A DNA stretch of 64,000 bases from the NCBI GenBank assembly GCA_020639095.1, contig JACKHH010000005.1, positions 56,574 through 120,573 of the forward strand, written 5' to 3'. The first letter of the stretch is position 1. Each line of letters begins with the position of its first letter. This DNA comes from Phycisphaerales bacterium (GTDB taxonomy: Bacteria; Planctomycetota; Phycisphaerae; UBA1845). The translations under genes and the position numbers were made by a program. Positions 1-64,000 of the stretch are shown here, in pieces. The notes under the pieces were generated by a model. That model saw only the letters and a program-made list of their open reading frames with translations. It was not told where the DNA came from and ran no database searches.

Positions 1-1
1 G

Positions 2-292
2 CTGTGCCATTCGCGGACGCGTGATCTTGCGGCGCTGGTGCGCGGTGCGGACATCATCATCGCTGCCGTTGGTAAACCCGAATTCATCGAAGCGGATTGG
101 GTGAAGCAGGGCGCGGTCGTCGTGGACGCGGGCTACAACCCGGGCAACGTGGGCGACGTCGACTTCGCAGGGGCTGCGGAGCGCGCATCACTGATCACCC
201 CTGTGCCTGGCGGCGTGGGTCCGATGACGATCGCGACGCTGATCGATCAGACTGCGGACGCGGCAGCGCAGCAACTGCGCGTTTCACTGTAG
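2..292 (+). CDS. folD: Bifunctional methylenetetrahydrofolate dehydrogenase/cyclohydrolase FolD, C-terminal part (5' end lies outside the window)
   Basis: The frame is open from position 2. The translation ...[28 protein letters not shown]...GYN...[14 protein letters not shown] matches conserved FolD C-terminal motifs. Stop codon at 290-292. Confidence 0.8.
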
Positions 293-551
293 CCTTTGGA
301 ATTGGCGCAGAGTTTTATCGGGCAAACTTTCGGCCTAATCGCCGCTCACATCACGAGTTAAATCTTCAATCCAAAATCAGCCACCGCGCTAGAATTCGGC
401 GGGTAAATCGGAGAGGCGTGAATTTCTCGTCGAGGTGCCCGAGCGCTGCGTTCGCGCTCCTGACGCTCGACGATGCCCGGCGGTGATGGTGCCGCCCGGC
501 AGTGTCAGATGGCGGCGTGAAAAGCCGCCCCGACTGCAAAGGGGGTCGAGA

Positions 552-1481
552 ATGGGCCTGTCTCGTCGTGGTTTCTTCCACACGCTGGGCGTCGTGGGGG
601 GCGGGACGCTCGCCAGCGCAACCTGCGCACGAGCCTCATCTGCCGGTCCGCAACGCGACCATTCCAACGACATGGGTGTGCTCGTCGATGTCACCAAGTG
701 CATCGGGTGTCGCCGCTGTGAGTACGCATGTCAGGAGGCGGCAGGGTTTGATCCCCCCGATATCGAATCATTCGAGGACAAGTCGGTGTTCGATGAGCAG
801 CGCCGACCAGTTGCACGCAGCCACACGGTGATCAACCGCTACAGCCGGCCCGACGGTTCGGGCCCGGTGTACAACAAGTTCAACTGCCTGCACTGCCTCG
901 ATCCCGCGTGTGCGTCCGCGTGTCTGGTCAGTGCATTCACCAAGAACGATACCGGACCGGTGGTGTACGATCCGAGTCGCTGCATGGGTTGTCGCTACTG
1001 CATGGTGGCGTGTCCGTTTGAGATTCCCACATACGACTACGACTATCCGCTGACGCCGCAGGTGCGCAAGTGCAACCTGTGCGCTCATCGTGTACCCAGC
1101 GAGCAGGAGTTGCCCGCGTGCGTGAAGATCTGCCCGGCAGAGGTGATGACCTACGGTCGGCGCGGTGATCTGCTCGAACTCGCGCACGAACGCATCGCGA
1201 ACAATCCGGACGTATACATCGATCACATCTACGGCGAGCACGAAGCCGGGGGCACGAGTTGGATGTGGATTTCCAACGTGCCCTTCGAGGAAATCGGTTT
1301 CCACAAAGTTGACAGCAAAGCGCCGCCGCGACGCACCGAGGCCATTCAGCACGGTGTTTTCAAGAATTTCCTGCCGCCGCTGATGTGGTACGGACTGCTC
1401 GGCGCGGCGATGTGGTTGACGCGGCCTGAGAAGAACGACGAATCGAAAGAGGGCGACCAGCACGCGGAGGTTCAATCGTGA
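552..1481 (+). CDS. Tat-exported 4Fe-4S ferredoxin-type subunit, NrfC/PsrB/HybA-like iron-sulfur protein
   Basis: AAAGGGGG ribosome-binding site at 539-546 and ATG at 552. Twin-arginine signal SRRGFFHTLGVVGGG. Several Cys clusters (CIGCRRCEYAC, CLHCLDPACASAC, CMGCRYCMVACP, CNLCAHRV...C..CP). The stop overlaps the next gene's start (1478). Confidence 0.85.
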   Translation: MGLSRRGFFHTLGVVGGGTLASATCARASSAGPQRDHSNDMGVLVDVTKCIGCRRCEYACQEAAGFDPPDIESFEDKSVFDEQRRPVARSHTVINRYSRPDGSGPVYNKFNCLHCLDPACASACLVSAFTKNDTGPVVYDPSRCMGCRYCMVACPFEIPTYDYDYPLTPQVRKCNLCAHRVPSEQELPACVKICPAEVMTYGRRGDLLELAHERIANNPDVYIDHIYGEHEAGGTSWMWISNVPFEEIGFHKVDSKAPPRRTEAIQHGVFKNFLPPLMWYGLLGAAMWLTRPEKNDESKEGDQHAEVQS

Positions 1482-2674
1482 GCGCGCATCATCATCCACC
1501 CCAGCCGATGAACCAGAAGCTGATCACGCCCGGCGTGCTGGTGCTGCTGATCCTGACCGGGATCGGTGTGTGCTTTGCGATCTGGCGTTTCATTTTCGGC
1601 ATCGGCTCGATTACAAACCTGGACAATCAGCATCCGTGGGGCATCTGGATCGCGATCGACGTGGCGACGGGCGTGGCGCTGGCGGCGGGTGGTTTCACAA
1701 CGGCTGCCCTGGCGCACATTTTCCATCGCGAGCACTATCACGCGGTGGTGCGGCCCGCACTGCTGACGGCGATGCTCGGGTACACGTTTGTGGGTCTCGG
1801 CTTGATGATTGACCTGGGTCGCTTCTACAACATCTGGCACCCGATTGTGCCGGCGATGTGGAGCGGTCACTCGGTGCTGTTCGAGGTCGGTTTGTGCGTG
1901 ATGTGCTACCTCACGGTGTTGTACATTGAGTTTTTGCCGATCGTGTGCGAGCGGTTGGAGAAGGAAGAGCGCTGGCCGCGTGTTCGCGTGTTCTGCATGA
2001 AGCTGAACGGGCTGGTCGGCAGGATCATGTTCTTCTTCATCATCGCGGGCGTCGTGCTCTCGTGTCTGCATCAGTCGTCGCTGGGCAACCTGATGGTGCT
2101 CGCCCCGTCGAAGATGCACGACCTGTGGGATACGCCGATTCTGTCGCTGCTATTCCTGCTTTCGGCATTCGCGGTCGGTTTTCCGATGGTGATCGTCGAG
2201 TCGATGGTGGCGTCGCGGTCGTTCAAGCTTAAACCGGAGATGCACATCCTCAGCCCCCTGGCGAAATTCGTGCCGGTATTGCTGGGGATATACCTTGGGT
2301 TCAAGGTGGGCGACCTCGCGGTGCGCGACAAGCTGAGCCTCATCGGCGAAGGCTCACCGCAGGCGACGATGTTCGTCGTTGAGATGGTGTTTGGGGTGAT
2401 CGCGCCGTTCATCATGCTGCTGTTCGCCCGCGTGCGAAAATCGCCGACGGGGTTGTTCATTGCGGCGCTCATGATCGTACTGGGCGTTGCGCTTAACCGA
2501 ATCAACGTATTCCTCGTCGCGTTTCAGCCGTTGTACCCGCAGAAGACCTACTTCCCGTCGATCGGAGAAGTGGCGGTGACCGTCGGTTTGATCTCGCTGC
2601 TGATCTTCTGTTATCGCGTCATCGTCAATTACTTCCCAGTTATCAGCCACCCCGGCCAAGCGAGAGCGACATGA
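1478..2674 (+). CDS. NrfD/PsrC-family polytopic membrane protein, quinol-interacting subunit
   Basis: 398 aa, highly hydrophobic with about 8-10 predicted TM helices. Translationally coupled to the upstream Fe-S gene and the downstream cytochrome gene (4-nt overlaps). This is the arrangement typical of NrfCD/PsrBC modules. Confidence 0.8.
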   Translation: MSAHHHPPQPMNQKLITPGVLVLLILTGIGVCFAIWRFIFGIGSITNLDNQHPWGIWIAIDVATGVALAAGGFTTAALAHIFHREHYHAVVRPALLTAMLGYTFVGLGLMIDLGRFYNIWHPIVPAMWSGHSVLFEVGLCVMCYLTVLYIEFLPIVCERLEKEERWPRVRVFCMKLNGLVGRIMFFFIIAGVVLSCLHQSSLGNLMVLAPSKMHDLWDTPILSLLFLLSAFAVGFPMVIVESMVASRSFKLKPEMHILSPLAKFVPVLLGIYLGFKVGDLAVRDKLSLIGEGSPQATMFVVEMVFGVIAPFIMLLFARVRKSPTGLFIAALMIVLGVALNRINVFLVAFQPLYPQKTYFPSIGEVAVTVGLISLLIFCYRVIVNYFPVISHPGQARAT

Positions 2675-3933
2675 ACGCCCGCAAGAGCATTGAACGGTTT
2701 TACTCGCGGCACCTGATCGGTTGCGTGTTGCTGATCGGAGGCTTGTCTCTGATCGGCGCCGTGCGTGCATCCGCACAGACGCAGGACAACGCACCGGTAG
2801 ATACGCCCGCACCCTCACCGCACGGCGCGGAGATCGCGGCGAAGGACTGCGCGAACTGCCACACCTGCGAGAAGCCGACGACCGACGAGCCGTGCTTGTT
2901 GCCGTGTTCGCGGCCCTCAACGGTAGCGATCGGACAGGCATTCAAGAGCAAAACAGGTCCCGACGTGGTGATCCTCGGTGAAATCGCGGACCGCTACCTC
3001 CCTGTGCCGTTCGACCACAAGGGGCACGCAGCCATGGCGGACATGACGCACGGTTGCGACGTGTGTCATCACTACACGCCGGAAGGGCTCGCGCACCCCG
3101 CGTGCAAGACGTGTCATGAGCTGAATCCCAAGCGCGTCGACATGCGCAAACCGAGCCTCAAAGGTGCGTATCACCGGCAGTGCATGAGCTGTCACCGCGA
3201 GTGGAGCGGAAACACCGAGTGCGGCGCGTGCCACGTGGAAACGGCGGACGCCAATGGCAACAAATCCGCGGTGCCGTCCAAGGACGACCTGATCGGCAGG
3301 ATGCACCCCCCGATTCAGGAACCGGAACTCCGCATTTACAAGACGAAGCTGGAAGGTCGCCCCAGCGCCGAAGTGCTCTTCCGTCACAAGGAGCACATTG
3401 ATCGTTATGGGATTTCCTGCGCGGAGTGCCATCGCGAGGACGGCTGCCAGCGCTGCCACAGCGATCAGAAGCAGCCCGAGCGCGTGCGTACGCTGGCCGA
3501 TCATCACAACCCGTGCGCTCGTTGCCACATGGATGTTGATCCGGCGAAAGAAGGCGCGAGTTGCGATGTGTGTCACTACGATCGGCGTACCGGCCCGCCG
3601 CGTCCATTCGAGCATCGCGTGAGCGATCTGCCGCTGATCAAGTATCACGCGGGTAACAGCTGTCGCGATTGCCACACGTCGCTGCCGTTCCAAAAGCTCG
3701 ATCGCGAATGCGGAACGTGTCACAAGGGCTGGTCGCAGGAGACTTTCGACCACGCAGCCGTTACCGGACAGACCCTCGACGACAATCACAAGGAAAACGA
3801 CTGTGCGGATTGCCACGTGGACCAGAAATACACGGTTCCGCCGGCGTGTGGTGAGTGCCACGACGAGGACGACGAACCGGTCATTCGTTTCCCCGATCGG
3901 CGGCCCGGTCCTTGGCGTCGGGCACCGTCGTAA
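2671..3933 (+). CDS. Multiheme c-type cytochrome, 13 CxxCH motifs, Sec signal peptide
   Basis: N-terminal signal LLIGGLSLIGAVRASAQ. Thirteen CxxCH sites counted by eye (CANCH, CDVCH, CKTCH, CMSCH, CGACH, CAECH, CQRCH, CARCH, CDVCH, CRDCH, CGTCH, CADCH, CGECH). Overlaps the NrfD-like gene by 4 nt. Confidence 0.85.
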   Translation: MNARKSIERFYSRHLIGCVLLIGGLSLIGAVRASAQTQDNAPVDTPAPSPHGAEIAAKDCANCHTCEKPTTDEPCLLPCSRPSTVAIGQAFKSKTGPDVVILGEIADRYLPVPFDHKGHAAMADMTHGCDVCHHYTPEGLAHPACKTCHELNPKRVDMRKPSLKGAYHRQCMSCHREWSGNTECGACHVETADANGNKSAVPSKDDLIGRMHPPIQEPELRIYKTKLEGRPSAEVLFRHKEHIDRYGISCAECHREDGCQRCHSDQKQPERVRTLADHHNPCARCHMDVDPAKEGASCDVCHYDRRTGPPRPFEHRVSDLPLIKYHAGNSCRDCHTSLPFQKLDRECGTCHKGWSQETFDHAAVTGQTLDDNHKENDCADCHVDQKYTVPPACGECHDEDDEPVIRFPDRRPGPWRRAPS

Positions 3934-4173
3934 CTTCAATTGCCAACTAACCTAGCGGCGATTCTCGTGTCTCCCTGTGAAAAGGCGGCGCGCGGTGCGC
4001 CGCCTGCTGGGGTGTTTGGCCCGCGCCGGTCGATCTTTACGGGCTCGTGGGCGCGTATTATGATCCCGGCAGTGCCGGAGTGGATTTGTGGACACGGTTA
4101 TGATGTGAAGATCACGAACCGTGGAGTGTCGACAACCGTCAATCGAAATAACAAAAGCAGAGGAGGCACGAAC

Positions 4174-4848
4174 ATGAGATCGATCCGGGTTATGGCAATC
4201 GTGGGACTGGTCGCCGCACTCGTGTGCGCGATGCAGTGGTCAACAACACCGGCGCAGGCGGGCGAGGGCACGACGATCTCGTCAGCGGCCGTCATCGCTG
4301 TGCTGGCCAGCGACGACAAGTACGAGTTCGAGGGCTCGAAGTCGTGCAAGAAGTGCCACATCAAGACATACAAGTCGTGGGAAGATACGCCGCACGCGAA
4401 GGCGCTCGAAACCTTAAAGCCGGGCAACGCCACCGAAGAGAAGGAAAAGCACAACCTCGATGCGGCGAAGGACTATTCGACCGATGAGAAGTGCCTCGCC
4501 TGCCACACCGTCGGTTACGGCAAGGCCGGTGGCTACGCGGTTCCCGACTCCGAGGACAAGAAGGCCGTCAAGGACGCTGAAGAGCGCGCGGGCGTGGGTT
4601 GCGAATCGTGCCACGGCGCGAGCAGCGGCTACATGGACCTGAAGGCCGAGATCAAGAAGGAAAAGCGTAAATACAAAACGTCGGAGCTGACGGCGCTTGG
4701 TCTGGTCGTGCCGACGGCTGAGACCTGCACGAAGTGCCACACCGAGGATCACCCGACGTTCGATCCGGAAGACAAGTTCGACTTCGACAAGATGAAAGAG
4801 AAGGGCCTGCACGAGATGGAAGGCCTGGAGCTGCGCGAGGACGAGTAA
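4174..4848 (+). CDS. Periplasmic tetraheme c-type cytochrome
   Basis: AGGAGG at 4161-4166 and ATG at 4174. Signal peptide MRSIRVMAIVGLVAALVCA. Four CxxCH sites (CKKCH, CLACH, CESCH, CTKCH). The ORF-track start at 3940 is a spurious 5' extension. Confidence 0.8.
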   Translation: MRSIRVMAIVGLVAALVCAMQWSTTPAQAGEGTTISSAAVIAVLASDDKYEFEGSKSCKKCHIKTYKSWEDTPHAKALETLKPGNATEEKEKHNLDAAKDYSTDEKCLACHTVGYGKAGGYAVPDSEDKKAVKDAEERAGVGCESCHGASSGYMDLKAEIKKEKRKYKTSELTALGLVVPTAETCTKCHTEDHPTFDPEDKFDFDKMKEKGLHEMEGLELREDE

Positions 4849-4894
4849 TCGCGTCCGCGACGCGGTTCACGCAGCAAGTTGTGACACCATCGGC

Positions 4895-4930
4895 GGCAGG
4901 GTTTGCAAGAGCAGACCCTGCCGTTTTTGT
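4895..4930 (+). terminator. Rho-independent terminator closing the 552-4848 cytochrome operon
   Basis: GGCAGGGT-(12 nt)-ACCCTGCC stem followed by GTTTTTGTG. Confidence 0.7.
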
Positions 4931-5059
4931 GTATCGGGTGCCAGCCGAGCGGTTGACGCGCGGTTGCCTGGATCGGTTCGAGGCGGTAGGGACAATTGGT
5001 GGTTGTAGCGCAAGAATCGGTTCTGCAGTCGCATATCGGTTCGAATTTCGCGGCGAGTC

Positions 5060-5299
5060 ATGGATAAGACGAGATTGCAGAATCTGCGGACGCAGTCGAT
5101 TCGAGCGTTGCCAGTTTGCGCAGTATTGCTGGTCTTGGTTGCGGGATTGCTGTTCGTCATCGGTCGGTATGTGACGATTCCGAGGTGGCTTGCCGCCGCA
5201 ATGTTGGGCGTGGGGATATTCACCGTTGCAGGCGATGCGATCAACATCGTTTACCTGACGCGCAGGCTGCGGCGCGTTGATCGCCGCGATACGGAATAG
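5060..5299 (+). CDS. Small hypothetical membrane protein (79 aa, 2 TM)
   Basis: ATG-initiated ORF with two hydrophobic helices (LPVCAVLLVLVAGLLFVIG, AAAMLGVGIFTVAG). Weak ribosome-binding site. Could be a spurious ORF. Confidence 0.3.
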   Translation: MDKTRLQNLRTQSIRALPVCAVLLVLVAGLLFVIGRYVTIPRWLAAAMLGVGIFTVAGDAINIVYLTRRLRRVDRRDTE

Positions 5300-5344
5300 C
5301 CATGCGTTACGCAGGAGAGCAGGGGAGACCGACCACGGTCGTCG

Positions 5345-6478
5345 CTACGGCAACCCGATTCCGATGGCATACAGGCTGATGTGCTTCTCGCCGAGGCTGT
5401 TGGCGACGAAGAGGTAGTATTGTGCCTCGAAGTTGTCGGGCACCAGTGCAGCGATGCCTGGCGGCAACGATTCGGCGACTGCGACGCCGACCGGCATGGG
5501 CGTGGCGCCGATGCCTTCATCTTCGCCGAGAAGCATGAGCAACTGGCCCTGCGCGTTGAACACGTGTACGCGGGAGAATTCGGGGTCGGCGACAAAGATG
5601 ACGCCATCCGGTCCCACCGCGAGGTGCCGGGGTTTTCCCATGTCGCCGTAACGATCGCCGGGCTGGCCCATGCTGATAAGCGGGCTGCCATCGGGCGTGA
5701 AGCCCTGGACCCGGCTGTTCATCATGTCGGAAACGAAGATGTTGCCCGCGCCGTCGACCGCGACACCCGCAGGGTAGTACAGCTTGCCCGCGTCGCTGCC
5801 CACGCCGCCGAACGACGAACGGGCTGCACCGCCGGGTATATCGAACACATCGATCTGGTGTGCCGCAACATCGGCGGCGAGCAGGGCTCCTGGGCGCGCC
5901 GCGATCGCGACGGGTCGGTACGCATCGCGACCGGCATTGAAGCGGTGCGGGTCCGCCCCCGGGGCGATGGCGACGATGTCGCCGCGATCCGCGTCCGCGA
6001 CGTACACGTTCCCATCGGCATCGGCGGCAACCGCCACCGGCTTTCCAAATGCGAGGTCGTCACCATTACCGAGCTTGCGAGCCTTACCGCTTTCCAAATC
6101 CCAATCATGCACCACGTTGGCGCCGGGGTCGCAGATGTACAGGTGATTGTCGCGGTACGCGATGCCGGCGGGGCGGGCGACGAACGGGCTCGCCAAACCG
6201 CCGCGCAGTGTGTCGGTCCAATGTTCGCCCACCCGCACCAGATCGTCCAGCGCGTTGAACGTTTTCAGGTGGACGACGTGGGCTGTTGCGTTCTTCGGGA
6301 AGTACGCGAGATCAGCCGTGATCGGTCGCGAAGCACAGCCCGTCAGAATCGAGACGCAAAGAGCGCCCGCGAACAGGCTCAAGCAGCGCGAACGGGCTCG
6401 CGACGTGGAAGACTTGATTGCGGATCGATCGGCGATGGGGCGGTTTCGCACGGTTATTTCCTGTGGCAGGTGAGGCAC
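5345..6478 (-). CDS. NHL-repeat (six-bladed beta-propeller) lipoprotein
   Basis: Lipobox LTGCAS after a hydrophobic signal. Repeated NHL-type blades (YICDPGANVVHDWD, VYVADADRGDIV, IFVSDMMNSRVQGF, IFVADPEFSRVHVF). Its start overlaps the end of the upstream cytochrome gene. Confidence 0.8.
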   Translation of the reverse strand: MPHLPQEITVRNRPIADRSAIKSSTSRARSRCLSLFAGALCVSILTGCASRPITADLAYFPKNATAHVVHLKTFNALDDLVRVGEHWTDTLRGGLASPFVARPAGIAYRDNHLYICDPGANVVHDWDLESGKARKLGNGDDLAFGKPVAVAADADGNVYVADADRGDIVAIAPGADPHRFNAGRDAYRPVAIAARPGALLAADVAAHQIDVFDIPGGAARSSFGGVGSDAGKLYYPAGVAVDGAGNIFVSDMMNSRVQGFTPDGSPLISMGQPGDRYGDMGKPRHLAVGPDGVIFVADPEFSRVHVFNAQGQLLMLLGEDEGIGATPMPVGVAVAESLPPGIAALVPDNFEAQYYLFVANSLGEKHISLYAIGIGLP

Positions 6479-7113
6479 AGGGCGCTGCCCGCGTTGCTCA
6501 TCACCAGCATGTGGTTGTAGCCGGATTCGTTATGCGGATCGTGGCACGAGAGGCACTCGACATATCCGTCGGGCAGCACGACCGCGCCGCTCGAAGTCAC
6601 GCGCGTGACCGGGTGATAGTCGTGCCCAAACCCGGGATAGGGAATTCCCACCGGATGGTTCGACCGGCCATGGCCCGCGACGCGCGTGCTCGGATGGAAC
6701 GTGTTCACCGGGCGCTCTTCGGAGATCGTCGGGATCATGTCGCTGGCGAGCGCACCGTCGTGGCAGCGCAGGCAAGTCAGCGTACCGGCACCCGGGTCGA
6801 AAATGCGACCCGCAAGGCGACGTCTGCCCGTGGGGTCGTTCGTCGTGGACATGTCGCGACGATTGAGCCGGCGCGTTTGCGCGGCTGTCGTGCCGAAACG
6901 GCGCGAGAGGTCGGCATTGGGATTCCACAACGGCCCCTGCTTGGGTGGTGTTTCCTGGTGGGGCGTGTGGCACGCGCCGCAGTTGTCATCCTTGGACCAC
7001 GCGGCGTTACTGAAATCGTGTTTGGAACCCTTGATGCCCGCCGTCGCGATGCCGGCGATCAGCAGCAGCGCACCCGGCAGGACGAGTTTCGAAATCCTAG
7101 CCGCTCGCTTCAT
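6454..7113 (-). CDS. Tetraheme c-type cytochrome (periplasmic)
   Basis: ATG at 7113..7111 sits in an ATGA overlap with the stop of the upstream 12-heme gene. Signal MKRAARISKLVLPGALLLIAGIATA. Four CxxCH sites (CGACH, CLRCH, CLSCH, CLTCH). The ORF-track start at 7380 is an antisense 5' extension. Confidence 0.8.
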   Translation of the reverse strand: MKRAARISKLVLPGALLLIAGIATAGIKGSKHDFSNAAWSKDDNCGACHTPHQETPPKQGPLWNPNADLSRRFGTTAAQTRRLNRRDMSTTNDPTGRRRLAGRIFDPGAGTLTCLRCHDGALASDMIPTISEERPVNTFHPSTRVAGHGRSNHPVGIPYPGFGHDYHPVTRVTSSGAVVLPDGYVECLSCHDPHNESGYNHMLVMSNAGSALCLTCHRK

Positions 7114-8918
7114 CGGTTCGCTCCCGTAATGCTCCTGCGGGTGCTCGTAACCCCTTTGGCTGAGCCGGTGCCCGCGTACGGATACCCAATGTGCGTCGAG
7201 CCGTGGCAGACCAACGTGCAGTTGCCCGCCAAACGACCCGTGTCTTCGTATTGCAGCAGACGACCAGTGCCGGTATCGGCTGCACTGACCACTGAAAGAT
7301 CGAAGTTGATCAGGTTGCTGTGATTGTTCGCATTGCCCTGACCGCGATAGACGCCGTGCGCGTCGTGGCACACACTGCACGGCGTGCGGAAGTCGACGAC
7401 GTGCCGGCGATGCAGCGGGAAGCTCTCATTGTTGAGGATGCTGTCGCGGCTGTGGCAACTGTAGCAGAGCGAGTACGCGTCAGCGCTTTCCGCGGTGAAG
7501 TCCGCTGTTTCATAGTTGCGAACGAGCAGCGGTTCATACAGCGAACCGTGCGGACCGTTGGCCCCGGTACCACCGGCGAAGCGCGCGTTGTCGCTGTTGT
7601 GGCAGTCGATGCACGTCACTGTGCTGCCGACACGCAGCGGGGCGATGAGGCTTACCACGTCGTTGTTGCGCCGTGGCCCAGCGACCGGGTGGAATGACGG
7701 GTTCGACGTCTGGAACTCGAGTCGCGTGTTCGTCTGCGTGACCTGCCGCGAATTCGCCTGTCGCGGCCGCAGCACACCGTCGCTGTGGCACTTGAAGCAG
7801 ATCTCGTAGCCGAACTGGGCTTCATCGATCGCGCGTCCGGTGATGGTGATGCCGTTCACACCGACGTTCGGACCCTTCACGGTCTGGCCGAGTGTGCCCT
7901 GCACGGCGCCGATGTTCCGCTCACGCGAGGCATGCGGATTATGGCAATCGACGCACTCGGCGTGCCGTGACATGTTAAAGGGCGTTTCCTCCGGATCGTG
8001 GATGCCGGTGCGCCAGCGGCTGTCGTGATTGCTGCGCTTGCCGAGATCGGCAGCGATGTTGTAACGCGCGACGTCGCCGCTGTGGCAGTTCAGGCAGTTG
8101 TCCTCCTCACGCTGGAAACGCAGCAGCCGTTCGCGCTGCGGCGCGGAGTGGATCTTGTGGCAACTCGCGCACGCGTTGTCCGCGACCGTCGAATACTTGA
8201 GTCGCTCACGCGGATCGACCGCACGCCCGCTGATCGTCTTCTTGCTCAGACCGTGCGCGCCGTGGCGCCAGCCGTTCATCTCGTGGCAGGAGACGCAGAT
8301 CGCGGACATCTGATCGGTGACGCGAAGGAACTCGCCGAGTTCGTTGTTGTGCGGATCGTGGCAGGTCGTGCAATGTACTTCGGCATGCACGCCCAGCGGC
8401 AACTCGCGCGAGACCACCTCGGGCGGACGGATTTCGCTGTCGACGTTGGCAAGCTGACGATCGTAACGGAACCCGATGGGGTGATCGTCTGAGAGGTCGT
8501 TGGTGAGATCGCTGTTCGCGTCGAACCGGCCCGGGGGCATGGTCCGCGCGGTCATGACGATCGGCTCGGTGATCGGACGCGAAAGCACGTTGCCCAGCGC
8601 GAGCGAACCGTCGTGACAGCTCAGGCACATTTTCGACGGGCCCGACGGCTGATCGATGCGCGCGTCGGTCGTCGAGCTTTCGTAGATGCGGTAGTAAAGC
8701 TGCGGATCCTCACGGTTCCACAGCGGCGTTTGCGGGGCTGCGTTGTGCGGCGTGTGGCAGAAGATGCACACCTCGTCCTCGTGGACAGCCCGGATACGAT
8801 TCGGCCCGCGCGCTGAGAGATCGTGCGGCGAGTTGACCACGGACTCGTCCGCGTAGGCGGCTGACGCGATCAGCCACACGATTCCACAGCCCATTGCTCG
8901 AAGCGCGACGTGCTTCAT
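7110..8918 (-). CDS. Dodecaheme c-type cytochrome (602 aa), Sec signal
   Basis: Signal MKHVALRAMGCGIVWLIASAAYA. Twelve CxxCH sites counted (CIFCH, CLSCH, CTTCH, CVSCH, CASCH, CLNCH, CVDCH, CFKCH, CIDCH, CYSCH, CSVCH, CTLCH). ATGA overlap with the NHL gene upstream (8915-8918). Confidence 0.85.
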   Translation of the reverse strand: MKHVALRAMGCGIVWLIASAAYADESVVNSPHDLSARGPNRIRAVHEDEVCIFCHTPHNAAPQTPLWNREDPQLYYRIYESSTTDARIDQPSGPSKMCLSCHDGSLALGNVLSRPITEPIVMTARTMPPGRFDANSDLTNDLSDDHPIGFRYDRQLANVDSEIRPPEVVSRELPLGVHAEVHCTTCHDPHNNELGEFLRVTDQMSAICVSCHEMNGWRHGAHGLSKKTISGRAVDPRERLKYSTVADNACASCHKIHSAPQRERLLRFQREEDNCLNCHSGDVARYNIAADLGKRSNHDSRWRTGIHDPEETPFNMSRHAECVDCHNPHASRERNIGAVQGTLGQTVKGPNVGVNGITITGRAIDEAQFGYEICFKCHSDGVLRPRQANSRQVTQTNTRLEFQTSNPSFHPVAGPRRNNDVVSLIAPLRVGSTVTCIDCHNSDNARFAGGTGANGPHGSLYEPLLVRNYETADFTAESADAYSLCYSCHSRDSILNNESFPLHRRHVVDFRTPCSVCHDAHGVYRGQGNANNHSNLINFDLSVVSAADTGTGRLLQYEDTGRLAGNCTLVCHGSTHIGYPYAGTGSAKGVTSTRRSITGANR

Positions 8919-10015
8919 GACCTGTTCCCGAGATAGTCAAACACCTGGATGCGGTGATTCGCGGAATCCGCCACCCAGATTCGATTGTTTTCGTCGATCG
9001 CCAGACCTGCGGGCAGGGCGAACTTGCCCGCGGTGTTGCCTTCCTGGCCGAAGGCGATCAACAAGGCTCCATTCTGATTGAACACCTGTACGTTCTCGAA
9101 CTGCGCGTCAACAACGTACAAATGCCTGTCGCCGTCGAACGCGACGCCCTTGGGCAGCGCGAAGTCCCCGGCAGCGTCGCCCTTGCGCCCGATCGCGCCG
9201 ACGAAATTGCCGTCGAGATCGAGTAGCTGCACGCGGAAGTTCGCGGAATCCGCTACTGCGATGCGCTCCGCGCCGTCCCAGGCGATGTGCGTGGGGCGGT
9301 TGAACGCGCCTCCGTCATTGCCGGGCCTGCCGATGCGGCGAATCAGTCTACCCGACGGGCTGAAGACGACGATGTCATTCGTGCCGCCGTCGACGACGTA
9401 AAGCTGATCACGCGTCGCGACGTATGCCAAGCCCACCGGCCTGTCCAACACGTCCGCACCGAAACGATGCCGCATATCACCGGCTTCGTCAAACTCAAGC
9501 ACTTCGCGGCGCTTGGCATCGGTAACAAAGATGCGACTGCCCACGAAACAAGCGCCGATCGGCGCGCCCAAGCGCTGGTCTTCCCAGCCAGTGACGAGGC
9601 GGTGCGTTCGCTCCACCAGGTTCACAATGTGCACGCCCGCAACGCCGACGTCCGCAACCGCGAGCAAGGGGCCCTTGCGTGCGAGCGAATGCGGCGACGA
9701 AAACTTGATCGGGCGACGGTTGCCGCGAAGCGCGGCTTGAAACGCTTCGCCACCGGACTTGCCGGCTTCCAGGTCGTCGCTACCGCTCAGCACGCCGACA
9801 AAACGAATGCGTGCGGGCTCGGGCGGTTTCGGCCAGACGCGCGTTTCGCCGCGCTGGCTGAAGAGTTCGCCCTTGGGTTGCGCGCATCCGGTGAACAACG
9901 TTGCGGCCAATACCGCTGCGAAAGCCCTCGTTGTTCTCCGCTCCCTGACAGTCGCGGCTCGGATTTTGCTTGCTCCTGCGCGCATCTGTTTGAGATTAGT
10001 TCCGCGCCAGGACAT
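8915..10015 (-). CDS. NHL-repeat beta-propeller lipoprotein
   Basis: Lipobox LFTGCAQ. NHL blades (IFVTDAKRREVLEFD, LYVVDGGTNDIVVF, IAVADSANFRVQLLD, LYVVDAQFENVQVFN, IWVADSANHRIQVFD). Overlaps the end of the beta-barrel gene by about 20 nt. Contains one copy of the 35-nt repeat (9931-9965). Confidence 0.8.
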   Translation of the reverse strand: MSWRGTNLKQMRAGASKIRAATVRERRTTRAFAAVLAATLFTGCAQPKGELFSQRGETRVWPKPPEPARIRFVGVLSGSDDLEAGKSGGEAFQAALRGNRRPIKFSSPHSLARKGPLLAVADVGVAGVHIVNLVERTHRLVTGWEDQRLGAPIGACFVGSRIFVTDAKRREVLEFDEAGDMRHRFGADVLDRPVGLAYVATRDQLYVVDGGTNDIVVFSPSGRLIRRIGRPGNDGGAFNRPTHIAWDGAERIAVADSANFRVQLLDLDGNFVGAIGRKGDAAGDFALPKGVAFDGDRHLYVVDAQFENVQVFNQNGALLIAFGQEGNTAGKFALPAGLAIDENNRIWVADSANHRIQVFDYLGNRS

Positions 10016-12128
10016 TTTCGAAATCGCGCCTCAACCGGAAATACACACCAACGTCGTCTTCCTCGCTGCCGGGTACGTCCAAGCGGTCGTACTCCACCAC
10101 GAATTCCGCGGTGAGTTCGCCGATCGCGTAATCAAAACCAGCCGACACGTCCCACGCGTTCGTCGTGCCGCGCACCGAGTCGTCCTGCCAACGGTAGGTG
10201 ACGCGCTCAAACGACGAGAGGCTTTCACGCAGGTACCAGCGGTGGTCAAGCTGAAGGTCGAGCCATGACACGTTGCGCTGATCCACGCCGCCTTCAAAGA
10301 AGAAGCGCGAGAACCGCACGGACGCGTCGAGCGAATGTTCCGACGTCTGAATGAAGCGATATAGACCGTTGAGGTGGAAGGCGTCGAAGGGCTCGACGGT
10401 GTCGTCGTAGATTTCGTACTCCGCGCCCAGCGTATACTTGGGCTGCTCGTAGCGAATACCGATGCGGTGGTGGTTTGTGCGATCGGCGTAGCGGGCGAAG
10501 CCGCGTGAGTAATCGGCTTCCTGGTTGCGGTACGAGAGGCGATAGTACGGCGTCAAGCCGTTGTCGAAACGCTGTTCGAGGCTGAAGTCGACCCGCATGG
10601 TGTCGAGCTTGCCGTCGGCTGGCGTCGAGTATTCGTAGTCAATCAGAATCGTTTCGTCATCGAGAATGCGCCCGGTCGCGATGCGGGAAATCTGCGTCCA
10701 CTGGCCGACCGTGACAATGAGGTAGTCGCGCAATGGCTGATATACCCGGCGATTCGCGGAATCGGTGACCACGATCGTGCCCGGAATCACGTTCGCATGT
10801 CGCAGCGTGATCTGCGTCGGGCCGCGGAACGTGGCGGACTCATTGAGCACCACGCGCGAACCGTTGTCACCGTTGACATCCTCCGTGTCGTACGCCAGTG
10901 CGAGGTTCGCCCACAACTGACCGTAGGGATTCTTGCGGTTGTACTGCCAATCAATCAATGCACCGTACTGCGTCGTTTGCACGTCGTTGTCAATGTCCTC
11001 ATACAGCCCGAACACGTCGACGGTCGTGGTAAGGTTCGTATAAAGCTGATGAATAAGCTGGAAGTCGGCGCGGTGCGTCGAGATGTCGTAGGCTTCGTAT
11101 TTCTCGCGATTGAACTGGTAGCGGTAGATCGTTGAAAGGTTGTCGTTGTGCTTCAACGTCAACTGCGGGCCGATTTCGAAGATGTCGCGGGCGAAGTCGC
11201 CGCTCTCTTCCTGCCAACGCATCCGCGTCCACAATTCATTCGCGTCGTCGGTACCGAAGGTGAACCGATCGTCGACAATGATCAGGTCGCGCGTGGTTTC
11301 GTAGGCATCGCGCAGGCCCTGATATTCCTGCTTGTTTTCCGCGTGTTCATACGTCGCGTTGATCGTGTGGTTTCGCGAGACCGTCCAGTCGACGCCATAG
11401 TTCAGCGTGCTGTCGGTGTAGTGCTCGTCGTCGTAGCGATCGCGATTGCCCGTGCGGTCGGTTTCGAGGTAGTCGTACCGCAGGTGCATCGAGAGGTCGT
11501 CCGCCACGTAGCTCCAGTCGGTACCGAAGCCGGTCTGGCGTTCGTCGAGCGACGGCTGGAAGCGGCGATTGATGCGATCGTCGCGGCGGATGGCGTACAC
11601 CGAACCCGAAAGCGGTTTGCCCTGGAAGAAGTTCATCCGCGCGTCGTAGAGCAGCAGCGTTCCGCTGTCATCGTCGCTGTAGTCCGCGGTGGGGCTGCGT
11701 TCGGAAAAGTGACTTTGCGTCAGGGCAAAGCTGAGATCGGCTTGGAAGGTGATGAAGCTTGGGTCGATGATCGTTCCGCCAAGACCAAGGCCGAAGCGCT
11801 CTTCGATATTCACATCGCGATTGGTTTGTGACCACTGCCGCCGGCCTTGCCTGCGCTGGCGAAGCTCGGAACGCACGCGCGTCTGATCAAACTGGGTTTC
11901 GAGTTCGAGGTAGCCGTCGAGGCGGTCGAGTGAGAAGTAACGCGGGCGTTCGCTGTCGTTGACCTCGTCGCTTTCATCCTGCGCAGCCGCGGAGGTCGCT
12001 GCAATAAGCAGCGTTGCGACGAACAGTGAAAAAGGGAACCGAACGGGGTTAGACCGCATGCCCATGATCGCTGCGTGCATCACATTCCTTAGAGCCATGG
12101 TCCGCGCCAAACAGACTCGTAGCCGCAC
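9996..12128 (-). CDS. Outer-membrane beta-barrel protein (about 690-710 aa), porin-like component of a putative porin-cytochrome conduit
   Basis: Probable start at the internal Met (about 12059) giving signal MRSNPVRFPFSLFVATLLIAATSAAAQ. The rest is rich in alternating aromatic/polar residues (Y, W, D, T, R) with no long hydrophobic helices, as in large beta-barrels of MtrB/OmbB-like size. It is the first gene of the minus-strand cytochrome/NHL operon. Confidence 0.6.
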   Translation of the reverse strand: MRLRVCLARTMALRNVMHAAIMGMRSNPVRFPFSLFVATLLIAATSAAAQDESDEVNDSERPRYFSLDRLDGYLELETQFDQTRVRSELRQRRQGRRQWSQTNRDVNIEERFGLGLGGTIIDPSFITFQADLSFALTQSHFSERSPTADYSDDDSGTLLLYDARMNFFQGKPLSGSVYAIRRDDRINRRFQPSLDERQTGFGTDWSYVADDLSMHLRYDYLETDRTGNRDRYDDEHYTDSTLNYGVDWTVSRNHTINATYEHAENKQEYQGLRDAYETTRDLIIVDDRFTFGTDDANELWTRMRWQEESGDFARDIFEIGPQLTLKHNDNLSTIYRYQFNREKYEAYDISTHRADFQLIHQLYTNLTTTVDVFGLYEDIDNDVQTTQYGALIDWQYNRKNPYGQLWANLALAYDTEDVNGDNGSRVVLNESATFRGPTQITLRHANVIPGTIVVTDSANRRVYQPLRDYLIVTVGQWTQISRIATGRILDDETILIDYEYSTPADGKLDTMRVDFSLEQRFDNGLTPYYRLSYRNQEADYSRGFARYADRTNHHRIGIRYEQPKYTLGAEYEIYDDTVEPFDAFHLNGLYRFIQTSEHSLDASVRFSRFFFEGGVDQRNVSWLDLQLDHRWYLRESLSSFERVTYRWQDDSVRGTTNAWDVSAGFDYAIGELTAEFVVEYDRLDVPGSEEDDVGVYFRLRRDFENVLARN

Positions 12129-12340
12129 GCATACTCCGTCCTCATTTCATCGGAAACGTATACGGGCGTTGATAAGCCTCTGCAAGCATAAACTGCGCGA
12201 GATTGTCTTTGCGATACTGATGAACGGGTCGAAGCCAGGGCGTACGCCGACCACCCGAGGTGAACGCCGAGACTTAAGACTCTTGCCGCGGCGAGGCGGC
12301 GACCGATTCTAGTATGGTTCTGGAAATTCGCTGCTTGAAA

Positions 12341-12369
12341 TTGACAACAATGTGCCTATGTTAGCATAG
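12341..12369 (+). promoter_or_regulatory. Candidate promoter with operator-like palindrome upstream of the pentaheme lipoprotein cytochrome gene
   Basis: TTGACA at 12341-12346. The palindrome CTATG-TTAG-CATAG at 12356-12369 overlaps a TAGCAT -10-like hexamer. AAAGGAG ribosome-binding site at 12391-12397 precedes ATG 12405. Confidence 0.35.
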
Positions 12370-12404
12370 CCATCAGATCAGCGCCGCCGAAAGGAGTCCG
12401 TGGC

Positions 12405-12992
12405 ATGCGCAAACTTCTCTGCGCGTTGGCAGTTTCTTCCTTCGCAATCGCCGTCGTGCTGGGCTGCGCTGCCGATACGCGCGACCGGCTTACCCGGTTC
12501 TTCTTCGAGGTTCCGGACGAGAGCGCGGAAGCGTCGGCTGAGAAGTCGTTCCCCACGCAGACCCCGCCACCGGAAATCAAGTTTCCTCCGCCGCGTTTCG
12601 CGTCATTGCACGATCCGTACGTCGAAAAGCAGTGCGACGCGTGCCACGACATGTCAGCGAAAATGGAGGTCAACAAGGATTTGCAGGCCTCGTGCGGCGA
12701 GTGTCACGACGACTACTTCGACAACGATGAAATCAAGCACGACCCGGTGGCTGAGGGCGATTGCCTGATGTGCCATTTGCCGCATCGCAGCGAGTACCCG
12801 GCGTTGCTGCGCCAGCCGGTGCTCGCAACCTGTTCAGATTGCCACGACGAACCGGCAGACCTGAGCGAGCCCGCCCATGCGGGCAAGGGCGCGGAGAACT
12901 GCACCACGTGCCACGATCCGCACTTCGGCGGCGAGCACTTGCTCAAAGCCGACTACAAAGGGCCAAAGGCCGCGGACGAGTCGGACGAATAA
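12405..12992 (+). CDS. Pentaheme c-type cytochrome lipoprotein
   Basis: Signal plus lipobox AVVLGCAAD. Five CxxCH sites (CDACH, CGECH, CLMCH, CSDCH, CTTCH). Good ribosome-binding site. Confidence 0.85.
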
Positions 12993-13072
12993 ATAAGATG
13001 AGCGGTACGCGGGCAGGTTTCGCCCGGGCGTGCCCAGCACTGCGTTCGCAGAAAACTCGACGGAGATTCGCC

Positions 13073-13648
13073 ATGTTGAAGAAGTCGGCCAACGGTTCAT
13101 CACGCAAAATGGTTCGTAAGTCCTGCGCTGTTGCGGCGCCCGTCGCATTGTTGTTTGCCGCGATGGTGCTCTGCGCCGGGTCCAGTGGCTGCGGAGCGAA
13201 CGCCGACGACATCCTCTTTCAAAGCCTGACCGCGACCGGCAACACCGCGTTCGATCTGCTGCTCACCGAGTTCGCCAACCAGGTGGCGGACGCCCTCAAT
13301 CCCGCACCGGTTGATGACGGTAACAATGACGGTGATGGGGACGGCGACGGTGATGGAGACGGCGATGGTGATGGAGACGGAGATGGCGATGGTGACGGTG
13401 ATGGGGATGGCGACGGCGGCGACGTGATTCCGATGGGTGACGCGGTCGCCGGCGAAGCAACCTTTGTGGCCGATGGCTGCAACCTGTGCCACGGCGATGC
13501 GGGACAGGGCGTATCGGCCCCCGCGCTCGCGGGCAACAATGAGTTGAGCGATCTCGAAACCCGTTTCGGCGGCGGGGCGAGCCACTTCGGCAAGACGCTG
13601 AGCGATCAGGATATCGAAGACGTCGCGACCTGGCTGCTCTCGTTGTAG
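13073..13648 (+). CDS. Monoheme class-I c-type cytochrome with signal peptide and a poly(Asp-Gly) linker
   Basis: ATG at 13073 (alternative ATG at 12998). Signal ...VALLFAAMVLCAGSSGC. (DG)n tract of about 30 residues encoded at about 13327-13420. A single CNLCH heme site followed by a Met-containing C-terminal segment. Confidence 0.7.
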   Translation: MLKKSANGSSRKMVRKSCAVAAPVALLFAAMVLCAGSSGCGANADDILFQSLTATGNTAFDLLLTEFANQVADALNPAPVDDGNNDGDGDGDGDGDGDGDGDGDGDGDGDGDGDGGDVIPMGDAVAGEATFVADGCNLCHGDAGQGVSAPALAGNNELSDLETRFGGGASHFGKTLSDQDIEDVATWLLSL

Positions 13649-13716
13649 CGCGGGGAGCAGCAACGACTGATCGCGCGACGATTCTCGCACGGTCGATCAC
13701 AACCTGACGAATAATC

Positions 13717-13760
13717 AATGCCCTGTAGCGGCAAACATCGCGCCGCTACAGGGCATTTGT
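13717..13760. terminator. Bidirectional Rho-independent terminator between convergent genes
   Basis: Perfect 16-bp stem AATGCCCTGTAGCGGC/GCCGCTACAGGGCATT with a 9-nt loop. T-rich on the right side and A-rich on the left side. Confidence 0.7.
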
Positions 13761-13842
13761 CATTGAGGTATTTACCTGTCCCGATCCGCTACCCGGCCCG
13801 GCAGTGGATCGTCCGGCAGATCAGGTAACCATCTCGCCTTCG

Positions 13843-16800
13843 CTACATGCCCGCGTCAAACGCAATTTGCAACTTCGCGAAGTCCTTGAGATCGACGTGG
13901 GCGTCGCGATTCAGATCGGCATCGTGGCAGCCCGGCAGCACTTCCGCAACCGGGCCAGTCAGGCAGTCTTCCAGCAACGCGAAGTCGGCAAGGTCCACGT
14001 CGCCGTCATCGTCGATGTCGCCCGCGAGCAGCACGCCGTATGCCTCGAACTCGTTGAGTGAACAGCCATTCGCGGTCGCGCCCACGTGGGCGTAGAGGCG
14101 GATGTATCGTGCGATTGCGTGCATATCGATCGACTCGGTCGCGCCGGCACCGTCCGTCGTGGCGTAGACATTCGTCCACGTGTCACCGTCGTCCGAAACG
14201 TCGATGTCGTACACCTGCGAATAGGCATCCGCCCATTTGAGCACGACCTGATCGACTTCGTAACGAGCACCCAGGTTGACTTCGAGCCACTGCGGATCAC
14301 CGTCTTCGCTTGCCCATGCCGTGCCCGCGTCGCCGTCAACCGCCAAATCGCCGACCAGCGCCATGCTGTTGACCGACGAGAGTTCGACGTCATCGAAGAG
14401 CACGTCAGCGCTTGAGCCCGCGATGGCGCCGCCCGCCAGTCGCAGCATGACCAACGCCTTGTCCGCGCCGGCAGGCGCCACGACATTGGTAAATCCAAAG
14501 TTGGCGTAGCTCTCGGTCAATCCGCCGCCGATGTCCAGGAACCCGGTCCCGCCAACAACGCCGCCGCCCGCATTCAGCCACTGCATGTTCATCTGCGCGA
14601 CAACGCTGACGCCCAGCGTGCCCAAACGGCGTGCCTTGGCTGACAGGTTGTACGTCTCGCCTGCAACGATCGAACCATCGGGCGTGATCTGCTGTGCGAG
14701 CGCTGCGGGACCGCCATCGGCGGCACCGACCACGCTGAGCTGGACGTGCCACGCGCCGCTGTTCGGGTTTGACGATTCGCGTGTGGCGGTCGCCGTCGAA
14801 CTGCCCGCGGGGAAACCGAGCAACGACCAGTTGTCGGCGTCGCTGCCGCTACCGTCTTCGAAGCCGCCGTTGAGCAGGAGCACGCCACTGGCTGCGGTCG
14901 ACGTGGTGACCGGCTTGCCCAGGGCAATGTTCTGCGGTGGATTGGTGACTTCGACCTGCACCTGATCGCTGCCCATCAAGCCGAGATTGTCGGTGACGGT
15001 CAATTCAAAAACGTAGGTGCCTTCGTAGAGGTCTTCGACGTCGGTCGTTGCCTGCGACGGATCGGTGATGGTCGCGGTCGCGGGGCCGCTGATCTGCGCC
15101 CACGCGTATGCAACGATGGTTCCGTCCGCGTCCCAGCCGCTACCGGTCAGCGTCGCGCTGTCGGTCGGCAGGGCGATGACCTGATCAGCGCCCGCGTCCG
15201 CGGTCGGTTCGGGTGTGGCCACTGTTACCGTCGCGCTGTCGCTGTCGGTGAGGTCGTCATCGTCCGTCACCGTCAGGCGGAATATGTAAGTGCCCTCGAC
15301 GAGATTGGACACGCCGAGCATCGCGGTGTTCGCGTTGGTGAGCGTTGCGTTCGACGGGCCGCTGATCTGCACCCAGGTAAAGTCGGTGATGACTCCGTCG
15401 TCGGTGCTCTGCGAACCGTCGAGCGTCGTGCTGTTGGTCGGGAGGATCAGCACTTGATCATCGCCGGCGTCCGCTTCGGGCAGGCCCGCGCCGACCGGTA
15501 ATGCATCACCGCCACCGAGCAGGCAGACATCGTCGAACTCGATATCCGAAATCGGTCCGTTGACGCCGAGAACCTGGAACAGCATGCTCACCTCGGTGAG
15601 ATTGACCGCGTCGATGATGTCGGCCATGGGGATTTCCAAAACGTGCCATTGACCGTCGCGGGCGAATCCGTACGGGTCGTTGCCCGCGGCGAATTCGATC
15701 CACTTCTGGTCGATGTCGTCGACGTTTCCGCTGCGCATGCCCAGGCGGAACGTTGTATTCGACGTCGTCTTCATCGCCAGGTGCAACGTGCTTTCGGGGA
15801 AGCGGAACGCGGAAAGGTTGTGCTTGATCGTCGGCGTGAAGGCCGCACCGAACCAGGTCAAACCGGGCACGGAGTAGAGCGACACACTTTCCGCGCCTTC
15901 GTACGGATCGTGCGATCCTTCCAGCAAGGTATGCTCCCAAATGTAGAAACCACCATCCGGGCCAAGGTCGTAGTTGCCCGCCGTCTTGTGCGCCGGGTCT
16001 TCGGTGAAGATACCGAAGCTGCCGTTCTCCGGCGTGGGACGTTCGACGCTCGGCGTCCAGTACATGTTGTCGATCGCGAACTGGAACGGGCCAGCCGATG
16101 GGTCGCCCGCGATCATGAACAACTGGCTGACCGTGTTGAAGTCGGTATTCAGAAACTTGTTCAACGGTACCACAACGTTGTGCCAGTTGCCGTCGCGCAC
16201 CAGACCGTAGTTGGTTACGCCATCCTCGAAGAGCACCCAGGCTTCACCGGACGTCGCGCTCTTGAGTCCGATCTTGAAATTCTCGGTGGACGTGGTCTTC
16301 ATCTGGAAGTGCAGGTAGCCGTCGGAGTAGTTCTTCAGGTTGCGATCGAATTGCGTGGAAAGCACGCCCATTCCCCACCAGGCGCCCGGAGCGGCTGACA
16401 TGCTCCAAACCTCGCTGCCTTCGTATGGGGTTTCCGCAACTTCGGTGAGGTTGTTCCAGATGAACAGGTCGGCATCGGTCTCGTACTGCACGTGGTTGTT
16501 GACCGGTGTGGTCTCGGTGAAGATTCCGAAGTCACCCGTCTCCTGCACGTCGTCGCCGTAGAACAGTTCCGTATCGCCGTTGTCGTAAATGCGGATGTAA
16601 TCGATGTACATCCTGCCGGGGAAAGGAGCGGTGATCGCGCCCGGATCGGTGATTTCGATGAAGTTCCATCCGCCGACCGCGACGTTCGTCAGGATGAACA
16701 TCGGCTCGTGGAACTCTTCCAGGTCGTCCGCCACCGGATCGCTGATGTCCAGCGACCAGTAGAGATCGCCATCGACGTAGGTCCTGATTTCCGTCGGCGT

Positions 16801-17511
16801 CCATTCCATCCTGAACAGGTGGTAGTCGTTGTAGAGCACCGTCGGCCTGTCGGTGTAGTCGGTGGTGTAGATGTGCTCGTCGTTGAGTTCCCAATGGCCC
16901 GCCGAAGAAACGCGCTGATTGACCAATCCTGCTTCTTTTCCGTCCTTGCGACCGAACTCCATGATGTCCAACTCGCCGCATCGCGGCCAGTCGATCGCGC
17001 CGTAGCTGCTGCCCATGATCCACAGCGCGGGCCAGATACCGTAGTCCACGTCAGGGAGTTTGATCCGCGCTTCGAGGGTGCCGTATTTGAACGAGAACCG
17101 GCCATTGGTAACCAGGCGGGACGAGGTGAACGCCTTGTCGCCGAGGAAGTAGTCGCGGCGGGCTTCGATCACCAGGCTGCCGTTGTCGATGCGAACGTTT
17201 TCCGGGCGGTTGGTGTAATACTGCAATTCCCCATTTCCAAAACCGCTGCCGCCGGTGTTGAAGGTCCAGGTGGAACGATCAATTTCGGGCCCGTCGAATT
17301 CGTCCGACCAGACCAGGGTCTGTCCGAAGGCCACGGATGTCAGAGACAACCCCACCAATGTTGCAAGAATGCAAACCGGATAGCTCTTCACGCTACGCCG
17401 TCCCTTCCTGTTGTCGCTCACGGTGCGGGAATGCACCGAAGGAATGAAATCGCAAACAGTCTCTGCGACTGTTTCAGGCCCATCGTATGAAGTATGGCTT
17501 GCACCTGTCAA
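13843..17511 (-). CDS. Secreted multidomain glycoside hydrolase family 16 beta-glucanase (laminarinase-like) with CBM-like, PKD/Ig-like and F5/8-type-C (discoidin) domains and a C-terminal dockerin-like module
   Basis: GH16 catalytic motif ELDIME within a WSDEF...GELDIMEF context. Two roughly 90-aa Ig/PKD-like repeats (VLILPTNSTTLDGSQS..., VIALPTDSATLTGSG...). A discoidin-like block (EVDQVVLKWADAYSQVYDIDVSDDGDTW). C-terminal DIDDDGDVDLADFA...DLNRDAHVDLKDFA dockerin-type Ca-binding repeats. The likely true start is GTG near 17385, preceded by AGGAAGGGA. The signal peptide is VKSYPVCILATLVGLSLTSVAFGQ. Confidence 0.75.
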   Translation of the reverse strand: MTGASHTSYDGPETVAETVCDFIPSVHSRTVSDNRKGRRSVKSYPVCILATLVGLSLTSVAFGQTLVWSDEFDGPEIDRSTWTFNTGGSGFGNGELQYYTNRPENVRIDNGSLVIEARRDYFLGDKAFTSSRLVTNGRFSFKYGTLEARIKLPDVDYGIWPALWIMGSSYGAIDWPRCGELDIMEFGRKDGKEAGLVNQRVSSAGHWELNDEHIYTTDYTDRPTVLYNDYHLFRMEWTPTEIRTYVDGDLYWSLDISDPVADDLEEFHEPMFILTNVAVGGWNFIEITDPGAITAPFPGRMYIDYIRIYDNGDTELFYGDDVQETGDFGIFTETTPVNNHVQYETDADLFIWNNLTEVAETPYEGSEVWSMSAAPGAWWGMGVLSTQFDRNLKNYSDGYLHFQMKTTSTENFKIGLKSATSGEAWVLFEDGVTNYGLVRDGNWHNVVVPLNKFLNTDFNTVSQLFMIAGDPSAGPFQFAIDNMYWTPSVERPTPENGSFGIFTEDPAHKTAGNYDLGPDGGFYIWEHTLLEGSHDPYEGAESVSLYSVPGLTWFGAAFTPTIKHNLSAFRFPESTLHLAMKTTSNTTFRLGMRSGNVDDIDQKWIEFAAGNDPYGFARDGQWHVLEIPMADIIDAVNLTEVSMLFQVLGVNGPISDIEFDDVCLLGGGDALPVGAGLPEADAGDDQVLILPTNSTTLDGSQSTDDGVITDFTWVQISGPSNATLTNANTAMLGVSNLVEGTYIFRLTVTDDDDLTDSDSATVTVATPEPTADAGADQVIALPTDSATLTGSGWDADGTIVAYAWAQISGPATATITDPSQATTDVEDLYEGTYVFELTVTDNLGLMGSDQVQVEVTNPPQNIALGKPVTTSTAASGVLLLNGGFEDGSGSDADNWSLLGFPAGSSTATATRESSNPNSGAWHVQLSVVGAADGGPAALAQQITPDGSIVAGETYNLSAKARRLGTLGVSVVAQMNMQWLNAGGGVVGGTGFLDIGGGLTESYANFGFTNVVAPAGADKALVMLRLAGGAIAGSSADVLFDDVELSSVNSMALVGDLAVDGDAGTAWASEDGDPQWLEVNLGARYEVDQVVLKWADAYSQVYDIDVSDDGDTWTNVYATTDGAGATESIDMHAIARYIRLYAHVGATANGCSLNEFEAYGVLLAGDIDDDGDVDLADFALLEDCLTGPVAEVLPGCHDADLNRDAHVDLKDFAKLQIAFDAGM

Positions 17512-17715
17512 TGGACTGGCGCGCGTTCCAGGTGGATTTCGCGCGAGTATTTCTGTTGCGGAAAGCGGCTGATTTCGCGCAGTTTATGGCCCGTCGGATT
17601 GGGAAAACGAGACGCGCGTGCTCGTCCTTGGTTGCTGTGACGTTGGCCAGCCTTTTTGGGGCGATTGTTGGCGTATTTGTTGCGTGGCGAGCGCTAAGGC
17701 GTTGCCGGATAGTGT

Positions 17716-19803
17716 TTACTTGGGGCCGTCGCTCCCTGCCAGTTCCTTGCCAAGGTTGACGCTCATCTTATCGGCTGCGTCGTTGACCTCGTCGGTCAGG
17801 GCATCGAGCACCTTGATGGCTGCGTCCGGATTGTGCAGGTGGTTCGCGTGGTTGAGTCGGATAAGAACGTTACGCGTATCCTCGAGCGTCTGCCGCGCCG
17901 CGTCCGCGCCGGAGGTGCGTGTCTTGTCCAGCACGGCCTCGAACTTGTCGCAATTCTCGAGGAACTTTGCCTGCACATCGTGGAACTTCGCGTCCCACTC
18001 GTCGAGCTTGCCGTCGTATTCGTCATCGTGGCAGTCGGCGCACACCGTGTTCATCTTCGCCCGCGTGAGTGGTTGTGACAGGTCGTGGCAGTCTGAGCAG
18101 CCGACATCGTCGGCCATCGGATCCGGTTCGATCTTGAAACGCGCGAAGACCGGATCGCTGCCCGCGAACAAGCCTTGCACGCCGGTATGGCACCCGGCGC
18201 AGGTAGTCTCCGGCGTGAGGCCGCCCGTGTGGCACTGATCGCAGCGCACGGCTGCGTGTGTTGCATCGAGTTCGTACGGATGCTGGAACTCGCCCTTGCT
18301 GATCAGATCCTTCTTCGACTCAACGTGTACGGTGTTGAGAAATGTGTGGCACGAACTGCACTCGTGGCTGATGGCATTGCCGTGCTGGTTCACGTGCTTG
18401 CCGTCGTGGCAGCGGAAGCACCCGGGCGATTCCAGGTGGCCGATGTTGTCGGGATACGTGCGCCAGTCGACGCGCATGTACGGGAAGAAGTTCTGGTCGT
18501 AGATCTGCGAGGTGGCTTCCGCCGCAGCACGGATTTTCTCGCCATCCTCTTCGAACTGCTTGGGATATTCCTTGCGGTAAAAATCGGAGATGCTCTTGAC
18601 GATGCCTTCGTGGGCTGCGTCGTCATTGGGATAGGTCACCGCCAGCGCTTTGACGGCTTCTCGTTTGATGTACGGAATGCCGGGGTCAATGCCGCCGGTT
18701 TCGAGGAACGCATTCACGCCGTCGCTGGGCGAGTGGAACTTGTGTGCGGGCCGATTGTGGCAGTCCATGCAGTCCATCATGCGCCGCTGGCCGTCCGGAG
18801 GCGTGCTGGCTGCGGCTTCGCCGTCGGAGCGGTAGATCAGCTCCTCGCCCGATTCGTCGATCCAGCGCACCCAGGGGATTTCCTGAAGCTTGTCGTCGGT
18901 GGCGATGTACTCGATTTTCCCGGAGAAAAGCATGTGTTTGTGGATACCCTCCGCGCGACCGGTGGCCAGGTCGGCGCCACCGGTTTTCACCAGCATCTCG
19001 ATGTCGCGACGCGTGTTGTTCTCGTCCGACTTGAAGCGTGCAATCTGGCGAAGCTGGGCGCCGAAGAACTTGTTCGGCCAGTGACACTGTTCGCAAGTTT
19101 CGCGCGCCGGGCGCAGTTGTTCGATTGCGGGAGGGATGGGGCGGTGATAGGTGTCGAACACCACGGCAAACACCTGCCGCGTGCCGGACAGCTTGGACTT
19201 TACGAACCAGCTCGCGCCGGAGCCGATGTGACACTCGGCGCAGGCGACGCGCGCGTGCGACGACCGGCTGAAAGCGACCGCCTGCGGTTCCATGACCGAG
19301 TGACACGCATTGGCACAAAACTGCGTCGAGTCGGTGTAGTGGTACCCGTGATAGCTGCTCACGCCGAGGATGGGCAAGAACAGCAGAATACCCAGCACGG
19401 TGAGCTTGGCCACGCGGCGCTGGCGGGGGTCGTTCAGGTTGATGCGTGGAAAACGCAACGACAACTTCTGCGTGGGATCGATGCGACGGATGCGCCAGCT
19501 CTTGAACAGGATACCCAAAGGCATCAACGCGACGCCGATGCCCATGAGCACTGGAATCGCGAGGTATCCGAAGATGTCGACGTACGGGTTGCTCGCGGGC
19601 GACACCACGGAGAACAACCCGAAGGTCAGCAGCAGGATGAGCGCCATGATGGCGATGTACATCCCGCCGATTGTGATCACGTTGTGCCACAGCGGATGCG
19701 CTTCGGTCTCGGGTTCCGATGACTTGGCGGCGCCCGGTGTCGAGGGCGTCGTGTTGCGCGATTCGTCACGTGGCGTGTCGTTGTGGTCTGGCATAGCGGT
19801 CAA
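17716..19803 (-). CDS. ImcH-like inner-membrane multiheme cytochrome of the NapC/NirT family (9 CxxCH plus 1 CxxxCH sites, 3 N-terminal TM helices)
   Basis: Three TM helices near the N-terminus. Motifs CANACH (CxxxCH), CAECH, CEQCH, CMDCH, CFRCH, CSSCH, CDQCH, CAGCH, CSDCH, CADCH. A membrane anchor followed by a tetraheme NapC-like core and then extra hemes matches the architecture described for Geobacter ImcH. Confidence 0.75.
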   Translation of the reverse strand: MTAMPDHNDTPRDESRNTTPSTPGAAKSSEPETEAHPLWHNVITIGGMYIAIMALILLLTFGLFSVVSPASNPYVDIFGYLAIPVLMGIGVALMPLGILFKSWRIRRIDPTQKLSLRFPRINLNDPRQRRVAKLTVLGILLFLPILGVSSYHGYHYTDSTQFCANACHSVMEPQAVAFSRSSHARVACAECHIGSGASWFVKSKLSGTRQVFAVVFDTYHRPIPPAIEQLRPARETCEQCHWPNKFFGAQLRQIARFKSDENNTRRDIEMLVKTGGADLATGRAEGIHKHMLFSGKIEYIATDDKLQEIPWVRWIDESGEELIYRSDGEAAASTPPDGQRRMMDCMDCHNRPAHKFHSPSDGVNAFLETGGIDPGIPYIKREAVKALAVTYPNDDAAHEGIVKSISDFYRKEYPKQFEEDGEKIRAAAEATSQIYDQNFFPYMRVDWRTYPDNIGHLESPGCFRCHDGKHVNQHGNAISHECSSCHTFLNTVHVESKKDLISKGEFQHPYELDATHAAVRCDQCHTGGLTPETTCAGCHTGVQGLFAGSDPVFARFKIEPDPMADDVGCSDCHDLSQPLTRAKMNTVCADCHDDEYDGKLDEWDAKFHDVQAKFLENCDKFEAVLDKTRTSGADAARQTLEDTRNVLIRLNHANHLHNPDAAIKVLDALTDEVNDAADKMSVNLGKELAGSDGPK

Positions 19804-19916
19804 TCCTGAATACGGAGCAACCAGCCCGACGAGTTTACTGCGCAGCAGCGCAAAGCATTACACGCGGAGGACACGCGCTGCCACCAGCCAAATGCACGCG
19901 GCGGCTGGCAATAACC

Positions 19917-22859
19917 TTAGCGATAGGCTTCGATCATCGCATAGACGATCAGAACGACTAGCGTCAACCCGATCAGCAGGGCGGTGGCCCCGAATATCTT
20001 GATCACCCGCAACGCCAGCGGCGACGGCGGATCGACCATGCGTTTGTCCAACTGGCCGCTCTCGACCATCTGCTGGTATTCCAGCGGGCGTTCGTGCTTC
20101 AACTCCGCCAGTGGCATTCTGCCGGTGAAGATCACCGTGTCCATCGGGAACTTCTCCGGACGCAGATTCGCGTTGAAGAAGTGGATGGTGAAGATGAATC
20201 CCGTCGCGAGCAGCGCCTCGTCGCTGTGGATGATCGTCGCGACGTTGATCAGCCAACCCGGCAGCACGTACGTGAACACCTCGGGGAACCAGAGGAACAC
20301 ACCGGTTGACCCGATGATCGCGATACCCCAGAACACCGCGAAGTAGTCGAACTTTTCCCAATAGGTCCAGCGGCCGTAATCGGGTTTGGGACCTCGGCCG
20401 ATGAACCACTTCATCGTCGCGAAGAACTCGCCAATGTCGCTGAATCGCGGCACGATCGACTCAGGACCGAAGATAAACGACCAGAGCGTCTTACCGCTTT
20501 CGATGTAGCGCTTGCGCAGGTCCCAGAGGTGGAAGACGAACAGCGTGAACATCGCCACCGCGCAGGTGCGGTGAATGAAACCAGCCGACTCGAACCCGCC
20601 CAACGCACGCGAGAGCGCCACCGCCCAACGCGTATAGCTGAACTTGAGCATCATGCCGGTAATCGCGAGCCCAAAGAAGCTCAGGATCATCACCAGGTGC
20701 ATGATCCGCACCTTGGGGACGAAGCGCATGTACTGCTTTGTCGTGGTGATGGTCAGTGCAGCCTCGGCTTGGCGAAGTTCCTTCCGCATGCGCCACGACC
20801 GTGGCAACCAAATCAGCGTGTGCAGCCCGAAGAATCCAAACGTGCCCACCAGCAGCGTCGTCATGCCCCAGAAGGCGTAGTACAACGCGGGGTACTTCTT
20901 CGGATCGTGATGCGTGGCGTGTGTCAGGTACCCCGCGAACTGGCGATGTGCGCCCGGGTGACATTGGGCGCAGGTCGCGACGATGTTGTCATGACTCAGC
21001 CGCGACTTGGGATCGGTCACGCGCAGGATGTCGTGCGCGCCGTGGCAGTCCTGGCACTTCGCGGTCTCGGCTTCCCCGAGCAGCGACACCTTGCCGTGAT
21101 ACGTGTCGTTGAAGTACGACTCGGTCAATTCCTGGTGACACTTGCCACACTGATCCATGATCGACAGCTTGAAATCGTTCTCGTCGGTGCGCGAGATCGA
21201 GTGCGGCGAATGGCAATCATTGCAACGCGGCAGGGCAGACATGCCCTGAAGCTGCGTATACTCCGGGTTGCCCGTCGGCGAGTGTACGCTGGTCGAGTAC
21301 TTGTCGTAGATGCCGTGGTGACACTCACCGCAAGTGGCTGCGATGTGGTCGGGGTTCACGCTGGCGGCTGGGTCGCTCGCGGGCAGCGCGCGGTGCGCGG
21401 TGTGGCAGCTCGTGCACGTCGCGGTCACGGTGAGCCCGCTCTCGAGCAGACCCTTGCCGTGGATGCTCATCGTGTAGTTCTGGACGATGTTGTGCTGTTC
21501 TCCGAGGTAGCGGACGGCGGCTTTTCCGCCTTCGCGGTGACACTTTCCGCAAAGCGTGGGCACGTTGATCGCGAAGGTTGGCGATTCGCGTACTTTGGCT
21601 TGCAGGATGGTCGGCGCGTCGTCTTTGATGCTGTGCTCAAGAATGCCGTGCGTTCCGTGGCAATCGGCACAGGCGGGTGCGTTGGGATCACCCTTCGCGT
21701 GCAGCGTGCCGTGAACGCTCATCTCATAGTCTGATACCGCAGCTTCATGGCAAATGGCGCAATCGACCTTCTGTTCGAGCGAGGCACAGGGACGCGTCGG
21801 GTCCGACGGATCGACACCCGTGTGACACTGCGCACACGCAACAACCTTTCGCCCGTGAATCGACTCCGCGTACTCTTCCGGATTCACGAACAGCGATTTG
21901 CCATCGGCGGTCGCGACAAGTTCCGGATCGCGGTGGCAGTGCAGACAGTCCGCATTCGCAAGACCGGTGTCATACGATGCTTTGCGGGCTTCGTGTGGTG
22001 AGTGGCACTCGACGCAGTTGGGAATCTTGTTCGGTTCCTTCTCCCACATCGAGCCGCGAATGATCTTGCGGTGTACGTTCTCAATGATGCCGTGACACTT
22101 CATGCACGTCGCGGTTACGTTCTCCTTCGAGATCGACGACTTGGGATCGTCGTGCGGGAGCACGTGGTGGCCCGTGTGACAACTGGTGCAGACCGCCGTC
22201 ACCACGAGCCCCTGTTTGAACAAGCCCTCGCCGTGGATGCTCTGCGTGTAGCGTTTGAGAATCTGATCCTGCGGAATGTCGTACGCACGCTCGACCGGTG
22301 CGCCTTCCGCGTGGCACTGTGCGCACATCTGCGGGACGTTGAACGGGGCGACGGCTGACTTCGGATCGGACAGCGGGACGATGTAGTGGTTGCCGTGGCA
22401 ATCCTGGCAGCGCGGCGCGAGCGGGTCTTCTTCCTCAAGACGCTGGCCGTGAATGCTCTCCGCGAACTCCTCTGCCGCTTCGTCGTGACACATCGTGCAA
22501 TCGACGCGCGCGAGATCGAACTTGTGCGGTAGCTCGGTGTCTTCGAGATCCTCGTGGCAGGTCACGCAGTCGAGGTCGGCGTGTACCGACTTGTTGAACT
22601 GCTCGAGGTCAACGAACAGCGAAACCTGACGATCCCCGCGCGTGCCCACGAGATTGCGGTCGCGCCCGTGACATTCCAGGCAGAACGCGTTGTCCTGGGC
22701 GAAGGCTGAGTTCGTCGATGCAGTCAGCGCGACGACTACGGCAGCACACGCCAATTGACACGGGGTAAGTCGAAAAGCAGGGATCCGCATGGGCATCTCT
22801 TGCGCTGGTCGTGGTTGATACGTGCAACAGTACGGGCGAACGCGGCCCGGCGGTTGCAC
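19917..22859 (-). CDS. CbcL-like fusion protein: N-terminal 19-heme c-type cytochrome domain plus C-terminal diheme cytochrome b (HydC/FdnI-like) membrane domain
   Basis: Signal peptide. Nineteen CxxCH sites counted by eye. The C-terminal roughly 330 aa carry 5-6 TM helices with conserved His residues, as in cytochrome b subunits of formate dehydrogenase and hydrogenase. Overall architecture matches Geobacter CbcL, but with many more hemes. Confidence 0.75.
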   Translation of the reverse strand: MQPPGRVRPYCCTYQPRPAQEMPMRIPAFRLTPCQLACAAVVVALTASTNSAFAQDNAFCLECHGRDRNLVGTRGDRQVSLFVDLEQFNKSVHADLDCVTCHEDLEDTELPHKFDLARVDCTMCHDEAAEEFAESIHGQRLEEEDPLAPRCQDCHGNHYIVPLSDPKSAVAPFNVPQMCAQCHAEGAPVERAYDIPQDQILKRYTQSIHGEGLFKQGLVVTAVCTSCHTGHHVLPHDDPKSSISKENVTATCMKCHGIIENVHRKIIRGSMWEKEPNKIPNCVECHSPHEARKASYDTGLANADCLHCHRDPELVATADGKSLFVNPEEYAESIHGRKVVACAQCHTGVDPSDPTRPCASLEQKVDCAICHEAAVSDYEMSVHGTLHAKGDPNAPACADCHGTHGILEHSIKDDAPTILQAKVRESPTFAINVPTLCGKCHREGGKAAVRYLGEQHNIVQNYTMSIHGKGLLESGLTVTATCTSCHTAHRALPASDPAASVNPDHIAATCGECHHGIYDKYSTSVHSPTGNPEYTQLQGMSALPRCNDCHSPHSISRTDENDFKLSIMDQCGKCHQELTESYFNDTYHGKVSLLGEAETAKCQDCHGAHDILRVTDPKSRLSHDNIVATCAQCHPGAHRQFAGYLTHATHHDPKKYPALYYAFWGMTTLLVGTFGFFGLHTLIWLPRSWRMRKELRQAEAALTITTTKQYMRFVPKVRIMHLVMILSFFGLAITGMMLKFSYTRWAVALSRALGGFESAGFIHRTCAVAMFTLFVFHLWDLRKRYIESGKTLWSFIFGPESIVPRFSDIGEFFATMKWFIGRGPKPDYGRWTYWEKFDYFAVFWGIAIIGSTGVFLWFPEVFTYVLPGWLINVATIIHSDEALLATGFIFTIHFFNANLRPEKFPMDTVIFTGRMPLAELKHERPLEYQQMVESGQLDKRMVDPPSPLALRVIKIFGATALLIGLTLVVLIVYAMIEAYR

Positions 22860-22930
22860 CGGCCCGGTATCGTTGACGAATCCGCGCGATTTCGCAACCG
22901 CTAAATCACCGCCGGCGGCCCGTTCGCCGA

Positions 22931-24940
22931 CTAGTGCTCGTGCTCCTCTTCGTCGTGGCTTCCGAGCGCGTTGTCTTCAACTTCCTCTTCCAGACGCGGT
23001 CGAAACTTTCGGCCCTTGAGTCGCGGCCCATCGGGATGCTCGTGGTCGTACATCACCTTCGACATGCGCCCCGCAAGCCACGCGGTATTCATCGGGTAAA
23101 CCGTCGGTTTGAAGACGGTGTGGTAAACGTGCCAGACGAGAATCGCCAGCGTCGCGAGCCACGCTTCGTAGTAGTGAATCACGAGCATGACGTCGAGGAA
23201 GCCTTTCGGCAGGCCCAGGCGGTTGGCGAGATAGTCAAACCAGAGAAAGATGCCGGTGCCCGTCATGATGATTGTACCCCAGACGAGCGCCCAGTATTCC
23301 GCCTTCTCCATGTAGCTGAAACGCTTGTACTTCGGCTCTTCCGCGCGGAGGCCGAGGAAGTACAGCGAGTTTTGCCAAACGTGGGTGAAGTCGGACATCG
23401 CCAGCACCATGTCGCGCACCCAATGACGCCCGCGGTGCGTGAACATGTAGAACAGGTGCCAGATCGACGTCGCCGTCATCACCACGGCGGCTCCACGATG
23501 AATATCACCGCGAATCTCGAATCCGCCTTCCCAACCAAAGATCAGCCGGGACCACCACGATTCCGAGAAGCGCAACGAGAAGCCGGTGATTACCAGTACG
23601 ATGAACGACACCATCAGCGCCCAGTGCTGCATCACTTCGTTCATGCTCAGGCGCTGCACGTGGGGGAGTTTCTTCGCGTCGCGCACCTTGCGGAACCAGT
23701 CGCCGATGTTGTGCAGCAACATCAAGCCGATCGTGGCCACGATGAGTACGATGTACAGCTTGCGGAAGAACTCCGCCCAACCAGTGTGCAGACCGGCACC
23801 GGTTTCGTGAATCTTCGTCTGAGCAAGGTCCTCGGTGATGCCCGGGTGACACTTGCCGCAGGTGTGCCGCAGGTTCGACGCGTTAATCGATGACGTCGGG
23901 TCGGTGGAAGGCAGGATGCGGTGCGCGCCGTGGCACGACGAACAGTTCGCCACTTTGAGGTCACCGGCTTTGCTCTTCAAACCGTGATAGCTGTCGATGT
24001 ACGACGCCAAGCGCCCGCCCGGCAAGCCGAATTTCTCATTGAGCACCGCCGATTCGTGGCAGGGGGCGCAGGTCTGCTCAGCAACGTGCGTGGGGCTGAC
24101 TGGCGAATTGGGATCGTCCGGCGGAATGATGCCATGCTCGCCGTGACAGGTGGTACACACCGGGGCAGCCATTTCGCCGCGTGCGACGAACTGCCCGTGG
24201 ATGCCTTCCCAAAAATCCCGCGATATCGGCTTGTGACATTTGCCGCAGGTGTCGGGAATGTTGAAGTGATACGTCGTCGATTCGGGGTCGCGCGGCGAGA
24301 GGATACGGTGCGCACTGGGCGCGCCGTCCGGGCCGGGCGATGAGTGGCAATCGTTGCACGTCGCGGAAAGGTAGATGCCTTTCTCCGTCGTGGCTTGGCC
24401 GTGTACGCTGCTTTCGTACATCTCGACCGGGCCGGCGCGCAGCACCTCGTGCTTGGCCAGCATGTTCAGGTTCGTATGGCACTTCAGGCACGTCTTCGGC
24501 AGGTTCACCGGGTGTACGCGCGAACGCTGATCCGCCACCGGCAGAATGTCGTGGTGACCGTGGCAATCCCAGCATTCGGGGATGTCGGGGTCGGTGTGAA
24601 CTTCGAGGCGACCGTGCTTCTTGTAGACCTCGGATTCGTCTTCGTGGCACTCCGCGCAGCCAATCAACTGAATGTCGCCGTGCGGGTGTTCGGATTCGAG
24701 GTTGACGTTGTCGGCGTCGATGTCACCGTGGCAGTCGTCGCATGACAGGTCGGAGTGAATCGACTTCGCGAGCAATTCCGCCGGCGGGCCGATCTCACGC
24801 GAAACCGCCTGGCTGTGGCACTTCGCGCAGCCTTCCAACTCCTGCTCCGGCTCGGCGAAAACCGGAGCGGCGAGGATGAGGGTCAGGATGATGGCTGGGG
24901 GAATCCATCGCGGGGAATGACGCAACTTCAAAAGGCTCAT
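22931..24940 (-). CDS. CbcL-like fusion protein: 11-heme c-type cytochrome domain plus C-terminal cytochrome b membrane domain
   Basis: Signal MSLLKLRHSPRWIPPAIILTLILAAPVFA. Eleven CxxCH sites. The C-terminal TM-rich domain is paralogous to that of the 19917-22859 protein. Acidic His-rich C-terminal tail (HDEEEHEH). Confidence 0.75.
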   Translation of the reverse strand: MSLLKLRHSPRWIPPAIILTLILAAPVFAEPEQELEGCAKCHSQAVSREIGPPAELLAKSIHSDLSCDDCHGDIDADNVNLESEHPHGDIQLIGCAECHEDESEVYKKHGRLEVHTDPDIPECWDCHGHHDILPVADQRSRVHPVNLPKTCLKCHTNLNMLAKHEVLRAGPVEMYESSVHGQATTEKGIYLSATCNDCHSSPGPDGAPSAHRILSPRDPESTTYHFNIPDTCGKCHKPISRDFWEGIHGQFVARGEMAAPVCTTCHGEHGIIPPDDPNSPVSPTHVAEQTCAPCHESAVLNEKFGLPGGRLASYIDSYHGLKSKAGDLKVANCSSCHGAHRILPSTDPTSSINASNLRHTCGKCHPGITEDLAQTKIHETGAGLHTGWAEFFRKLYIVLIVATIGLMLLHNIGDWFRKVRDAKKLPHVQRLSMNEVMQHWALMVSFIVLVITGFSLRFSESWWSRLIFGWEGGFEIRGDIHRGAAVVMTATSIWHLFYMFTHRGRHWVRDMVLAMSDFTHVWQNSLYFLGLRAEEPKYKRFSYMEKAEYWALVWGTIIMTGTGIFLWFDYLANRLGLPKGFLDVMLVIHYYEAWLATLAILVWHVYHTVFKPTVYPMNTAWLAGRMSKVMYDHEHPDGPRLKGRKFRPRLEEEVEDNALGSHDEEEHEH

Positions 24941-25219
24941 GATGCGCTCCGAACTCGTTGGCGCTTAGCAACTTACGAACCGGCCGGACAACTTTGGCGG
25001 ACCCTCCGGCCACCCGCCGATTCTAGATGGGTCATCGGATTCGGCTGTCAGAAAAGTTTGTTCTCGGCCCCTGGAGCGGGGTTTTCGTGGCGATGTTAAA
25101 CTTGCCGGACAGTCCGCGCTGGTGGAAAATGATCACATCGACCGCAGCTTGCGGATTTCCCGGAAACAAAAGCTCGATAGAATCGTCATATCCTACGGAA
25201 CGGGTCGGCCGACGGAGAC

Positions 25220-26308
25220 GTGATCGTGAAAGCTGGACGAGTTCAAGTCATCGCGCTGCTGGTGACGGTGGTGGCATGCGCGGCTGGGCGGACGGTACAT
25301 GCAACGGAAGTATTCGATTCCATCGACGCTGCGATGGACTACGCCAACACCGCATTGGCGCAAGATGAGAGCGAGCGACTCGGCGCGATTGTCATCTCGG
25401 TGGATGCCGACATCGACGAACCCGCGAGCGTGAACTGCGAATTCCGCATCTGGGCGGGTCGGCGATACCAGTCATTCAGAACCGATCAGGTGCTGGTGGA
25501 GGTCGGGAGTTGGGGGCCGGACTGCGGCGTGCGCCTGCGCGTGCCCGGTTTCCATGAGGTTGAGCGCAAGTTCGGCGTTATGCCCGGCGAGGTGCTCGTG
25601 CTTGAGGGCTTGCGGTTGGAGCAGGTCACCGAAGCCGATGCGGTGGACATCACCGGACTCGTCAAACTCGAAGACGACGCCAGTCCCGCGGGCGTTGATG
25701 TTCGCATCGGTGAAACGCGCGTGAAGACGGATGCGTACGGGCGTTTTCGCTTCCCGGGCTTGGGCGCGGGTGAGATTCGCGTTTCGGCGTACGCACCGGG
25801 ATTCGTCGGTATGTACGACACCATCGAAGCCAAACGCGGCGAGCGCAACTTCGTGATGCTCACCGGCTGGCAACCGCGGCGCGCCTACGTGCACTGGGGC
25901 TATCAACCGGATGGCAGCCACGATCTGAGTCGTGGCCTTGAAGAGGGTTACGCGATCATCTCCGACCAGGATATCGATCGAGTCAGCTTTGCAGAAGGTT
26001 TTAAAGATGTCCGCGGCGAGAGCGACTTCGCGGTCATGCAGCGTAAGGATCGCCTGATCATTCGCAACTTCGATGTCGGGAAAGGCAGGCCGGGCATTTT
26101 GCGGCTCGCTGAAACCAGCTTCGATGAAGTGGTGCAAGCGCCGGATGTGCCGTATCCGGAAAAGGACTACCCGCTGGACGAAGGGGATGTTTTCGTCTTC
26201 AAGTGCTATGACGGCGAGCACTACGCCAAGATCGAAGTCCTGCAACTCTTCGACAACGAAGAGGACTACGCGCGCGTGGTCAGCGACATGGCTCGTGGCG
26301 AACACTGA
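25220..26308 (+). CDS. Secreted hypothetical protein with a carboxypeptidase-regulatory-like (CarboxypepD_reg-type) beta-sandwich segment
   Basis: Probable GTG start at 25226, preceded by GGAGA. Signal VQVIALLVTVVACAAGRTVHA. Segment TDAYGRFRFPGLGAGEIRVSAYAPGF resembles CarboxypepD_reg folds. No catalytic motifs were recognised. Confidence 0.55.
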   Translation: MIVKAGRVQVIALLVTVVACAAGRTVHATEVFDSIDAAMDYANTALAQDESERLGAIVISVDADIDEPASVNCEFRIWAGRRYQSFRTDQVLVEVGSWGPDCGVRLRVPGFHEVERKFGVMPGEVLVLEGLRLEQVTEADAVDITGLVKLEDDASPAGVDVRIGETRVKTDAYGRFRFPGLGAGEIRVSAYAPGFVGMYDTIEAKRGERNFVMLTGWQPRRAYVHWGYQPDGSHDLSRGLEEGYAIISDQDIDRVSFAEGFKDVRGESDFAVMQRKDRLIIRNFDVGKGRPGILRLAETSFDEVVQAPDVPYPEKDYPLDEGDVFVFKCYDGEHYAKIEVLQLFDNEEDYARVVSDMARGEH

Positions 26309-26354
26309 CTCGCGTCGTTCGGCGCATCACTCCGTTAACTGAACACCTACTCCG

Positions 26355-26903
26355 TTACTTGAACACCTGATGGCACACCCACACGGCTGCCAGGATTCCA
26401 GCCAGGTCGGCGAGCAGGCCCGCGACCATTGCGTGACGCGTCTTCTTAATGCCCACCGATCCGAAGTAGAGCGCGAGGATGTAGAACGTGGTGTCGGTGC
26501 TGCCGAACATCGTCGACGCCACCTTCGCGTCGAACGAATCCGGATTCGCCTGGATGACTTCCGCGACGAGCCCCAGGCTGCCTGAACCCGAGAGCGGCTT
26601 CATCAGCGCGACGGGCACTACGTCAGCCGGCATGCCGATGCTCAGCGTCCACGGCGCGATCAGATCGGAGATGTAGTCCAGCGCTCCCGACGCGCGAAAC
26701 ACGCCGATGCCCACCAGGATCGCGATGATGTACGGCAGGATTTGCAGGAAAATCTCAAAGCCTTCCTTGCCGCCTTCGGTGAACGACTCGTACACCTTCA
26801 CGCGCTTGCACATCGCATAGCCGATGATCATGAAGAACAGCAGCGGGATGGTGAGCATCGACACCTGATTGACGACCAGCTTGAACATGTTCGCGGCGAT
26901 CAT
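26355..26903 (-). CDS. SpmB-like nucleoside-recognition (Gate) domain membrane protein
   Basis: Hydrophobic 182-aa protein whose sequence resembles spore-maturation protein B / YjiG-family proteins. Overlaps the upstream partner by 4 nt. Confidence 0.6.
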   Translation of the reverse strand: MIAANMFKLVVNQVSMLTIPLLFFMIIGYAMCKRVKVYESFTEGGKEGFEIFLQILPYIIAILVGIGVFRASGALDYISDLIAPWTLSIGMPADVVPVALMKPLSGSGSLGLVAEVIQANPDSFDAKVASTMFGSTDTTFYILALYFGSVGIKKTRHAMVAGLLADLAGILAAVWVCHQVFK

Positions 26904-27883
26904 GCGTCCACCTCCTGGCTGCTCGTGCCTTCGCCGCCCGACTCAGCCAGCGCGGCTTGCACGGCGAAGAAGGGCAGGCGACCGAGCAGCTTCGCAGCGA
27001 TGATTGCGGTGACGGTGGCTGTTCCGCCCGCGACCATACACGTTCCGATGATCTCGAACGGATTGCTGCAACCGGCGCTCTGACGCACGGCCAGCAGCGT
27101 CGTCGGGATCATCGCAAAGCCAGCCGTGTTGATCGCGAGCAGCATCACCTGTGCGTTCGTCGCAACGTGCTTGTGCGGGTTGAGCGACTGAAGGTGCTTC
27201 ATCGCCTTCAAGCCGAACGGGGTCGCGGCATTGCCCAGACCGAGCACGTTGCACGTGACGTTCATCAGGATTGCGCCGCTCGCGGGATGATCCTTGGGCA
27301 CGTCGGAAAAGAGAAAGCGGATGATCGGGTGGAACACGCGGGCGACGAGCTGCACGATGCCCGCAGCCTCTCCGACGCGCATCAGCCCGAGGAACAACAC
27401 CATCGTCGCGACGAGGCCCAGCGCGATATCGAAACCGATCTTGGCGTAGTCGAACGCGGCATTGGTGAACGCGGGAAGTGTCACCAGCGTGCCGTGACGC
27501 ACGCCGACGCCATTCACCGCCACGACGTAGTCACCAGCCGCCCGCGAGTCCCAGGTGAGCAGGAAGTGCTCGCCGACCGCCTCCGCTGAAATGAGCCACG
27601 GCTTGTCACCGGATTCCTCTTTCACGCGGGCGGAATCGTCGAAGCTCAGCGCGCCGTTCGCGAGCGTCAGCGCGAACGTGTAATCGGTGGGGGTGTCATC
27701 GCCCGCGAGTTGAATCGTCAGCGCGTTCTCGCCATCGACAAGCCTGTCCGCGGGTAGCACCGTTGACGTAGGCTGATAGTGCTGCACGACGCAAAGCGCG
27801 AATGCGCTGAGGACCATCAAGCCCCAGATCGTGTTGATGTTGAGCAGACCGCGCAACAGTTTGCCAAGAGAACCCATTGCCAC
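26900..27883 (-). CDS. SpmA-like nucleoside-recognition domain membrane protein with an N-terminal soluble extension
   Basis: The C-terminal roughly 180 aa are hydrophobic with motifs resembling the Gate/SpmA family (NVTCNVLGLGNAATPFG). An unusual roughly 110-aa non-membrane segment follows the first TM helix. Start is ATG 27876 or GTG 27883. Confidence 0.55.
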   Translation of the reverse strand: MAMGSLGKLLRGLLNINTIWGLMVLSAFALCVVQHYQPTSTVLPADRLVDGENALTIQLAGDDTPTDYTFALTLANGALSFDDSARVKEESGDKPWLISAEAVGEHFLLTWDSRAAGDYVVAVNGVGVRHGTLVTLPAFTNAAFDYAKIGFDIALGLVATMVLFLGLMRVGEAAGIVQLVARVFHPIIRFLFSDVPKDHPASGAILMNVTCNVLGLGNAATPFGLKAMKHLQSLNPHKHVATNAQVMLLAINTAGFAMIPTTLLAVRQSAGCSNPFEIIGTCMVAGGTATVTAIIAAKLLGRLPFFAVQAALAESGGEGTSSQEVDA

Positions 27884-28054
27884 TATGCCTCCGTCGTGTC
27901 ACGCAACCAAACGCAGCACACCAAGGGAGCCGCGCCGGAAAGAAAGCGGAATCCGAGCCGCGACTGTAAGGGAGCGGAAGAACAAAGAATGCCCGCAACA
28001 GCAGGACAAGTCAAAACAATCGAGAGACGCGCATTCAATGCGCGGAATGAAACC

Positions 28055-29743
28055 CTATCCGAACCGCCGCGCCGCGAGAAACGTCCGCGCACGCTCGACT
28101 GAGTATAAGCGGTCGCCTTCCTGCAAGCTGTCGATGCGCACTTCCGGTGGGCCGCTGTGCATGAAATGCGTAGGGGTAATTGCTACACCGACGTGGTAGA
28201 TTCGCCCACAGTTGTTGATGAAGTAGAGCAGGTCGCCGGGTGCGATCGCGTCGGGATTCCACCGCGTCGCCACCAGTCTGCCGCTAAGGAATTGCTGGCC
28301 CGCGTCACGCGGCAGAGCGAGCCCGCTGCGCAAGCTCGACTTCTGCGCGAGCCCGCTACAGTCCAGACCGATCGGTGATACCCCGCCATAAATGTATGGA
28401 ACGTGCAGCAATTCCAGGGCGGCAGAGATGCGTGCTTCGCCGTTGCGCGACGCATCCTGAATACGCACGTCCCGCGCGCCGACTTCGAGCGGGTCGTCGT
28501 GGGGATGCGTCAGGAGCATGCGCGCATCCGCTTCGCGCGCGATGGGCAGAACGGCTCCTCGTGGAATCCGCCTGCCCCCCAGATCGATATCACGCTGTAG
28601 TACCGCCCTTCGCGTCGCGGTGTAGGGCGCAAAGTCGGCTGCGGTGAGTATTCGCAAACGCTCCTCGCGCACCCAGCCCCAGTAGCCGTCGTCGCCGTGA
28701 ACGAGCAGGAACCCGTCTTTGTGATCGAGCAGGAGGACGGGTTCGCCATAGAGCAGTTGCGAACGCAGGCCAGCCGATTCGGACGGCGCGGCGTAGGTGA
28801 GCGCCATGCTTGCCAAGCATACGGCGAACCGCTCGCCGTTGAGTGCGCCGTCCTCCGGCAGCAGTCGAAGCTCGTTGATGACATTCTCGATGCCCACGCA
28901 GCGCAGCGCGTCGGCGAATGTGTCACGCAGCAGTGCGACGTTGGTTGCGCCGGCAATACGGACGGTGTCGCCTTCAACGGTGACATTAGGTTGGCAGTAA
29001 ACGAACGTGCGATCGGAAAACACCGTGCGGACAAAGGTGTCGCAGAACCACGCGGCGTATTCGATCGGCAGCTTGCCGTGCGGCCAGACACGCTCAGCCG
29101 TTTCCTGCATTTCCTGTTCCGGCGTGCGATCGACGAAACGCGGCACGGGTGTTGCGCTGGGGGAGGCGTGCGGCGTTGCGGCAGCCTGTTTCTGCACAAA
29201 GGCAATCATGCCGCGACAAACCGCCTCCGCGACCTTCTGCGGGATGAGACGTGTTTTTACTTCGCAAGCTTCCGCAGCCGTTGCGGTGATGGCGATACCG
29301 GTGGGCGCGGAGTTAGCTCGCAAGGATACATCGGGTAGGGCGTCAATCGTGTGGAATGCGTCGACGATCGCGGATTCGAGCGGCGACGATTGCGTGCTTC
29401 CGATTCGTGCTTGGACGGTGCACGTGAATTGTGTGTTGTCGGATGGCTCGGATTGGGAAAAGGTAATATCGACGACGACATCATTGCTTTCCGCTCCCTT
29501 ACAGTCGCGGCTCGGATTGTCGTCCGCGCGTGTCATGATGGGGATGCCGCCCGCTTGTTGCGTGAAGTGAAAGAGCACGCCCGCGGTCATGAGCGAAAGG
29601 TCATCAAGTCGCCGTTGCGCCGCGTCATGTGCTCCGCCGCCATTTGCGTCGATCACCACGACTTGTCCGCGCAGCGCATCCGCCTGCGGTCGCCAGGGCC
29701 GCACGTAGGTTTCGATCACGCGTTGAACGTTTTTCGTATCCAT
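28055..29743 (-). CDS. NlpC/P60-family cell-wall peptidase with a long N-terminal extension (possible amidase-like and SH3-like segments)
   Basis: C-terminal NlpC/P60 catalytic signature (LDCSGL...GDLLYF...HVGVAI). Likely starts are ATG 29743 (MDTKN) or 29800 (MPRAV). The 5' part of the track ORF (to 29941) lies in a structured non-coding region. Contains one copy of the 35-nt repeat at 29483-29517. The N-terminal VVVIDANGGG segment is only weakly amidase-3-like. Confidence 0.6.
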   Translation of the reverse strand: MDTKNVQRVIETYVRPWRPQADALRGQVVVIDANGGGAHDAAQRRLDDLSLMTAGVLFHFTQQAGGIPIMTRADDNPSRDCKGAESNDVVVDITFSQSEPSDNTQFTCTVQARIGSTQSSPLESAIVDAFHTIDALPDVSLRANSAPTGIAITATAAEACEVKTRLIPQKVAEAVCRGMIAFVQKQAAATPHASPSATPVPRFVDRTPEQEMQETAERVWPHGKLPIEYAAWFCDTFVRTVFSDRTFVYCQPNVTVEGDTVRIAGATNVALLRDTFADALRCVGIENVINELRLLPEDGALNGERFAVCLASMALTYAAPSESAGLRSQLLYGEPVLLLDHKDGFLLVHGDDGYWGWVREERLRILTAADFAPYTATRRAVLQRDIDLGGRRIPRGAVLPIAREADARMLLTHPHDDPLEVGARDVRIQDASRNGEARISAALELLHVPYIYGGVSPIGLDCSGLAQKSSLRSGLALPRDAGQQFLSGRLVATRWNPDAIAPGDLLYFINNCGRIYHVGVAITPTHFMHSGPPEVRIDSLQEGDRLYSVERARTFLAARRFG

Positions 29744-30569
29744 CTTGCCTACTTCTTTGTGAGACACTTGATCCTCATGCGCAACAACTGCGCGGGGCAT
29801 GATACCGCGCCGCGCGAGCGTCGCCCAACAGGCGGTATCGGCGTGCCAGCCCGCGTCATCGCGCGTTGCGAATCGCCGTATTTTCAGGGGACAAATGTGA
29901 TTTATACTTGACACCTTCCTGCGTTGAGGTATATTTCCCAAACACGTCGCGTTGGGCGGCGTGCATGTGTAGTGGAGGTTGCCATAGTGGCTACCCGTCA
30001 GCTCGACATTTTCAAAAGCAGCCGGCGAAACGAATGGCTCGCGCTATCGCTGATAAGCGGTGGGCTCATGCCGTTGGATTCCGCGTGCGGAATCACGTTC
30101 GCCCATGACGGGCCTCCCGGGTAGTGTGCAATTGTTTTTTGCCCATCCACCCCGGAGGCGCTTGCGACAGCGGCCTGCGGGGTTTTTTGTTGCGCATGTC
30201 TTTCCGCGTAACCCCTGACGGTCTCTTCGGTTAGCGATCGTATTGAACCGGTTGCAGTTGGTACGCGTGTCGATTGCCGGGGCTGTTGTGTCCCGATGCG
30301 ATGCGCGGACGGAGAAGGTGCGCGCATGTGTGCCACTGCTCTTGAGCAGTGGGACATGTCACAGAGCGTCGCTGCGTATCGCGTCCACTGCTCAAGAGCT
30401 GTGGCACAGGGTACGTCTCGCTCGCATGGAGAAAAGTCAATCCGCGCACGCGTTGCGCGGCGGCCTGAAGGATATGTCGGTTGTCGTACCGGCGGTGTGC
30501 GTGGGCATCGTTCGCTCGATTTGCTCGCGTACGTTCCGCGTGACGGGGTCTGAAGCGACAACGTAGCAT

Positions 30570-30645
30570 GTGTGAGAAGCTCAATGGTCGAGCAACACGA
30601 CTTAGGATCGTGCTGGTGCGGGTTCGAATCCCGCCTCAAACACCA
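30570..30645 (+). tRNA. tRNA-like gene (76 nt, encoded CCA). Anticodon loop reads UAG (Leu), but the variable loop is short like a class-I tRNA and there is a G3:A70 mismatch. Possible pseudo-tRNA or tRNA-derived attachment site
   Basis: Manual cloverleaf: acceptor GTGTGAG/CTCAAAC with one mismatch, D-stem GCTC/GAGC, anticodon stem CACGA/TCGTG with loop CTTAGGA, 5-nt variable loop, T-arm GCGGG-TTCGAAT-CCCGC, discriminator A, CCA. Confidence 0.45.
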
Positions 30646-31439
30646 ACCCGGAGTCGTCCCCCCGCCCCGCTCAGTCAACCGGCTGGTCGAGGCGGGGGGA
30701 TGACTCGCCCGGCGAATAGCCGGGACGGCGTAAGCCGCTACCGAGCCTTGGCGGGGAGAGTGCTTCGTCGCGTCGCCGGTTGTCCCGATCGCACCGTATG
30801 GGCTGCATCATCAGCCCGTGCGCCACGACGGGCGACACCGTCGAAGCGGTTCGAGCGAACGCGGATACCGCCGAGTCAAATCGCCAATCGTGCGATCTCG
30901 CGTCAGACGGAAAGCAGACGCGAGTTCGCACGAACGGCGGTCACTGACCCGGCTTAAGCGTTCGCCCACCGCGTTCCGCGGGGCGATGCGAGAGAAGGCT
31001 CTCCTCGTCGGGCAGCGGCGGCGAACGCGTTGAGCGACATGACACTGAATCGGGAAAGCAGAATAGGGATTTACGAAATAGCAGGATGGCAAACTCCTCC
31101 CCCTCTGGGGGAGGGCAGGGTGGGGGTAGTCAGCGAAAGTGTTCTTGAGTCAAAGACTCCTCCGCCGACTCAGAAACTGCATCGGTTCACGCGAAGTCGT
31201 CGCGCTTTGCAACGGCTTCGCTTGATGCCCTCCCCTTGCCCCTCCCGGAGGGCGGGGAGTTGGACCGTCCTGGCTATGTGGGGAAAGACCAATCCTGGTC
31301 GCGAATGCAGGCAGGATGCCTGCACCACAATACAGAACCCCGGGCGTCTAGTCCGGGGCGGAACAAACAGTGACGTCTCGACGTCGGGACGCACATGAGT
31401 TTGCATGAGCCCACGCGCTCGAGAAAGGAGGTTATATCC

Positions 31440-32561
31440 ATGTTGGGTTTGATTCGTATTCGTAAGCACGAGCGCGGTCTGCGGTTCCGTCACGGGGACT
31501 TTGTCGGCTTGCTGTTGCCGGGCCAGTACCGTCTGTGGAACCGCGCGCGCAACGCGATTGAGGTGTACAACACGCTCAATACGCGGTTCAAACACGATCT
31601 GCTCGACGTGTTGCTTGAGGATCGTGAGGTGCGCGCCGCGCTCACCATCGTGGACCTCAGCGACAATCAGCGTGCATTGCTCTGGAAGGATGACCGCCTC
31701 GCGGAAATCCTCGGGCCGGGGCGTCACGCCTTCTGGCGTACGCCGTACACGCTGACCGTTGAGACGTTCGAGGTTGATGCGTTCGGGCTCGAACACCCAC
31801 GGCTCGAAGCCATCTTGAGCCACCCGGGTGGGTCGCAGTGGTTGCAGGGCATCGACGTGGACGCACACGAAGAGGTGCTGCTCTACCGTGACGGCAAGCT
31901 CATCAAGCGTCTCGGCCAGGGGCGTTACGTCTACTGGAAGGGCGCCGGGCGTGTGACCTGGAAGGCGATCGATCTGCGCGAGCAACTCGCGGATGTCGCC
32001 GGTCAGGAAATCATGACCCGTGACAAGGTCACGCTGCGTGTGAACCTGCTCGTGGCCTACACGGTCGTCGACGTCGAGAAGGCGGTGTCGGTGGTGGCTG
32101 ACCACGCGCAGGCGCTGTACCGCGAGGCACAGTTGGCACTGCGTGCCGCGATCGGTACGCGCACGCTCGACGCGTTGCTCACGGACAAGGAGTCCGTTGG
32201 GAATGAGGTTGCGAATGTCCTGGCGAAGCGTTCAGCCGACTTCGGGGTGAGCGTCCGCAGCATCGGTCTGCGTGACATCATCCTGCCGGGTGAGATGAAG
32301 CTGATTCTCAACCAGGTAATCGAAGCCGAGAAGCAGGCCCAGGCGAACCTGATCCGTCGTCGTGAGGAAACGGCAGCCGCGCGTAGCCAGGCGAACACCG
32401 CCAAGCTGCTTGCGGAGAACCCGGTTCTCGCGCGGATGAAGGAGCTGGAGTCGCTGGCGGAGATTTTGGCCGGCACGAAGGCGACGTTCGTCCTCGGTTC
32501 GGGCGACCTGACCGATCAGGTCCGCAGCCTGGTGACGTCAGCCGTCCAGCAGCAGGCTTGA
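31440..32561 (+). CDS. SPFH/band-7 (stomatin/prohibitin-like) domain protein
   Basis: Strong ribosome-binding site AAAGGAGG then ATG 31440. Band-7 core with a coiled-coil C-terminus ([25 protein letters not shown]). The track start at 31395 is an upstream extension. Confidence 0.75.
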
Positions 32562-32596
32562 CCTCGAAACGGTGGTGAACAGTTCCTCCACCCAGG

Positions 32597-32640
32597 GGTG
32601 TCCGCACGGCCCCGACCCGTGCGGGCACCCTGCCTTTTTT
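32597..32640 (+). terminator. Rho-independent terminator after the SPFH gene
   Basis: CCGCACGG-CCCCGAC-CCGTGCGG hairpin followed by a T6 run (GCCTTTTTT). Confidence 0.6.
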
Positions 32641-32842
32641 AGTGTGTTGAGGTGGATCGCCGCCATCGGGTGGCCCAGGCCCTCTGGGCCTGGGGGCTTC
32701 GATTTATCGGGCAAACTCGCCGTTTCTCGTCTTGTAGCGACCGAAACGACGGGTGATCCATCATGCTTGCTCAATCACTACCCCAGTCCCGAAGGGCCTG
32801 GGCCACCCCTGACTGTTCGTAGCCACCTACAGCCCAATTGCC

Positions 32843-32870
32843 TTGCGTTGTGGAGGGACCCACATATAAT
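32843..32870 (+). promoter_or_regulatory. Sigma70-like promoter upstream of rpmE
   Basis: TTGCGT (32843-32848), a 16-nt spacer, then TATAAT (32865-32870), about 70 nt upstream of ATG 32941. Confidence 0.45.
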
Positions 32871-32940
32871 GCGTGGCTCGGTTGCGGCTCGGAATTGGCG
32901 GGTCGCGGAGTTGGCCTGCCCAGGTGAAGGACGGCAGACG

Positions 32941-33228
32941 ATGAAGAAAGAAATCCATCCCAAGTATCGCGAGGTTGTGTTCCACGACGTGGAAGCCGAC
33001 TACAAGATTCTTACGCGCTCGACCATCCAGACCAAGGATACGATTTCGCTCGACGGCAAGGAGTATCCGCTGGTCAAGCTCGAAATCTCCAGCGCGTCGC
33101 ACCCGTACTTCACCGGCGCGGAGAAGTTCGTGGACACGGCTGGTCGCGTCGAACGCTTCACCAAGAAGTTCGGTGGCGACTACTTCGCAAAGCCGACCAA
33201 GAAGAAGAAACCCGCTGGTCGCCTTTAA
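32941..33228 (+). CDS. rpmE: 50S ribosomal protein L31, Cys-less type B form
   Basis: [14 protein letters not shown]...HPYFTG...KFGG is a typical L31 sequence. No CxxC zinc motif, which indicates the type B paralogue. The ORF-track start at 32572 is spurious. Confidence 0.85.
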
Positions 33229-33348
33229 CAACCTGGTTCAAAATCCCAACCACGCATGCGCGGTCCGAGTGGCTGCCTGCGTGGTTTTTCTATGGGCGGA
33301 CCGTTTCGTGTCCACGTCACCGGCGACCCTGATCAAGTGAACTGAACC

Positions 33349-34443
33349 ATGGCCCAATCCGTCGATGAGAAACTGCTCAACAAACTCGCGGAGATCGCGG
33401 ATCGCCGCGCTTCGCTCGAAGCGCAGATGGCTGATCCCGAGATCGCCAGCGATCACAACAAAGCCATCGCACTCGCCAAGGAACTCGGCAAGCTGAAGTT
33501 CCTCACCGATCCGTACCGCGAGCTGCGCAAGACGCAAAAGAGCCTGGAAGAGGCGCGCGAACTCATGCACGACTCTGCCGGCGATCCCGACCTGCGCGAA
33601 CTCGCGGAAGCGGAGCTGCCCGATCTCGAAGAACGCTACGAGGAGCAGCTCGAAGCGCTCAAGGAACGCGTGGTGACGGCCGATGATGCCGCGATCGGCG
33701 CGGTCATGCTCGAAGTGCGCGCCGGGACCGGAGGCGATGAAGCCGGTCTCTTCGCCCGCGATCTCTACGAAATGTACCTGCGCTACTGCCAGCGCATGGG
33801 ATACAAAGTCGAGGTGCTCGATCAGTCGAGTGGCGAACTCGGCGGGCTCAAAGAAGTCATCATGACGATCCGGGGCGAAGGCGCGTGGCGTTCGCTGGGC
33901 TACGAAGGCGGCGGCCACCGCGTGCAACGCGTGCCCGAGACCGAAGCCCAGGGTCGCATCCACACCAGTGCAGCCACCGTTGCGGTCTATCCCGAGCCCG
34001 AGGAAGTCAACATCGACATCAACTGGGATGCCGACGTCGAGGAGCACGTCGCGCGGGCCAGCGGTCCGGGTGGGCAGAAGGTCAACAAAACATCGTCCGC
34101 GATCAAGCTGGTACACACCGAAACCGGTATCACCGTGAGTATCCAGGACGAAAAATCCCAGCACAAGAACCGCGCCAAAGCGCGGCGCATCCTCACGGGT
34201 CGCGTGTTCGATCATTACCAACGGCAGCAGACGGCAGCCGTCGACAGCGCCCGCAAGACGATGATCGGCAGCGGCGACCGTTCGCAGCGCATCCGCACGT
34301 ATAACTTCCCGCAGAACCGCTGCACCGATCACCGCATCGGCGTGACGCTCTACAGCCTCGATAAGATCATGCAGGGCGAACTCGACGAAATGATCGCGGC
34401 GCTGCAAACCTTCGACAAAGAGCAGCGCTTGAAAAACCTGTAG
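33349..34443 (+). CDS. prfA: Peptide chain release factor 1
   Basis: GGQ motif (SGPGGQKVNKT) and RF1-type codon-recognition loop (QRVPETEAQGRIHTSAATVAV, with PET in the PxT position). Confidence 0.85.
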   Translation: MAQSVDEKLLNKLAEIADRRASLEAQMADPEIASDHNKAIALAKELGKLKFLTDPYRELRKTQKSLEEARELMHDSAGDPDLRELAEAELPDLEERYEEQLEALKERVVTADDAAIGAVMLEVRAGTGGDEAGLFARDLYEMYLRYCQRMGYKVEVLDQSSGELGGLKEVIMTIRGEGAWRSLGYEGGGHRVQRVPETEAQGRIHTSAATVAVYPEPEEVNIDINWDADVEEHVARASGPGGQKVNKTSSAIKLVHTETGITVSIQDEKSQHKNRAKARRILTGRVFDHYQRQQTAAVDSARKTMIGSGDRSQRIRTYNFPQNRCTDHRIGVTLYSLDKIMQGELDEMIAALQTFDKEQRLKNL

Positions 34444-34460
34444 TCACGACAGGTGCCGAA

Positions 34461-35492
34461 TCAGTCGTTCGCGCGGTAGCGTCGGCCTAGCCCGATGAGT
34501 TTCTGAATGAGTTCCTCGTAGGTCATGCCGCCGGACTGCGCCGACAGAGAGAAGTCGTCGTCGTGCGCGAGGTCGGGGTTGGGGTTGGGTTCCAGCAGGT
34601 AGACGGTGCCATTGTCCGCCAGGCGCAGGTCCATGCGCGCGTAACCGTTCAACCCCAGCAGGCGATAAACGCGTTTGCAGATGTGGATGATGCGATCGGC
34701 GGCGCCTTCGGGCAGGTCACCGGCTTCGCCTGTGGTGATGCCGTGCCGTTTGCGATAGCTCGCGTTCCATTTCACGCTTTCCGATGCGATGCGGTGTACG
34801 CCGTCCGCGACCTTGTCGAAGTGCATTTCCCAAAGCGGGAACGTTTGCACGCGGTGATTGCCGATCATGCCGACGTAAAGCTCTCTCCCGGTGATGAACT
34901 GCTCGGCAATTGCGTCTGTTCCGACCTGCTCATGCACGTACGCGACGCGATCCGCGAGTTTCTCGTCGCTGGTGACCACCGAGGCTTGGGCGATGCCCAC
35001 GGAGCCGTGCTCCATCGTGGACTTGACGATGAGCGGGAAGGGTAGCTTGGCGGGTCGCTGCACGCGTTTGCCGCGATGGAAGACGACGAACGCGGGCGTG
35101 GCGATGCGGTGGTAGCGCAGGATCTTTTTCGCGGTGACCTTGCGCGTCGCGAGGATCAGGCTCGACGGATTGCACCCGGTATAGGCTGAGCCCATCAGTT
35201 CGAGAAAACCCAACACGTAGGGCACGTAGATGCCCTTGCCGCGAAACTCTTCGAGCAGGTTGAAGATGATGTGCGGTTTCTTTTCGACGACGGTTTTTCG
35301 GATGGGCGCGATATCATCGGAAACGCCGAGAATGGTGACGTCGTGCCCCAGGTCTTCGAGGGCGGTGACCACGTCGTACTCGGTGCGGAGCATGGCCACC
35401 TCGCGGTCGCTCATGCCCGAGAGGTCCTCGGGAGGGATGAAGTCCTCGTGCATGAGTGCGACGACGCGGAATTTCTTTGATCGTTTGCTCAT
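34461..35492 (-). CDS. ATP-grasp ligase of the D-alanine--D-alanine ligase family
   Basis: Ddl-like N-terminal and ATP-grasp core motifs (LIVKS...GS.G, EQFITGREL, NGYARMDLR..DG..YLLEPNPNPD). Overlaps the upstream HExxH gene by 4 nt. Confidence 0.65.
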   Translation of the reverse strand: MSKRSKKFRVVALMHEDFIPPEDLSGMSDREVAMLRTEYDVVTALEDLGHDVTILGVSDDIAPIRKTVVEKKPHIIFNLLEEFRGKGIYVPYVLGFLELMGSAYTGCNPSSLILATRKVTAKKILRYHRIATPAFVVFHRGKRVQRPAKLPFPLIVKSTMEHGSVGIAQASVVTSDEKLADRVAYVHEQVGTDAIAEQFITGRELYVGMIGNHRVQTFPLWEMHFDKVADGVHRIASESVKWNASYRKRHGITTGEAGDLPEGAADRIIHICKRVYRLLGLNGYARMDLRLADNGTVYLLEPNPNPDLAHDDDFSLSAQSGGMTYEELIQKLIGLGRRYRAND

Positions 35493-36553
35493 AGCGCCAA
35501 TCTCTGGGCTCCGCTTTGCAGGAAATTGGTGATCTGCATGGTCAGCAGAATTGCGACGTCGAGCTTGATATCCTCGACGGCGCGCGTCGCGTGCAGGTTG
35601 AGTTCGCGGCAGCGCGTGATCATCTCACGCAGCATGACGTTGATCGTGTACGAGTGCTGGCCGGTGATGACCGCGACCTTGCGGCTCAGCTCCGGTGCGG
35701 CGCGGCGCAGCAGGGCGACGGCCGATCGCGCGCCGACGGCATCGGCATTCGCGGGGAAGGTGCGGCGCAGGTCGCGATCGTAGAAGTCGGGCGAGTTCGC
35801 GGCGTAGCGATCGCGTTTTTCGGCGTAGTATTCGCGCAGCGTCTGCGTCAACTCCGGCAGCGGTTCGAGCGTTTCCTTGTTTCGTACCGGTGGTGTCTTG
35901 CCCGCGAGTTCCGCCATGAGTTCGTCAACATATTCCAGCTTCTTGAGCGCGGGCCAGCCGCGATACTGCTTGCGCCAATTTGAACCCGGCGCCAACCACA
36001 CGGCGAACGTTTCCGCAAAATCTTCCGACGGATGACTCTGCGCGTACCACCAGTCGAGGTGCAGCACGTACTTCTTGCTGAACGGTTTGGGGCGGTAGTA
36101 CTCGGGGTATGTTTTGGTTGACGGCCCGAAGAGTTTGCGCCACTGCGCCCGACGGTTCAGGCGATATGCGTTCTCCATCGCGTGCCCCGCTTCGTGTCGC
36201 AGGAGTCGCATGCACGACGATCGCGTGCCGCCCTCGACATCGAGCATCTGTTCGTCTTCGAGCTTGCGCAAACGTGGGTGCGCGAGGAAGAACGGAATCG
36301 CGATACCGGGCACGCCGTCCGGTGCGAACCAATCATGCGAGAACCAGCAGTGCGGGCGAAGTTTCAGCCGGCGCGCCTTCAACTCGTCATACAGCTCGCC
36401 GATGCGCTCCGCCACCGGTGTGCCTTCGATGCGCAAGCGTAGGTCGCAAAGGCGGACGTCGAGCAGCTTCTCATCAGGCAGTCGCGCCCAGGGGAACGTA
36501 CCCTGTGGCGCGTGATTGCTGTTGTCGATTTTGGTGGTACTGCGTTTCGGCAT
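35489..36553 (-). CDS. Putative zinc-dependent metallopeptidase (HExxH), function unknown
   Basis: HEAGH motif (LLRHEAGHAMENAY) with a downstream acidic residue. Co-transcribed with the ATP-grasp gene. Confidence 0.5.
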   Translation of the reverse strand: MPKRSTTKIDNSNHAPQGTFPWARLPDEKLLDVRLCDLRLRIEGTPVAERIGELYDELKARRLKLRPHCWFSHDWFAPDGVPGIAIPFFLAHPRLRKLEDEQMLDVEGGTRSSCMRLLRHEAGHAMENAYRLNRRAQWRKLFGPSTKTYPEYYRPKPFSKKYVLHLDWWYAQSHPSEDFAETFAVWLAPGSNWRKQYRGWPALKKLEYVDELMAELAGKTPPVRNKETLEPLPELTQTLREYYAEKRDRYAANSPDFYDRDLRRTFPANADAVGARSAVALLRRAAPELSRKVAVITGQHSYTINVMLREMITRCRELNLHATRAVEDIKLDVAILLTMQITNFLQSGAQRLAL

Positions 36554-36705
36554 TACTCAAACCTGTAGGATGCTAGGCGATTGTGAAGTTAGCAAGCGGT
36601 TCGCGGACTCTCCAGCCAATACCCGCGTGTCACCACCCATTGTCGCGACGGGCACACACCCCATACCTCACAAATCGTCGGAAATGTCAAGGAAAATCTG
36701 TAGTG

Positions 36706-37776
36706 TTAACGGCGTGAAGCGGCAGCCACGCGCACTTCGTAGACGCGGAATTTGCCGTCGTCTTCGATCGTTTTCCAACGTGGAAAGTGTGCATCGAGCA
36801 GTCGTGGGTAGGGGAGAAAACTGTTCGCGACAAAGCGCAAACGTCCGCCGGGATTGAGCAGCGAGACCGCTTCCGTCACCAGCCGCTCGCCCACGTCATG
36901 GGCGGTATTCACGCCGCGATGAAACGGCGGATTTGAGACGATCAGGTCGAATGATTCCGATACCTGATCGTACACATCGGAAGCGTAGACCGCGTCAGTG
37001 GGGAGGTTATTACGCTGCGCCGTACGCTTCGCGGCCGTCAGCGCGAGCGCGTCGCAATCGATCATTTCGACGCGTCGACCAGGTTCACGCTGATGCAGCC
37101 AAGCGCCGATGATCCCGCATCCGCAGCCCACGTCGAGCACGTTCATGCTCACGTCATCGACCAGCGTTTCGAGCAGCAGCTGCGTCCCGTGATCCAGCTC
37201 GCCGTGACTGAATACTCCGGGCAATGAGCACACTGTCACCGTCGTGTCGGCAACGGTGAACGCTTGCTCGGTGAACCATGGTTCAAGGTCGGTAGACACT
37301 GCGAGCGATGCGTTGCGCTGGGTTGCGCGCACGAGGGCGCAGCGTCGCGCGTTGTCGAGCGTCTCCACGGAAGCAAACATCTCGCCAAGCGCCGTGCGAG
37401 CCGGTTTGATGCCCGATCGCGTCTCGCCCGCGACGAGCACGCTACCGCTTTCTGCAAGCAACGCCGCGATCCGGTGAAATCCCATCTCACGCGCTTCACG
37501 TCCCTGCGGCAGATCAACGACTGCAAGCTCGAACGCGTTTGCCCGTGAGTCCGGCAGGTCGAACGCGACTTGTGAAATGCCCAGGGACTCCGCGTGCCGA
37601 CGCGTCACTTCGTACTCGCCGAAGTGCGTACACGTGACGGCTGACCCGCGCGGCAGGCAGTCATTCTCGTGCAGGTGCAACAGGTCGTCGGTATTCCAAC
37701 CGACGAACAGTACCGCACCAGCCGCTACATGCTGCGGACTGCGGGCAAGAAGTTGGGCGCGCGGCGAAGCGGACAT
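36706..37776 (-). CDS. Class I SAM-dependent rRNA (guanine-N2) methyltransferase, RsmC/RlmG-like
   Basis: ATG at 37776 (MSASPRAQL). SAM-binding site VLDVGCGCGIIG and the N-methyltransferase motif NPPFH. The track's 5' extension to 38118 is low-complexity and probably non-coding. Confidence 0.7.
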   Translation of the reverse strand: MSASPRAQLLARSPQHVAAGAVLFVGWNTDDLLHLHENDCLPRGSAVTCTHFGEYEVTRRHAESLGISQVAFDLPDSRANAFELAVVDLPQGREAREMGFHRIAALLAESGSVLVAGETRSGIKPARTALGEMFASVETLDNARRCALVRATQRNASLAVSTDLEPWFTEQAFTVADTTVTVCSLPGVFSHGELDHGTQLLLETLVDDVSMNVLDVGCGCGIIGAWLHQREPGRRVEMIDCDALALTAAKRTAQRNNLPTDAVYASDVYDQVSESFDLIVSNPPFHRGVNTAHDVGERLVTEAVSLLNPGGRLRFVANSFLPYPRLLDAHFPRWKTIEDDGKFRVYEVRVAAASRR

Positions 37777-37780
37777 GGGT

Positions 37781-39475
37781 TTACTGCGTTGCCGCATCCG
37801 AAGCCGCCTGCTTTTGCGCCAGCAGCGGCGAGGGCAAAAACGGCGGCTTGTCGAAATCGCGATCGACCGGGGTGAGGTCGAGTTCCTCGAAGAGCAATGC
37901 CGGAGCGACGACTGTTTGATACGAGTCGCCGCCTGGAATGTTGCGGACGAACGGCGTATCGCCCACCGCGAGAATCCGCTTGAACGCACGCAGCGTGATG
38001 CGTACATAATCGACGCCGCGAACGAGTTCCTCTCGTCCGTCGGGATAGACGCGGTAGACTTCGAGCGGCCCGGCTTGGCTGATCGAAGCGATACGCATGC
38101 CGAACGGAAGGTCTTCATCTTCCGCGGCTTCCAGCAGTTCTTCGCGCATGCCGGCAGCGTCCACTGCGTCGTCGCTGCTCATGATCAGGCAACTGATCGC
38201 GGCATCGGGATTATAAAAACCATTGCCGTGCCCGTTGGAGTGTTTGAGGGTGCGCGAAGGATTGCGCGACATGACCTGCGTTTGGAGTCGCCCACCTTCG
38301 ACAAGCTCCACCTTCTGAGCCGCGATGCCCTGATCGTCATGCTTGTACGCACCGAGCGCGAGCATGCCGTTGATGCGTTCCTGCGTCGGGTCGTCAATCA
38401 CACTCACCGAACGGGGTAAAATGCGTTTGCCGATCTTCTTCTCGAAGTCGTCGGGGTCGCTCCGCGAACCCACTGGCCGCTGCCCACCGGCAAAACGATC
38501 GGTGAATTGCACGCCGAACAGCCCGCTCGCGGGCTCGGGATCGAGCAGCACGGGCCCGGTGTACGCTTCCTTCAGACGTGGTGCGTTCTTGAGCTTGATG
38601 AGCCGCTCGGCAAGTTGCCGACACTGTATTGCGATCGCGTCACCCGATGGAAAGTCGGAAATCTTCTCGGCTGCGAAGGTGATCGTGTCGAACAGTTGCA
38701 TGCCGTCATCAGCTTGCACGGTCGCGCGGACCGTGAGTTGCATACCGGTACCGCCGTCGCGCACGCGGGTGCCTTCGCTGTTGACGAGATAGCGATTGCC
38801 GGCAGCGCCCTGAATGAGTGCGGACGATTCCTGCACATCGGGGAAGTCACGAAAGACGCGCGACGCGGCGCAGACGATCTGCTCCATCTCCGCGACCGGC
38901 AGCGTGAGTTCGTGCGGGGCTTCCAGCGCGACCACAGGTTCTTCGCGTGAGAAATCGTCAGGTTTGTCCTCGATGACCTTCTGTTCCATGAACGCGCGCT
39001 TGCGGGCGAAGATTTCGGCAACGCCTTTGTAGTTGCGATCCGTCGCCCACCAAAGGGCTTGGCGAATGGCGGTGTAGTCGTTGTCGATGGGCAGTGATCC
39101 GCCCGTGGACGATCCCCCGCGCCCCACGTTGGTGTTGTCCAGCTCGTACGAACCGACGCGCACGGTCACGCGCATGGGGCGGTTGTGATCAACCTGTTTG
39201 CTCGCGATGGATCCGAGTTCGGCAGCTACGTACGCCGTCTGGGTGTCCTGGGCCGCGTACTCGATGAAATACGGGTCAGCCAAATCGGGCAGGTGCAGTT
39301 CAGCCGTCTCGCGATTCAACTCATCGACCATGGCGCGGAGGATCACGTCGTCCTTGAGCGCTTGGTCGAGCGCGACGTCATCCGCGCGAACGATAGCGCT
39401 CCGCACCGTGCAGGCGCAGAGAAACGCAATAATGAAGCGGCCCGTTCGCCGCGTGGCGGTGTCACGATTTGTCAC
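37781..39475 (-). CDS. Secreted TldD/PmbA-family (peptidase U62) protein
   Basis: Signal peptide MTNRDTATRRTGRFIIAFLCACTVRSAIVRA. TldD/PmbA-like sequence throughout. Paralogous to the upstream gene. Confidence 0.65.
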   Translation of the reverse strand: MTNRDTATRRTGRFIIAFLCACTVRSAIVRADDVALDQALKDDVILRAMVDELNRETAELHLPDLADPYFIEYAAQDTQTAYVAAELGSIASKQVDHNRPMRVTVRVGSYELDNTNVGRGGSSTGGSLPIDNDYTAIRQALWWATDRNYKGVAEIFARKRAFMEQKVIEDKPDDFSREEPVVALEAPHELTLPVAEMEQIVCAASRVFRDFPDVQESSALIQGAAGNRYLVNSEGTRVRDGGTGMQLTVRATVQADDGMQLFDTITFAAEKISDFPSGDAIAIQCRQLAERLIKLKNAPRLKEAYTGPVLLDPEPASGLFGVQFTDRFAGGQRPVGSRSDPDDFEKKIGKRILPRSVSVIDDPTQERINGMLALGAYKHDDQGIAAQKVELVEGGRLQTQVMSRNPSRTLKHSNGHGNGFYNPDAAISCLIMSSDDAVDAAGMREELLEAAEDEDLPFGMRIASISQAGPLEVYRVYPDGREELVRGVDYVRITLRAFKRILAVGDTPFVRNIPGGDSYQTVVAPALLFEELDLTPVDRDFDKPPFLPSPLLAQKQAASDAATQ

Positions 39476-41192
39476 TGCGGGTCTCCAGGGCGATGGGGGC
39501 TTCGAGGATCGGCGGGCGATCCTGCGCCTTCTGCTTCTTCTCGATTTCGATCTGTTCGACGAGCACGCTCGGGGCGATTGCGGAAACCGGTACGCTGCCC
39601 GATTCCGCGCCGCAGATGCCGTTGAACACGGCTGGGTCGTCTCCCGTCTCGATGATCTTGGAAAAACACGTCAGCGGCGTACCGACAATGTCCACACCGC
39701 GCACGAGTTCATCAGGCCTGCCGTTAACAAAGACCTTGTAGACGATGATCGGCAGAACCTTGAACGCCTGCGGCCCGCCGCGTCGTGTCGTGGTGAACCC
39801 ACCGGAGATGTCCTCGAAGAGCAGGCCGTATTCCTTGTCCTGCGCCTTGCAGGTTTCAAGCAGTTTCGCGCGGAGTTCATCGAAGGGCACTTGACGCGTT
39901 GATTCGACGATCAGGTTGCCTTGCCGCCCGACGACGCGATTGCCCGGCTGGCGCCGACCATGGCCGTTTGATTTGACGATGCCGCGCGTCGGCGTGCGCG
40001 ACATGAGAAACGTTTCGAGCGTGCCCTTGTCGACGAGCGTGACCGGCTGGCTGGGTACGGCTTCGTCGTCGTAGGGGTAATACCCATTGAGTTCGATCTT
40101 GCCGAAGTTGGTTCGCGACGGGTCGTCGATCACGGTGAGGAAGTCCGGCAGCACCGGCTGGCCTAGCTTCTTCGCGAATGTTTGACCCTCTTCGACGTCC
40201 TTCTGACGGTGACCTTCGATGCGATGGCCGAAGATCTCGTGGAAGAACACGCCGGTTGCACGGTTGCGCAGGATCGCGGGCCCGATGTAGGGCTCGACAA
40301 TCGGAGCGGCCCGCAGCGCGAGCAGTTGCTCGATGACTTCATCAACCGCGTGCATCACGGTTTCATCGTCGGGCAGGCCTTCGGGCGTGTGCGCGTCGAA
40401 CGCGGTGTACTGCCAGAGTTCCATGCCGTCGTCCGCGATGGTCGAGGCGCGAATACCGATCCGCCACCAACCCTCGCCGTGCTGCAACTTACTGCCTTCG
40501 GAATTCACCAGCAGCGTGTTCGTGACGACACCGGTGAGCGCGACCGTCGAATCGTAGATCAGCGGATACTCGCGAAACTTCTGCGAGTAGCGGCGAATGC
40601 GCTCGATGTAAGGTTTGGGATCGACGGTGGTGTTGTCGAGTGATCGGATATCAACGACAGGTTCCTCACGCGAGAAGTCGTCGGACTGGTCTTCCTCCTC
40701 AACCTTGACTTTGAGATTGGCTTTGACCTGCGCGAGTCGTTTCACCGCGTCCTTGAACGCGCCGTCTGTCGCGAGCCAGATATTCTGGCGAATCGCCAGC
40801 GGATCGCCGTCGAGCGGGAGCAGCGCGGTGCGCCCGGAGCGATCGAACGAGCTGTACCCGCCCCGGCCCCTGATCTGCCGCGTGTTGTCGAGCGTGTAGT
40901 CGCCGCAGCGCAGGTCAACGTCGAGCGAGCGACGTTGCTGCGTGCCCTCGTTGGTCAGTGCACCCAGTTCGGCGCTGACGTTGCAGGTGCGCTGATCGGT
41001 GATGGTGTATTGAATGAAGTAGGGGGTTTGGCCGTCGGGTGTCTTGAGCGCTTCCGCCTGATGGTGGAGTTCCTCGTCGAGCAGCCCGAGCAGGGGGTGA
41101 GCGTCGGCGGCCAGTGCGCGCGGCGCGCCGACGAACATCACCGCAATGGCTGACAGGGCGGCGCAGCGCCAAGCCTGTTTTCGAATCGTCAT
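39462..41192 (-). CDS. Secreted TldD/PmbA-family (peptidase U62) protein
   Basis: ATG at 41192 preceded by GAGAGGA. Signal MTIRKQAWRCAALSAIAVMFVGAPRALA. The shared block PYFIQYTITDQ... (PYFIEYAAQDT... in the paralogue) confirms the family. Confidence 0.65.
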   Translation of the reverse strand: MTIRKQAWRCAALSAIAVMFVGAPRALAADAHPLLGLLDEELHHQAEALKTPDGQTPYFIQYTITDQRTCNVSAELGALTNEGTQQRRSLDVDLRCGDYTLDNTRQIRGRGGYSSFDRSGRTALLPLDGDPLAIRQNIWLATDGAFKDAVKRLAQVKANLKVKVEEEDQSDDFSREEPVVDIRSLDNTTVDPKPYIERIRRYSQKFREYPLIYDSTVALTGVVTNTLLVNSEGSKLQHGEGWWRIGIRASTIADDGMELWQYTAFDAHTPEGLPDDETVMHAVDEVIEQLLALRAAPIVEPYIGPAILRNRATGVFFHEIFGHRIEGHRQKDVEEGQTFAKKLGQPVLPDFLTVIDDPSRTNFGKIELNGYYPYDDEAVPSQPVTLVDKGTLETFLMSRTPTRGIVKSNGHGRRQPGNRVVGRQGNLIVESTRQVPFDELRAKLLETCKAQDKEYGLLFEDISGGFTTTRRGGPQAFKVLPIIVYKVFVNGRPDELVRGVDIVGTPLTCFSKIIETGDDPAVFNGICGAESGSVPVSAIAPSVLVEQIEIEKKQKAQDRPPILEAPIALETRSDKS

Positions 41193-41245
41193 GCCGAAAG
41201 TGATCCTCTCAAACGTGGCGAGGTTGCAGAAGCGCCCGCGCCGAG

Positions 41246-41872
41246 TCAGATACCGTATCCGCGTCCTTCCGCAACGGCGCGCAGCGCCTGCATGAGGTTG
41301 GCGACGAAGATGCACGTGCTCGCCAATGTTACCACCACCACCAGCAGCATGCATCCATTGACCACCGTCGTTCCGCTGATCCGCGCGTCGGACTGAAGCG
41401 TGGCGATGATGTGCGGGCGGGCGAGCACGAACATGGAAAGTAGTACGGCTCCTATCGTCGGCCAGATGGTGATGGAATGTACAAAACTGTAAATCCACAC
41501 GCTACGCGACACAGCAGCCGTCTCCAACCCGTCGCGCGCTCGCAAAAAGTGCCCGCGGAGCACGTATTCTGGGACGGGTTCGCCTTGCGGATCGTCGGGG
41601 TTGACCACGAAGCGAATGCATCCATTGCGCGCGTCGCCCTGGAAATACCAATAGAAGAAGGTGTAGACGGCGAAGTTCGCCAGTCCGAGGAAGATAGCCG
41701 CCACGAGGATGCGATTGCGGTTGACGCGCTTCACGTTAGCGGCTGCGCTCCTTCGCAGGGGGGGGTGGTTAGCTTGCGGCGATGACGCCTTCCATCGGTG
41801 ACGATGCCGTGGCATACGCCCGGGCGGGTATCCGGCCCGCGCGGTACGCGAGGCGACCCGCTTCGATCGCAT
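41246..41872 (-). CDS. Hypothetical membrane protein (about 170 aa, 4 TM)
   Basis: Hydrophobic helices are present. The start is probably GTG near 41758 ([10 protein letters not shown]) rather than the track start. No recognisable domain. Confidence 0.4.
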
Positions 41873-42593
41873 GGGCCATCGCCCGCGCCATCGCGATCGG
41901 GTCAGCCGCTCCCGCGATGCCCGTGTTCAGCAGCACACCGTCCGCGCCCAACTCCATCGCAACGGCGACGTCGGATGCGGTACCCACCCCGGCATCGACG
42001 ATCACCGGGTAGTCGGGATCGTCGCCCTTGAGATACTCCAGGCACAGGCGGATGTTGTTCTTGTTGAGAATTCCCAACCCGCTGCCGATCGGGGCGCCGG
42101 CGGGCATCACGCTGACCGCGCCCGCGTCCTTCAAGCGCTTCGCGAGAATGGGATCGTCGTTGGTGTACACCAGGACTTCGAAGCCAAGCTCGACGAGTTT
42201 CTCGGTGGCGGCGAGCGTGCCGATCGGTTCGGGCAGCAGCGTCTTCTTGTCCGCGAGCACTTCGAGCTTCACCCACTTCGCACCGGGGTTGCCCAGGCCC
42301 TCGAGCAGTTCGCGGCTTAGGCGGGCACTGCGGATCGCGTCGTCCGCGTTGAAGCAACCGGCGGTGTTGGGCAGCACGGTGATGCGTGAGAGGTCGAGGT
42401 GGTCGATGATGTTGTCCTGCTTCGCGCCGCCCTCAGGTGAGAGCACGTCGCGGCGAACCGCCACCGTAACAACCTCCGACTCCGAGGCTGCGATCGCCTC
42501 CTCCATCACCGGATAGTTCGCGTACTTGCCCGTGCCCACGAAAAGCCGCGAGCGAAACTCAAACGAACCCACGCAATACCTGTCATCCACCAT
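41769..42593 (-). CDS. thiG: Thiazole synthase
   Basis: Full-length ThiG-like sequence (FVGTGKY...VLPNTAGC...KLEVL.D...LLPEP...[12 protein letters not shown]...[13 protein letters not shown]). Confidence 0.85.
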
Positions 42594-42818
42594 TTATCCG
42601 CCCCCCACGAACGTGACGATCTCGATCTGATCGCCATCTTGAATCGTCGTCTCGCCGAACGTCGCACGCGGCACCAGGTCCTTGTTGATCTCGACCGCGA
42701 CGCGGATCGGCTCAAGCTTCAACCCGTCGAGCAAGTCGCGCATGGTCGTACCGGCGGCGAGCGTTTCCTGCTTGCCGTTGACGGTCACGCGAATCGAATT
42801 CTCGACGGTTTGGCTCAT
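42594..42818 (-). CDS. thiS: Sulfur carrier protein ThiS
   Basis: Seventy-three-aa protein ending in GG ([10 protein letters not shown]), immediately upstream of thiG. An alternative start lies at 42848. Confidence 0.75.
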
Positions 42819-42997
42819 TCCGCGGGGATTATAAGAGGACACCTGCATATCCTCAACGCGATGCTGGGACGGCTGGTGGGAGAGCGCCAAGTGTGCCACT
42901 GCTCTTGAGCAGTGGAGTCGATGGCGAGTGGGCCGCACAGATCATGACCACTGCTCAAGAGCAGTGGCACGCGGAAGCATGATCACTGGAACTGCGA

Positions 42998-43888
42998 CTA
43001 CAGAATGCCCTGCTCCGCACCCAACACATACCCCATGATGCGGTACGCGACGCGGGCTGCCAGGAACTCGGTGACGGCTTGGCCAGGAATGGGCATTACT
43101 TCGACGACGTCAGCCGCGACGATCTTCTTCGTCTTCGCGACCGCACGCAGCATGCGCATCACCTGATACCACTCCAGCCCGCCGGGAACCGGTGTGCCCG
43201 TACCGGGTGCGTATGCCGGGTCGAACCCGTCGATGTCCACAGTGACGTAGACCTTGTCGCCGAGCGTTTCGATCACCTGCCCGATCCAATCGTCGGACCG
43301 CGCACACTCCGCGGCCATGATCGGGGTGATACCGGCCTTTGGCATGAACTCGAGTTCTTCCGCGCACACGTTGCGGATGCCGACGGGCACGAGCTTCTCA
43401 GCGTGTTCGAGACAGCGGCGCATCACGCTGGCGTGCGACCACTTGGAACCCTGGTAGCTGTCGCGCAGGTCGAGATGCGCGTCGAGTTGCAGAATGGAGA
43501 TCTTCCCCTCGCGTTCCGCGACTGCCCGCACCAGTCCCGACGTCACGCCATGCTCACCGCCAAATCCGAACAGGAACTTGCCATCGGCCACCACCTTTTT
43601 GGCAGCGGCATAGATGGCTTCATGCGTCTCGTGTGGATCGCCCGAGGGGGCAATAACCGGCGGCAGGACGGCAATACCCGATTCGCACGGGTAGGTGCCG
43701 AGTTCCTCGTCGTAGTCTTCAAGATGGTCGGATGCGGCGATGATCGCATCCGGTCCGCGGCGCGTGCCCGATTGAAAACTGACGGTCGCGTCGTAGGGGA
43801 TTGGCAGAATCGCAAATCGCGCCGGTGCGTAATCGCTAAGCGGCGGTTCCAGACAGCAAAACGAATGGCGCGACGAGGATTCGTTCAT
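42998..43888 (-). CDS. speB: Agmatinase (ureohydrolase/arginase family)
   Basis: Mn-binding signatures DAHLDLRD and VTVDIDGFDPAYAPGTGTP. Lies next to a pyruvoyl-dependent arginine decarboxylase gene. Confidence 0.7.
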   Translation of the reverse strand: MNESSSRHSFCCLEPPLSDYAPARFAILPIPYDATVSFQSGTRRGPDAIIAASDHLEDYDEELGTYPCESGIAVLPPVIAPSGDPHETHEAIYAAAKKVVADGKFLFGFGGEHGVTSGLVRAVAEREGKISILQLDAHLDLRDSYQGSKWSHASVMRRCLEHAEKLVPVGIRNVCAEELEFMPKAGITPIMAAECARSDDWIGQVIETLGDKVYVTVDIDGFDPAYAPGTGTPVPGGLEWYQVMRMLRAVAKTKKIVAADVVEVMPIPGQAVTEFLAARVAYRIMGYVLGAEQGIL

Positions 43889-43916
43889 TCAAGTACTCGC
43901 GAAGGTGGCTATCGGT

Positions 43917-44480
43917 CTAGTCGTAAACGAACACGGCAGCCGCAACCACCGTGGTCCACAGCCCGTTCTTGTCGCCCTGGGCGGTCTGAACGGTCGCCTG
44001 CGTCTTTACGACGAGCTTTTTCGACTTGTAGATTTCGCGGCGCTTGTCGTACGCGGTCTCCGGGTCGAGGTCCAGACCGTAGGTGGTCGCGAGCATACTC
44101 GCAGCCATGTCCTCGACATGGTCGCCGCAATGCTTGTGCGTCAGACCAAAACCGTGATGCTCGGAGATGTAGCCGAAGTCATCGCGGTTGGCGGGCAATG
44201 CCAAACCAATGCCGGCAGCCGCCAAGCGGTATGGCTCGTTCGTGCGGCACTCCGCCAGAACGCAGTGGACAATGCCGCCCGGCTTCAGCTTCGCCACGCC
44301 CTTGGCGCGGGAAACGATCTTGCACTTCGGGGGGAAGATGCTCGAAACGGTGACCAGGTTGTACGCGGCGATGCCGGCTTGGCGCAGCGCGACTTCGAAC
44401 GATTGCAGGCTGTGCTTGTGAACGCCGACGCCGCGTGTGAAGAACATTTCCGTGGGGACAATTTGTGCCGTCATAAGCAT
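43917..44480 (-). CDS. pdaD: Pyruvoyl-dependent arginine decarboxylase (PdaD family)
   Basis: Self-cleavage and active-site region FEVALRQAGIAAYNLVTVSSIFPP matches the PdaD FDxAL..AGI.N.NL..xSSI.PP signature. Confidence 0.65.
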   Translation of the reverse strand: MLMTAQIVPTEMFFTRGVGVHKHSLQSFEVALRQAGIAAYNLVTVSSIFPPKCKIVSRAKGVAKLKPGGIVHCVLAECRTNEPYRLAAAGIGLALPANRDDFGYISEHHGFGLTHKHCGDHVEDMAASMLATTYGLDLDPETAYDKRREIYKSKKLVVKTQATVQTAQGDKNGLWTTVVAAAVFVYD

Positions 44481-44706
44481 GCTCCATTACGAAGGCTGAG
44501 GACCGACAAAGCGGGGCGATTATAGAATTCGACGGCTCGCACGCAACGCCTTGGCGTCGCCAAATGCGATATATCTTTTCTTTGCGTCGAGCGGGCTGGT
44601 TCGCTAAATAGTCCTGTGTGACAACGCGTCAGCCGGCATTGTGCCGCGTGATCGTCACAGGTTGCCGCAGAATCCCGCGCACGAGCCCATAACGAGCGAT
44701 TGAGCC

Positions 44707-46173
44707 TTGCCACCACACACCTACGAAATCTGGTCGCTCGTTCCGCCGGTCCTAGCCATCACGCTGGCCATCGCAACGCGCCAGGTGTTCCTCTCGCTCT
44801 TTGCGGGAATCTGGGTGGGATATCTCGTCATCGCACAGTGGAATCCCTTACTCGCCAGCGTGGAGGCGCTTGAAGCGTGCGTTGCGGTCTTCAAGGACCA
44901 CGGCAACACGTGCGTGATCCTTTTCTCCGCGATGGTTGGGTCGTTGATCGCCGGCGTGCAGCGGAGCGGGGGCGTTGACGGGTTTGTGCAGTTCGCCCAG
45001 ACGTCACGAATTGTACGCGGGCGGCGCAGTGCCGGACTGCTCGCGATGGCGGTGGGCATGGCCACCTTCATCGAGTCGAGCATCGTGTGCCTGGTGACCG
45101 GTGCGGTGGCCAGACCGATCTTCGACAAGCTGCGGATGTCACGCGAGAAGCTTGCGTACGTTTGCGACACCGTGTCCGCGCCCACGTGCGTGATGATTCC
45201 GCTGAACGGGTGGGGGGCGTTCGTGCTGGCCCAGCTTGTGGCGTCGGGGTTGGTTGATGATCCCGTGCCGCTGCTCGTCCACGCGGTGCCGCTGAACTTC
45301 TACGCCATCACCAGCCTTGTCATGCTGTTCGTCGTGCTCGTGACGGGCTGGGACATCGGGCCGATGCGCGAAGCCGAACGCCGTGCCCGCGAAGAGGGCA
45401 AACTGCTCCGCGACGGCGCCAAGCCCATGATCACCGACGAGGTGCTCGCGATGCCGCCCGAGCCCGGCGTGACGCCGCGGGCACACAATATGATTCTGCC
45501 CATCGCGGTGATGGTCGCGATGGTGCCTGTCAGCTTGTACTACACCGGCGTCACCAGTCTCGAGCCGGGCACTCCGCGCGAGTTCTGGAATATTCTGCGG
45601 GCGTGTTCCGGAAACACTTCGGTGTTCTATGCGGTGACAACTGCCGTCGTCTTCGCCGGGGCGCTCTACCGCTTGCAGGGCATCATGACGGTCAAGGAGT
45701 ATGTGGACGTTGCGATCAAGGGCGCGTCAGCGCTGGTACCGCTGGCGCTGCTGATGGTCTTCGCGTTCGCCATTGGCCACCTCTGTCGCCACGAACTGCA
45801 CACCGGTGATTACGTCGCGTCGGTGATTGGGAAAGGCATGCCCAAGTGGCTGGTGCCGGGCGCGGTGTTTGCGATCTCCTGCTTTATTGCTTTCTCCACG
45901 GGCACGAGCTTCGGCACGTTCGCGATCATGTTGTCGATCGCACTGCCCGTGGCGGACACGATCGGTGTCCGCATGGACCTGGTCGTAGCCGCTGTCCTTG
46001 GTGGCGGGGTCTTCGGCGACCACTGCTCGCCAATTTCCGACACCACTATCGTATCATCCATGGCCTCAGCATCCGACCACATCGACCACGTCAGAACACA
46101 ACTACCCTACGCACTAATGGCCGGGGGCATCGCGCTGGTTCTGTATTTATTGGCAGGAATCGCACTCGTTTAG
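44707..46173 (+). CDS. Na+/H+ antiporter NhaC-family transporter
   Basis: Polytopic membrane protein of 488 aa with NhaC-like sequence. Non-ATG (TTG) start in the track. The exact start is uncertain. Confidence 0.6.
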   Translation: MPPHTYEIWSLVPPVLAITLAIATRQVFLSLFAGIWVGYLVIAQWNPLLASVEALEACVAVFKDHGNTCVILFSAMVGSLIAGVQRSGGVDGFVQFAQTSRIVRGRRSAGLLAMAVGMATFIESSIVCLVTGAVARPIFDKLRMSREKLAYVCDTVSAPTCVMIPLNGWGAFVLAQLVASGLVDDPVPLLVHAVPLNFYAITSLVMLFVVLVTGWDIGPMREAERRAREEGKLLRDGAKPMITDEVLAMPPEPGVTPRAHNMILPIAVMVAMVPVSLYYTGVTSLEPGTPREFWNILRACSGNTSVFYAVTTAVVFAGALYRLQGIMTVKEYVDVAIKGASALVPLALLMVFAFAIGHLCRHELHTGDYVASVIGKGMPKWLVPGAVFAISCFIAFSTGTSFGTFAIMLSIALPVADTIGVRMDLVVAAVLGGGVFGDHCSPISDTTIVSSMASASDHIDHVRTQLPYALMAGGIALVLYLLAGIALV

Positions 46174-46284
46174 CGGCGACCCGAAGGGGAGCGCGTGTTT
46201 GGCGCTACCGCGTACTTTGCCACGGTCATCATTGATCAGAGGTATGACACCGTTATCGTTAGTGCGTAGTGATCATTGAACGCA

Positions 46285-47050
46285 CGCTCGCGTTCCGCTC
46301 GCCGCTAAACGTGGGTTTGTGGGGACAAGTGGCGGTCGGCGAATCAATCGAATCGGGCCACGAATGACCATTCTTGACGGCGCTTCCCCTCTTTGATTGG
46401 GTTTTGTGTTACATAGTCGATTGCGGTACGTAGTGCCGCTTCGCTGTTGAGGAACACACGCCAATGCCCGCGCGACCACATGCGTGGTGGCAGGTCACCT
46501 GAGTCTCCTCCGAATTCAGCGAGCGGGTGAACTCGCTCACGGGTGACCTGCTTTGTGGCTGCGGCTTTTGCCAGATTGATGATTTGTTCAACGCTATAGC
46601 GGTGTCGCGCGACAACCAAGTGTACGTGTTCGGGCATAATGCTGCATGCCCAGACAACCACCCCTGATTTCGCGAAGTAAGCGGCGAATCCGCGAGCAAT
46701 CGCACGCGCTTGCACGCCGGTCCAGGTGACCGGTGGATATCGCAAGGATTGCTTTGCACGAAGGCGCAGTTTGTGATCGTGCTCTTTTCCGGCTTGGGAT
46801 TGCCGCGTCCTCGCGACCTTGGCCGGCCCAAACTTTCGAAGCTCCCAGCAGCGAACGAAGTCGGACCATGACCCCCGAGGATCGTTAGGCAGCCAAAACC
46901 CGTACGCGCCAAGGATGACGTGATATCCGAGCACCATGATAAAGGACCCGCGGATACACCGTGCCACAGGCAATAGCGTTCATCGGCGCCCAGAATGGGG
47001 ACATTCTGATCGCGCCATACGCGCTCGCGTTCCGCTCGCCGCTAAACGTG
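46285..47050. mobile_element. Putative IS200/IS605-like or RAYT-associated unit: Y1 transposase gene bounded by 29-bp perfect direct repeats
   Basis: CGCTCGCGTTCCGCTCGCCGCTAAACGTG occurs at 46285-46313 and at 47022-47050. The only gene between them is the HUH transposase. A hairpin GTGCGT-(12 nt)-ACGCAC lies just left of the left copy. Confidence 0.5.
46344..46937 (-). CDS. Y1 (HUH) tyrosine transposase, IS200/IS605-family / REP-associated (RAYT-like)
   Basis: HUH motif HVHLVV and a downstream catalytic Tyr region. ATG at 46937 (MVLGYHVIL...). The track start at 46973 is a TTG. Confidence 0.7.
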   Translation of the reverse strand: MVLGYHVILGAYGFWLPNDPRGSWSDFVRCWELRKFGPAKVARTRQSQAGKEHDHKLRLRAKQSLRYPPVTWTGVQARAIARGFAAYFAKSGVVVWACSIMPEHVHLVVARHRYSVEQIINLAKAAATKQVTRERVHPLAEFGGDSGDLPPRMWSRGHWRVFLNSEAALRTAIDYVTQNPIKEGKRRQEWSFVARFD

Positions 47051-48088
47051 AGGAACGCTGGTTTGACGAATTCCCAATCCCGGCGAATCACCCGGCAGGA
47101 CTACGCCCTCTTTCAGCGTCAACCCCTCAAACGGATCCTCCGCCAGCAGCAGATGTCCGTCGATGTCGGCGTAGTCCACCAGCGATGCGATGTGCGCCGC
47201 CGGTGCAACGCCCAGCGATGTTTCCGTCATGCAGCCGAGCATGACCTGCATCTTTCGGCTTCGCGCGTCGGCGATCATGCGCAGCGCTTCGCGGATGCCA
47301 CCGCACTTGCTGAGTTTGACATTGATGCCGTCGTACACGCCGTCGAGTCGCGGCACATCGGAGGGGCGGACAGAGTCTTCATCCGCGATGAGCGGGGTGA
47401 CCGCGAGCTTGCGGGCTGAGCGCACCGCGTCGAGTTCACCGGCCTTCGTGGGCTGCTCGATGAATTCGAGTTCAAACGGCGCTACGCCCTGCATGCGTTC
47501 GATGATATCCTCCGGCGGCCAGCCGCAATTCGCATCGACGCGCAGCGTTTTGTCCGGCGCAAGCCGGCGCATCTCGGTCAGCGTTTCGATCTCCGCGTCC
47601 GTGCCCACCTTGATCTTGAGCACTTTGAAGTCAGCGGCTTGCGCAACCTTCTCGGGCAACAATTCAAGCCGGTCGATGCCGATAGTCATCGACGTTGGCG
47701 GCGTCTTCGTTGGATCGAGCCCGAGCATCTTCCATACGGGAATTCCCCGTCGCTTGCCGATCCAATCGTGCACCGCGGCATCGATGCCCGCGACCGCGGC
47801 ACGTTCATCATCAAACGCATCGAGCAAACGATCGATAATACCGTCAACGTCTTCCAAATCATCGCCAAGCATGTCGCTCGCGGACGCGACCGTCTGCTCG
47901 ATTGATTCAAGCGTGTGGCCGTAGTAGGGCACCGGGACCGCCTCGCCCATGCCGACAATGCCGTCATGTTCGAGCGTGATCGCGATGCGAACGATCTCGG
48001 TCGAGTCGGCGCGTGCCGAGCTTCCGGAACGAGCGATCCGAAACGGATAACGAAGCCGAGCAGTGATACGTTCAGTGGAGAGTTTCAT
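47042..48088 (-). CDS. Enolase-superfamily enzyme (mandelate racemase/muconate lactonizing family; dipeptide epimerase-like)
   Basis: KIKVG, RVDANCGW, FIEQP and the D/E/D metal-ligand pattern. ATG at 48088. Its 3' end abuts the right repeat of the transposase unit. Confidence 0.65.
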   Translation of the reverse strand: MKLSTERITARLRYPFRIARSGSSARADSTEIVRIAITLEHDGIVGMGEAVPVPYYGHTLESIEQTVASASDMLGDDLEDVDGIIDRLLDAFDDERAAVAGIDAAVHDWIGKRRGIPVWKMLGLDPTKTPPTSMTIGIDRLELLPEKVAQAADFKVLKIKVGTDAEIETLTEMRRLAPDKTLRVDANCGWPPEDIIERMQGVAPFELEFIEQPTKAGELDAVRSARKLAVTPLIADEDSVRPSDVPRLDGVYDGINVKLSKCGGIREALRMIADARSRKMQVMLGCMTETSLGVAPAAHIASLVDYADIDGHLLLAEDPFEGLTLKEGVVLPGDSPGLGIRQTSVPHV

Positions 48089-48126
48089 GGCTGCGAGGAT
48101 AGCGATCGGCAAGGCGATGGTCCAAC

Positions 48127-48503
48127 GGCAGGTGTGAGGCTTGTTGGTTAGGCTTGAGGCTTGAGACCTGAGGCTTGAGGAGAAGGGTACGCGTCACCGC
48201 GGGTGGACTGACAAGCTCTGCTTGTCAGTGGGACGTAGAACGAGTGGCGTCAATCGTAGAGTCCATGGACAAGCAAAGCTTGTCCATGCCACCCGACCAA
48301 TACAAATGCGCAATGAGAAGAGAATCAGAACCCCGGGCGCCAAGCCCGGAGCAAATAGCAGGAAATCTCAAGGCAACAAGAAGACGCGCCGACCGCCATC
48401 CCTACAAGCCTCAAGCCTCAAGCCTCAAGCCTCAAGCCTCAAGCCTCAAGCCTCAAGCCTCAAGCCTCAAGCCTCAAGCTTCAAGCCTCAGACCTCAAGC
48501 CTC
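48127..48503. repeat. Complex structured repeat, copy 1: inverted blocks of a 9-nt tandem repeat flanking a roughly 225-nt palindromic core
   Basis: Left block GAGGCTTGA-type units at 48127-48178. Core with palindromes CTGACAAGCTCTGCTTGTCAG (48208-48228) and CCATGGACAAGC-AAA-GCTTGTCCATG (48263-48288), plus the CCCCGGGCGCCAAGCCCGG hairpin. Right block of about 11 units of GCCTCAAGC at 48405-48503, the reverse complement of the left block. Confidence 0.8.
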
Positions 48504-48942
48504 GCCCCCCCCGGCGACGCAGTGTCACCACCGCAAGCACAACGCCCGCCCCCAGCGCATCCGCCACGAAGTCCTCAATGTCGCGATGCCTGCCCGACAG
48601 CGGTTGCAGTATCTCCGTCAGCGCGCCAAAGGCCGCGAAGATCGCCCACCAGCGCAGCGCCCACGCGCGCGTACACGTCTCACCCGCCGACCGCCGCGCG
48701 AGCGCGCCCAAGTACGCAAGGATCGCAAACGTCGTAAAGTGAACAACCAGGCCCTTTTTCGAAATGACAATCGGTGGACGCGGCACCTTCGGCGAGAGCA
48801 GCAATCCCGTCAGCGTGACCCAGTACACCGCCCACGCCGCGACGATCAGGCGATGCCAGCGAATCAACAACGGCTGGTGACCAACATCGGGCGAGTCAGT
48901 CACGCCGCGCTCCGCTCGTGGCTGGTTCTTCCTCGTAGACAA
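48481..48942 (-). CDS. VanZ-like family membrane protein
   Basis: Four TM helices and the VanZ-like pattern (LTEILQPLSGRHRDIEDFVADALG). The C-terminal codons run into the 9-mer tandem repeat. Overlaps the parA-like gene's 3' end. Confidence 0.5.
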   Translation of the reverse strand: MSTRKNQPRAERGVTDSPDVGHQPLLIRWHRLIVAAWAVYWVTLTGLLLSPKVPRPPIVISKKGLVVHFTTFAILAYLGALARRSAGETCTRAWALRWWAIFAAFGALTEILQPLSGRHRDIEDFVADALGAGVVLAVVTLRRRGGRGLRSEA

Positions 48943-50149
48943 TTGGGATGGAGCGCTTCACCGGTGCGGGCGATGCATGCGCCGGTGCGGGCGTCGGAGC
49001 GGGTTGCACCGGCTCAGCCGCTTCAATTGGTGCGGGCGCTTCGTGTTCTTCTTCGATCGCGGGTTCCGAAGTGGCCGCGACTTCTTCTACCACTTCGTCC
49101 ACTTCCGCGATCGCCTCGGCTGGTTCCGGAGTGCCAGATTCTGTCACATCATCCGGACCGAGCGCAACGCGATCACCGGCATCGAACACCGGTGTCGTAT
49201 CAGCCGGCGGTTCACTTGCTTCCGCGACAACCTCCGGCTCCTGATCCGGAGAAGTAACCTCGGCAACTTCTTCTGCCGGGGGCTCAGCTTCCGTGATCGC
49301 TTCATCCGCACCAGCGGCAGCCACCGGCCGCTTTGCCGGCGTGGCGGCGAAGACCACTTCCGCATCAACGCCAAGCACCTCAGCCGTCAGTGACGCATAA
49401 TCAATCGCGCCGTTGCTTCGCGGTGCGTACTCCGCGATGGTCATGCCGTGACTCGGGCACTCCGCCAGCTTGATGTTGCGGCGGATGATCGTGTCGAACA
49501 CCTTGGCATTCGCCCAAGGCGCATCGGTTCCACGCGACTCGTCGAGAAACGCAGCCAGATCGGCCGACACTTCGCCTGCGAGCCGCGTACCGGCTTCGTA
49601 CATGCAGAGGATGATACCGGTCAGCGATAGTTCACCGTTGATCCGATCCTTCACCAGCCGGATCGTTTCCAGCAACTTGCCCACGCCCTGGAGCGCAAGG
49701 AAGTGCGGCTGCATCGGCACGAAAACCTCGTTCATCGCCGCCAGCCCGTTGATCGTGAGCACGCCGAGCGACGGCGGGCAGTCGATCAGGATGTAGTCGT
49801 ACGCGTCGCCGTGTGCCCGCAACGCGTCGCGGAGAATCACCTCGCGACCCATTACGCTCACAAGTTCCATCTCAGCCGCCGCCAGGTCAATGTGCGAACA
49901 CACCAGCGTGAGATTTTCGCGCGCCTCAACGGCAGCGTCGGCGATGGGCACGTTGTCGGTGAGCACGTCGTAAATGCTGGGCCGGTCGGAGTCCGGTTCG
50001 AAGCCCAGGTGCATGGTGAGGTTGGCTTGCGGATCGAGGTCGATGAGCAGGCACTTCTTGCCGGTGGCTGCGAGGGCAGCCCCCACGTTGCAGCAAGAGG
50101 TCGTCTTACCCACGCCGCCTTTTTGATTGATGATCGCGATTCGTCGCAT
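48896..50149 (-). CDS. ParA/MinD-family P-loop ATPase with a roughly 165-aa acidic Pro/Glu/Ala-rich C-terminal tail
   Basis: Deviant Walker A motif INQKGGVGKTT, plus DLDPQ and LIDCPP motifs. The tail (EPPAEEVAEVTSPDQEPEVVAEASEPP...) is low-complexity. Confidence 0.8.
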   Translation of the reverse strand: MRRIAIINQKGGVGKTTSCCNVGAALAATGKKCLLIDLDPQANLTMHLGFEPDSDRPSIYDVLTDNVPIADAAVEARENLTLVCSHIDLAAAEMELVSVMGREVILRDALRAHGDAYDYILIDCPPSLGVLTINGLAAMNEVFVPMQPHFLALQGVGKLLETIRLVKDRINGELSLTGIILCMYEAGTRLAGEVSADLAAFLDESRGTDAPWANAKVFDTIIRRNIKLAECPSHGMTIAEYAPRSNGAIDYASLTAEVLGVDAEVVFAATPAKRPVAAAGADEAITEAEPPAEEVAEVTSPDQEPEVVAEASEPPADTTPVFDAGDRVALGPDDVTESGTPEPAEAIAEVDEVVEEVAATSEPAIEEEHEAPAPIEAAEPVQPAPTPAPAHASPAPVKRSIPIVYEEEPATSGARRD

Positions 50150-50351
50150 CGGTCATCCCTTACCGATTCGGGGCAGGATTTCCCAGCAGCCGGAGGGTGT
50201 CCGTAATCGAATCGACCGTCGCCGGAGATTTCGCCCAAGCTGCCTATTCTGCGAGGATCATATCGCACGCAGGCGACGAGGTGAAGGAGGAATTCGCAAG
50301 CAAGGTGCGGGGTTGTGAGTTTTGATGGTAAGACGTGCCGTGAAGGCGTGA

Positions 50352-50620
50352 GGCTTGAGACCCGAGGCTTGAGAAGTAAGAGACGCGCTGTCGCGGGCGG
50401 CACTGACAAGCTCTGCTTGTCAGTGGGGCGAAGAACGAGTGGCGTCATGTGTTGAGTCCATGGACAAGCAAAGCGCGTCCATGCCACCCGAGCTATTCGA
50501 CTATTGCGTTGGGAGGAGAATCAGAACCCCGGGCGCCAAGCCCGGGGCAATTGGCACGAAACCTCAAGGCGAAGTGAAGACGCACTGACCACAACCTACA
50601 AGCCTCAAGCCTACAACGTC
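50352..50620. repeat. Complex structured repeat, copy 2 (shorter paralogue of 48127-48503)
   Basis: Shares GTGAGGCTTGAGAC...GAGGCTTGAG, CTGACAAGCTCTGCTTGTCAG (50403-50423), GAACGAGTGGCGTCA, TCCATGGACAAGCAAAGC, GAATCAGAACCCCGGGCGCCAAGCCCGGGG, and the terminal CAAGCCTCAAGCCTACAA with copy 1. Confidence 0.8.
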
Positions 50621-50874
50621 AGAAGCGCATCGATCAGATCTTCGTCCTCGATGCCCAGGTCGTGATATGCCGCACGCTTCTCGTCTTCGGAGAGCGTATC
50701 ATCGGCTGCGATGGCTTCGAGATCGTCCAGCACATAGATCTGCCCGTTCTCGCCGGTCTCGGCATTGTCGAAGTCCGGGTTGCGGGCGGTGAATACACCG
50801 CAGCCAGTCGGCAGCAGAGCGAGCCCGCCAAGGAGGCAAAGGGTGGCCAGTCGATTCCAGGTCATGGGCTTCAT
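50611..50874 (-). CDS. Small acidic lipoprotein (about 87 aa)
   Basis: ATG at 50874 (MKPMTWNRLATLCLLGGLALLPTGCG lipobox). Acidic C-terminus. The track start at 51060 is an extension. Confidence 0.5.
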   Translation of the reverse strand: MKPMTWNRLATLCLLGGLALLPTGCGVFTARNPDFDNAETGENGQIYVLDDLEAIAADDTLSEDEKRAAYHDLGIEDEDLIDALLTL

Positions 50875-51070
50875 GCTCAATAGTATCGTCAATTCAGAGT
50901 CCAGCCGCCACACCGCCGGGGATCGGCAATAGGGGGCACTGCGGGTGGCACGGTCTTGCGCAGCAAGGCCGTGGTCCGTTCCCGGTCGCCCATGGCCGGA
51001 CTTCGCCAGACCATGCCACCCCGACCGCGGAGACAGCGAGGCCGCAGGGTTTTTCCGCACAATCGGCTGC

Positions 51071-51805
51071 TCAATCCCAGATCAGCAGCCAAGCCCGCAG
51101 CCCAGTCGGTATGCCGCCGGCCTGGGCGATGGTCGCGTCATCGGCTTCGATGGCTCCGTCCGTTTGCAGGATGGCTGCCAAGCCTTCGACGTCGTCCCGG
51201 GGCCGGTCCGTCACCACGATCGCCGCGGTGGCGGCCGGCTCGGTGTCCTCGTCGGCGATCTGGAGCAGGATGCGGGTCCGCCCGTCAGCCGTCCACGTGC
51301 TGAACAACCCGCGATAGAAGTCCAGCGGCGGGTGGGGCATCACGTTCGGCGCGATGCAGTACGCGTCGTCCGCGTCTGCCAGGAAGGCGTCCCAAGCGAC
51401 CGACCCGCTGCCCTGCGATGCCGACCGGCCATAGAGTTCGATCATCCGGTGATAGAGCTGCGAAATCCGCCCGACCCAGCCCGTGGCCATCTCGCCGACG
51501 GTCACGCTCACCACGCGGCCATCAGCCAGGCGCAACTCGGACACCGCCTGCCCCTCGCCGTGCACGCTCGAACAATGCACCACGTCGCCCCAGCGAATGC
51601 GCTCAAACCCGTCCGCACGCCGAACGATCAGCGACACCGGCGTGAAGAAGTACGTGCCCTTGTAGATGCCATAAACCAATTCCCCATCCACAAGCGGAAC
51701 CACTTCAGGCCGACACCCATCGGCAAACCGAGCACAATCCGAGTCCGGCCTCTCCCGCAACTCGCGAGCGAACAACTGCAAGATCAATCCCTTTGCATCC
51801 GGCAT
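51071..51805 (-). CDS. Hypothetical protein (244 aa)
   Basis: Long ORF with good coding character. No motif recognised. Confidence 0.45.
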   Translation of the reverse strand: MPDAKGLILQLFARELRERPDSDCARFADGCRPEVVPLVDGELVYGIYKGTYFFTPVSLIVRRADGFERIRWGDVVHCSSVHGEGQAVSELRLADGRVVSVTVGEMATGWVGRISQLYHRMIELYGRSASQGSGSVAWDAFLADADDAYCIAPNVMPHPPLDFYRGLFSTWTADGRTRILLQIADEDTEPAATAAIVVTDRPRDDVEGLAAILQTDGAIEADDATIAQAGGIPTGLRAWLLIWD

Positions 51806-51956
51806 GGCTTATCCCTCTGCGGAATCCGGCGTAGCAAGAAACCCAAATGCGATTGTACCCACGATCGTGGCAATGCAACCTCTCCCGCCAGGTAAAATCC
51901 ACATCACGAGGCCGGGGGTGCGACAGCACCCGCTTTCCGCGCAGCGGCCTAGGCCG

Positions 51957-52077
51957 GGGCTTCAGCCCCGGTGAAGCGCTATCCATCAAAGCCTGTGCCC
52001 CGCCGTAGGCGGCGAGGCGGCGGGGGCAGGAGAGGCAGGCAGGCCGCACCCAACCGGCAAACGCCCGGCCTAGGCCT
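51957..52077. repeat. GGCCTAGGCC-containing hairpin element (long inverted repeat with internal sub-hairpins). A related copy lies at about 63263-63330
   Basis: GCGCAGCGGCCTAGGCCGGGGCTTCAGCCCCGG ... CCCGGCCTAGGCCTGCGCG. A second locus reads CCGGGGCTAAAGCCCCGGCCTAGGCCGGCCCTTCAAGGCCGG. Confidence 0.55.
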
Positions 52078-52432
52078 GCGCGGTACAGGATCGACGGCTG
52101 TTCGTTTGGGATTTGCCACTACAGCATCACGAAGCCGAGTCGAGTTCGACGAAATCGGCGTCAGCGAAACCCGCACGTGATGGGCGAATTACCAAACACT
52201 GACGGCGGCCCCCAATCGGAGCCGGAGGCATTTCGTAAAGATACGCCTATGCATGGAATCACCCAATGAGAGTAGTCTTGTGACGCGCGAATAGTGTATA
52301 ATCCACGCAAGAAGCGGTGGTTGGCCGACAGTAGCACACCACATACTTCGCGTGCGTAATGGGAAAACTCCATTACGTTGCGCGTCCAGGCCGATTCATC
52401 CGGCGAGTCGCAGCGCCGGTGGAGGATCGAAC

Positions 52433-53065
52433 GTGAGCAAGCCGCATCGGTGGCCAATCCAAAGCGTTGCCGCAATCCTCATCCTCACGGCGATCACTAC
52501 GCCCGCAGCGGGGACCGTTCTGACTATTGAATTCGACGGAGTCATTGATTTCGTTGAGGATACACTGCCGTTCAGCGATACCATCGGGATCGGGACGCCG
52601 TTCGAGGGTAGCTACAGCTACGATTCGGATACTCCGGACAACTTCCCTAACGACCCAACCGCCGGTGGGTATTCATTTCCGAATTCTAGTATGTCATTCA
52701 AGATTGGAGATCTTGCATTCTCTACTCCCGATTTGAGAATGACGATTTGGGATATTTCACTATTCGATGTCTACGAGGTGTCGAATAGCTCGCCGTTCAG
52801 TGCTCACGGCGTCGACTGGGGATTGGCAAGGATCACCCTGCGAGACGACACCGGTACGGCGCTTGCAAGCGATGCCTTACCTGTCAACGCGCCCGACCTG
52901 GAAGACTTTGATTTCGCTAGAGCCTTGCTGCTACGCCGTATCGATCAACGCGAGTCGTCGATCAAGGGAACGGTTACATCGATAAGGCTGGTCCCTGAGC
53001 CCGGTACGCTAACATTTCTCGCTACGGGCTTGTTTCTCTGTGCGCATCGTCGAACATCGCGATAA
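52433..53065 (+). CDS. PEP-CTERM sorting-domain protein
   Basis: GTG at 52433 preceded by GGAGGA. Signal peptide. C-terminal VPEPGTLTFLATGLFLCAHRRTSR (PEP motif, TM helix, basic tail). Confidence 0.75.
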   Translation: MSKPHRWPIQSVAAILILTAITTPAAGTVLTIEFDGVIDFVEDTLPFSDTIGIGTPFEGSYSYDSDTPDNFPNDPTAGGYSFPNSSMSFKIGDLAFSTPDLRMTIWDISLFDVYEVSNSSPFSAHGVDWGLARITLRDDTGTALASDALPVNAPDLEDFDFARALLLRRIDQRESSIKGTVTSIRLVPEPGTLTFLATGLFLCAHRRTSR

Positions 53066-53393
53066 ACCAAGCACCAGACCTTGGTCCGATGGTCGTATGT
53101 TTGCATACGAAAACGGGGCAGATACGTTGTTGCAGGCCCCGAATCATCCAGGGTTTTACCGCACCAACTCGAGCATTGACCTTCGTTATTTCGGGCCGAA
53201 GGAAAAAGGGGATGCGCCTTCGTCATCGCAGGTGTGTATAATTGTCACAGGCGGAAGCGGCGATTTAGCGATTGATTTCTACATGCTCCAACGCTCGCGC
53301 GATGAGAATGAACCAGCGGTTGTCATGGAGGCAAACGCGACGTTTGCGGTTCAGGATTGATAATCGGCAGACGGAATCGGTTGGGCAATACTC

Positions 53394-54026
53394 ATGTGGC
53401 GCAGATTGAAGGCACAACCCACCATTACTCTCGCTGTAGCTTTCGCCCTCGGGCCCGGCGTTGCCCGCGCAGCGGGGGACCTAGTCGCCGTTAGATTCGA
53501 CGGTGTCTTGGATTATGTCGAGGATGGGTTGCCTTTTAGTGATGACCTGGCGCCGGGTATGCTGTTCACCGGTAGATATAGCTACGATTCGGGCGTGGCA
53601 GACAATGCCCCAGAAAACGGGTCAGTCGGTGGATATAGTTTCCCCAATCGCGCAATGTCGGTGACGGTCGGTCCGATGGATTTTGCGACGGAAGATTTGG
53701 CGATTGGAATCACTAACCATTCCGTATTGGACAATTACTCGGCGGGGAATGAATCTGATTTCGTCGCAAACGGCCTCTTGTGGCATGTAATGGCGATTAC
53801 GCTTCGTGACACGACCGCGACAGCGTTTTCCAGCGATGCGCTGCCCGTCGGCCCACCCAATCTCGACGACTTCGAGTTCGCCCGAATCTTCTTCCTTTTG
53901 CAGCCCAATCGCCTTTCCCCATCGGTGACGGGACAGCTTACATCGATAAGGTTGGTCCCTGAGCCAGGGACGCTATCGTTGCTCGTTGCGGGCTTGTTTC
54001 TCTGCGCGCATCGCCGAACACTGTGA
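53394..54026 (+). CDS. PEP-CTERM sorting-domain protein (paralogue of 52433-53065)
   Basis: Signal peptide. C-terminal VPEPGTLSLLVAGLFLCAHRRTL. About 45% identical by eye to the upstream paralogue. Confidence 0.75.
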   Translation: MWRRLKAQPTITLAVAFALGPGVARAAGDLVAVRFDGVLDYVEDGLPFSDDLAPGMLFTGRYSYDSGVADNAPENGSVGGYSFPNRAMSVTVGPMDFATEDLAIGITNHSVLDNYSAGNESDFVANGLLWHVMAITLRDTTATAFSSDALPVGPPNLDDFEFARIFFLLQPNRLSPSVTGQLTSIRLVPEPGTLSLLVAGLFLCAHRRTL

Positions 54027-54413
54027 TGGCCCAAGAGCCGGACCATGGTCCCACGATCGCCTGCTCAACTTCGAAGGGACGGGGCACCCATCGACAATAT
54101 GGCCGGCGCGCCGCGTGTTGACGGTCGTCAACGGAGCGTTGTGTTTTCCCTATGACCGCGCTGCGGCGTTGTTTTATTCACAGGGCTGCCTCAGAAGTTT
54201 CCACAGGTGACCTTGGGTTTCCGGAAGCACCTTGCGCATTAACGCGGTGATATCAGCGGATTTGCGTTGCATCTTGTTCGCGTTGCGGCTACTTTCTATT
54301 GGTTCGGCTGAGTTTCGCTCAGTCCCATAAACCCCGCCTTTGCAGTGCTGCCAGCGGGCTTGCACCAGCCAGGGATTGGCTGTTTACTTGCGTAACAGGA
54401 GGTTACAACGCCC

Positions 54414-57400
54414 GTGATTCTTAAACGCGTGGCCATGTCCGGTTTCAAGAGCTTCGCCGACCGGGTCGAATTCGAGTTCGCCCCGGGGGTGACGTGTATC
54501 GTCGGCCCCAACGGCTGCGGTAAGAGCAACGTCGTCGACGCATTCAAGTGGGTCCTCGGCGAGCAGTCCGCCCGTTCCCTCCGAGGGCGGCAGATGCTGG
54601 ACATGATCTTCAACGGCTCGTCGGCTCGGAAGAGCGCCGGCATGGCTCAGGTCGACCTGATCTTCGGCAACGAGGACCGTACCCTGCCCATCGATCGTGA
54701 CGAGGTCTCGATCACACGCAAGCTCTTCCGCAGCGGCGAAAGCGAGTACATGGTTTGTGGCGAACCCTCCCGCCTCAAGGACATCCGCGAGATGTTCATG
54801 GATACCGGCGTGGGCACCACCGCGTACGCCGTCATCGAGCAGGGCAAGGTCGAAGGCCTGCTGCACTCGTCGCCGACCGAGCGGCGGGTGATCTTTGAAG
54901 AGGCGGCTGGTATCAGTAAGTACCGCGCCCGCAAGAAAGAGGCTGAACGCAAGCTGGGCCGCACCGAGCAGAACCTGCTCCGCCTTGCGGACATCGTCGA
55001 GGAAGTCGAGAAGCGTCTCCGCAGCGTCAAGCTCCAAGCCGGTAAGGCCCGCAACTTCCAGGAATACGATCAGCGTCTCCGCGAGCTGCGCGCCAGCTTC
55101 GCGATGGCTGAGTATCACCGCTTTTCACAGGCCCTCGTCTCCGTTCAGAAGTTGGTCGACGAAGCCAACGACGAAGGTTCGCGTCTGCGTACCACCATCG
55201 ATCAGAACGAAGCAAAAGCGGCTGAGTTTCTGGGGCAGTCCGACGCACTCTCCGAAGAGATCGCCGCCTGCGACAACCGGCTGGTGAATGTGCGGTCGGA
55301 GGTGTCCGCCAACGAGGAACGCGTAGAAGCCGCCAACAAGCGTATCGAAGAGCAGCAGGCGGCGCTCCAGCGCGCTCAGCAGCGTTTGACGGCTGATGAG
55401 GAGCGAAGTCGCGAGCAGCACGCCGAACTCGACGAGGTTCAGGAGCACGCGCACGCGTTGCAGGAAGAAACGCACGCGCAGAACAGCGTCATCGACGAAC
55501 TCACCGGCAAGGAGCAAACGCTCAACCGCAACCTCACGCAGTCGCAAGCGGTTCTCGAAGACGAAAAAGCCGGTATCTTCGACCTGCTTCGCCGCACCTC
55601 GCAACTGCACAACGAAATCACCAGCCTGGCCCAGCATTCGGAAAACCTCAGCGATCAGAAGGGTCGCCTGAGCGAGCGCGATGCCGCGATCTCCACCGAA
55701 CTGGAGCAGATCATTACGCGTCGCAGCGCGCTCGACGGCAAGCTGCGCGAGGTCGAGGACTTGATCGAACGCGACACGCAGCGGCTTGAGGAGAAGAAGG
55801 AAGCCGCCCGCATCGTCGACGCGGAACGGGCTGAATACACCGAGCAACTCGCGGAAGCGAAAGAAGCCCGCAGCGCGCTGATGAGCCGGCGGCAGGTCTT
55901 GCAGGATCTTCAGAAGCGCATGGACGGCGTCGGTGCCGGTGTGCGGCAGATCCTTGATCGCAAGCTGCTCACCGAAGGTGAAGCCGCCATGGAGGCGGTG
56001 TACGGTCTGGTCGCGGACGCGTTCGAGACCGACGTGCCCCGTGCCCACATCGTGGAAGCCGCCATCGGCGATCACGACCAGCACCTTGTGGTGCGTGAGA
56101 GTGCAGCCTTCCTCGCGGATCCAGGTCTGCTGGCGAACCTGCCGGAGCGTACGACGATTCTGTGTCTCGATCGTCTGCCGCAATCCGAGCCGTGTGCGGA
56201 CTTCAGCGATCAGCCTGGTTTTGTCGCACCGGCACAATCGTTCGTGCGTTACACCGAAACATTGGAGCCGCTCGCGCGGGCGCTCCTCGGCAAGACGATC
56301 GTGGTCGACACGCTGGCGAATGCGCTGGCGATGTCTGCTGTTGATCCCGGCGGGCATCGTTTCGTCACGCTTGATGGCGAAGTCGTCGAGCCGGATGGTC
56401 GCGTGCGCATCGGCCCGCCGCACAGCAGTGCCGGGCTGATCTCGCGTCGGACCGAGCTGCGCAGCATCGATGTGCAGCTTAGCGAACTCGGCGCGAGGAT
56501 TGACGAACTGGCTGACGCGTTGAATCGCAGCTCGGCTCAGAACCTGCACCTTGAGCAGGTGCAGCAGGAACTGCGTACCGCGATCTACGAACTGCACACC
56601 GCGCGGGTTGAGACGCGTGCCGCGTTACAGAGCATTGAGGAGTCGATCCGTCGGCTCACATCAGAGCAGCCGTTGATCGCCGGTGAGGTCGCGTCGATCG
56701 AGCAGGAGTTGGCGGAAGCGGCTGCCCGGTCGTCGCAGACGCAGACGTCGCTCGTCGAGCTTGAGCAGTCGAGCAAGGAACGCGAAGCCCACGTCGCATC
56801 GTTGCAGGAAGAGATCGCCGCGCTGGTGATTGAACGCGACGCGATCGCCGTGAAACTGACCGAAGCGCGGGTGGCTGCGGGCCAGTTGATGGAGAAGCGG
56901 GCCGCAGCGGCTGAGACGATCAACGCGCTGCGTCGCAGCATCCGAACGGCTGAGGAAGCGGTGGAAGCCGCTCAGCACGAGATCGAAGACTGCAAGGCGC
57001 GCATTGAAGAGTCGACAGCGGCCATCGCGACCAGCAGGGAGCGGCTCGCGGAGTTGCAGGAAACGCTCACGCAGGTGGAGAATGAGGGCCGGGAACTGCG
57101 TCGCCGCCGCGAAGAGTTGCGCTCGGCGATGGAGGAACTCGCGTCGGCTACGCGTGAACTGCGTCGCAACCTGGGTGAGGCTGAGCAGCGGCTCCACGAG
57201 CAGCAGATGGCGCTTCAGGAGGCGAAGATTCACCGCGACGAGTTGATCGCCCGCGTTCGCGACGAACTCGAACTCGACCTTGCGCAGATGTACGAAAGCT
57301 ACGAGCACGCCGATCAGGATTGGCAGGCGGTCGAGGACGAGATCGCGGAACTGCGGCAAAAGATCCAGCGCTTGGGGAATATCAATCTCGACGCGATCAC

Positions 57401-57995
57401 GGAACTCGAAGAGTTGGAGGAACGTGAGGCGTTCCTTTCGGGTCAGCGCAACGACCTGGAGGATGCCCGCAAGCAGCTCGATACGCTGATTACGCAGCTC
57501 AATACCGAGTGCGAGAAGCGCTTCAGCGAGGCGTTCTACGCGATCCGCGACAACTTCCGCGAGCTGTTCCGCAAGCTCTTCGGCGGCGGAAAAGCCGACA
57601 TCATCCTGGAGAACCCCGACGATCCGCTGGAAACCGGCATTGAAATTCTCGCGCGTCCTCCGGGCAAGGAGTTGCAGAGCATCACTTTGATGAGCGGTGG
57701 CGAGAAGAGCATGACCGCGATCGCGCTGCTGATGAGTATCTTCCGCAGCCGGCCCAGTCCGTTCGCGATCCTCGACGAGGTGGACGCCGCGCTCGACGAA
57801 GCCAACAACGAGCGGTTCAACGGCATCATTCAGGAGTTCCTGGACCGCTCGCAGTTCATCGTCATTACGCACAGCAAGCGAACGATGAGCATCGGAGACC
57901 AGATGTACGGCGTCACCATGCAAGAGCCGGGCGTCTCCACCCGCGTAAGCGTGAAGTTCGAGACGAAAGAAAACGAAGCCAGCGCGGTGGCGTGA
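54414..57995 (+). CDS. smc: Chromosome segregation protein SMC
   Basis: GTG start. Walker A motif GPNGCGKSN, long coiled coils, central hinge, C-terminal LSGGEKS...ILDEVDAALD signature. Confidence 0.9.
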   Translation: MILKRVAMSGFKSFADRVEFEFAPGVTCIVGPNGCGKSNVVDAFKWVLGEQSARSLRGRQMLDMIFNGSSARKSAGMAQVDLIFGNEDRTLPIDRDEVSITRKLFRSGESEYMVCGEPSRLKDIREMFMDTGVGTTAYAVIEQGKVEGLLHSSPTERRVIFEEAAGISKYRARKKEAERKLGRTEQNLLRLADIVEEVEKRLRSVKLQAGKARNFQEYDQRLRELRASFAMAEYHRFSQALVSVQKLVDEANDEGSRLRTTIDQNEAKAAEFLGQSDALSEEIAACDNRLVNVRSEVSANEERVEAANKRIEEQQAALQRAQQRLTADEERSREQHAELDEVQEHAHALQEETHAQNSVIDELTGKEQTLNRNLTQSQAVLEDEKAGIFDLLRRTSQLHNEITSLAQHSENLSDQKGRLSERDAAISTELEQIITRRSALDGKLREVEDLIERDTQRLEEKKEAARIVDAERAEYTEQLAEAKEARSALMSRRQVLQDLQKRMDGVGAGVRQILDRKLLTEGEAAMEAVYGLVADAFETDVPRAHIVEAAIGDHDQHLVVRESAAFLADPGLLANLPERTTILCLDRLPQSEPCADFSDQPGFVAPAQSFVRYTETLEPLARALLGKTIVVDTLANALAMSAVDPGGHRFVTLDGEVVEPDGRVRIGPPHSSAGLISRRTELRSIDVQLSELGARIDELADALNRSSAQNLHLEQVQQELRTAIYELHTARVETRAALQSIEESIRRLTSEQPLIAGEVASIEQELAEAAARSSQTQTSLVELEQSSKEREAHVASLQEEIAALVIERDAIAVKLTEARVAAGQLMEKRAAAAETINALRRSIRTAEEAVEAAQHEIEDCKARIEESTAAIATSRERLAELQETLTQVENEGRELRRRREELRSAMEELASATRELRRNLGEAEQRLHEQQMALQEAKIHRDELIARVRDELELDLAQMYESYEHADQDWQAVEDEIAELRQKIQRLGNINLDAITELEELEEREAFLSGQRNDLEDARKQLDTLITQLNTECEKRFSEAFYAIRDNFRELFRKLFGGGKADIILENPDDPLETGIEILARPPGKELQSITLMSGGEKSMTAIALLMSIFRSRPSPFAILDEVDAALDEANNERFNGIIQEFLDRSQFIVITHSKRTMSIGDQMYGVTMQEPGVSTRVSVKFETKENEASAVA

Positions 57996-58238
57996 CGAAC
58001 AACGGCTTGAACCGCCAAGACTCCAAGACGCCAAGGACAGATGGTGTCTTGGTGACGAGTGACGAGTGACGAGTGACGAAGGCGAGACGCCGGCCTGAAC
58101 TCGCGACGTGCGACTTTTGACCTTCGACTTGCAACCTTTGACTTGCAACCCGTGATCTTCGATCAGCGACTTATCACCCAACAATGTTGTTCTTGGAGCC
58201 TTGGCGCCTTGGCGGTTCAATCCCGCAGTTAATCGTCC

Positions 58239-58634
58239 ATGAAAGAAAAATCCGAGTCGATTGCTGAGATCCGCGTGCGGTATGCCGAGTGCGACCCGAT
58301 GGGGTTGTTGCACCACGCGAAGTATTTTGAGTACCTGGAACTCGCGCGTACGGAACTCCTGCGGCAGCAGGGGATGAGTTACCGCGAGTGCGAGGAGCGG
58401 GGCGTGTACTTCGTCGTCGCCCGCTTCGAGATCCGCTACAAAGCCCCCATCCACTACGACGACGTGGTCACGATCCACACCACGGTCGACCGCATCACCC
58501 GCACCCGCGTAGACCACAGCTACCGCATGAGCGTGGGCAAAGTCCTCTGCACGGAAGCCAACTCCACCCTAGCCTGCGTAAGCCAAGAAGGCCGCCCAAT
58601 CCTCATGCCGGACAATCTGTGGCCAAACACGTAA
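58239..58634 (+). CDS. Acyl-CoA thioesterase, 4HBT/YbgC family
   Basis: The sequence VRYAECDPMGLLHHAKYFEYLELAR...YFVVARFEIRYKAP is typical of a hot-dog-fold thioesterase. Confidence 0.75.
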   Translation: MKEKSESIAEIRVRYAECDPMGLLHHAKYFEYLELARTELLRQQGMSYRECEERGVYFVVARFEIRYKAPIHYDDVVTIHTTVDRITRTRVDHSYRMSVGKVLCTEANSTLACVSQEGRPILMPDNLWPNT

Positions 58635-58701
58635 CACAGTACCTCGTGGGTTTTCTGGCGACTGAAGTAATAACAACTTGAACGGTAAGGAAGGTGTCGC
58701 G

Positions 58702-59390
58702 TCATCCCGTGGCGTCTGGTGAATCACGCTCCTGGCGATTGTGACTGAGGCGCTTAGAGATGAGCTCCGCCACTGCATCTGGGGTTCTTGTGCCAACATC
58801 GACATAACCATCGGTGGAGTAAAATCCAGGGATTTCGCAATCGTCGAACCGAAACGGCATGATCGAGCTCCCACGGCGTTTCTTGATGATGTCGAGTAGC
58901 GCCCGCCATTCCATTCTGCACCAGTCCTTGCGCTCGTAATCTGCGCATAGGAATACGACAACTAACTCGGACCTGTCGTGGTAGATCGATTGCAGGTAGG
59001 GTAGGAGGTCGATGCGAGCCAGTCGGTGCTCAAAGCGGCGATCGTAGAATACGTTCTCAGGCTTAAGGAATCGTTGCAGCGCTCTGTCGACTTCTTCCAC
59101 GAATTCTCTCTTTTCGCCAGGAAACGAAAGTGCGACGGCGAACTCGAAACCTCGCGATGTCGCCGCTTTGCTATCCGACTCGAGTAGAACCGTACCTGGT
59201 GGTTTGACACCTCCGCTGCCATCAGGACCTCCCGCGACAAGTGAGAATATGTGGTAGTCGACACCTGGTACTCTTGTTTCCTCCTCTGTGCCGTCTGGCA
59301 AGTATCTGCACTCAGTTGCGACCGTTCCTTCAAAATCCTGTTTGGCCAGTTCCCCTTCAGATGTCAGCCGTAATTCTATGAAATTGCCTA
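58702..59390 (-). pseudogene. C-terminal fragment of an IS-disrupted gene encoding a TIR-domain protein
   Basis: TIR-like core ALSFPGEKREFVEEV...VFYDRRFEHRLARIDLLPYL...ELVVVFLCADYERKDWCRMEW. On the minus strand, the reading frame is open from the IS5 boundary (59388) through to the stop at 58702. Confidence 0.65.
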
Positions 59391-60224
59391 GAACCTATCC
59401 CAGAACCTCTTTGAGTAGTAGTAATGTGCAGCCGAGATGAAGGAAGCCTTGGAACATCATAGTCGATTTCTCCCAGCGGATGCACAGCCGACGGTAGTGC
59501 TGAATCCATGCAATCGTGCGCTCCACCGTCCAGCGCCGTTTGTACCTGCGCAGTGCGCGGCTGTCCTGGGTCTTGTGTTTCTTCTTGCGGTTGCTTCGGT
59601 GCGGGGAGATCAACTCGATCCCCTGCGCATCCAACTCGGCATCGAGCGCGTCGCTGTCATAAGCCTTGTCACCAACGATGCGCTCGGGCGTTTCTTCGGT
59701 GAGCATGAAGTTGAACAGCCGCTGCACCAATTGGGATTCGTGCGGGCTGGCGGAAGTCGTGTCGACGGCGACCGGCAACCCCTTGGCATCGACCAAAACC
59801 ATTATTTTTACGCCTTTTCCTGCTTTCGTGCTGCCGATGCCATCACCGCCACCACGCGCCTTGCTGAAGGTGCCGTCGATATGACATTCATACAATCGAA
59901 AGCCGTCGCGCTCTTCAACTACACGACCGGCATCGCGCATGATGTTCTCGAAGACGCGACCCTCGACCCAGCGTTTGAACCAACGATGAACCGAACTCTT
60001 CGAGCCGAATCGCTTGGGGAGGTCTTTCCACTTCGCACCGTTGTCGAGAATCCAGAAGATACCTTGAACGGCATTGCGTTTGTCCACTGGTGGTCGTCCG
60101 CCCTTGGGGCTGGGCGTGTGATCGGGAATCCGTTCCACCAACCAGTCCAACTGTTCGTCCGTGAGTTTAAGCATGGCCACTTATAACATGACCATAATGG
60201 AAAACCAAGTAATGGGATAGGTTC
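59391..60224. mobile_element. IS5-family insertion sequence (about 834 bp) with terminal inverted repeats and a 2-bp TA target-site duplication
   Basis: Left end GAACCTATCCCA (59391-) and right end TGGGATAGGTTC (-60224) are inverted repeats. TA at 59389-59390 is duplicated at 60225-60226. A single DDE transposase ORF lies between them. Confidence 0.8.
59395..60180 (-). CDS. IS5-family DDE transposase
   Basis: 261 aa with the N-terminal HTH-like LTDEQLDWLVERIP and DDE-region sequence typical of the IS5/IS427 group. Confidence 0.85.
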   Translation of the reverse strand: MAMLKLTDEQLDWLVERIPDHTPSPKGGRPPVDKRNAVQGIFWILDNGAKWKDLPKRFGSKSSVHRWFKRWVEGRVFENIMRDAGRVVEERDGFRLYECHIDGTFSKARGGGDGIGSTKAGKGVKIMVLVDAKGLPVAVDTTSASPHESQLVQRLFNFMLTEETPERIVGDKAYDSDALDAELDAQGIELISPHRSNRKKKHKTQDSRALRRYKRRWTVERTIAWIQHYRRLCIRWEKSTMMFQGFLHLGCTLLLLKEVLG

Positions 60225-60226
60225 TA

Positions 60227-60536
60227 ATCTAAGATGTACCTTTGTATTCTGAAGCCCATTGATTCCAAGAAAATCGTTGACCTTTTGTCCGAGCACTCGC
60301 CCGAAATCGCCGGACACACGCCATACGGTATGGATGCACTCATTCCTGTCGTCGAGTGTAATTGTGACCGGCAGCCGCGCTTCGACAAACCCGCCCTTTA
60401 CCAGACGATCAATCGCTTTTTCATGAGTATTTGTTAGTCGATCCCATGCTAGTGGAGCCCAAGTACTTGGAAGCGTGAGTATCCAATAGCAAACCGCTCG
60501 TTCAAAAGGCGAAACATTTACCGGATCTTGAGCCAT
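60227..60536 (-). pseudogene. N-terminal fragment (103 codons) of the IS-disrupted TIR-domain gene
   Basis: In-frame with the 58702-59390 fragment once the IS and one TA copy are removed. The bridging codon TTA is reconstituted. Lies in a lower-GC patch (60227-60600). Confidence 0.6.
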
Positions 60537-60663
60537 AGCGCGACGGGATACTCCATGCTGAAGCTTTCGTCAAGCCAGCTTCATGGCACTCAATTGTCGC
60601 GCGCGATGCTGCGCCGCGGGCGGTGGAGATGCACAGTAATGGTCGATTGAGGTGGTGTGCTCG

Positions 60664-61302
60664 TCAGATCGTAATCGGCCGACCCGCCTTGATGTCTTCG
60701 ATCAGCTTCTGCACCTGCGGCCACTGGTCGGCGTAGGGGGCGACCAGGAAGGTGCGGAGCTTTTCCGCATCGAAGACCTCGAGCATCACCAACTGCGCGA
60801 AATCTGACACGTCTTGCAGGCGGCGCTGGGCGCGTTCTATGTTGATCATCGAGACGTACTTGGCAGCCGCGAGCGCTTCGGGGCTGGGGATCGCTCGCTC
60901 GTGATTGAGGATTTCCTTGAGCACTTCGTTGCTGCGGGCATCGAGGACGTCGAGCGCAAATCCCGGAAAACGCAATGCGGCGCCAAGGTTGTCGTGCTCG
61001 GCTTGGTGGTCCTTGGCCCATTTGCGGATTCGGACGAACGTCTGGCCACTGACAAGATAGTCTGTGTCCTCCGTGAATCGTGGCTTCGTGTAGTGCGCGA
61101 GTGCCTTGGCACCGATGAGGACGTGCTTGCCAGATTCGATCAACTCCACCAATTCATTACGTTCGGGCATTCGCTCTTTTTCCTCGCGCGCCGCGTATAC
61201 ACGTTCGACCATGGCTGAGACCATCTGGTCGGACGAGCTGGCTTGGGGACTTGGCCTGATCACGTTCCTATTGTACCCGATAGTGCGTGATCGCGCTTGC
61301 AC
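60664..61302 (-). CDS. Putative nucleotidyltransferase, AbiEii/DUF1814-like (abortive-infection / toxin-antitoxin-type)
   Basis: Motif HVLIGAKALAHYTKPRFTEDTDYLV resembles the GG.AL..y...R.S.DIDF nucleotidyltransferase signature of AbiEii-type proteins. Adjacent to the TIR gene remnant. Assignment is tentative. Confidence 0.4.
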   Translation of the reverse strand: MQARSRTIGYNRNVIRPSPQASSSDQMVSAMVERVYAAREEKERMPERNELVELIESGKHVLIGAKALAHYTKPRFTEDTDYLVSGQTFVRIRKWAKDHQAEHDNLGAALRFPGFALDVLDARSNEVLKEILNHERAIPSPEALAAAKYVSMINIERAQRRLQDVSDFAQLVMLEVFDAEKLRTFLVAPYADQWPQVQKLIEDIKAGRPITI

Positions 61303-61494
61303 TTCGTGACTTCCGTTCCGGACATCCGGACACTGAGTGCGTCGCCCGGTATCTGAGGATTTCTGGCTCGTGATTCACCAGATTTGCGGGTTTCTCGGCC
61401 TGCACTGCTCGACAGTTCCGGCACAGCGTGCTACGATATTTAAAAATAGTGACACGCGTCGTGTGATGCACGATATACCTTGAGGGCACAACCA

Positions 61495-62976
61495 ATGCTT
61501 CGTGTGTGGAAACTCTGCCTTGTCGGTCTTGCAATCGCCTGTTGCCCGGCTCTGGGGCATGAGATTGGTGGGGCGCCTGCCGTTGTGATTGATACCGATT
61601 TGGGGATCGATGATGCCGTGACTTTGGCGGCGGTATTGCAGAGTCCTGATTTTAATGTCGTCGGGGTTGTGGCCAGCGTGGGGGTGGCGGATGCCGAGAG
61701 CGGGGTGCGGCACCTGGAGCGGTTGCTGGATCGCTTCAACCGTGGCGACGTGCCGCTGTACGCACCCGCCAGTCGTGTTGGTCTGCCGGTCCCGCCGTTT
61801 CGATCGTTCGCACAGGCGGCATGGGACGAGGTGTTGCCGGGCGATGTTCCCGCGCGACACGTAGCATTCGATCCCCGCGCGTTTGCGCCGCGGACCGGCA
61901 AGGTCACCGTGCTTGCACTCGGGCCGCTCACCAACGTGGCGGCTGCCCTGACGGCTGAGCCCGAACTTGCCGAACGCATCGAGCGCATCGTGGTGGCTGG
62001 CGCGCCTGAGGGATGGAATTGCCAATTCGATCCCGACGCCTATCGTGCGGTGGTCGCATCAGGCGTCCCGGTCGTACACATCGAAGCCGGTGACTTCGGA
62101 CACAAGCCACTCGACTGGAGCGAAGGCGCCCTGGCAGGGCAGAAGCCGACGTCCATCGGCGCCAACTTCGTCCGCGATCTGCTCAGCGGCCCCGGCGTCC
62201 GCGATCACTATCTGACGGGCCTGGATCACCTGGGCGACGAACTTGCGCTGCTCTATCTCGTCGACCACGATGTCTTCAAACCAGTGGCCGACGCGAATCC
62301 GCCCGCATTCGTTCCCGTGAACGACACCTTCCCAGCCGAGGCGCTCCGCCGCTGCATCGAACGAGGTCGGCAACGCAAGGCGCGCGTCGTCTTCAGCGAG
62401 CACGCAGTCCCCGACATGATGCTTCAGCCGGACATCGTCGAACGGCGTGCACGTATCCTCGCGGCAAACGGTCCGGACGAGTGGTTTGCGCAGCTCCAGA
62501 TGAACGAACTGCACGACCACCTCGGTGCGTATTCGGTCATCGGCGTGAAGATGGGCCTGCGTGCGGCGGAGCTGCTCAATGCACCGCCACACAGCATCCG
62601 CGTGACGTCCTACGCGCCGCCCGCTCCGCCGGTGAGCTGCATCAATGACGGCATCATCGTCTCAACCGGCGCGACGCCGGGCAGGGCACTTTTCACGGCA
62701 GAGCCGAGCACCGACGGTCCGCTGCGTGTCGCGTTCGAGTACAACGACCGGCGGATCGTCCTCGCGCTCAAACCGGAATACGTCGGGAAGATCCGCGAGC
62801 AGATCAAAGCGCTTCTCGCCAAATACACGCTCGAAGACGCCGAGTACTGGTCCGGCGTGCGGCGCGCGGGCCTCGACATTTGGGAGAAGTGGCACCGCCG
62901 CGACCTCTTCAACGTCGTCGCGGTCGAGAATGTCGCAGGGCAAACATCGGCTGATCAGGCCGATCAACCCATGTAA
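61495..62976 (+). CDS. Secreted fusion protein: inosine-uridine-preferring nucleoside hydrolase domain plus C-terminal FmdE-like domain
   Basis: ATG at 61495 preceded by GAGGG. Signal MLRVWKLCLVGLAIACCPALG. IUNH aspartate cluster VVIDTDLGIDDAVTLAA. C-terminal HLGAYSVIGVKMGLRAAELL resembles the FmdE/FwdE family. Confidence 0.65.
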   Translation: MLRVWKLCLVGLAIACCPALGHEIGGAPAVVIDTDLGIDDAVTLAAVLQSPDFNVVGVVASVGVADAESGVRHLERLLDRFNRGDVPLYAPASRVGLPVPPFRSFAQAAWDEVLPGDVPARHVAFDPRAFAPRTGKVTVLALGPLTNVAAALTAEPELAERIERIVVAGAPEGWNCQFDPDAYRAVVASGVPVVHIEAGDFGHKPLDWSEGALAGQKPTSIGANFVRDLLSGPGVRDHYLTGLDHLGDELALLYLVDHDVFKPVADANPPAFVPVNDTFPAEALRRCIERGRQRKARVVFSEHAVPDMMLQPDIVERRARILAANGPDEWFAQLQMNELHDHLGAYSVIGVKMGLRAAELLNAPPHSIRVTSYAPPAPPVSCINDGIIVSTGATPGRALFTAEPSTDGPLRVAFEYNDRRIVLALKPEYVGKIREQIKALLAKYTLEDAEYWSGVRRAGLDIWEKWHRRDLFNVVAVENVAGQTSADQADQPM

Positions 62977-63404
62977 TCACGCATGGGGTGCACGCGGAGT
63001 GCGCTGCCGCAACCGTGGCCAGGATGCGGGAACAAAGGCACGCATTTGCGCTGATGCGTAAATCTTGACAGTGGGTGCGGGTTGGTTCATCATCACTCGG
63101 TAACGAGCAAGGGATGGGCGCGTTACGGGTCATTTGCGGCCCGTTTTTTTGTGCCCGGACGGCGAGGGAAGATGTTTGTTAATGTGACGGTGCTCGGAAG
63201 CAAGTAGGTGATGTACGAGTCGAGAACCCCGCTGAAGCGGGCTGCGAGAATTGCGCGCGGCATCCGTAACCGGGGCTAAAGCCCCGGCCTAGGCCGGCCC
63301 TTCAAGGCCGGTGAGAGATCGCTGCCCAATCCGCAATCGAGCCCGGTTCACCGGGCTTCTCGACCAGCCCAGGGTGAGGCCTGGCGATTTTATTGGGAAT
63401 TCTC

Positions 63405-64000
63405 ATGGCGATGAAGACTTCTCCGCACACGGCTGTTGTTGGTTTGGCTTGGGGTGACGAGGGCAAGGGCAAGATCGTTGACCTGCTCTGCGCGGACTAC
63501 GACATCGTCGTGCGCTACAACGGTGGAGCCAATGCCGGGCACACCGTCTGCATTGGCGACAAGAAGTTCGCATTGCACCTGCTGCCCGTTGGCGTGTTGC
63601 GCGAGGGCGTTGTCGGCGTAATCGGGCCGGGTGTGGTTGTCGATCCTGTTGCGCTCCTTGCGGAACTTGATGAACTCGCCCAACGCGGCATGGACGTGTC
63701 GAAGCGGTTGCGTATCAGCGATCGCGCCCATCTGGTGATGCCGTATCACAAGATCGAGGATCGTCTGCGCGAGGGCGGTGGAGCCGCTCAGAAGATCGGC
63801 ACGACCGCGCGCGGTATCGGCCCGTGTTATGCGGACAAGATGTTGCGATCACCTGCACTACGCGTCGCGGATTTGCTTGATTTGCAGGGCGTGGAGACGC
63901 GCGTGCGGAAGACTGTGGACGGCAAGCGGAGCATTTTCCAAGCCCGCTACGGCGACGATGGTGACCTCAACTTCGGTGAGATCTGGGCTGACATGCGCAT
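63405..64000 (+). CDS. purA: Adenylosuccinate synthetase, N-terminal part (continues beyond the window)
   Basis: GDEGKGKIVD P-loop, NAGHTV, and GTTARGIGPCYADK motifs. Confidence 0.9.
   Translation, partial: MAMKTSPHTAVVGLAWGDEGKGKIVDLLCADYDIVVRYNGGANAGHTVCIGDKKFALHLLPVGVLREGVVGVIGPGVVVDPVALLAELDELAQRGMDVSKRLRISDRAHLVMPYHKIEDRLREGGGAAQKIGTTARGIGPCYADKMLRSPALRVADLLDLQGVETRVRKTVDGKRSIFQARYGDDGDLNFGEIWADMR

Follow-up and report, generated by a model that had tools for sequence, protein, structure and literature searches.

What are the two repeated, palindrome-rich segments that bracket a VanZ-like and a ParA-like gene in this Phycisphaerales genome? A sequence-only reading of the window (the whole 64,000-nucleotide stretch analysed here) had taken them for the ends of a mobile or recombinogenic cassette or for a pair of structured non-coding RNAs, and had added that one of the repeat tracts could be a phase-variation locus. 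Alignment of the two segments bears out the underlying observation that they are direct repeats with only the VanZ-like and the ParA-like gene between them. Copy 1 is a heptamer-armed foldback element of 374 nt on the minus strand (48130-48503) at the 3' end of the VanZ-like gene, and copy 2, on the same strand, is 270 nt long (50344-50613) and is located at the stop codon of a small lipoprotein-like gene. Aligned blocks of 95, 81 and 57 nt show identities of 89%, 84% and 79% respectively, and the mean column identity is 79%. By BLASTN the cores are 82% identical over 208 nt (an overall range of about 82-89%). The longest identical run is 30 nt (48320-48349), and the five longest runs, when summed, gave p = 0.002. 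Six-frame translation found no ORF conserved in both copies, and a small protein encoded in the core was rejected as a candidate because the frames are broken differently in each copy.

The core of copy 1, as delimited by sequence, folds and the helix table, spans 224 nt on the minus strand (48181-48404) and is enclosed by inverted tandem arrays. The unit of these arrays had been read as a 9-mer, whereas Tandem Repeats Finder (TRF) gives a period of 7 nt, AGGCTTG or CAAGCCT. The expanded array of copy 1 (48405-48503, minus strand) contains 14.1 units with 93% matches at this period, reading (CAAGCCT)14 on the plus strand and (AGGCTTG)14 on the coding strand. The opposite arm (48130-48180, minus-strand feature) is an imperfect array of about seven AGGCTTG units on the plus strand, of which TRF recovered 6.7 units with 70% matches at 48135-48180. 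Copy 2 has shorter arrays, of 4.3 units on the left and only 2 on the right. Judging from the unit numbers of copy 1 versus copy 2 (14.1 versus 2 and 6.7 versus 4.3), the arrays change length over evolutionary time. The perfect 45-bp stem that had been proposed for the arms of copy 1 was not recovered; the best pairing covers 31 nt at 94% complementarity, with 29 Watson-Crick pairs and 2 A.C mismatches on the plus strand, both of which become G.U pairs on the minus (coding) strand. The arms of copy 2 are about 14 nt long with 13 of 14 positions paired. Within the 64-kb window, AGGCTTG arrays were found in the two elements only.

The position of the expanded array speaks against classical phase variation. 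The stop codon of the VanZ-like gene lies inside the first units and the array continues past it, about 370 nt before the next start codon, so that a change in unit number would alter only the length of the stem and of the 3' UTR. Additionally, the leading arm, which reads (GAGGCTT)n on the coding strand, holds TGA in all three frames, and a reading frame interrupted by it therefore ends at once. In the reverse orientation, six-frame translation found the same arm open in all three frames.

Both copies have the same orientation, along the direction of transcription, and both are located exactly at the stop codon of the upstream gene. The small lipoprotein-like gene (50611-50874, minus strand) ends in ...EDEDLIDALLTL*, has orthologues of 84-85 aa in four related contigs (L003, L023, L025 and L074), and in the junction alignment its TAG stop adjoins or overlaps copy 2 at the latter's first heptamer. 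The next gene (48896-50149, minus strand) encodes a ParA/Soj-like ATPase (Pfam AAA_31, 3.5e-59) with a long acidic, proline-rich tail, and its relatives are 367-497 aa long and have the same neighbours. It is followed by the VanZ-like gene (48481-48942, minus strand; Pfam VanZ, 3.8e-5; NCBIfam vanZ_1), the C-terminus of which was rewritten by copy 1: alignment with related C-termini shows that its last seven or so codons and its stop codon come from the element. Beyond copy 1 lies an MR_MLE (enolase-superfamily) gene (47042-48088, minus strand; Pfam MR_MLE_C, 1.4e-32) with a likely start ATG at 48088, and the ancestral 45-nt spacer that separates this start codon from the opposite arm of copy 1 is intact. 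A predicted sigma-70-like promoter of the ParA gene, TTCACC-17-TATGAT (50257-50285, minus strand), is likewise outside and downstream of copy 2; its TATAAT-like box is kept in relatives (alignment with L003 and L023), and the motif AAAACTCACA downstream of copy 2 is retained in the window and in L003. In both cases the ancestral sequence that follows the insertion, spacer or promoter, is untouched. No convincing target-site duplication is apparent from the sequence at either copy; a 4-bp GCCG can be read on each side of copy 1 if the G-run is assigned to the element, and copy 2 offers nothing similar.

Comparison with related contigs speaks against the cassette. The order small lipoprotein, ParA, VanZ, MR_MLE is kept in at least five related contigs that do not have the element. 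Both element sites are empty in two relatives and the sole visible site in a third is also empty, though these relatives are distant, with ParA proteins 63-78% identical. In L003 the spacers from VanZ to MR_MLE (44 nt) and from lipoprotein to ParA (172 nt) are both empty; the copy 1 site is empty in L025 (a VanZ to MR_MLE spacer of 34 nt) and the copy 2 site is empty in L023 (a lipoprotein to ParA spacer of 183 nt). No AGGCTTG array was present at either site in any relative examined. The earlier suggestion of mobile or recombinogenic DNA finds support in the repeats, which are absent from the spacers of relatives with intact flanks, and falls for the ParA/VanZ cassette, because relatives have the same genes in the same order with empty element sites. 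From these comparisons, the repeats themselves behave as inserted DNA that was possibly once mobile.

A composite transposon, an integron-like array or another mobile unit carrying ParA and VanZ between terminal repeats is consequently extremely unlikely. Direct repeats do bracket the two genes, and a 9-mer (CAACGGCAG / CAACGTCAG) is found outside both outer ends. However, the right outer "duplication" belongs to the lipoprotein gene, as the conserved end of its coding sequence (...LTL*), and the conserved ParA-VanZ order in relatives without repeats contradicts a cassette. The attC core sites (RYYYAAC ... GTTRRRY) do not occur in the required order, and GTTAGGC/GCCTAAC is found in copy 1 only and at the wrong end. 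An integron attC site is an imperfect palindrome of 57-141 nt behind a variable cassette ORF, running in the 5' to 3' direction from R'' (RYYYAAC) to R' (GTTRRRY). The element measures 270-374 nt, and the intervening genes are in conserved synteny and are not variable cassettes. Synteny and motif order led to the rejection of the attC, composite transposon and parS readings alike.

The core of copy 1 begins with a CGCG tetraloop hairpin (48190-48201) and a stem CGGGTGG/CCACCCG (48200-48206 with 48289-48295), followed by hairpin A (48207-48229), a middle hairpin (48231-48264), hairpin C (48264-48288), a variable linker and hairpin E. The region around 48200-48295 is 71% self-complementary over about 96-100 nt, and hairpins A and C are candidate REP-like units with a common stem, GACAAGC/GCTTGTC, in inverted arrangement. 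Three palindromes had been described as perfect in the shared core. One of them, CTGACAAGCTCTGCTTGTCAG, occurs without mismatch in both copies, against 0 matches predicted by chance, and the other two are perfect in one copy each: CCATGGACAAGC..GCTTGTCCATG forms a perfect 11-bp stem in copy 1 only, with GCGCGTCCATG and two unpaired positions in copy 2, and for CCCCGGGC..GCCCGGGG it is copy 2 alone that pairs perfectly, the counterpart in copy 1 being GCCCGGAG. The reported recurrence of the hairpin AACCCCGGGCGCCAAGCCCGG was confirmed, as it is exact in both copies and is seen again at 31336-31356 with 3 mismatches.

Plasmid partition sites characteristically contain iterated heptads and palindromes, for example the omega-binding heptads of pSM19035, and the element lies on both sides of a ParA-family ATPase gene. 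The heptamer iterons and GACAAGC-N3-GCTTGTC palindromes could accordingly be centromere-like or operator DNA that binds a partition adaptor or regulator of the adjacent ParA. This is very improbable, as orthologous ParA loci in at least five relatives lack repeats of this kind, neither a ParB nor an adaptor gene lies alongside, the VanZ gene separates copy 1 from parA, and the palindromes occur nowhere else in the window.

Structure prediction showed that both copies fold far better than shuffled sequence, with z scores of -9.1 (plus strand) and -10.1 (minus strand) for copy 1 and -4.4 (minus strand) for copy 2. Hairpin E and its T-rich tail in copy 1 (CUCCGGGCUUGGCGCCCGGGG-UUCUGAUUCUC; 48320-48351, minus strand) resemble an intrinsic terminator on the coding strand, with a terminator-like call on the minus strand at 48344-48332. 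In copy 2, hairpin E has a perfect 8-bp stem and is also terminator-like on the coding strand (50527-50547, minus strand). The 8-bp GC stem with UUCUGAUUCUC was flagged as terminator-like in both copies, with 4 such sites in the region against 2.6 expected in shuffles; the U-tail is weak. The differences between the copies (49 of 273 aligned columns) are clustered and leave the hairpins intact, with the exception of hairpin C, which is broken in copy 2 by two changes without compensation, and of the CGGGTGG/CCACCCG stem, which is weakened there. Non-Watson-Crick pairs lean 5:2 towards the coding strand, numbers that are too few to decide. Tests of substitution against structure using single-sequence MFE folds gave p values that ranged between 0.0007 and 0.3 with the choice of reference fold, and these unstable paired/unpaired tests were left out as proof of RNA structure; an alifold-based contrast (6/138 versus 38/130) is biased by construction.

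These features bear on whether the copies are modules selected by the host, either RNA signals acting in cis (as stabilisers, RNase III sites or terminators between cistrons) or separate small RNAs, with a structure preserved because it balances expression among the lipoprotein, ParA-VanZ and MR_MLE genes. The hairpins are kept while the linkers diverge, the orientation of both copies matches transcription, the conserved 30-nt block covers most of hairpin E plus its coding-strand T-rich tail, and the arm mismatches are G.U pairs on the coding strand. Additionally, an element of like architecture, its core flanked by inverted octamer arrays (CGCCAAGA)n/(TCTTGGCG)n, was identified by TRF and inverted-repeat analysis behind smc (58004-58223, plus strand). 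Its arms form a 36-nt inverted repeat that is 83% complementary, it begins immediately behind the stop codon of smc (57995) and stops 16 nt short of the following ATG (58239), and orthologous foldbacks in L003, L023 and L074 show that it is conserved across four genomes. However, relatives have the same genes without the heptamer-armed element, it belongs to no Rfam family, hairpin C is disrupted and the CGGGTGG/CCACCCG stem weakened in copy 2, and with two sequences only covariation cannot be established. A host-selected RNA module is therefore an unlikely explanation. The narrower proposal of a pair of structured non-coding RNA genes is not supported, on the same grounds and with neither an Rfam match nor a homologue in the collections searched.

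Further copies were sought in several collections. BLASTN with the core, as had been recommended for counting copies, found no third copy in the related loci or the window; the remaining 62 kb of the 64-kb window contain no copy beyond the known two, which are 2.2 kb apart. A scan of 185,579 species genomes with a 21-mer of hairpin A found no copy of the element. Its matches were a chance terminator in a Prevotellaceae genome and an isolated 25-nt hairpin, with no further similarity, in another Phycisphaeraceae MAG. A hairpin E 21-mer likewise found no copy in JGI metagenomes. Three contigs of 48-57% GC matched through unrelated terminator-type hairpins (AACCCCGGGC..GCCCGGGGTT), which means that hairpin E is generic and no marker of the element. 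Plasmid and phage collections had no match, and concatenated six-frame peptides of the core, searched against 5.8 billion predicted proteins in order to detect spurious ORFs through other copies, returned nothing. The (GAGGCTT)3 scan of viral contigs hit 15 contigs, some with many arrays. These matches were not accepted as specific, since two shuffled-heptamer controls hit 26 and 17 contigs, which suggests that heptamer arrays of any sequence are common in viral contigs. Rfam searches at gathering and permissive E-values gave nothing relevant, the best match in the region having E >= 0.55 and being far below gathering scores. The sole Rfam match in the window was a tRNA at 30570-30642. No insertion sequence with matching heptamer ends was seen near the element. 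With two copies only and none elsewhere in the sequences searched, no dispersed mobile family is demonstrated.

This scarcity is compatible with a local, non-mobile duplication, in which a single ancestral element in one spacer gave rise to one further copy in the adjoining spacer through ectopic gene conversion or template switching, with neither a wider family in the genome nor transposition. Pre-existing short heptamer arrays behind both stop codons were perhaps the seed. The only two copies are 2.2 kb apart in one operon and in equal orientation with none found elsewhere, the inverted arrays provide homology on both sides of the core, and other bacteria commonly have heptamer arrays a short way past the ends of ORFs (PMC4692102). 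However, no relative examined has AGGCTTG arrays at either site, the divergence of about 18% points to an old event, and the search of the source genome covered 64 kb. A local duplication is a minority possibility.

On balance the evidence points to a different origin, that the two copies are a lineage-specific, non-coding, MITE/REPIN-like foldback insertion repeat with inverted, slippage-prone heptamer arrays around a core of four to five hairpins. By comparison of the copies the repeat is about 270 nt long, and 374 nt where one arm has expanded. Such an element would be tolerated because its leading arm ends an interrupted frame at once. Co-transcribed with the operon, the arm stem and the internal hairpins, including the GC-rich hairpin with its U-rich tail, would fold in the RNA, and the folded RNA could end transcription, be processed by an RNase III-type enzyme or stabilise 3' ends, by analogy with Correia, ERIC and REP elements. 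At the transcript level the probable role is that of a terminator or of a hairpin for processing. Its spread may have involved a trans-acting enzyme, or gene conversion or template switching between the inverted heptamer arrays.

A more general proposal, put forward tentatively and with low expectation, is that Phycisphaerales carry an undescribed class of tandem-repeat-armed foldbacks (units of 7-8 nt with CAAG) that settle behind the stop codons of co-transcribed genes, bring their own all-frame stops and terminator or processing hairpins, and spread or are renewed without a dedicated transposase, through slippage and gene conversion from one inverted array to the other. The octamer-armed foldback behind smc would then be a domesticated member, conserved across genera as an intercistronic RNA or DNA signal.

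The foldback-insertion reading corrects the view of ParA and VanZ as cargo, since both are ordinary conserved neighbours. It would offer a natural example of a palindromic repeat entering a tight operon harmlessly, by landing at a stop codon, supplying stops in three frames and leaving the downstream start region intact, and it would link two phenomena that are both poorly understood, the over-representation of intergenic heptamer microsatellites in bacteria and MITE/REPIN-like foldback repeats. To our knowledge almost nothing is known of post-transcriptional operon punctuation in Planctomycetota, and if the smc-3' counterpart and the two copies prove to be processed or terminating RNAs they would provide a handle on it.

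Among known systems, the TAACTGA heptamer direct repeats of marine Beggiatoaceae, Cyanobacteria and Bacteroidetes (PMC4679880) are also intergenic tandem heptamers that hold stop codons, with a possibly post-transcriptional role (PMC4679880). Unlike the element described here, those arrays are almost all direct and unpaired, lie just upstream of start codons and enclose no core. Terminal inverted repeats built of short tandem repeats are also a feature of the foldback-type transposons FB of Drosophila and Galileo (PMC3573991), although these are eukaryotic, kilobase-scale elements with known transposases. A Porphyromonas gingivalis MITE (PMC4596501) also has a variable tandem array, but as an internal minisatellite and not as a terminal inverted repeat.

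REP/REPIN elements, which are mobilised by RAYT (Y1) transposases (PMC3116915, PMC3733652), are comparable as extragenic palindromes at gene 3' ends, and hairpins A and C may correspond to a REP doublet. However, the element has repeat arms and is three to four times the length of a REPIN. The GTAG/CGTC tag of the 20-40 nt REP palindromes is not conserved between the copies, CGTAG being found beside hairpins in copy 1 only (48235, 48255). A RAYT-like ORF 1.2 kb away (46344-46973; NF047646) scored 49 bits, under the 80-bit cut-off, and it is not flanked by the element's repeat, its flanks being an unrelated 29-mer, CGCTCGCGTTCCGCTCGCCGCTAAACGTG (46285, 47022).

Like a MITE, the element has terminal inverted repeats, though its arms are tandem heptamers and not unique TIRs, it is small (270-374 nt) with no coding capacity, and it is present or absent with intact empty sites (L003, L023, L025; distant relatives); multiple dispersed copies were not seen within the 64-kb window. 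Correia elements (CREE) of Neisseria measure 70-157 bp, have unique 26-bp TIRs and a TA target duplication, and occur in 100-250 copies (PMC2649163). They are co-transcribed with neighbouring genes, their inverted ends form RNA hairpins, and when transcribed they are cleaved or bound by RNase III (PMC2649163). CREE and ERIC/NEMIS-type MITEs share with the element its small size, lack of coding capacity, inverted ends around a core and differing presence between related genomes. It differs from CREE in its tandem-heptamer arms, in having no visible target-site duplication and in its two known copies. By this analogy the element most plausibly works as CREE does.

Of the roughly 185 (GGGAATC)n arrays in a Xanthomonas genome, 70-75 form convergent pairs (Rehm et al. 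2015, PMC4692102). Their mean distance from the upstream ORF is 28 nt, most of them are part of transcripts, and their length differs from species to species (PMC4692102). The arms described here are likewise tandem heptamers in convergent, inverted pairs, intergenic between co-oriented genes, much nearer to the upstream ORF end than to the next start and variable in unit number. The unit sequence is different, however, and AGGCTTG, with no G-tracts, has no G-quadruplex potential; also, the arms here enclose a 224-nt multi-hairpin core common to both copies. Together with the like architecture behind smc, the Xanthomonas heptamer pairs and the Correia elements give precedent for reading the two copies as foldback insertions.

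The element is a non-coding foldback with arms that consist of heptamer arrays of variable length, and two copies were found as direct repeats (copy 1, 48130-48503; copy 2, 50344-50613), both co-oriented with transcription on the minus strand. The direct-repeat alignment gave repeat blocks with identities of 89% over 95 nt, 84% over 81 nt and 79% over 57 nt and a core identity of 82% over 208 nt, which bears out the two direct copies described in the sequence-only reading. That reading gave the terminal unit as 9 nt, but TRF reported a period of 7 instead. In copy 1 the AGGCTTG array (48135-48180) has 6.7 units with 70% matches and the CAAGCCT array (48405-48503) has 14.1 units with 93% matches, whereas copy 2 has 4.3 AGGCTTG units (50344-50373) and only two CAAGCCT units (50599-50612), so that arm length differs between the copies. 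The arm stem of copy 1, which had been described as perfect and about 45 bp long, actually pairs over 31 nt with 94% complementarity. No open reading frame was kept in both copies in any frame. The suggestion of a phase-variation locus finds no support in the classical sense: a change in unit number would shift no reading frame or promoter spacing.

The genes concerned are all on the minus strand and comprise a small lipoprotein-like gene (50611-50874), a ParA/Soj-like ATPase gene with a long acidic tail (48896-50149), a VanZ-like gene (48481-48942) and an MR_MLE gene of the enolase superfamily (47042-48088). A ParA protein of 100% identity is annotated in a Phycisphaerales MAG, on a contig of 152 kb. 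The acidic, proline-rich C-terminal tail of ParA (48896-49400) was also present in other genomes, where the closest relatives (367-497 aa, among proteins P0002-P0019) align over 98-100% of the query; the ATPase domain alone is about 260 aa. Contigs with ParA relatives have the string lipoprotein-ParA-VanZ-MR_MLE in common; in most cases smc and a 4HBT thioesterase gene lie upstream of it in divergent orientation. ParA identity in the relatives compared for synteny was 63-78%. The spacer between VanZ and MR_MLE was 44 nt in one of these loci (L003) and 34 nt in a second (L025), and the spacer between the lipoprotein gene and ParA was 172 nt in L003 and 183 nt in a third locus (L023). These spacers are short, and therefore the element is absent at four sites, both of those in L003 and one each in L025 and L023. 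The comparison of loci thus shows ParA and VanZ to be ordinary syntenic genes and not cargo. The repeats had been read as bracketing a mobile ParA/VanZ cassette, which is extremely improbable given that relatives have the same gene order at sites without the element. Likewise, it is very unlikely that the repeats serve as a centromere or operator for ParA, because orthologous parA loci are free of repeats and no ParB-type gene adjoins.

Base-level alignment showed where each copy begins and ends. Copy 2 starts right at the lipoprotein stop codon (...CTG ACG TTG TAG, then GCTTGAGG). About 25 nt separate its other end from the AAAACTCACA motif, with which the ParA promoter region opens; this motif is common to the window and L003 and imperfect in L023, and the TATAAT-like box of the ParA promoter (50257-50285) was kept. 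Copy 1 starts at the ancestral VanZ stop or three to five codons before it, so that the VanZ-like protein now ends in ...LRRRGGRGLRSEA*, with the last residues and the stop supplied by the heptamer array. Between its end and the start codon of MR_MLE 45 nt remain, a length that matches the full spacer in relatives. On the coding strand of both copies the leading (GAGGCTT)n has TGA in all three frames, and therefore insertion at a gene end stops translation at once; in the opposite orientation all frames stay open. As these alignments show, the two copies are separate, lineage-specific insertions of a single non-coding foldback element into adjacent spacers, each placed at a stop codon and co-oriented with transcription. 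The insertion geometry is instructive. The element may be tolerated because it supplies its own stop codons and spares downstream start and promoter regions. At the junction of VanZ and the heptamer array there is also a run of eight G on the coding strand (48507-48514), a potential slippage site in the last VanZ codons. In another relative (L004, 7810-8331) the spacer between VanZ and MR_MLE measures 520 nt and is filled by a different insertion of other tandem repeats, with units of about 31 nt containing the hairpin GTGGGCAATGCCCAC and of about 30 nt (GGCTCGGTTGCTCC...). Repeats seem to have landed in this spacer more than once.

Within the core, the palindromes had been described as perfect. 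This is true of hairpin A (CTGACAAGC-TCT-GCTTGTCAG), which is exact in both copies. Hairpin C (CATGGACAAGC-AAA-GCTTGTCCATG) pairs perfectly in copy 1, whereas in copy 2 it has two changes without compensation, and hairpin E (CCCCGGGC-GCCAA-GCCCGGGG) is perfect in copy 2 only. None of these motifs is expected in the window by chance. Compared with dinucleotide shuffles, the folds were much more stable in copy 1 (z = -9.1 and -10.1) and in copy 2 (z = -4.4), and DNA parameters gave z = -9.2. An Rfam search of the element region found no family. Differences between the copies (49 of 273 aligned columns) are clustered, and the five longest identical runs measure 30, 26, 21, 18 and 16 nt (p = 0.002 for their sum against shuffled positions). 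The 30-nt run takes in hairpin E except for its last two stem positions, together with the T-rich tail that hairpin E has on the coding strand; the 26-nt run covers hairpin A. Hairpins have therefore been conserved between the copies rather than linkers, and the constraint may act on RNA or on DNA. Constraint tests that rest on predicted folds were unstable or biased; among the non-Watson-Crick pairs in strand-symmetric helices, five are G.U on the coding strand, two are G.U on the other strand and three are mismatched on both. That the element is a cis-acting RNA selected by the host is a possible but unlikely reading, weakened by the uncompensated decay of hairpin C in copy 2 and by the lack of the element in relatives. 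Directly behind hairpin E, as read on the coding strand, comes UUCUGAUUCUC, and a terminator-like call was made in both copies by a scan that returned 4 sites against 2.6 expected, only slightly above background. Elsewhere in the window, 3' of a tRNA gene (30570-30642), a long non-coding stretch (30650-31360) is rich in G-rich hairpins (cctccccctctgggggagg, ccctcccggagggcgggg, gcaggcaggatgcctgc) and closes with a hairpin resembling E (CAGAACCCCGGGCG..CCGGGGC; 27 nt, 85-89% identical) about 60 nt 5' of the start of a plus-strand gene.

Further copies of the element were not found in the rest of the window, in one genome for each of 185,579 species (hairpin A query), in plasmid and phage collections, or among predicted proteins queried with six-frame core peptides. 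The species genomes gave two matches to hairpin A, a chance terminator and, in another Phycisphaeraceae MAG, a 25-nt hairpin standing alone. The latter (CACTGACAAGCTCTGCTTGTCAGTG) is exact and lies in an intergenic region with several nested hairpin domains (L002, CAZVBW010000001.1, 4700-5010) that has no similarity to the element beyond this match. With hairpin E as query, JGI metagenomes yielded no copy of the element, only generic terminator-type hairpins in unrelated contigs. Arrays of (GAGGCTT)3 occurred in 15 IMG/VR contigs, many times in some, and two shuffled heptamers gave as many contigs (26 and 17); this result therefore shows only that heptamer arrays are commonplace. Many of these viral contigs (among them IMGVR_UViG_3300037258_000720, fetched as L008/L022, with L014, L010/L019, L016/L020 and the controls L029-L071) carry several dispersed arrays of one heptamer, mostly oriented alike within a contig and often situated 3-30 nt before a start codon. 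In all searches made the element family is two copies, and therefore a dispersed mobile family is not demonstrated. A one-off local duplication of the element is an unlikely but conceivable source of the pair.

Other repeats are present in the same window. An octamer-armed foldback of the same design as the element (58004-58223) has arms of 36 nt that are 83% complementary and are built of (CGCCAAGA)n and (TCTTGGCG)n. It begins directly past the stop codon of smc (57995), leaves about 20 nt between its end and the next gene, and contains a perfect (GTGACGA)4 (58052-58079). Orthologous foldbacks occupy the smc to 4HBT spacers of L003 (1466-1637), L023 (1447-1586) and a further locus, L074 (3602-3736), making four genomes with the window. 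All four have a common outer stem (TTGAACC/GGTTCAA), each genome has its own unit variants, which occur in both arms, and the cores are unrelated; Rfam gave no match. This conserved relative of the element deserves further study. Two neighbouring ORFs between the lipoprotein gene and smc, which relatives do not have in that interval, contain a 138-nt direct repeat (52958-53095 and 53922-54059, 79% identical); the first of these ORFs has a PEP-CTERM-like sorting signal (VPEPGTLTFLATGLFL) at its end. A RAYT-like Y1 transposase ORF (46344-46973; PF01797, E = 6e-5) lies 1.2 kb from copy 1, and its best match, NF047646, scores 49 bits, below the cut-off of 80 bits. It is flanked by a different repeat, a perfect 29-nt direct repeat (CGCTCGCGTTCCGCTCGCCGCTAAACGTG; 46285-46313 and 47022-47050), with a third, inverted copy further left (46167-46199, 82% complementary). 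The repeats at 47022-47050 and 46167-46199 include the TAG stops of the MR_MLE and Na+/H+ antiporter genes, and the one at 46285-46313 duplicates the MR_MLE end without the gene. REPIN-like doublets at 30329-30408 and 42893-42970, with inverted hairpins GTGCCACTGCTCTTGAGCAGTGG / CCACTGCTCAAGAGCAGTGGCAC 32 nt apart and arms 96-100% complementary, form a family distinct from the heptamer element. The lineage is evidently rich in extragenic palindromes at gene ends.

The element is a real but modest find, a variant of the MITE/REPIN/heptamer-pair extragenic repeats. An enzyme acting in trans could have spread it, or else gene conversion or template switching from one inverted array to another. 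By analogy with Correia elements, for which a role in RNase III-type processing, 3' stabilisation or termination of transcripts was demonstrated (PMC2649163), the arm stem and hairpin E might act in the transcript as a processing site of this type, a 3' stabiliser or a terminator. Heptamer microsatellites are over-represented in bacteria, possibly via polymerase slippage, as far as the summary of Mrazek 2007 in PMC4679880 goes. The closest described phenomenon is found in Xanthomonas, where 70-75 of about 185 intergenic heptamer arrays form convergent pairs, at a mean distance of 28 nt from the end of the upstream ORF, mostly transcribed and of a length that varies between species (PMC4692102). 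However, compared with these pairs, Correia elements and other heptamer microsatellites, the element alone joins heptamer-array arms with a conserved multi-hairpin core.

What the first reader, a model, noticed from the sequence alone, without database searches (positions are those of the whole stretch)
58702..61302. Decayed defence islet: a TIR-domain gene split cleanly by an IS5 insertion, next to an AbiEii-like nucleotidyltransferase, in a low-GC patch
Removing the IS (59391-60224) and one copy of the TA duplication joins the 60227-60536 fragment in frame with the 58702-59390 TIR fragment. Codon phase is preserved and the bridging TTA is restored. This reconstructs a roughly 330-aa protein with an unknown N-terminal domain plus a TIR-like domain. 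Immediately upstream, 60664-61302 encodes a protein with an AbiEii/DUF1814-type nucleotidyltransferase motif. The 60227-60600 stretch is visibly AT-richer than the surrounding genome, consistent with horizontally acquired anti-phage genes, one of which has been recently inactivated by the IS.
Basis: partly seen in the sequence, partly recalled or inferred. Interest (0 to 1): 0.7.

Follow-up and report, generated by a model that had tools for sequence, protein, structure and literature searches.

The report
TIR immune-type gene split by IS5
A single foreign gene in a Phycisphaerales genome, encoding an undescribed N-terminal domain fused to a TIR (NAD-cleaving type) domain, was cut cleanly in two by an IS5-family mobile element. 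The neighbouring nucleotidyltransferase gene is an unrelated resident gene, so this is one ordinary broken gene rather than a two-gene defence islet.

Summary
An 834-bp IS5-family element (59391-60224) has perfect 12-bp inverted repeats, an intact 261-aa transposase and a TA target duplication. It interrupts a minus-strand gene.

Removing 836 bp restores codon TTA (Leu104) and a 332-aa ORF. Intact 340- and 345-aa homologues (59% and 52% identity) align without gaps across the junction.

- **N-terminus:** residues ~5-175 form an unannotated module. About 37 true representative clusters among 1.8 billion carry it. They fuse it to TIR, CHAT protease, a cyclase, or unknown C-termini.
- **Partners:** no partner gene is conserved.
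- **Composition:** only this gene is compositionally foreign (GC3 0.43-0.56 against 0.69-0.82 for host genes).

The upstream ORF does have a MenT1/AbiEii-like nucleotidyltransferase fold with the catalytic residues conserved. It nevertheless fails the Pfam threshold, has host-like GC3 and has no antitoxin. In four other lineages it sits alone among housekeeping genes, never beside a TIR gene.

The "islet" is therefore not supported. The best reading is a recently inactivated, horizontally acquired, single-protein sensor-TIR effector. A defence role is inferred, not shown. Interest is modest.

The parts
60227..60536 (-). 5' fragment of the split gene. It holds codons 1-103 plus the first base of codon 104, which is the first part of the N-terminal module.
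   Evidence: The ATG at 60536 matches the start of the homologues (MAQDPVNVSPFER against MSEVNLTPFEQ and MGTVQVTPFER). GC is 0.484 and GC3 0.43. phmmer against 1.8 billion representatives gave 40 hits.
60225..60226 (.). Right copy of the TA target-site duplication.
   Evidence: Only removal of the IS plus one TA restores the frame.
59391..60224 (-). IS5-family insertion sequence, 834 bp. It lies in the same orientation as the interrupted gene.
   Evidence: Perfect 12-bp inverted repeats at 59391-59402 and 60213-60224. There is a single copy in the window. Related elements (70-85% identity) with the same 25-bp terminus occur in 5 metagenome contigs, three of them flanked by TA.
59395..60180 (-). 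Intact transposase ORF of 261 aa. It starts with GTG, and its TAG stop lies inside the left inverted repeat.
   Evidence: NCBIfam NF033580 transpos_IS5_3 at E 1.9e-60, 204.6 bits against a cut-off of 110. Pfam DUF4096 at E 1.4e-20 and DDE_Tnp_1 at E 3.1e-19. Start and stop codons checked.
59389..59390 (.). Left copy of the TA target-site duplication. It also forms bases 2-3 of the restored codon 104 (TTA).
58702..59388 (-). 3' fragment of the split gene: codons 105-332 plus the TGA stop. It holds the rest of the N-module (to about aa 175, 59176-59388), a Gly/Pro-rich linker and the TIR domain.
   Evidence: GC is 0.534 and GC3 0.56.
58723..59142 (-). TIR domain, aa 187-326. The putative catalytic Glu264 is encoded at 58909-58911 in the motif KDWCRMEW.
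60664..61302 (-). Neighbouring MenT/AbiEii-like nucleotidyltransferase ORF, identical to MCB9849796.1 (H6817_03745). Its real start is probably 61224 or 61170. It is listed because the finding includes it, but the evidence says it is not part of the TIR element.
   Evidence: It is 100% identical to P0121. The AlphaFold model has pLDDT 90.7. The top structural hit is MenT1, 8an4, at E 3.1e-5. Pfam AbiEii is below cut-off. GC3 is host-like at 0.74. Homologues are solitary in housekeeping contexts.

Best explanation
Window 58702-60536 (minus strand) is one horizontally acquired gene for a 332-aa single-polypeptide sensor-effector protein. An undescribed ~170-aa N-terminal module is joined by a Gly/Pro-rich linker to a C-terminal TIR domain. 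An 834-bp IS5-family element has inactivated the gene by inserting at a TA inside codon 104, within the N-terminal module.

Shown:
- the IS anatomy;
- the exact in-frame restoration;
- intact full-length homologues;
- the TIR fold with an invariant WCxxE glutamate;
- the foreign base composition of this gene only;
- the absence of any conserved neighbour;
- re-use of the N-module with other effector-type domains (CHAT protease, nucleotide cyclase, other TIRs, and PADLOC candidate families PDC-S54 and PDC-S66).

Inferred: in the intact protein the N-module acts as the trigger-sensing or assembly module. Activation brings TIR domains together so that Glu264 cleaves NAD+, which causes NAD+ depletion and growth arrest of an infected cell (abortive infection). 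This is how other bacterial TIR effectors work.

The insertion is evolutionarily recent. Both gene halves are free of stops and frameshifts, the target duplication and inverted repeats are perfect, and the transposase ORF is intact.

The upstream MenT-like nucleotidyltransferase is a resident, vertically inherited, orphan gene. It merely happens to lie next to the insertion point of the foreign gene.

The confidence of 0.6 is for the whole statement, including the inferred defence/NADase mechanism. The structural part (one IS-inactivated N-module-TIR gene, with the nucleotidyltransferase unlinked) I hold at about 0.95.
For: - IS and junction.
- Transposase family.
- Intact homologues P0001 and P0002, gapless across the junction.
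- The N-module spans the junction in more than 30 proteins.
- N-module distribution and fusion partners: searches (40 representatives; CHAT x3, TIR_2 x2, guanylate cyclase x1), and (PADLOC PDC-S54, PDC-S66, chat, SAVED_CHAT).
- No shared neighbours among six loci.
- Composition: TIR fragments have GC3 0.43 and 0.56 against host genes at 0.69-0.82.
- Some homologues lie in mobile or defence-like surroundings. P0001 is near an OLD-type AAA_15/AAA_21-TOPRIM gene. P0182 is next to a caspase gene and DUF932.
- Nucleotidyltransferase independence.
Against: - No PADLOC or NCBIfam model matches the reconstructed protein or its intact homologues, even at E <= 1.
- The window neighbours are housekeeping genes (SMC, a thioesterase, a nucleoside hydrolase fusion), not defence genes.
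- P0002 also sits among housekeeping genes.
- The N-module model is only moderately confident (pLDDT 45-87). It has no recognisable fold or sequence relative in Pfam or the PDB, so its sensor role is pure inference.
- NADase activity is inferred from one conserved motif. Some TIR domains are scaffolds or signal synthases.
- No IS-free allele closer than 59% identity was found, so 'recent' rests only on the absence of secondary lesions.
Confidence: 0.6

Rival explanations
1. The TIR gene and the upstream AbiEii-like nucleotidyltransferase form one horizontally acquired two-gene anti-phage islet, one member of which has been knocked out.
For: The genes are adjacent on the same strand, 127 bp apart. 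The nucleotidyltransferase has a MenT1/AbiEii-type fold with T/D/K/D catalytic residues conserved. AbiEii-family proteins are known abortive-infection and toxin proteins (PMC7450476, PMC10435456).
Against: - The nucleotidyltransferase has host-like GC (0.59) and GC3 (0.74), whereas the TIR gene is foreign.
- Nucleotidyltransferase homologues at 43-76% identity lie singly among housekeeping genes in four different contexts, without TIR and without an antitoxin.
- TIR homologues have no nucleotidyltransferase neighbour. tblastn of the nucleotidyltransferase against L001-L006 found nothing.
- No neighbour is shared among the TIR/N-module loci.
- There is no PADLOC hit.
Confidence: 0.04
2. The intact protein is not an NAD-depleting abortive-infection effector. 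It may instead be a TIR signal synthase, a scaffold, or a regulator of NAD metabolism with a non-immune role, possibly with a nucleic-acid-binding N-module.
For: No known defence model matches it. P0002 and the window copy sit in housekeeping neighbourhoods. The top structural matches include non-catalytic adaptor TIRs such as MyD88 and TIRAP. The N-module begins with helices followed by a beta-hairpin. Several N-module proteins carry weak C-terminal HTH matches.
Against: - The catalytic-type WCxxE glutamate is invariant across 35 homologues.
- No ThsA-like or other receptor gene is conserved nearby that could read a signal.
- The same N-module is fused to CHAT proteases, a cyclase and PADLOC candidate-defence domains. 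That pattern is typical of conflict systems.
- The gene is patchy, foreign in composition and repeatedly decayed (this window; L016). This fits a dispensable accessory immune gene better than a core regulator.
Confidence: 0.2
3. The insertion did not simply kill the gene. Read-through from the co-oriented transposase gene, or initiation at the in-frame TTG at 59301, yields a 199-aa TIR-only protein that lacks the regulatory N-module and retains an altered activity.
For: The IS is in the same orientation as the gene. The transposase stop lies 4 nt from the IS end, so transcription can continue into the 3' fragment. An ORF at 58702-59301 (TTG start, 199 aa) contains the whole TIR domain. Stand-alone TIR_2 proteins of ~200 aa are common among the homologues. 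GenBank appears to annotate two CDS between the thioesterase and the nucleotidyltransferase (accession numbering).
Against: No promoter-like or terminator-like feature was found that bears on this. A TTG start without evidence of translation is weak. An unregulated TIR NADase would probably be toxic and selected against. This exact 199-aa product is not in the 15-billion-protein collection.
Confidence: 0.08

Closest known systems
Bacterial TIR-domain NADase effectors with fused sensor domains (e.g. AbTir, SpbK, TIR-SAVED/Cap, TIR-STING, TIR-APAZ of SPARTA, TIR-NLR/Avs-like proteins)
   Different: The N-terminal ~170-aa module matches no Pfam, NCBIfam, PADLOC or PDB sequence. No SAVED, STING, APAZ, STAND NTPase or Argonaute partner is present. 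No PADLOC TIR model (ThsB, SAVED_TIR and others) matches this protein or its intact homologues. Activity is untested.
Thoeris (ThsB TIR + ThsA)
   Same: A TIR domain with a conserved catalytic-type glutamate.
   Different: No ThsA (SIR2/SLOG or Macro) gene lies next to this gene or any homologue examined. PADLOC ThsB models do not match.
IS5-family insertion sequences (NCBIfam transpos_IS5_3; small ~0.8-kb single-ORF members that duplicate TA or TNA)
   Same: 834 bp with one DDE transposase of 261 aa (DUF4096 + DDE_Tnp_1). NF033580 scores 204.6 bits. It has 12-bp perfect inverted repeats and a 2-bp TA duplication.
   Different: No identical copy was found elsewhere. The nearest relatives in metagenomes are 70-85% identical and share the 25-bp terminus. 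Subgroup assignment (IS427- or ISL2-like) rests on my knowledge of ISfinder conventions and was not tested.
MenT1 (Rv0078A) / AbiEii / DUF1814 nucleotidyltransferase toxins (comparison for the neighbouring ORF only)
   Same: It is the best structural match (Foldseek E 3.1e-5, about 20% identity). The motifs align: 'IGAKALAxYxKPRFTEDTDYLV' with MenT1 'VGGFAVSARSEPRFTRDVDIVV', and 'RRLQDVSDF' with 'RRPQDRSDL'. The counterparts of MenT1 T39, D41, K137 and D152 (PMC11375011) are T51 and K122 (invariant), D53 and D141 (each conserved in at least 90% of sequences), with the invariant D138 as the alternative counterpart of D152.
   Different: It falls below the Pfam AbiEii gathering score (16.5 against 22.5 bits). 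TM-score is only about 0.5. There is no upstream MenA/AbiEi antitoxin gene in the window or in four homologous loci. It carries a family-specific conserved two-helix N-terminal extension. It has host-like composition and solitary housekeeping contexts.

Membership tests
TIR domain (Pfam PF13676 TIR_2) | Sequence match above the curated gathering score | tested here: met
   45.9 bits against a cut-off of 28, E 9.6e-12, aa 189-313 covering profile positions 1-121 of 122.
TIR domain (Pfam PF13676 TIR_2) | Flavodoxin-like TIR fold | tested here: met
Catalytic (NADase-type) TIR | Conserved catalytic glutamate in the alphaC WxxxE / WCxxE motif | tested here: met
   The motif is KDWCRMEW. E264 is invariant in 8 and in 35 homologues. 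Equivalence to the plant 'WCLDEL' and SARM1 glutamate comes from established knowledge, not from a residue-level structural superposition done here.
Catalytic (NADase-type) TIR | NAD+ cleavage activity | not testable with these tools
   This needs an enzyme assay.
Thoeris | ThsB-type TIR encoded next to a ThsA (SIR2/SLOG or Macro) effector | tested here: not met
   No such neighbour lies in the window or in L001, L005 or L016. There is no PADLOC ThsB hit.
Known or candidate anti-phage systems (PADLOC-DB v2) | Match to any system model | tested here: not met
   There are 0 families at E <= 1 for the reconstructed protein, P0001, P0002 and the nucleotidyltransferase. Only other proteins that share the N-module hit candidate families through their own C-terminal domains.
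IS5 family insertion sequence | DDE transposase of the IS5 type | tested here: met
   NF033580 at 204.6 bits against a cut-off of 110. DUF4096 plus DDE_Tnp_1.
IS5 family insertion sequence | Terminal inverted repeats and a short target-site duplication | tested here: met
   12/12 inverted repeats and TA on both sides. The frame is restored only by removing the IS plus one TA.
AbiEii / DUF1814 / MenT nucleotidyltransferase toxin (neighbour ORF) | Pfam PF08843 match above the gathering score | tested here: not met
   16.5 bits against 22.5. 15 of 35 family members give sub-threshold hits, the best at E 1.8e-4.
AbiEii / DUF1814 / MenT nucleotidyltransferase toxin (neighbour ORF) | MenT-like nucleotidyltransferase fold with the T/S-x-D ... 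K ... D catalytic set | tested here: met
   Foldseek's top hit is MenT1, 8an4, at E 3.1e-5 and TM ~0.5. T51 and K122 are invariant, D53 and D141 are conserved in at least 90% of sequences, and D138 is invariant. The counterparts were assigned from the motif-level HMM alignment and the residues named in PMC11375011.
AbiEii / DUF1814 / MenT nucleotidyltransferase toxin (neighbour ORF) | Cognate antitoxin (AbiEi/MenA) gene immediately upstream | tested here: not met
   The upstream gene is a divergent IU_nuc_hydro-FmdE gene. Homologues in L007-L015 are solitary.

The most novel reading that the evidence does not exclude
The ~170-aa N-terminal module (conserved P10, W26, G49, G76, R111-L-T113, G116) may be a previously undescribed sensor or assembly domain centred on Planctomycetota. 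Evolution would then have swapped it among different cell-killing or signalling effectors: TIR, CHAT/caspase-like protease, nucleotide cyclase, and PDC-S54/S66-like domains. That would define a new family of single-protein immune sensors, and the window would hold a freshly IS-killed member.
Probability: 0.35. Interest if true: 0.55.

Novelty: new variant of a known kind. Interest (0 to 1): 0.3.

Why it matters
The IS-split TIR gene is an ordinary example of accessory-gene turnover. A foreign gene was acquired and then knocked out by a mobile element. It mainly matters for annotation, because GenBank appears to record fragments rather than a pseudogene.

The part worth remembering is the N-terminal module. 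It is absent from Pfam, NCBIfam, PADLOC and the PDB. It is rare, with about 37 true representative clusters among 1.8 billion. It appears in front of several different effector-type domains, including TIR, CHAT and a cyclase.

If it proves to be a trigger-sensing domain, it would add a new sensor to the catalogue of modular bacterial immune proteins, in a phylum (Planctomycetota) whose phage defence is almost unexplored.

The analysis also removes a false lead. The neighbouring MenT-like nucleotidyltransferase is a resident orphan gene, not a defence partner.

Tried and rejected
- **PADLOC and NCBIfam** scans of the reconstructed protein, P0001, P0002 and the nucleotidyltransferase gave no hits.
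- **Single-sequence and profile searches of PDB sequences** gave only noise for the TIR protein and the N-module. The nucleotidyltransferase profile gave a marginal MenT1 hit at E 0.13, which the fold search later confirmed.
The single-protein scan of genome contigs found only two loci and not the source genome.
- **Search for an IS-free allele** using a 26-mer next to the junction in metagenome contigs gave 0 hits. The closest intact protein in 5.8 billion is only 59% identical.
- **Exact look-ups.** P0121's contig is not on record. The transposase and the 199-aa TIR fragment are not in the collection.
- **All-against-all comparison** of ORFs within 4 kb of six N-module/TIR loci found no shared neighbour.
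- **Promoter and terminator scan** of 58500-61600 gave nothing above shuffled expectation.
- **A winged-helix reading of the N-module** was considered, based on 'RLVKGGFVEARL' followed by a beta-hairpin. I rejected it as unproven. The model has only two preceding helices and moderate confidence.
Full report
**1. Observation**

An 834-bp element occupies 59391-60224. It has perfect 12-bp terminal inverted repeats, GAACCTATCCCA, and a TA dinucleotide on each side (59389-90 and 60225-26).

Seven excisions were tried. Only those removing 836 bp (the IS plus one TA) fuse the minus-strand ORF fragment 60536->60227 to 59390->58702. The product is a continuous 332-codon frame that ends at a TGA (58702-58704). 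Removing 834, 835 or 837 bp gives immediate stops. The bridging codon is T (60227) plus TA (59390-59389), which reads TTA = Leu104.

**2. The IS**

Its single ORF (59395-60180, minus strand, 261 aa) starts with GTG, and its TAG stop lies inside the left inverted repeat. It matches NCBIfam NF033580 'IS5 family transposase' at 204.6 bits against a cut-off of 110. It also matches Pfam DUF4096 plus DDE_Tnp_1.

It is the only copy in the window. Five metagenome contigs carry the identical 25-bp terminus on elements that are 70-85% identical. Three of the five are flanked by TA. It therefore belongs to a real, dispersed IS lineage with a TA target preference. The IS lies in the same orientation as the gene it interrupts.

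**3. The reconstruction is a real gene**

A search of 5.8 billion proteins found two intact full-length relatives. P0001 is 340 aa, 59% identical over 97% of the query, from a Planctomycetes MAG. P0002 is 345 aa and 52% identical. Both align to the reconstructed protein without a gap across residues 100-110. No closer intact allele exists in that database. A 26-mer next to the junction has no match in the metagenome collection.

**4. C-terminal domain**

- Pfam TIR_2 matches aa 189-313 at E 9.6e-12, above the gathering score.
- An AlphaFold model built on 35 homologues has block-mean pLDDT 77-98 across aa 187-326, 83 or higher in all but one 10-residue block.
- Foldseek finds the MyD88, AbTir and RUN1 TIR domains at E ~1e-4 and TM ~0.7.
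- The motif KDWCRMEW contains Glu264, which is invariant in all aligned homologues.

From established knowledge of plant 'WCLDEL' and SARM1 TIRs, this is the position of the catalytic glutamate. The domain is therefore of the catalytic type. The activity itself is inferred.

**5. N-terminal module**

A filter-only phmmer search used the 103-aa 5' fragment against 1.84 billion cluster representatives. It returned 40 proteins, 14 of them at E <= 1e-10. Three are spurious repeat proteins.

Re-searching with residues 1-185 shows that homology runs continuously to residue ~125 in all true hits, and to ~175 in about half. The IS therefore cuts through a conserved module rather than between domains.

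The alignment has five invariant positions (W26, G49, G76, R111, G116) and three near-invariant ones (P10, L112, T113). A 'GGPDGxGG' linker follows.

The module has no Pfam, NCBIfam or PADLOC match and no relative among PDB sequences. Its AlphaFold confidence is only moderate.

Proteins that carry the module end in different domains:
- TIR_2 in 2 representatives, in addition to this clade;
- CHAT protease in 3;
- a class III nucleotide cyclase in 1;
- domains matching PADLOC candidate families PDC-S54 (2) and PDC-S66 (1);
- unknown C-termini in most others.

One named member comes from Tepidisphaeraceae. This 'one N-module, many effectors' pattern is what modular conflict and immune proteins show. 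That is circumstantial evidence.

**6. Neighbourhoods**

P0001 lies near an OLD-type AAA_15/AAA_21-TOPRIM gene and a HARE-HTH gene. P0002 lies among housekeeping genes. A 47%-identical copy in a Planctomycetales MAG (L016) is itself frameshifted within the TIR domain and truncated. An N-module-CHAT protein sits beside a caspase gene and DUF932. An N-module-TIR protein sits beside carB.

An all-against-all comparison of ORFs within 4 kb of six such loci found no shared neighbour. The family therefore behaves as a stand-alone, patchily distributed and frequently decaying accessory gene.

**7. Composition**

Window GC is 0.61. The two gene fragments have GC 0.484 and 0.534, and GC3 0.43 and 0.56. 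Eleven host genes range from 0.69 to 0.82 in GC3. The IS is intermediate (GC3 0.69). The foreign patch is the TIR gene only.

**8. The neighbouring ORF (60664-61302)**

It is identical to MCB9849796.1 (H6817_03745) from a Phycisphaerales MAG, on a 152-kb contig.

Evidence that it is a MenT/AbiEii-superfamily nucleotidyltransferase:
- Pfam AbiEii is sub-threshold at 16.5 against 22.5 bits. 15 of 35 relatives also give weak hits.
- A family profile finds MenT1 (8an4) at E 0.13, with convincing motif alignments.
- The AlphaFold model has pLDDT 90.7. Its best structural match is MenT1, at Foldseek E 3.1e-5, TM ~0.5 and ~20% identity.
- MenT1's conserved residues T39, D41, K137 and D152 (PMC11375011) correspond to T51 and K122 (invariant), D53 and D141 (conserved in at least 90% of sequences), with the invariant D138 as the alternative counterpart of D152.

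Evidence that it is not part of the TIR element:
- Its GC3 is 0.74, like the host.
- No antitoxin gene precedes it. The upstream gene is a divergent IU_nuc_hydro-FmdE fusion.
- Homologues of 43-76% identity are solitary genes flanked by purA, rpsS16/trmD, pgpA or rhamnosidase genes in four different lineages, never by TIR genes.

It is a resident orphan gene of Planctomycetota and is not linked to the TIR gene.

**9. Mechanism**

Shown:
- a foreign single gene encoding an N-module, a linker and a catalytic-type TIR domain;
- disruption by an intact IS5-family element at a TA in codon 104;
- no secondary lesions.

Inferred: in the intact state the N-module senses a trigger or mediates assembly. 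TIR domains then oligomerise, and Glu264-dependent NAD+ cleavage arrests the cell, as in abortive infection.

I put about 0.95 on 'IS-inactivated TIR gene'. I put about 0.55-0.6 on 'anti-phage NADase effector'.

Alternatives are a signalling or regulatory TIR (~0.2), a residual TIR-only product expressed by read-through from the co-oriented transposase (~0.08), and the two-gene islet (~0.04).

**10. Verdict**

IS disruption of an accessory TIR gene is ordinary. The only novel element is the unannotated N-terminal module shared with other effector types. That makes this a new variant of the known 'sensor-TIR single-protein' kind, in an under-studied phylum. Interest is 0.3.

Noticed in passing
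L016 8001-8928 (uncultured Planctomycetales MAG, CAYUQT010000003.1): A 47%-identical homologue of the N-module-TIR protein is itself broken. There is a frameshift between residues 225 and 231 (frame +3 to +1), a degenerate 'FFAGKNPE' in place of 'SFPGEKRE', and loss of the C-terminal helix. It is either a second independent decay of this gene family or an assembly error.
   Followed up: partly
window 60664-61302 (-) and loci L007-L015: The MenT1-like nucleotidyltransferase family (about 45 members at E <= 0.001 in the word-filtered search, no Pfam) is always a solitary gene among housekeeping genes, with no antitoxin. It carries a conserved two-helix N-terminal extension of about 45 aa ('..EKExMPxRxEL..'). 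This could be an orphan, non-toxin nucleotidyltransferase, or one with a cis-acting inhibitory helix like the MenA1 N-terminal helix.
   Followed up: partly
window 61480-62976 (+): A 498-aa ORF fuses an inosine-uridine nucleoside hydrolase domain (E 1e-28) to a C-terminal FmdE domain (E 2e-12), preceded by a signal-peptide-like N-terminus. This is an unusual architecture. An IU_nuc_hydro gene also lies two genes from the nucleotidyltransferase homologue in L011.
   Followed up: no
window 58040-58230: The intergenic region between smc and the thioesterase gene is full of short direct repeats: TGACGAG x4 at ~58053-58080, 'gacttgcaacc' x2 at ~58126-58150, and 'gccttggcg' x2 at ~58200-58217.
   Followed up: no
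L020-L024 (JGI metagenome contigs): Five contigs carry IS elements with the identical 25-bp terminus but only 70-85% identity over the rest. L021 280-1109 is a complete 830-bp relative. Three of the five are flanked by TA. This points to a diverse IS lineage with conserved ends.
   Followed up: partly
L001 947-2797 and 11883-12419; L019 1280-2305 and 4937-5707: Intact relatives of the N-module proteins sit near an OLD-family AAA_15/AAA_21-TOPRIM gene and a HARE-HTH gene (L001), or beside a Peptidase_C14 caspase and DUF932 (L019). These are mobile- or defence-island-like surroundings, unlike the window.
   Followed up: no
window 59919-60536 (-): Translation of the 5' gene fragment runs on into the IS for a further 101 codons (a 205-aa chimeric ORF), overlapping the transposase start. 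Transcription from the TIR-gene promoter would therefore also drive the co-oriented transposase gene.
   Followed up: no
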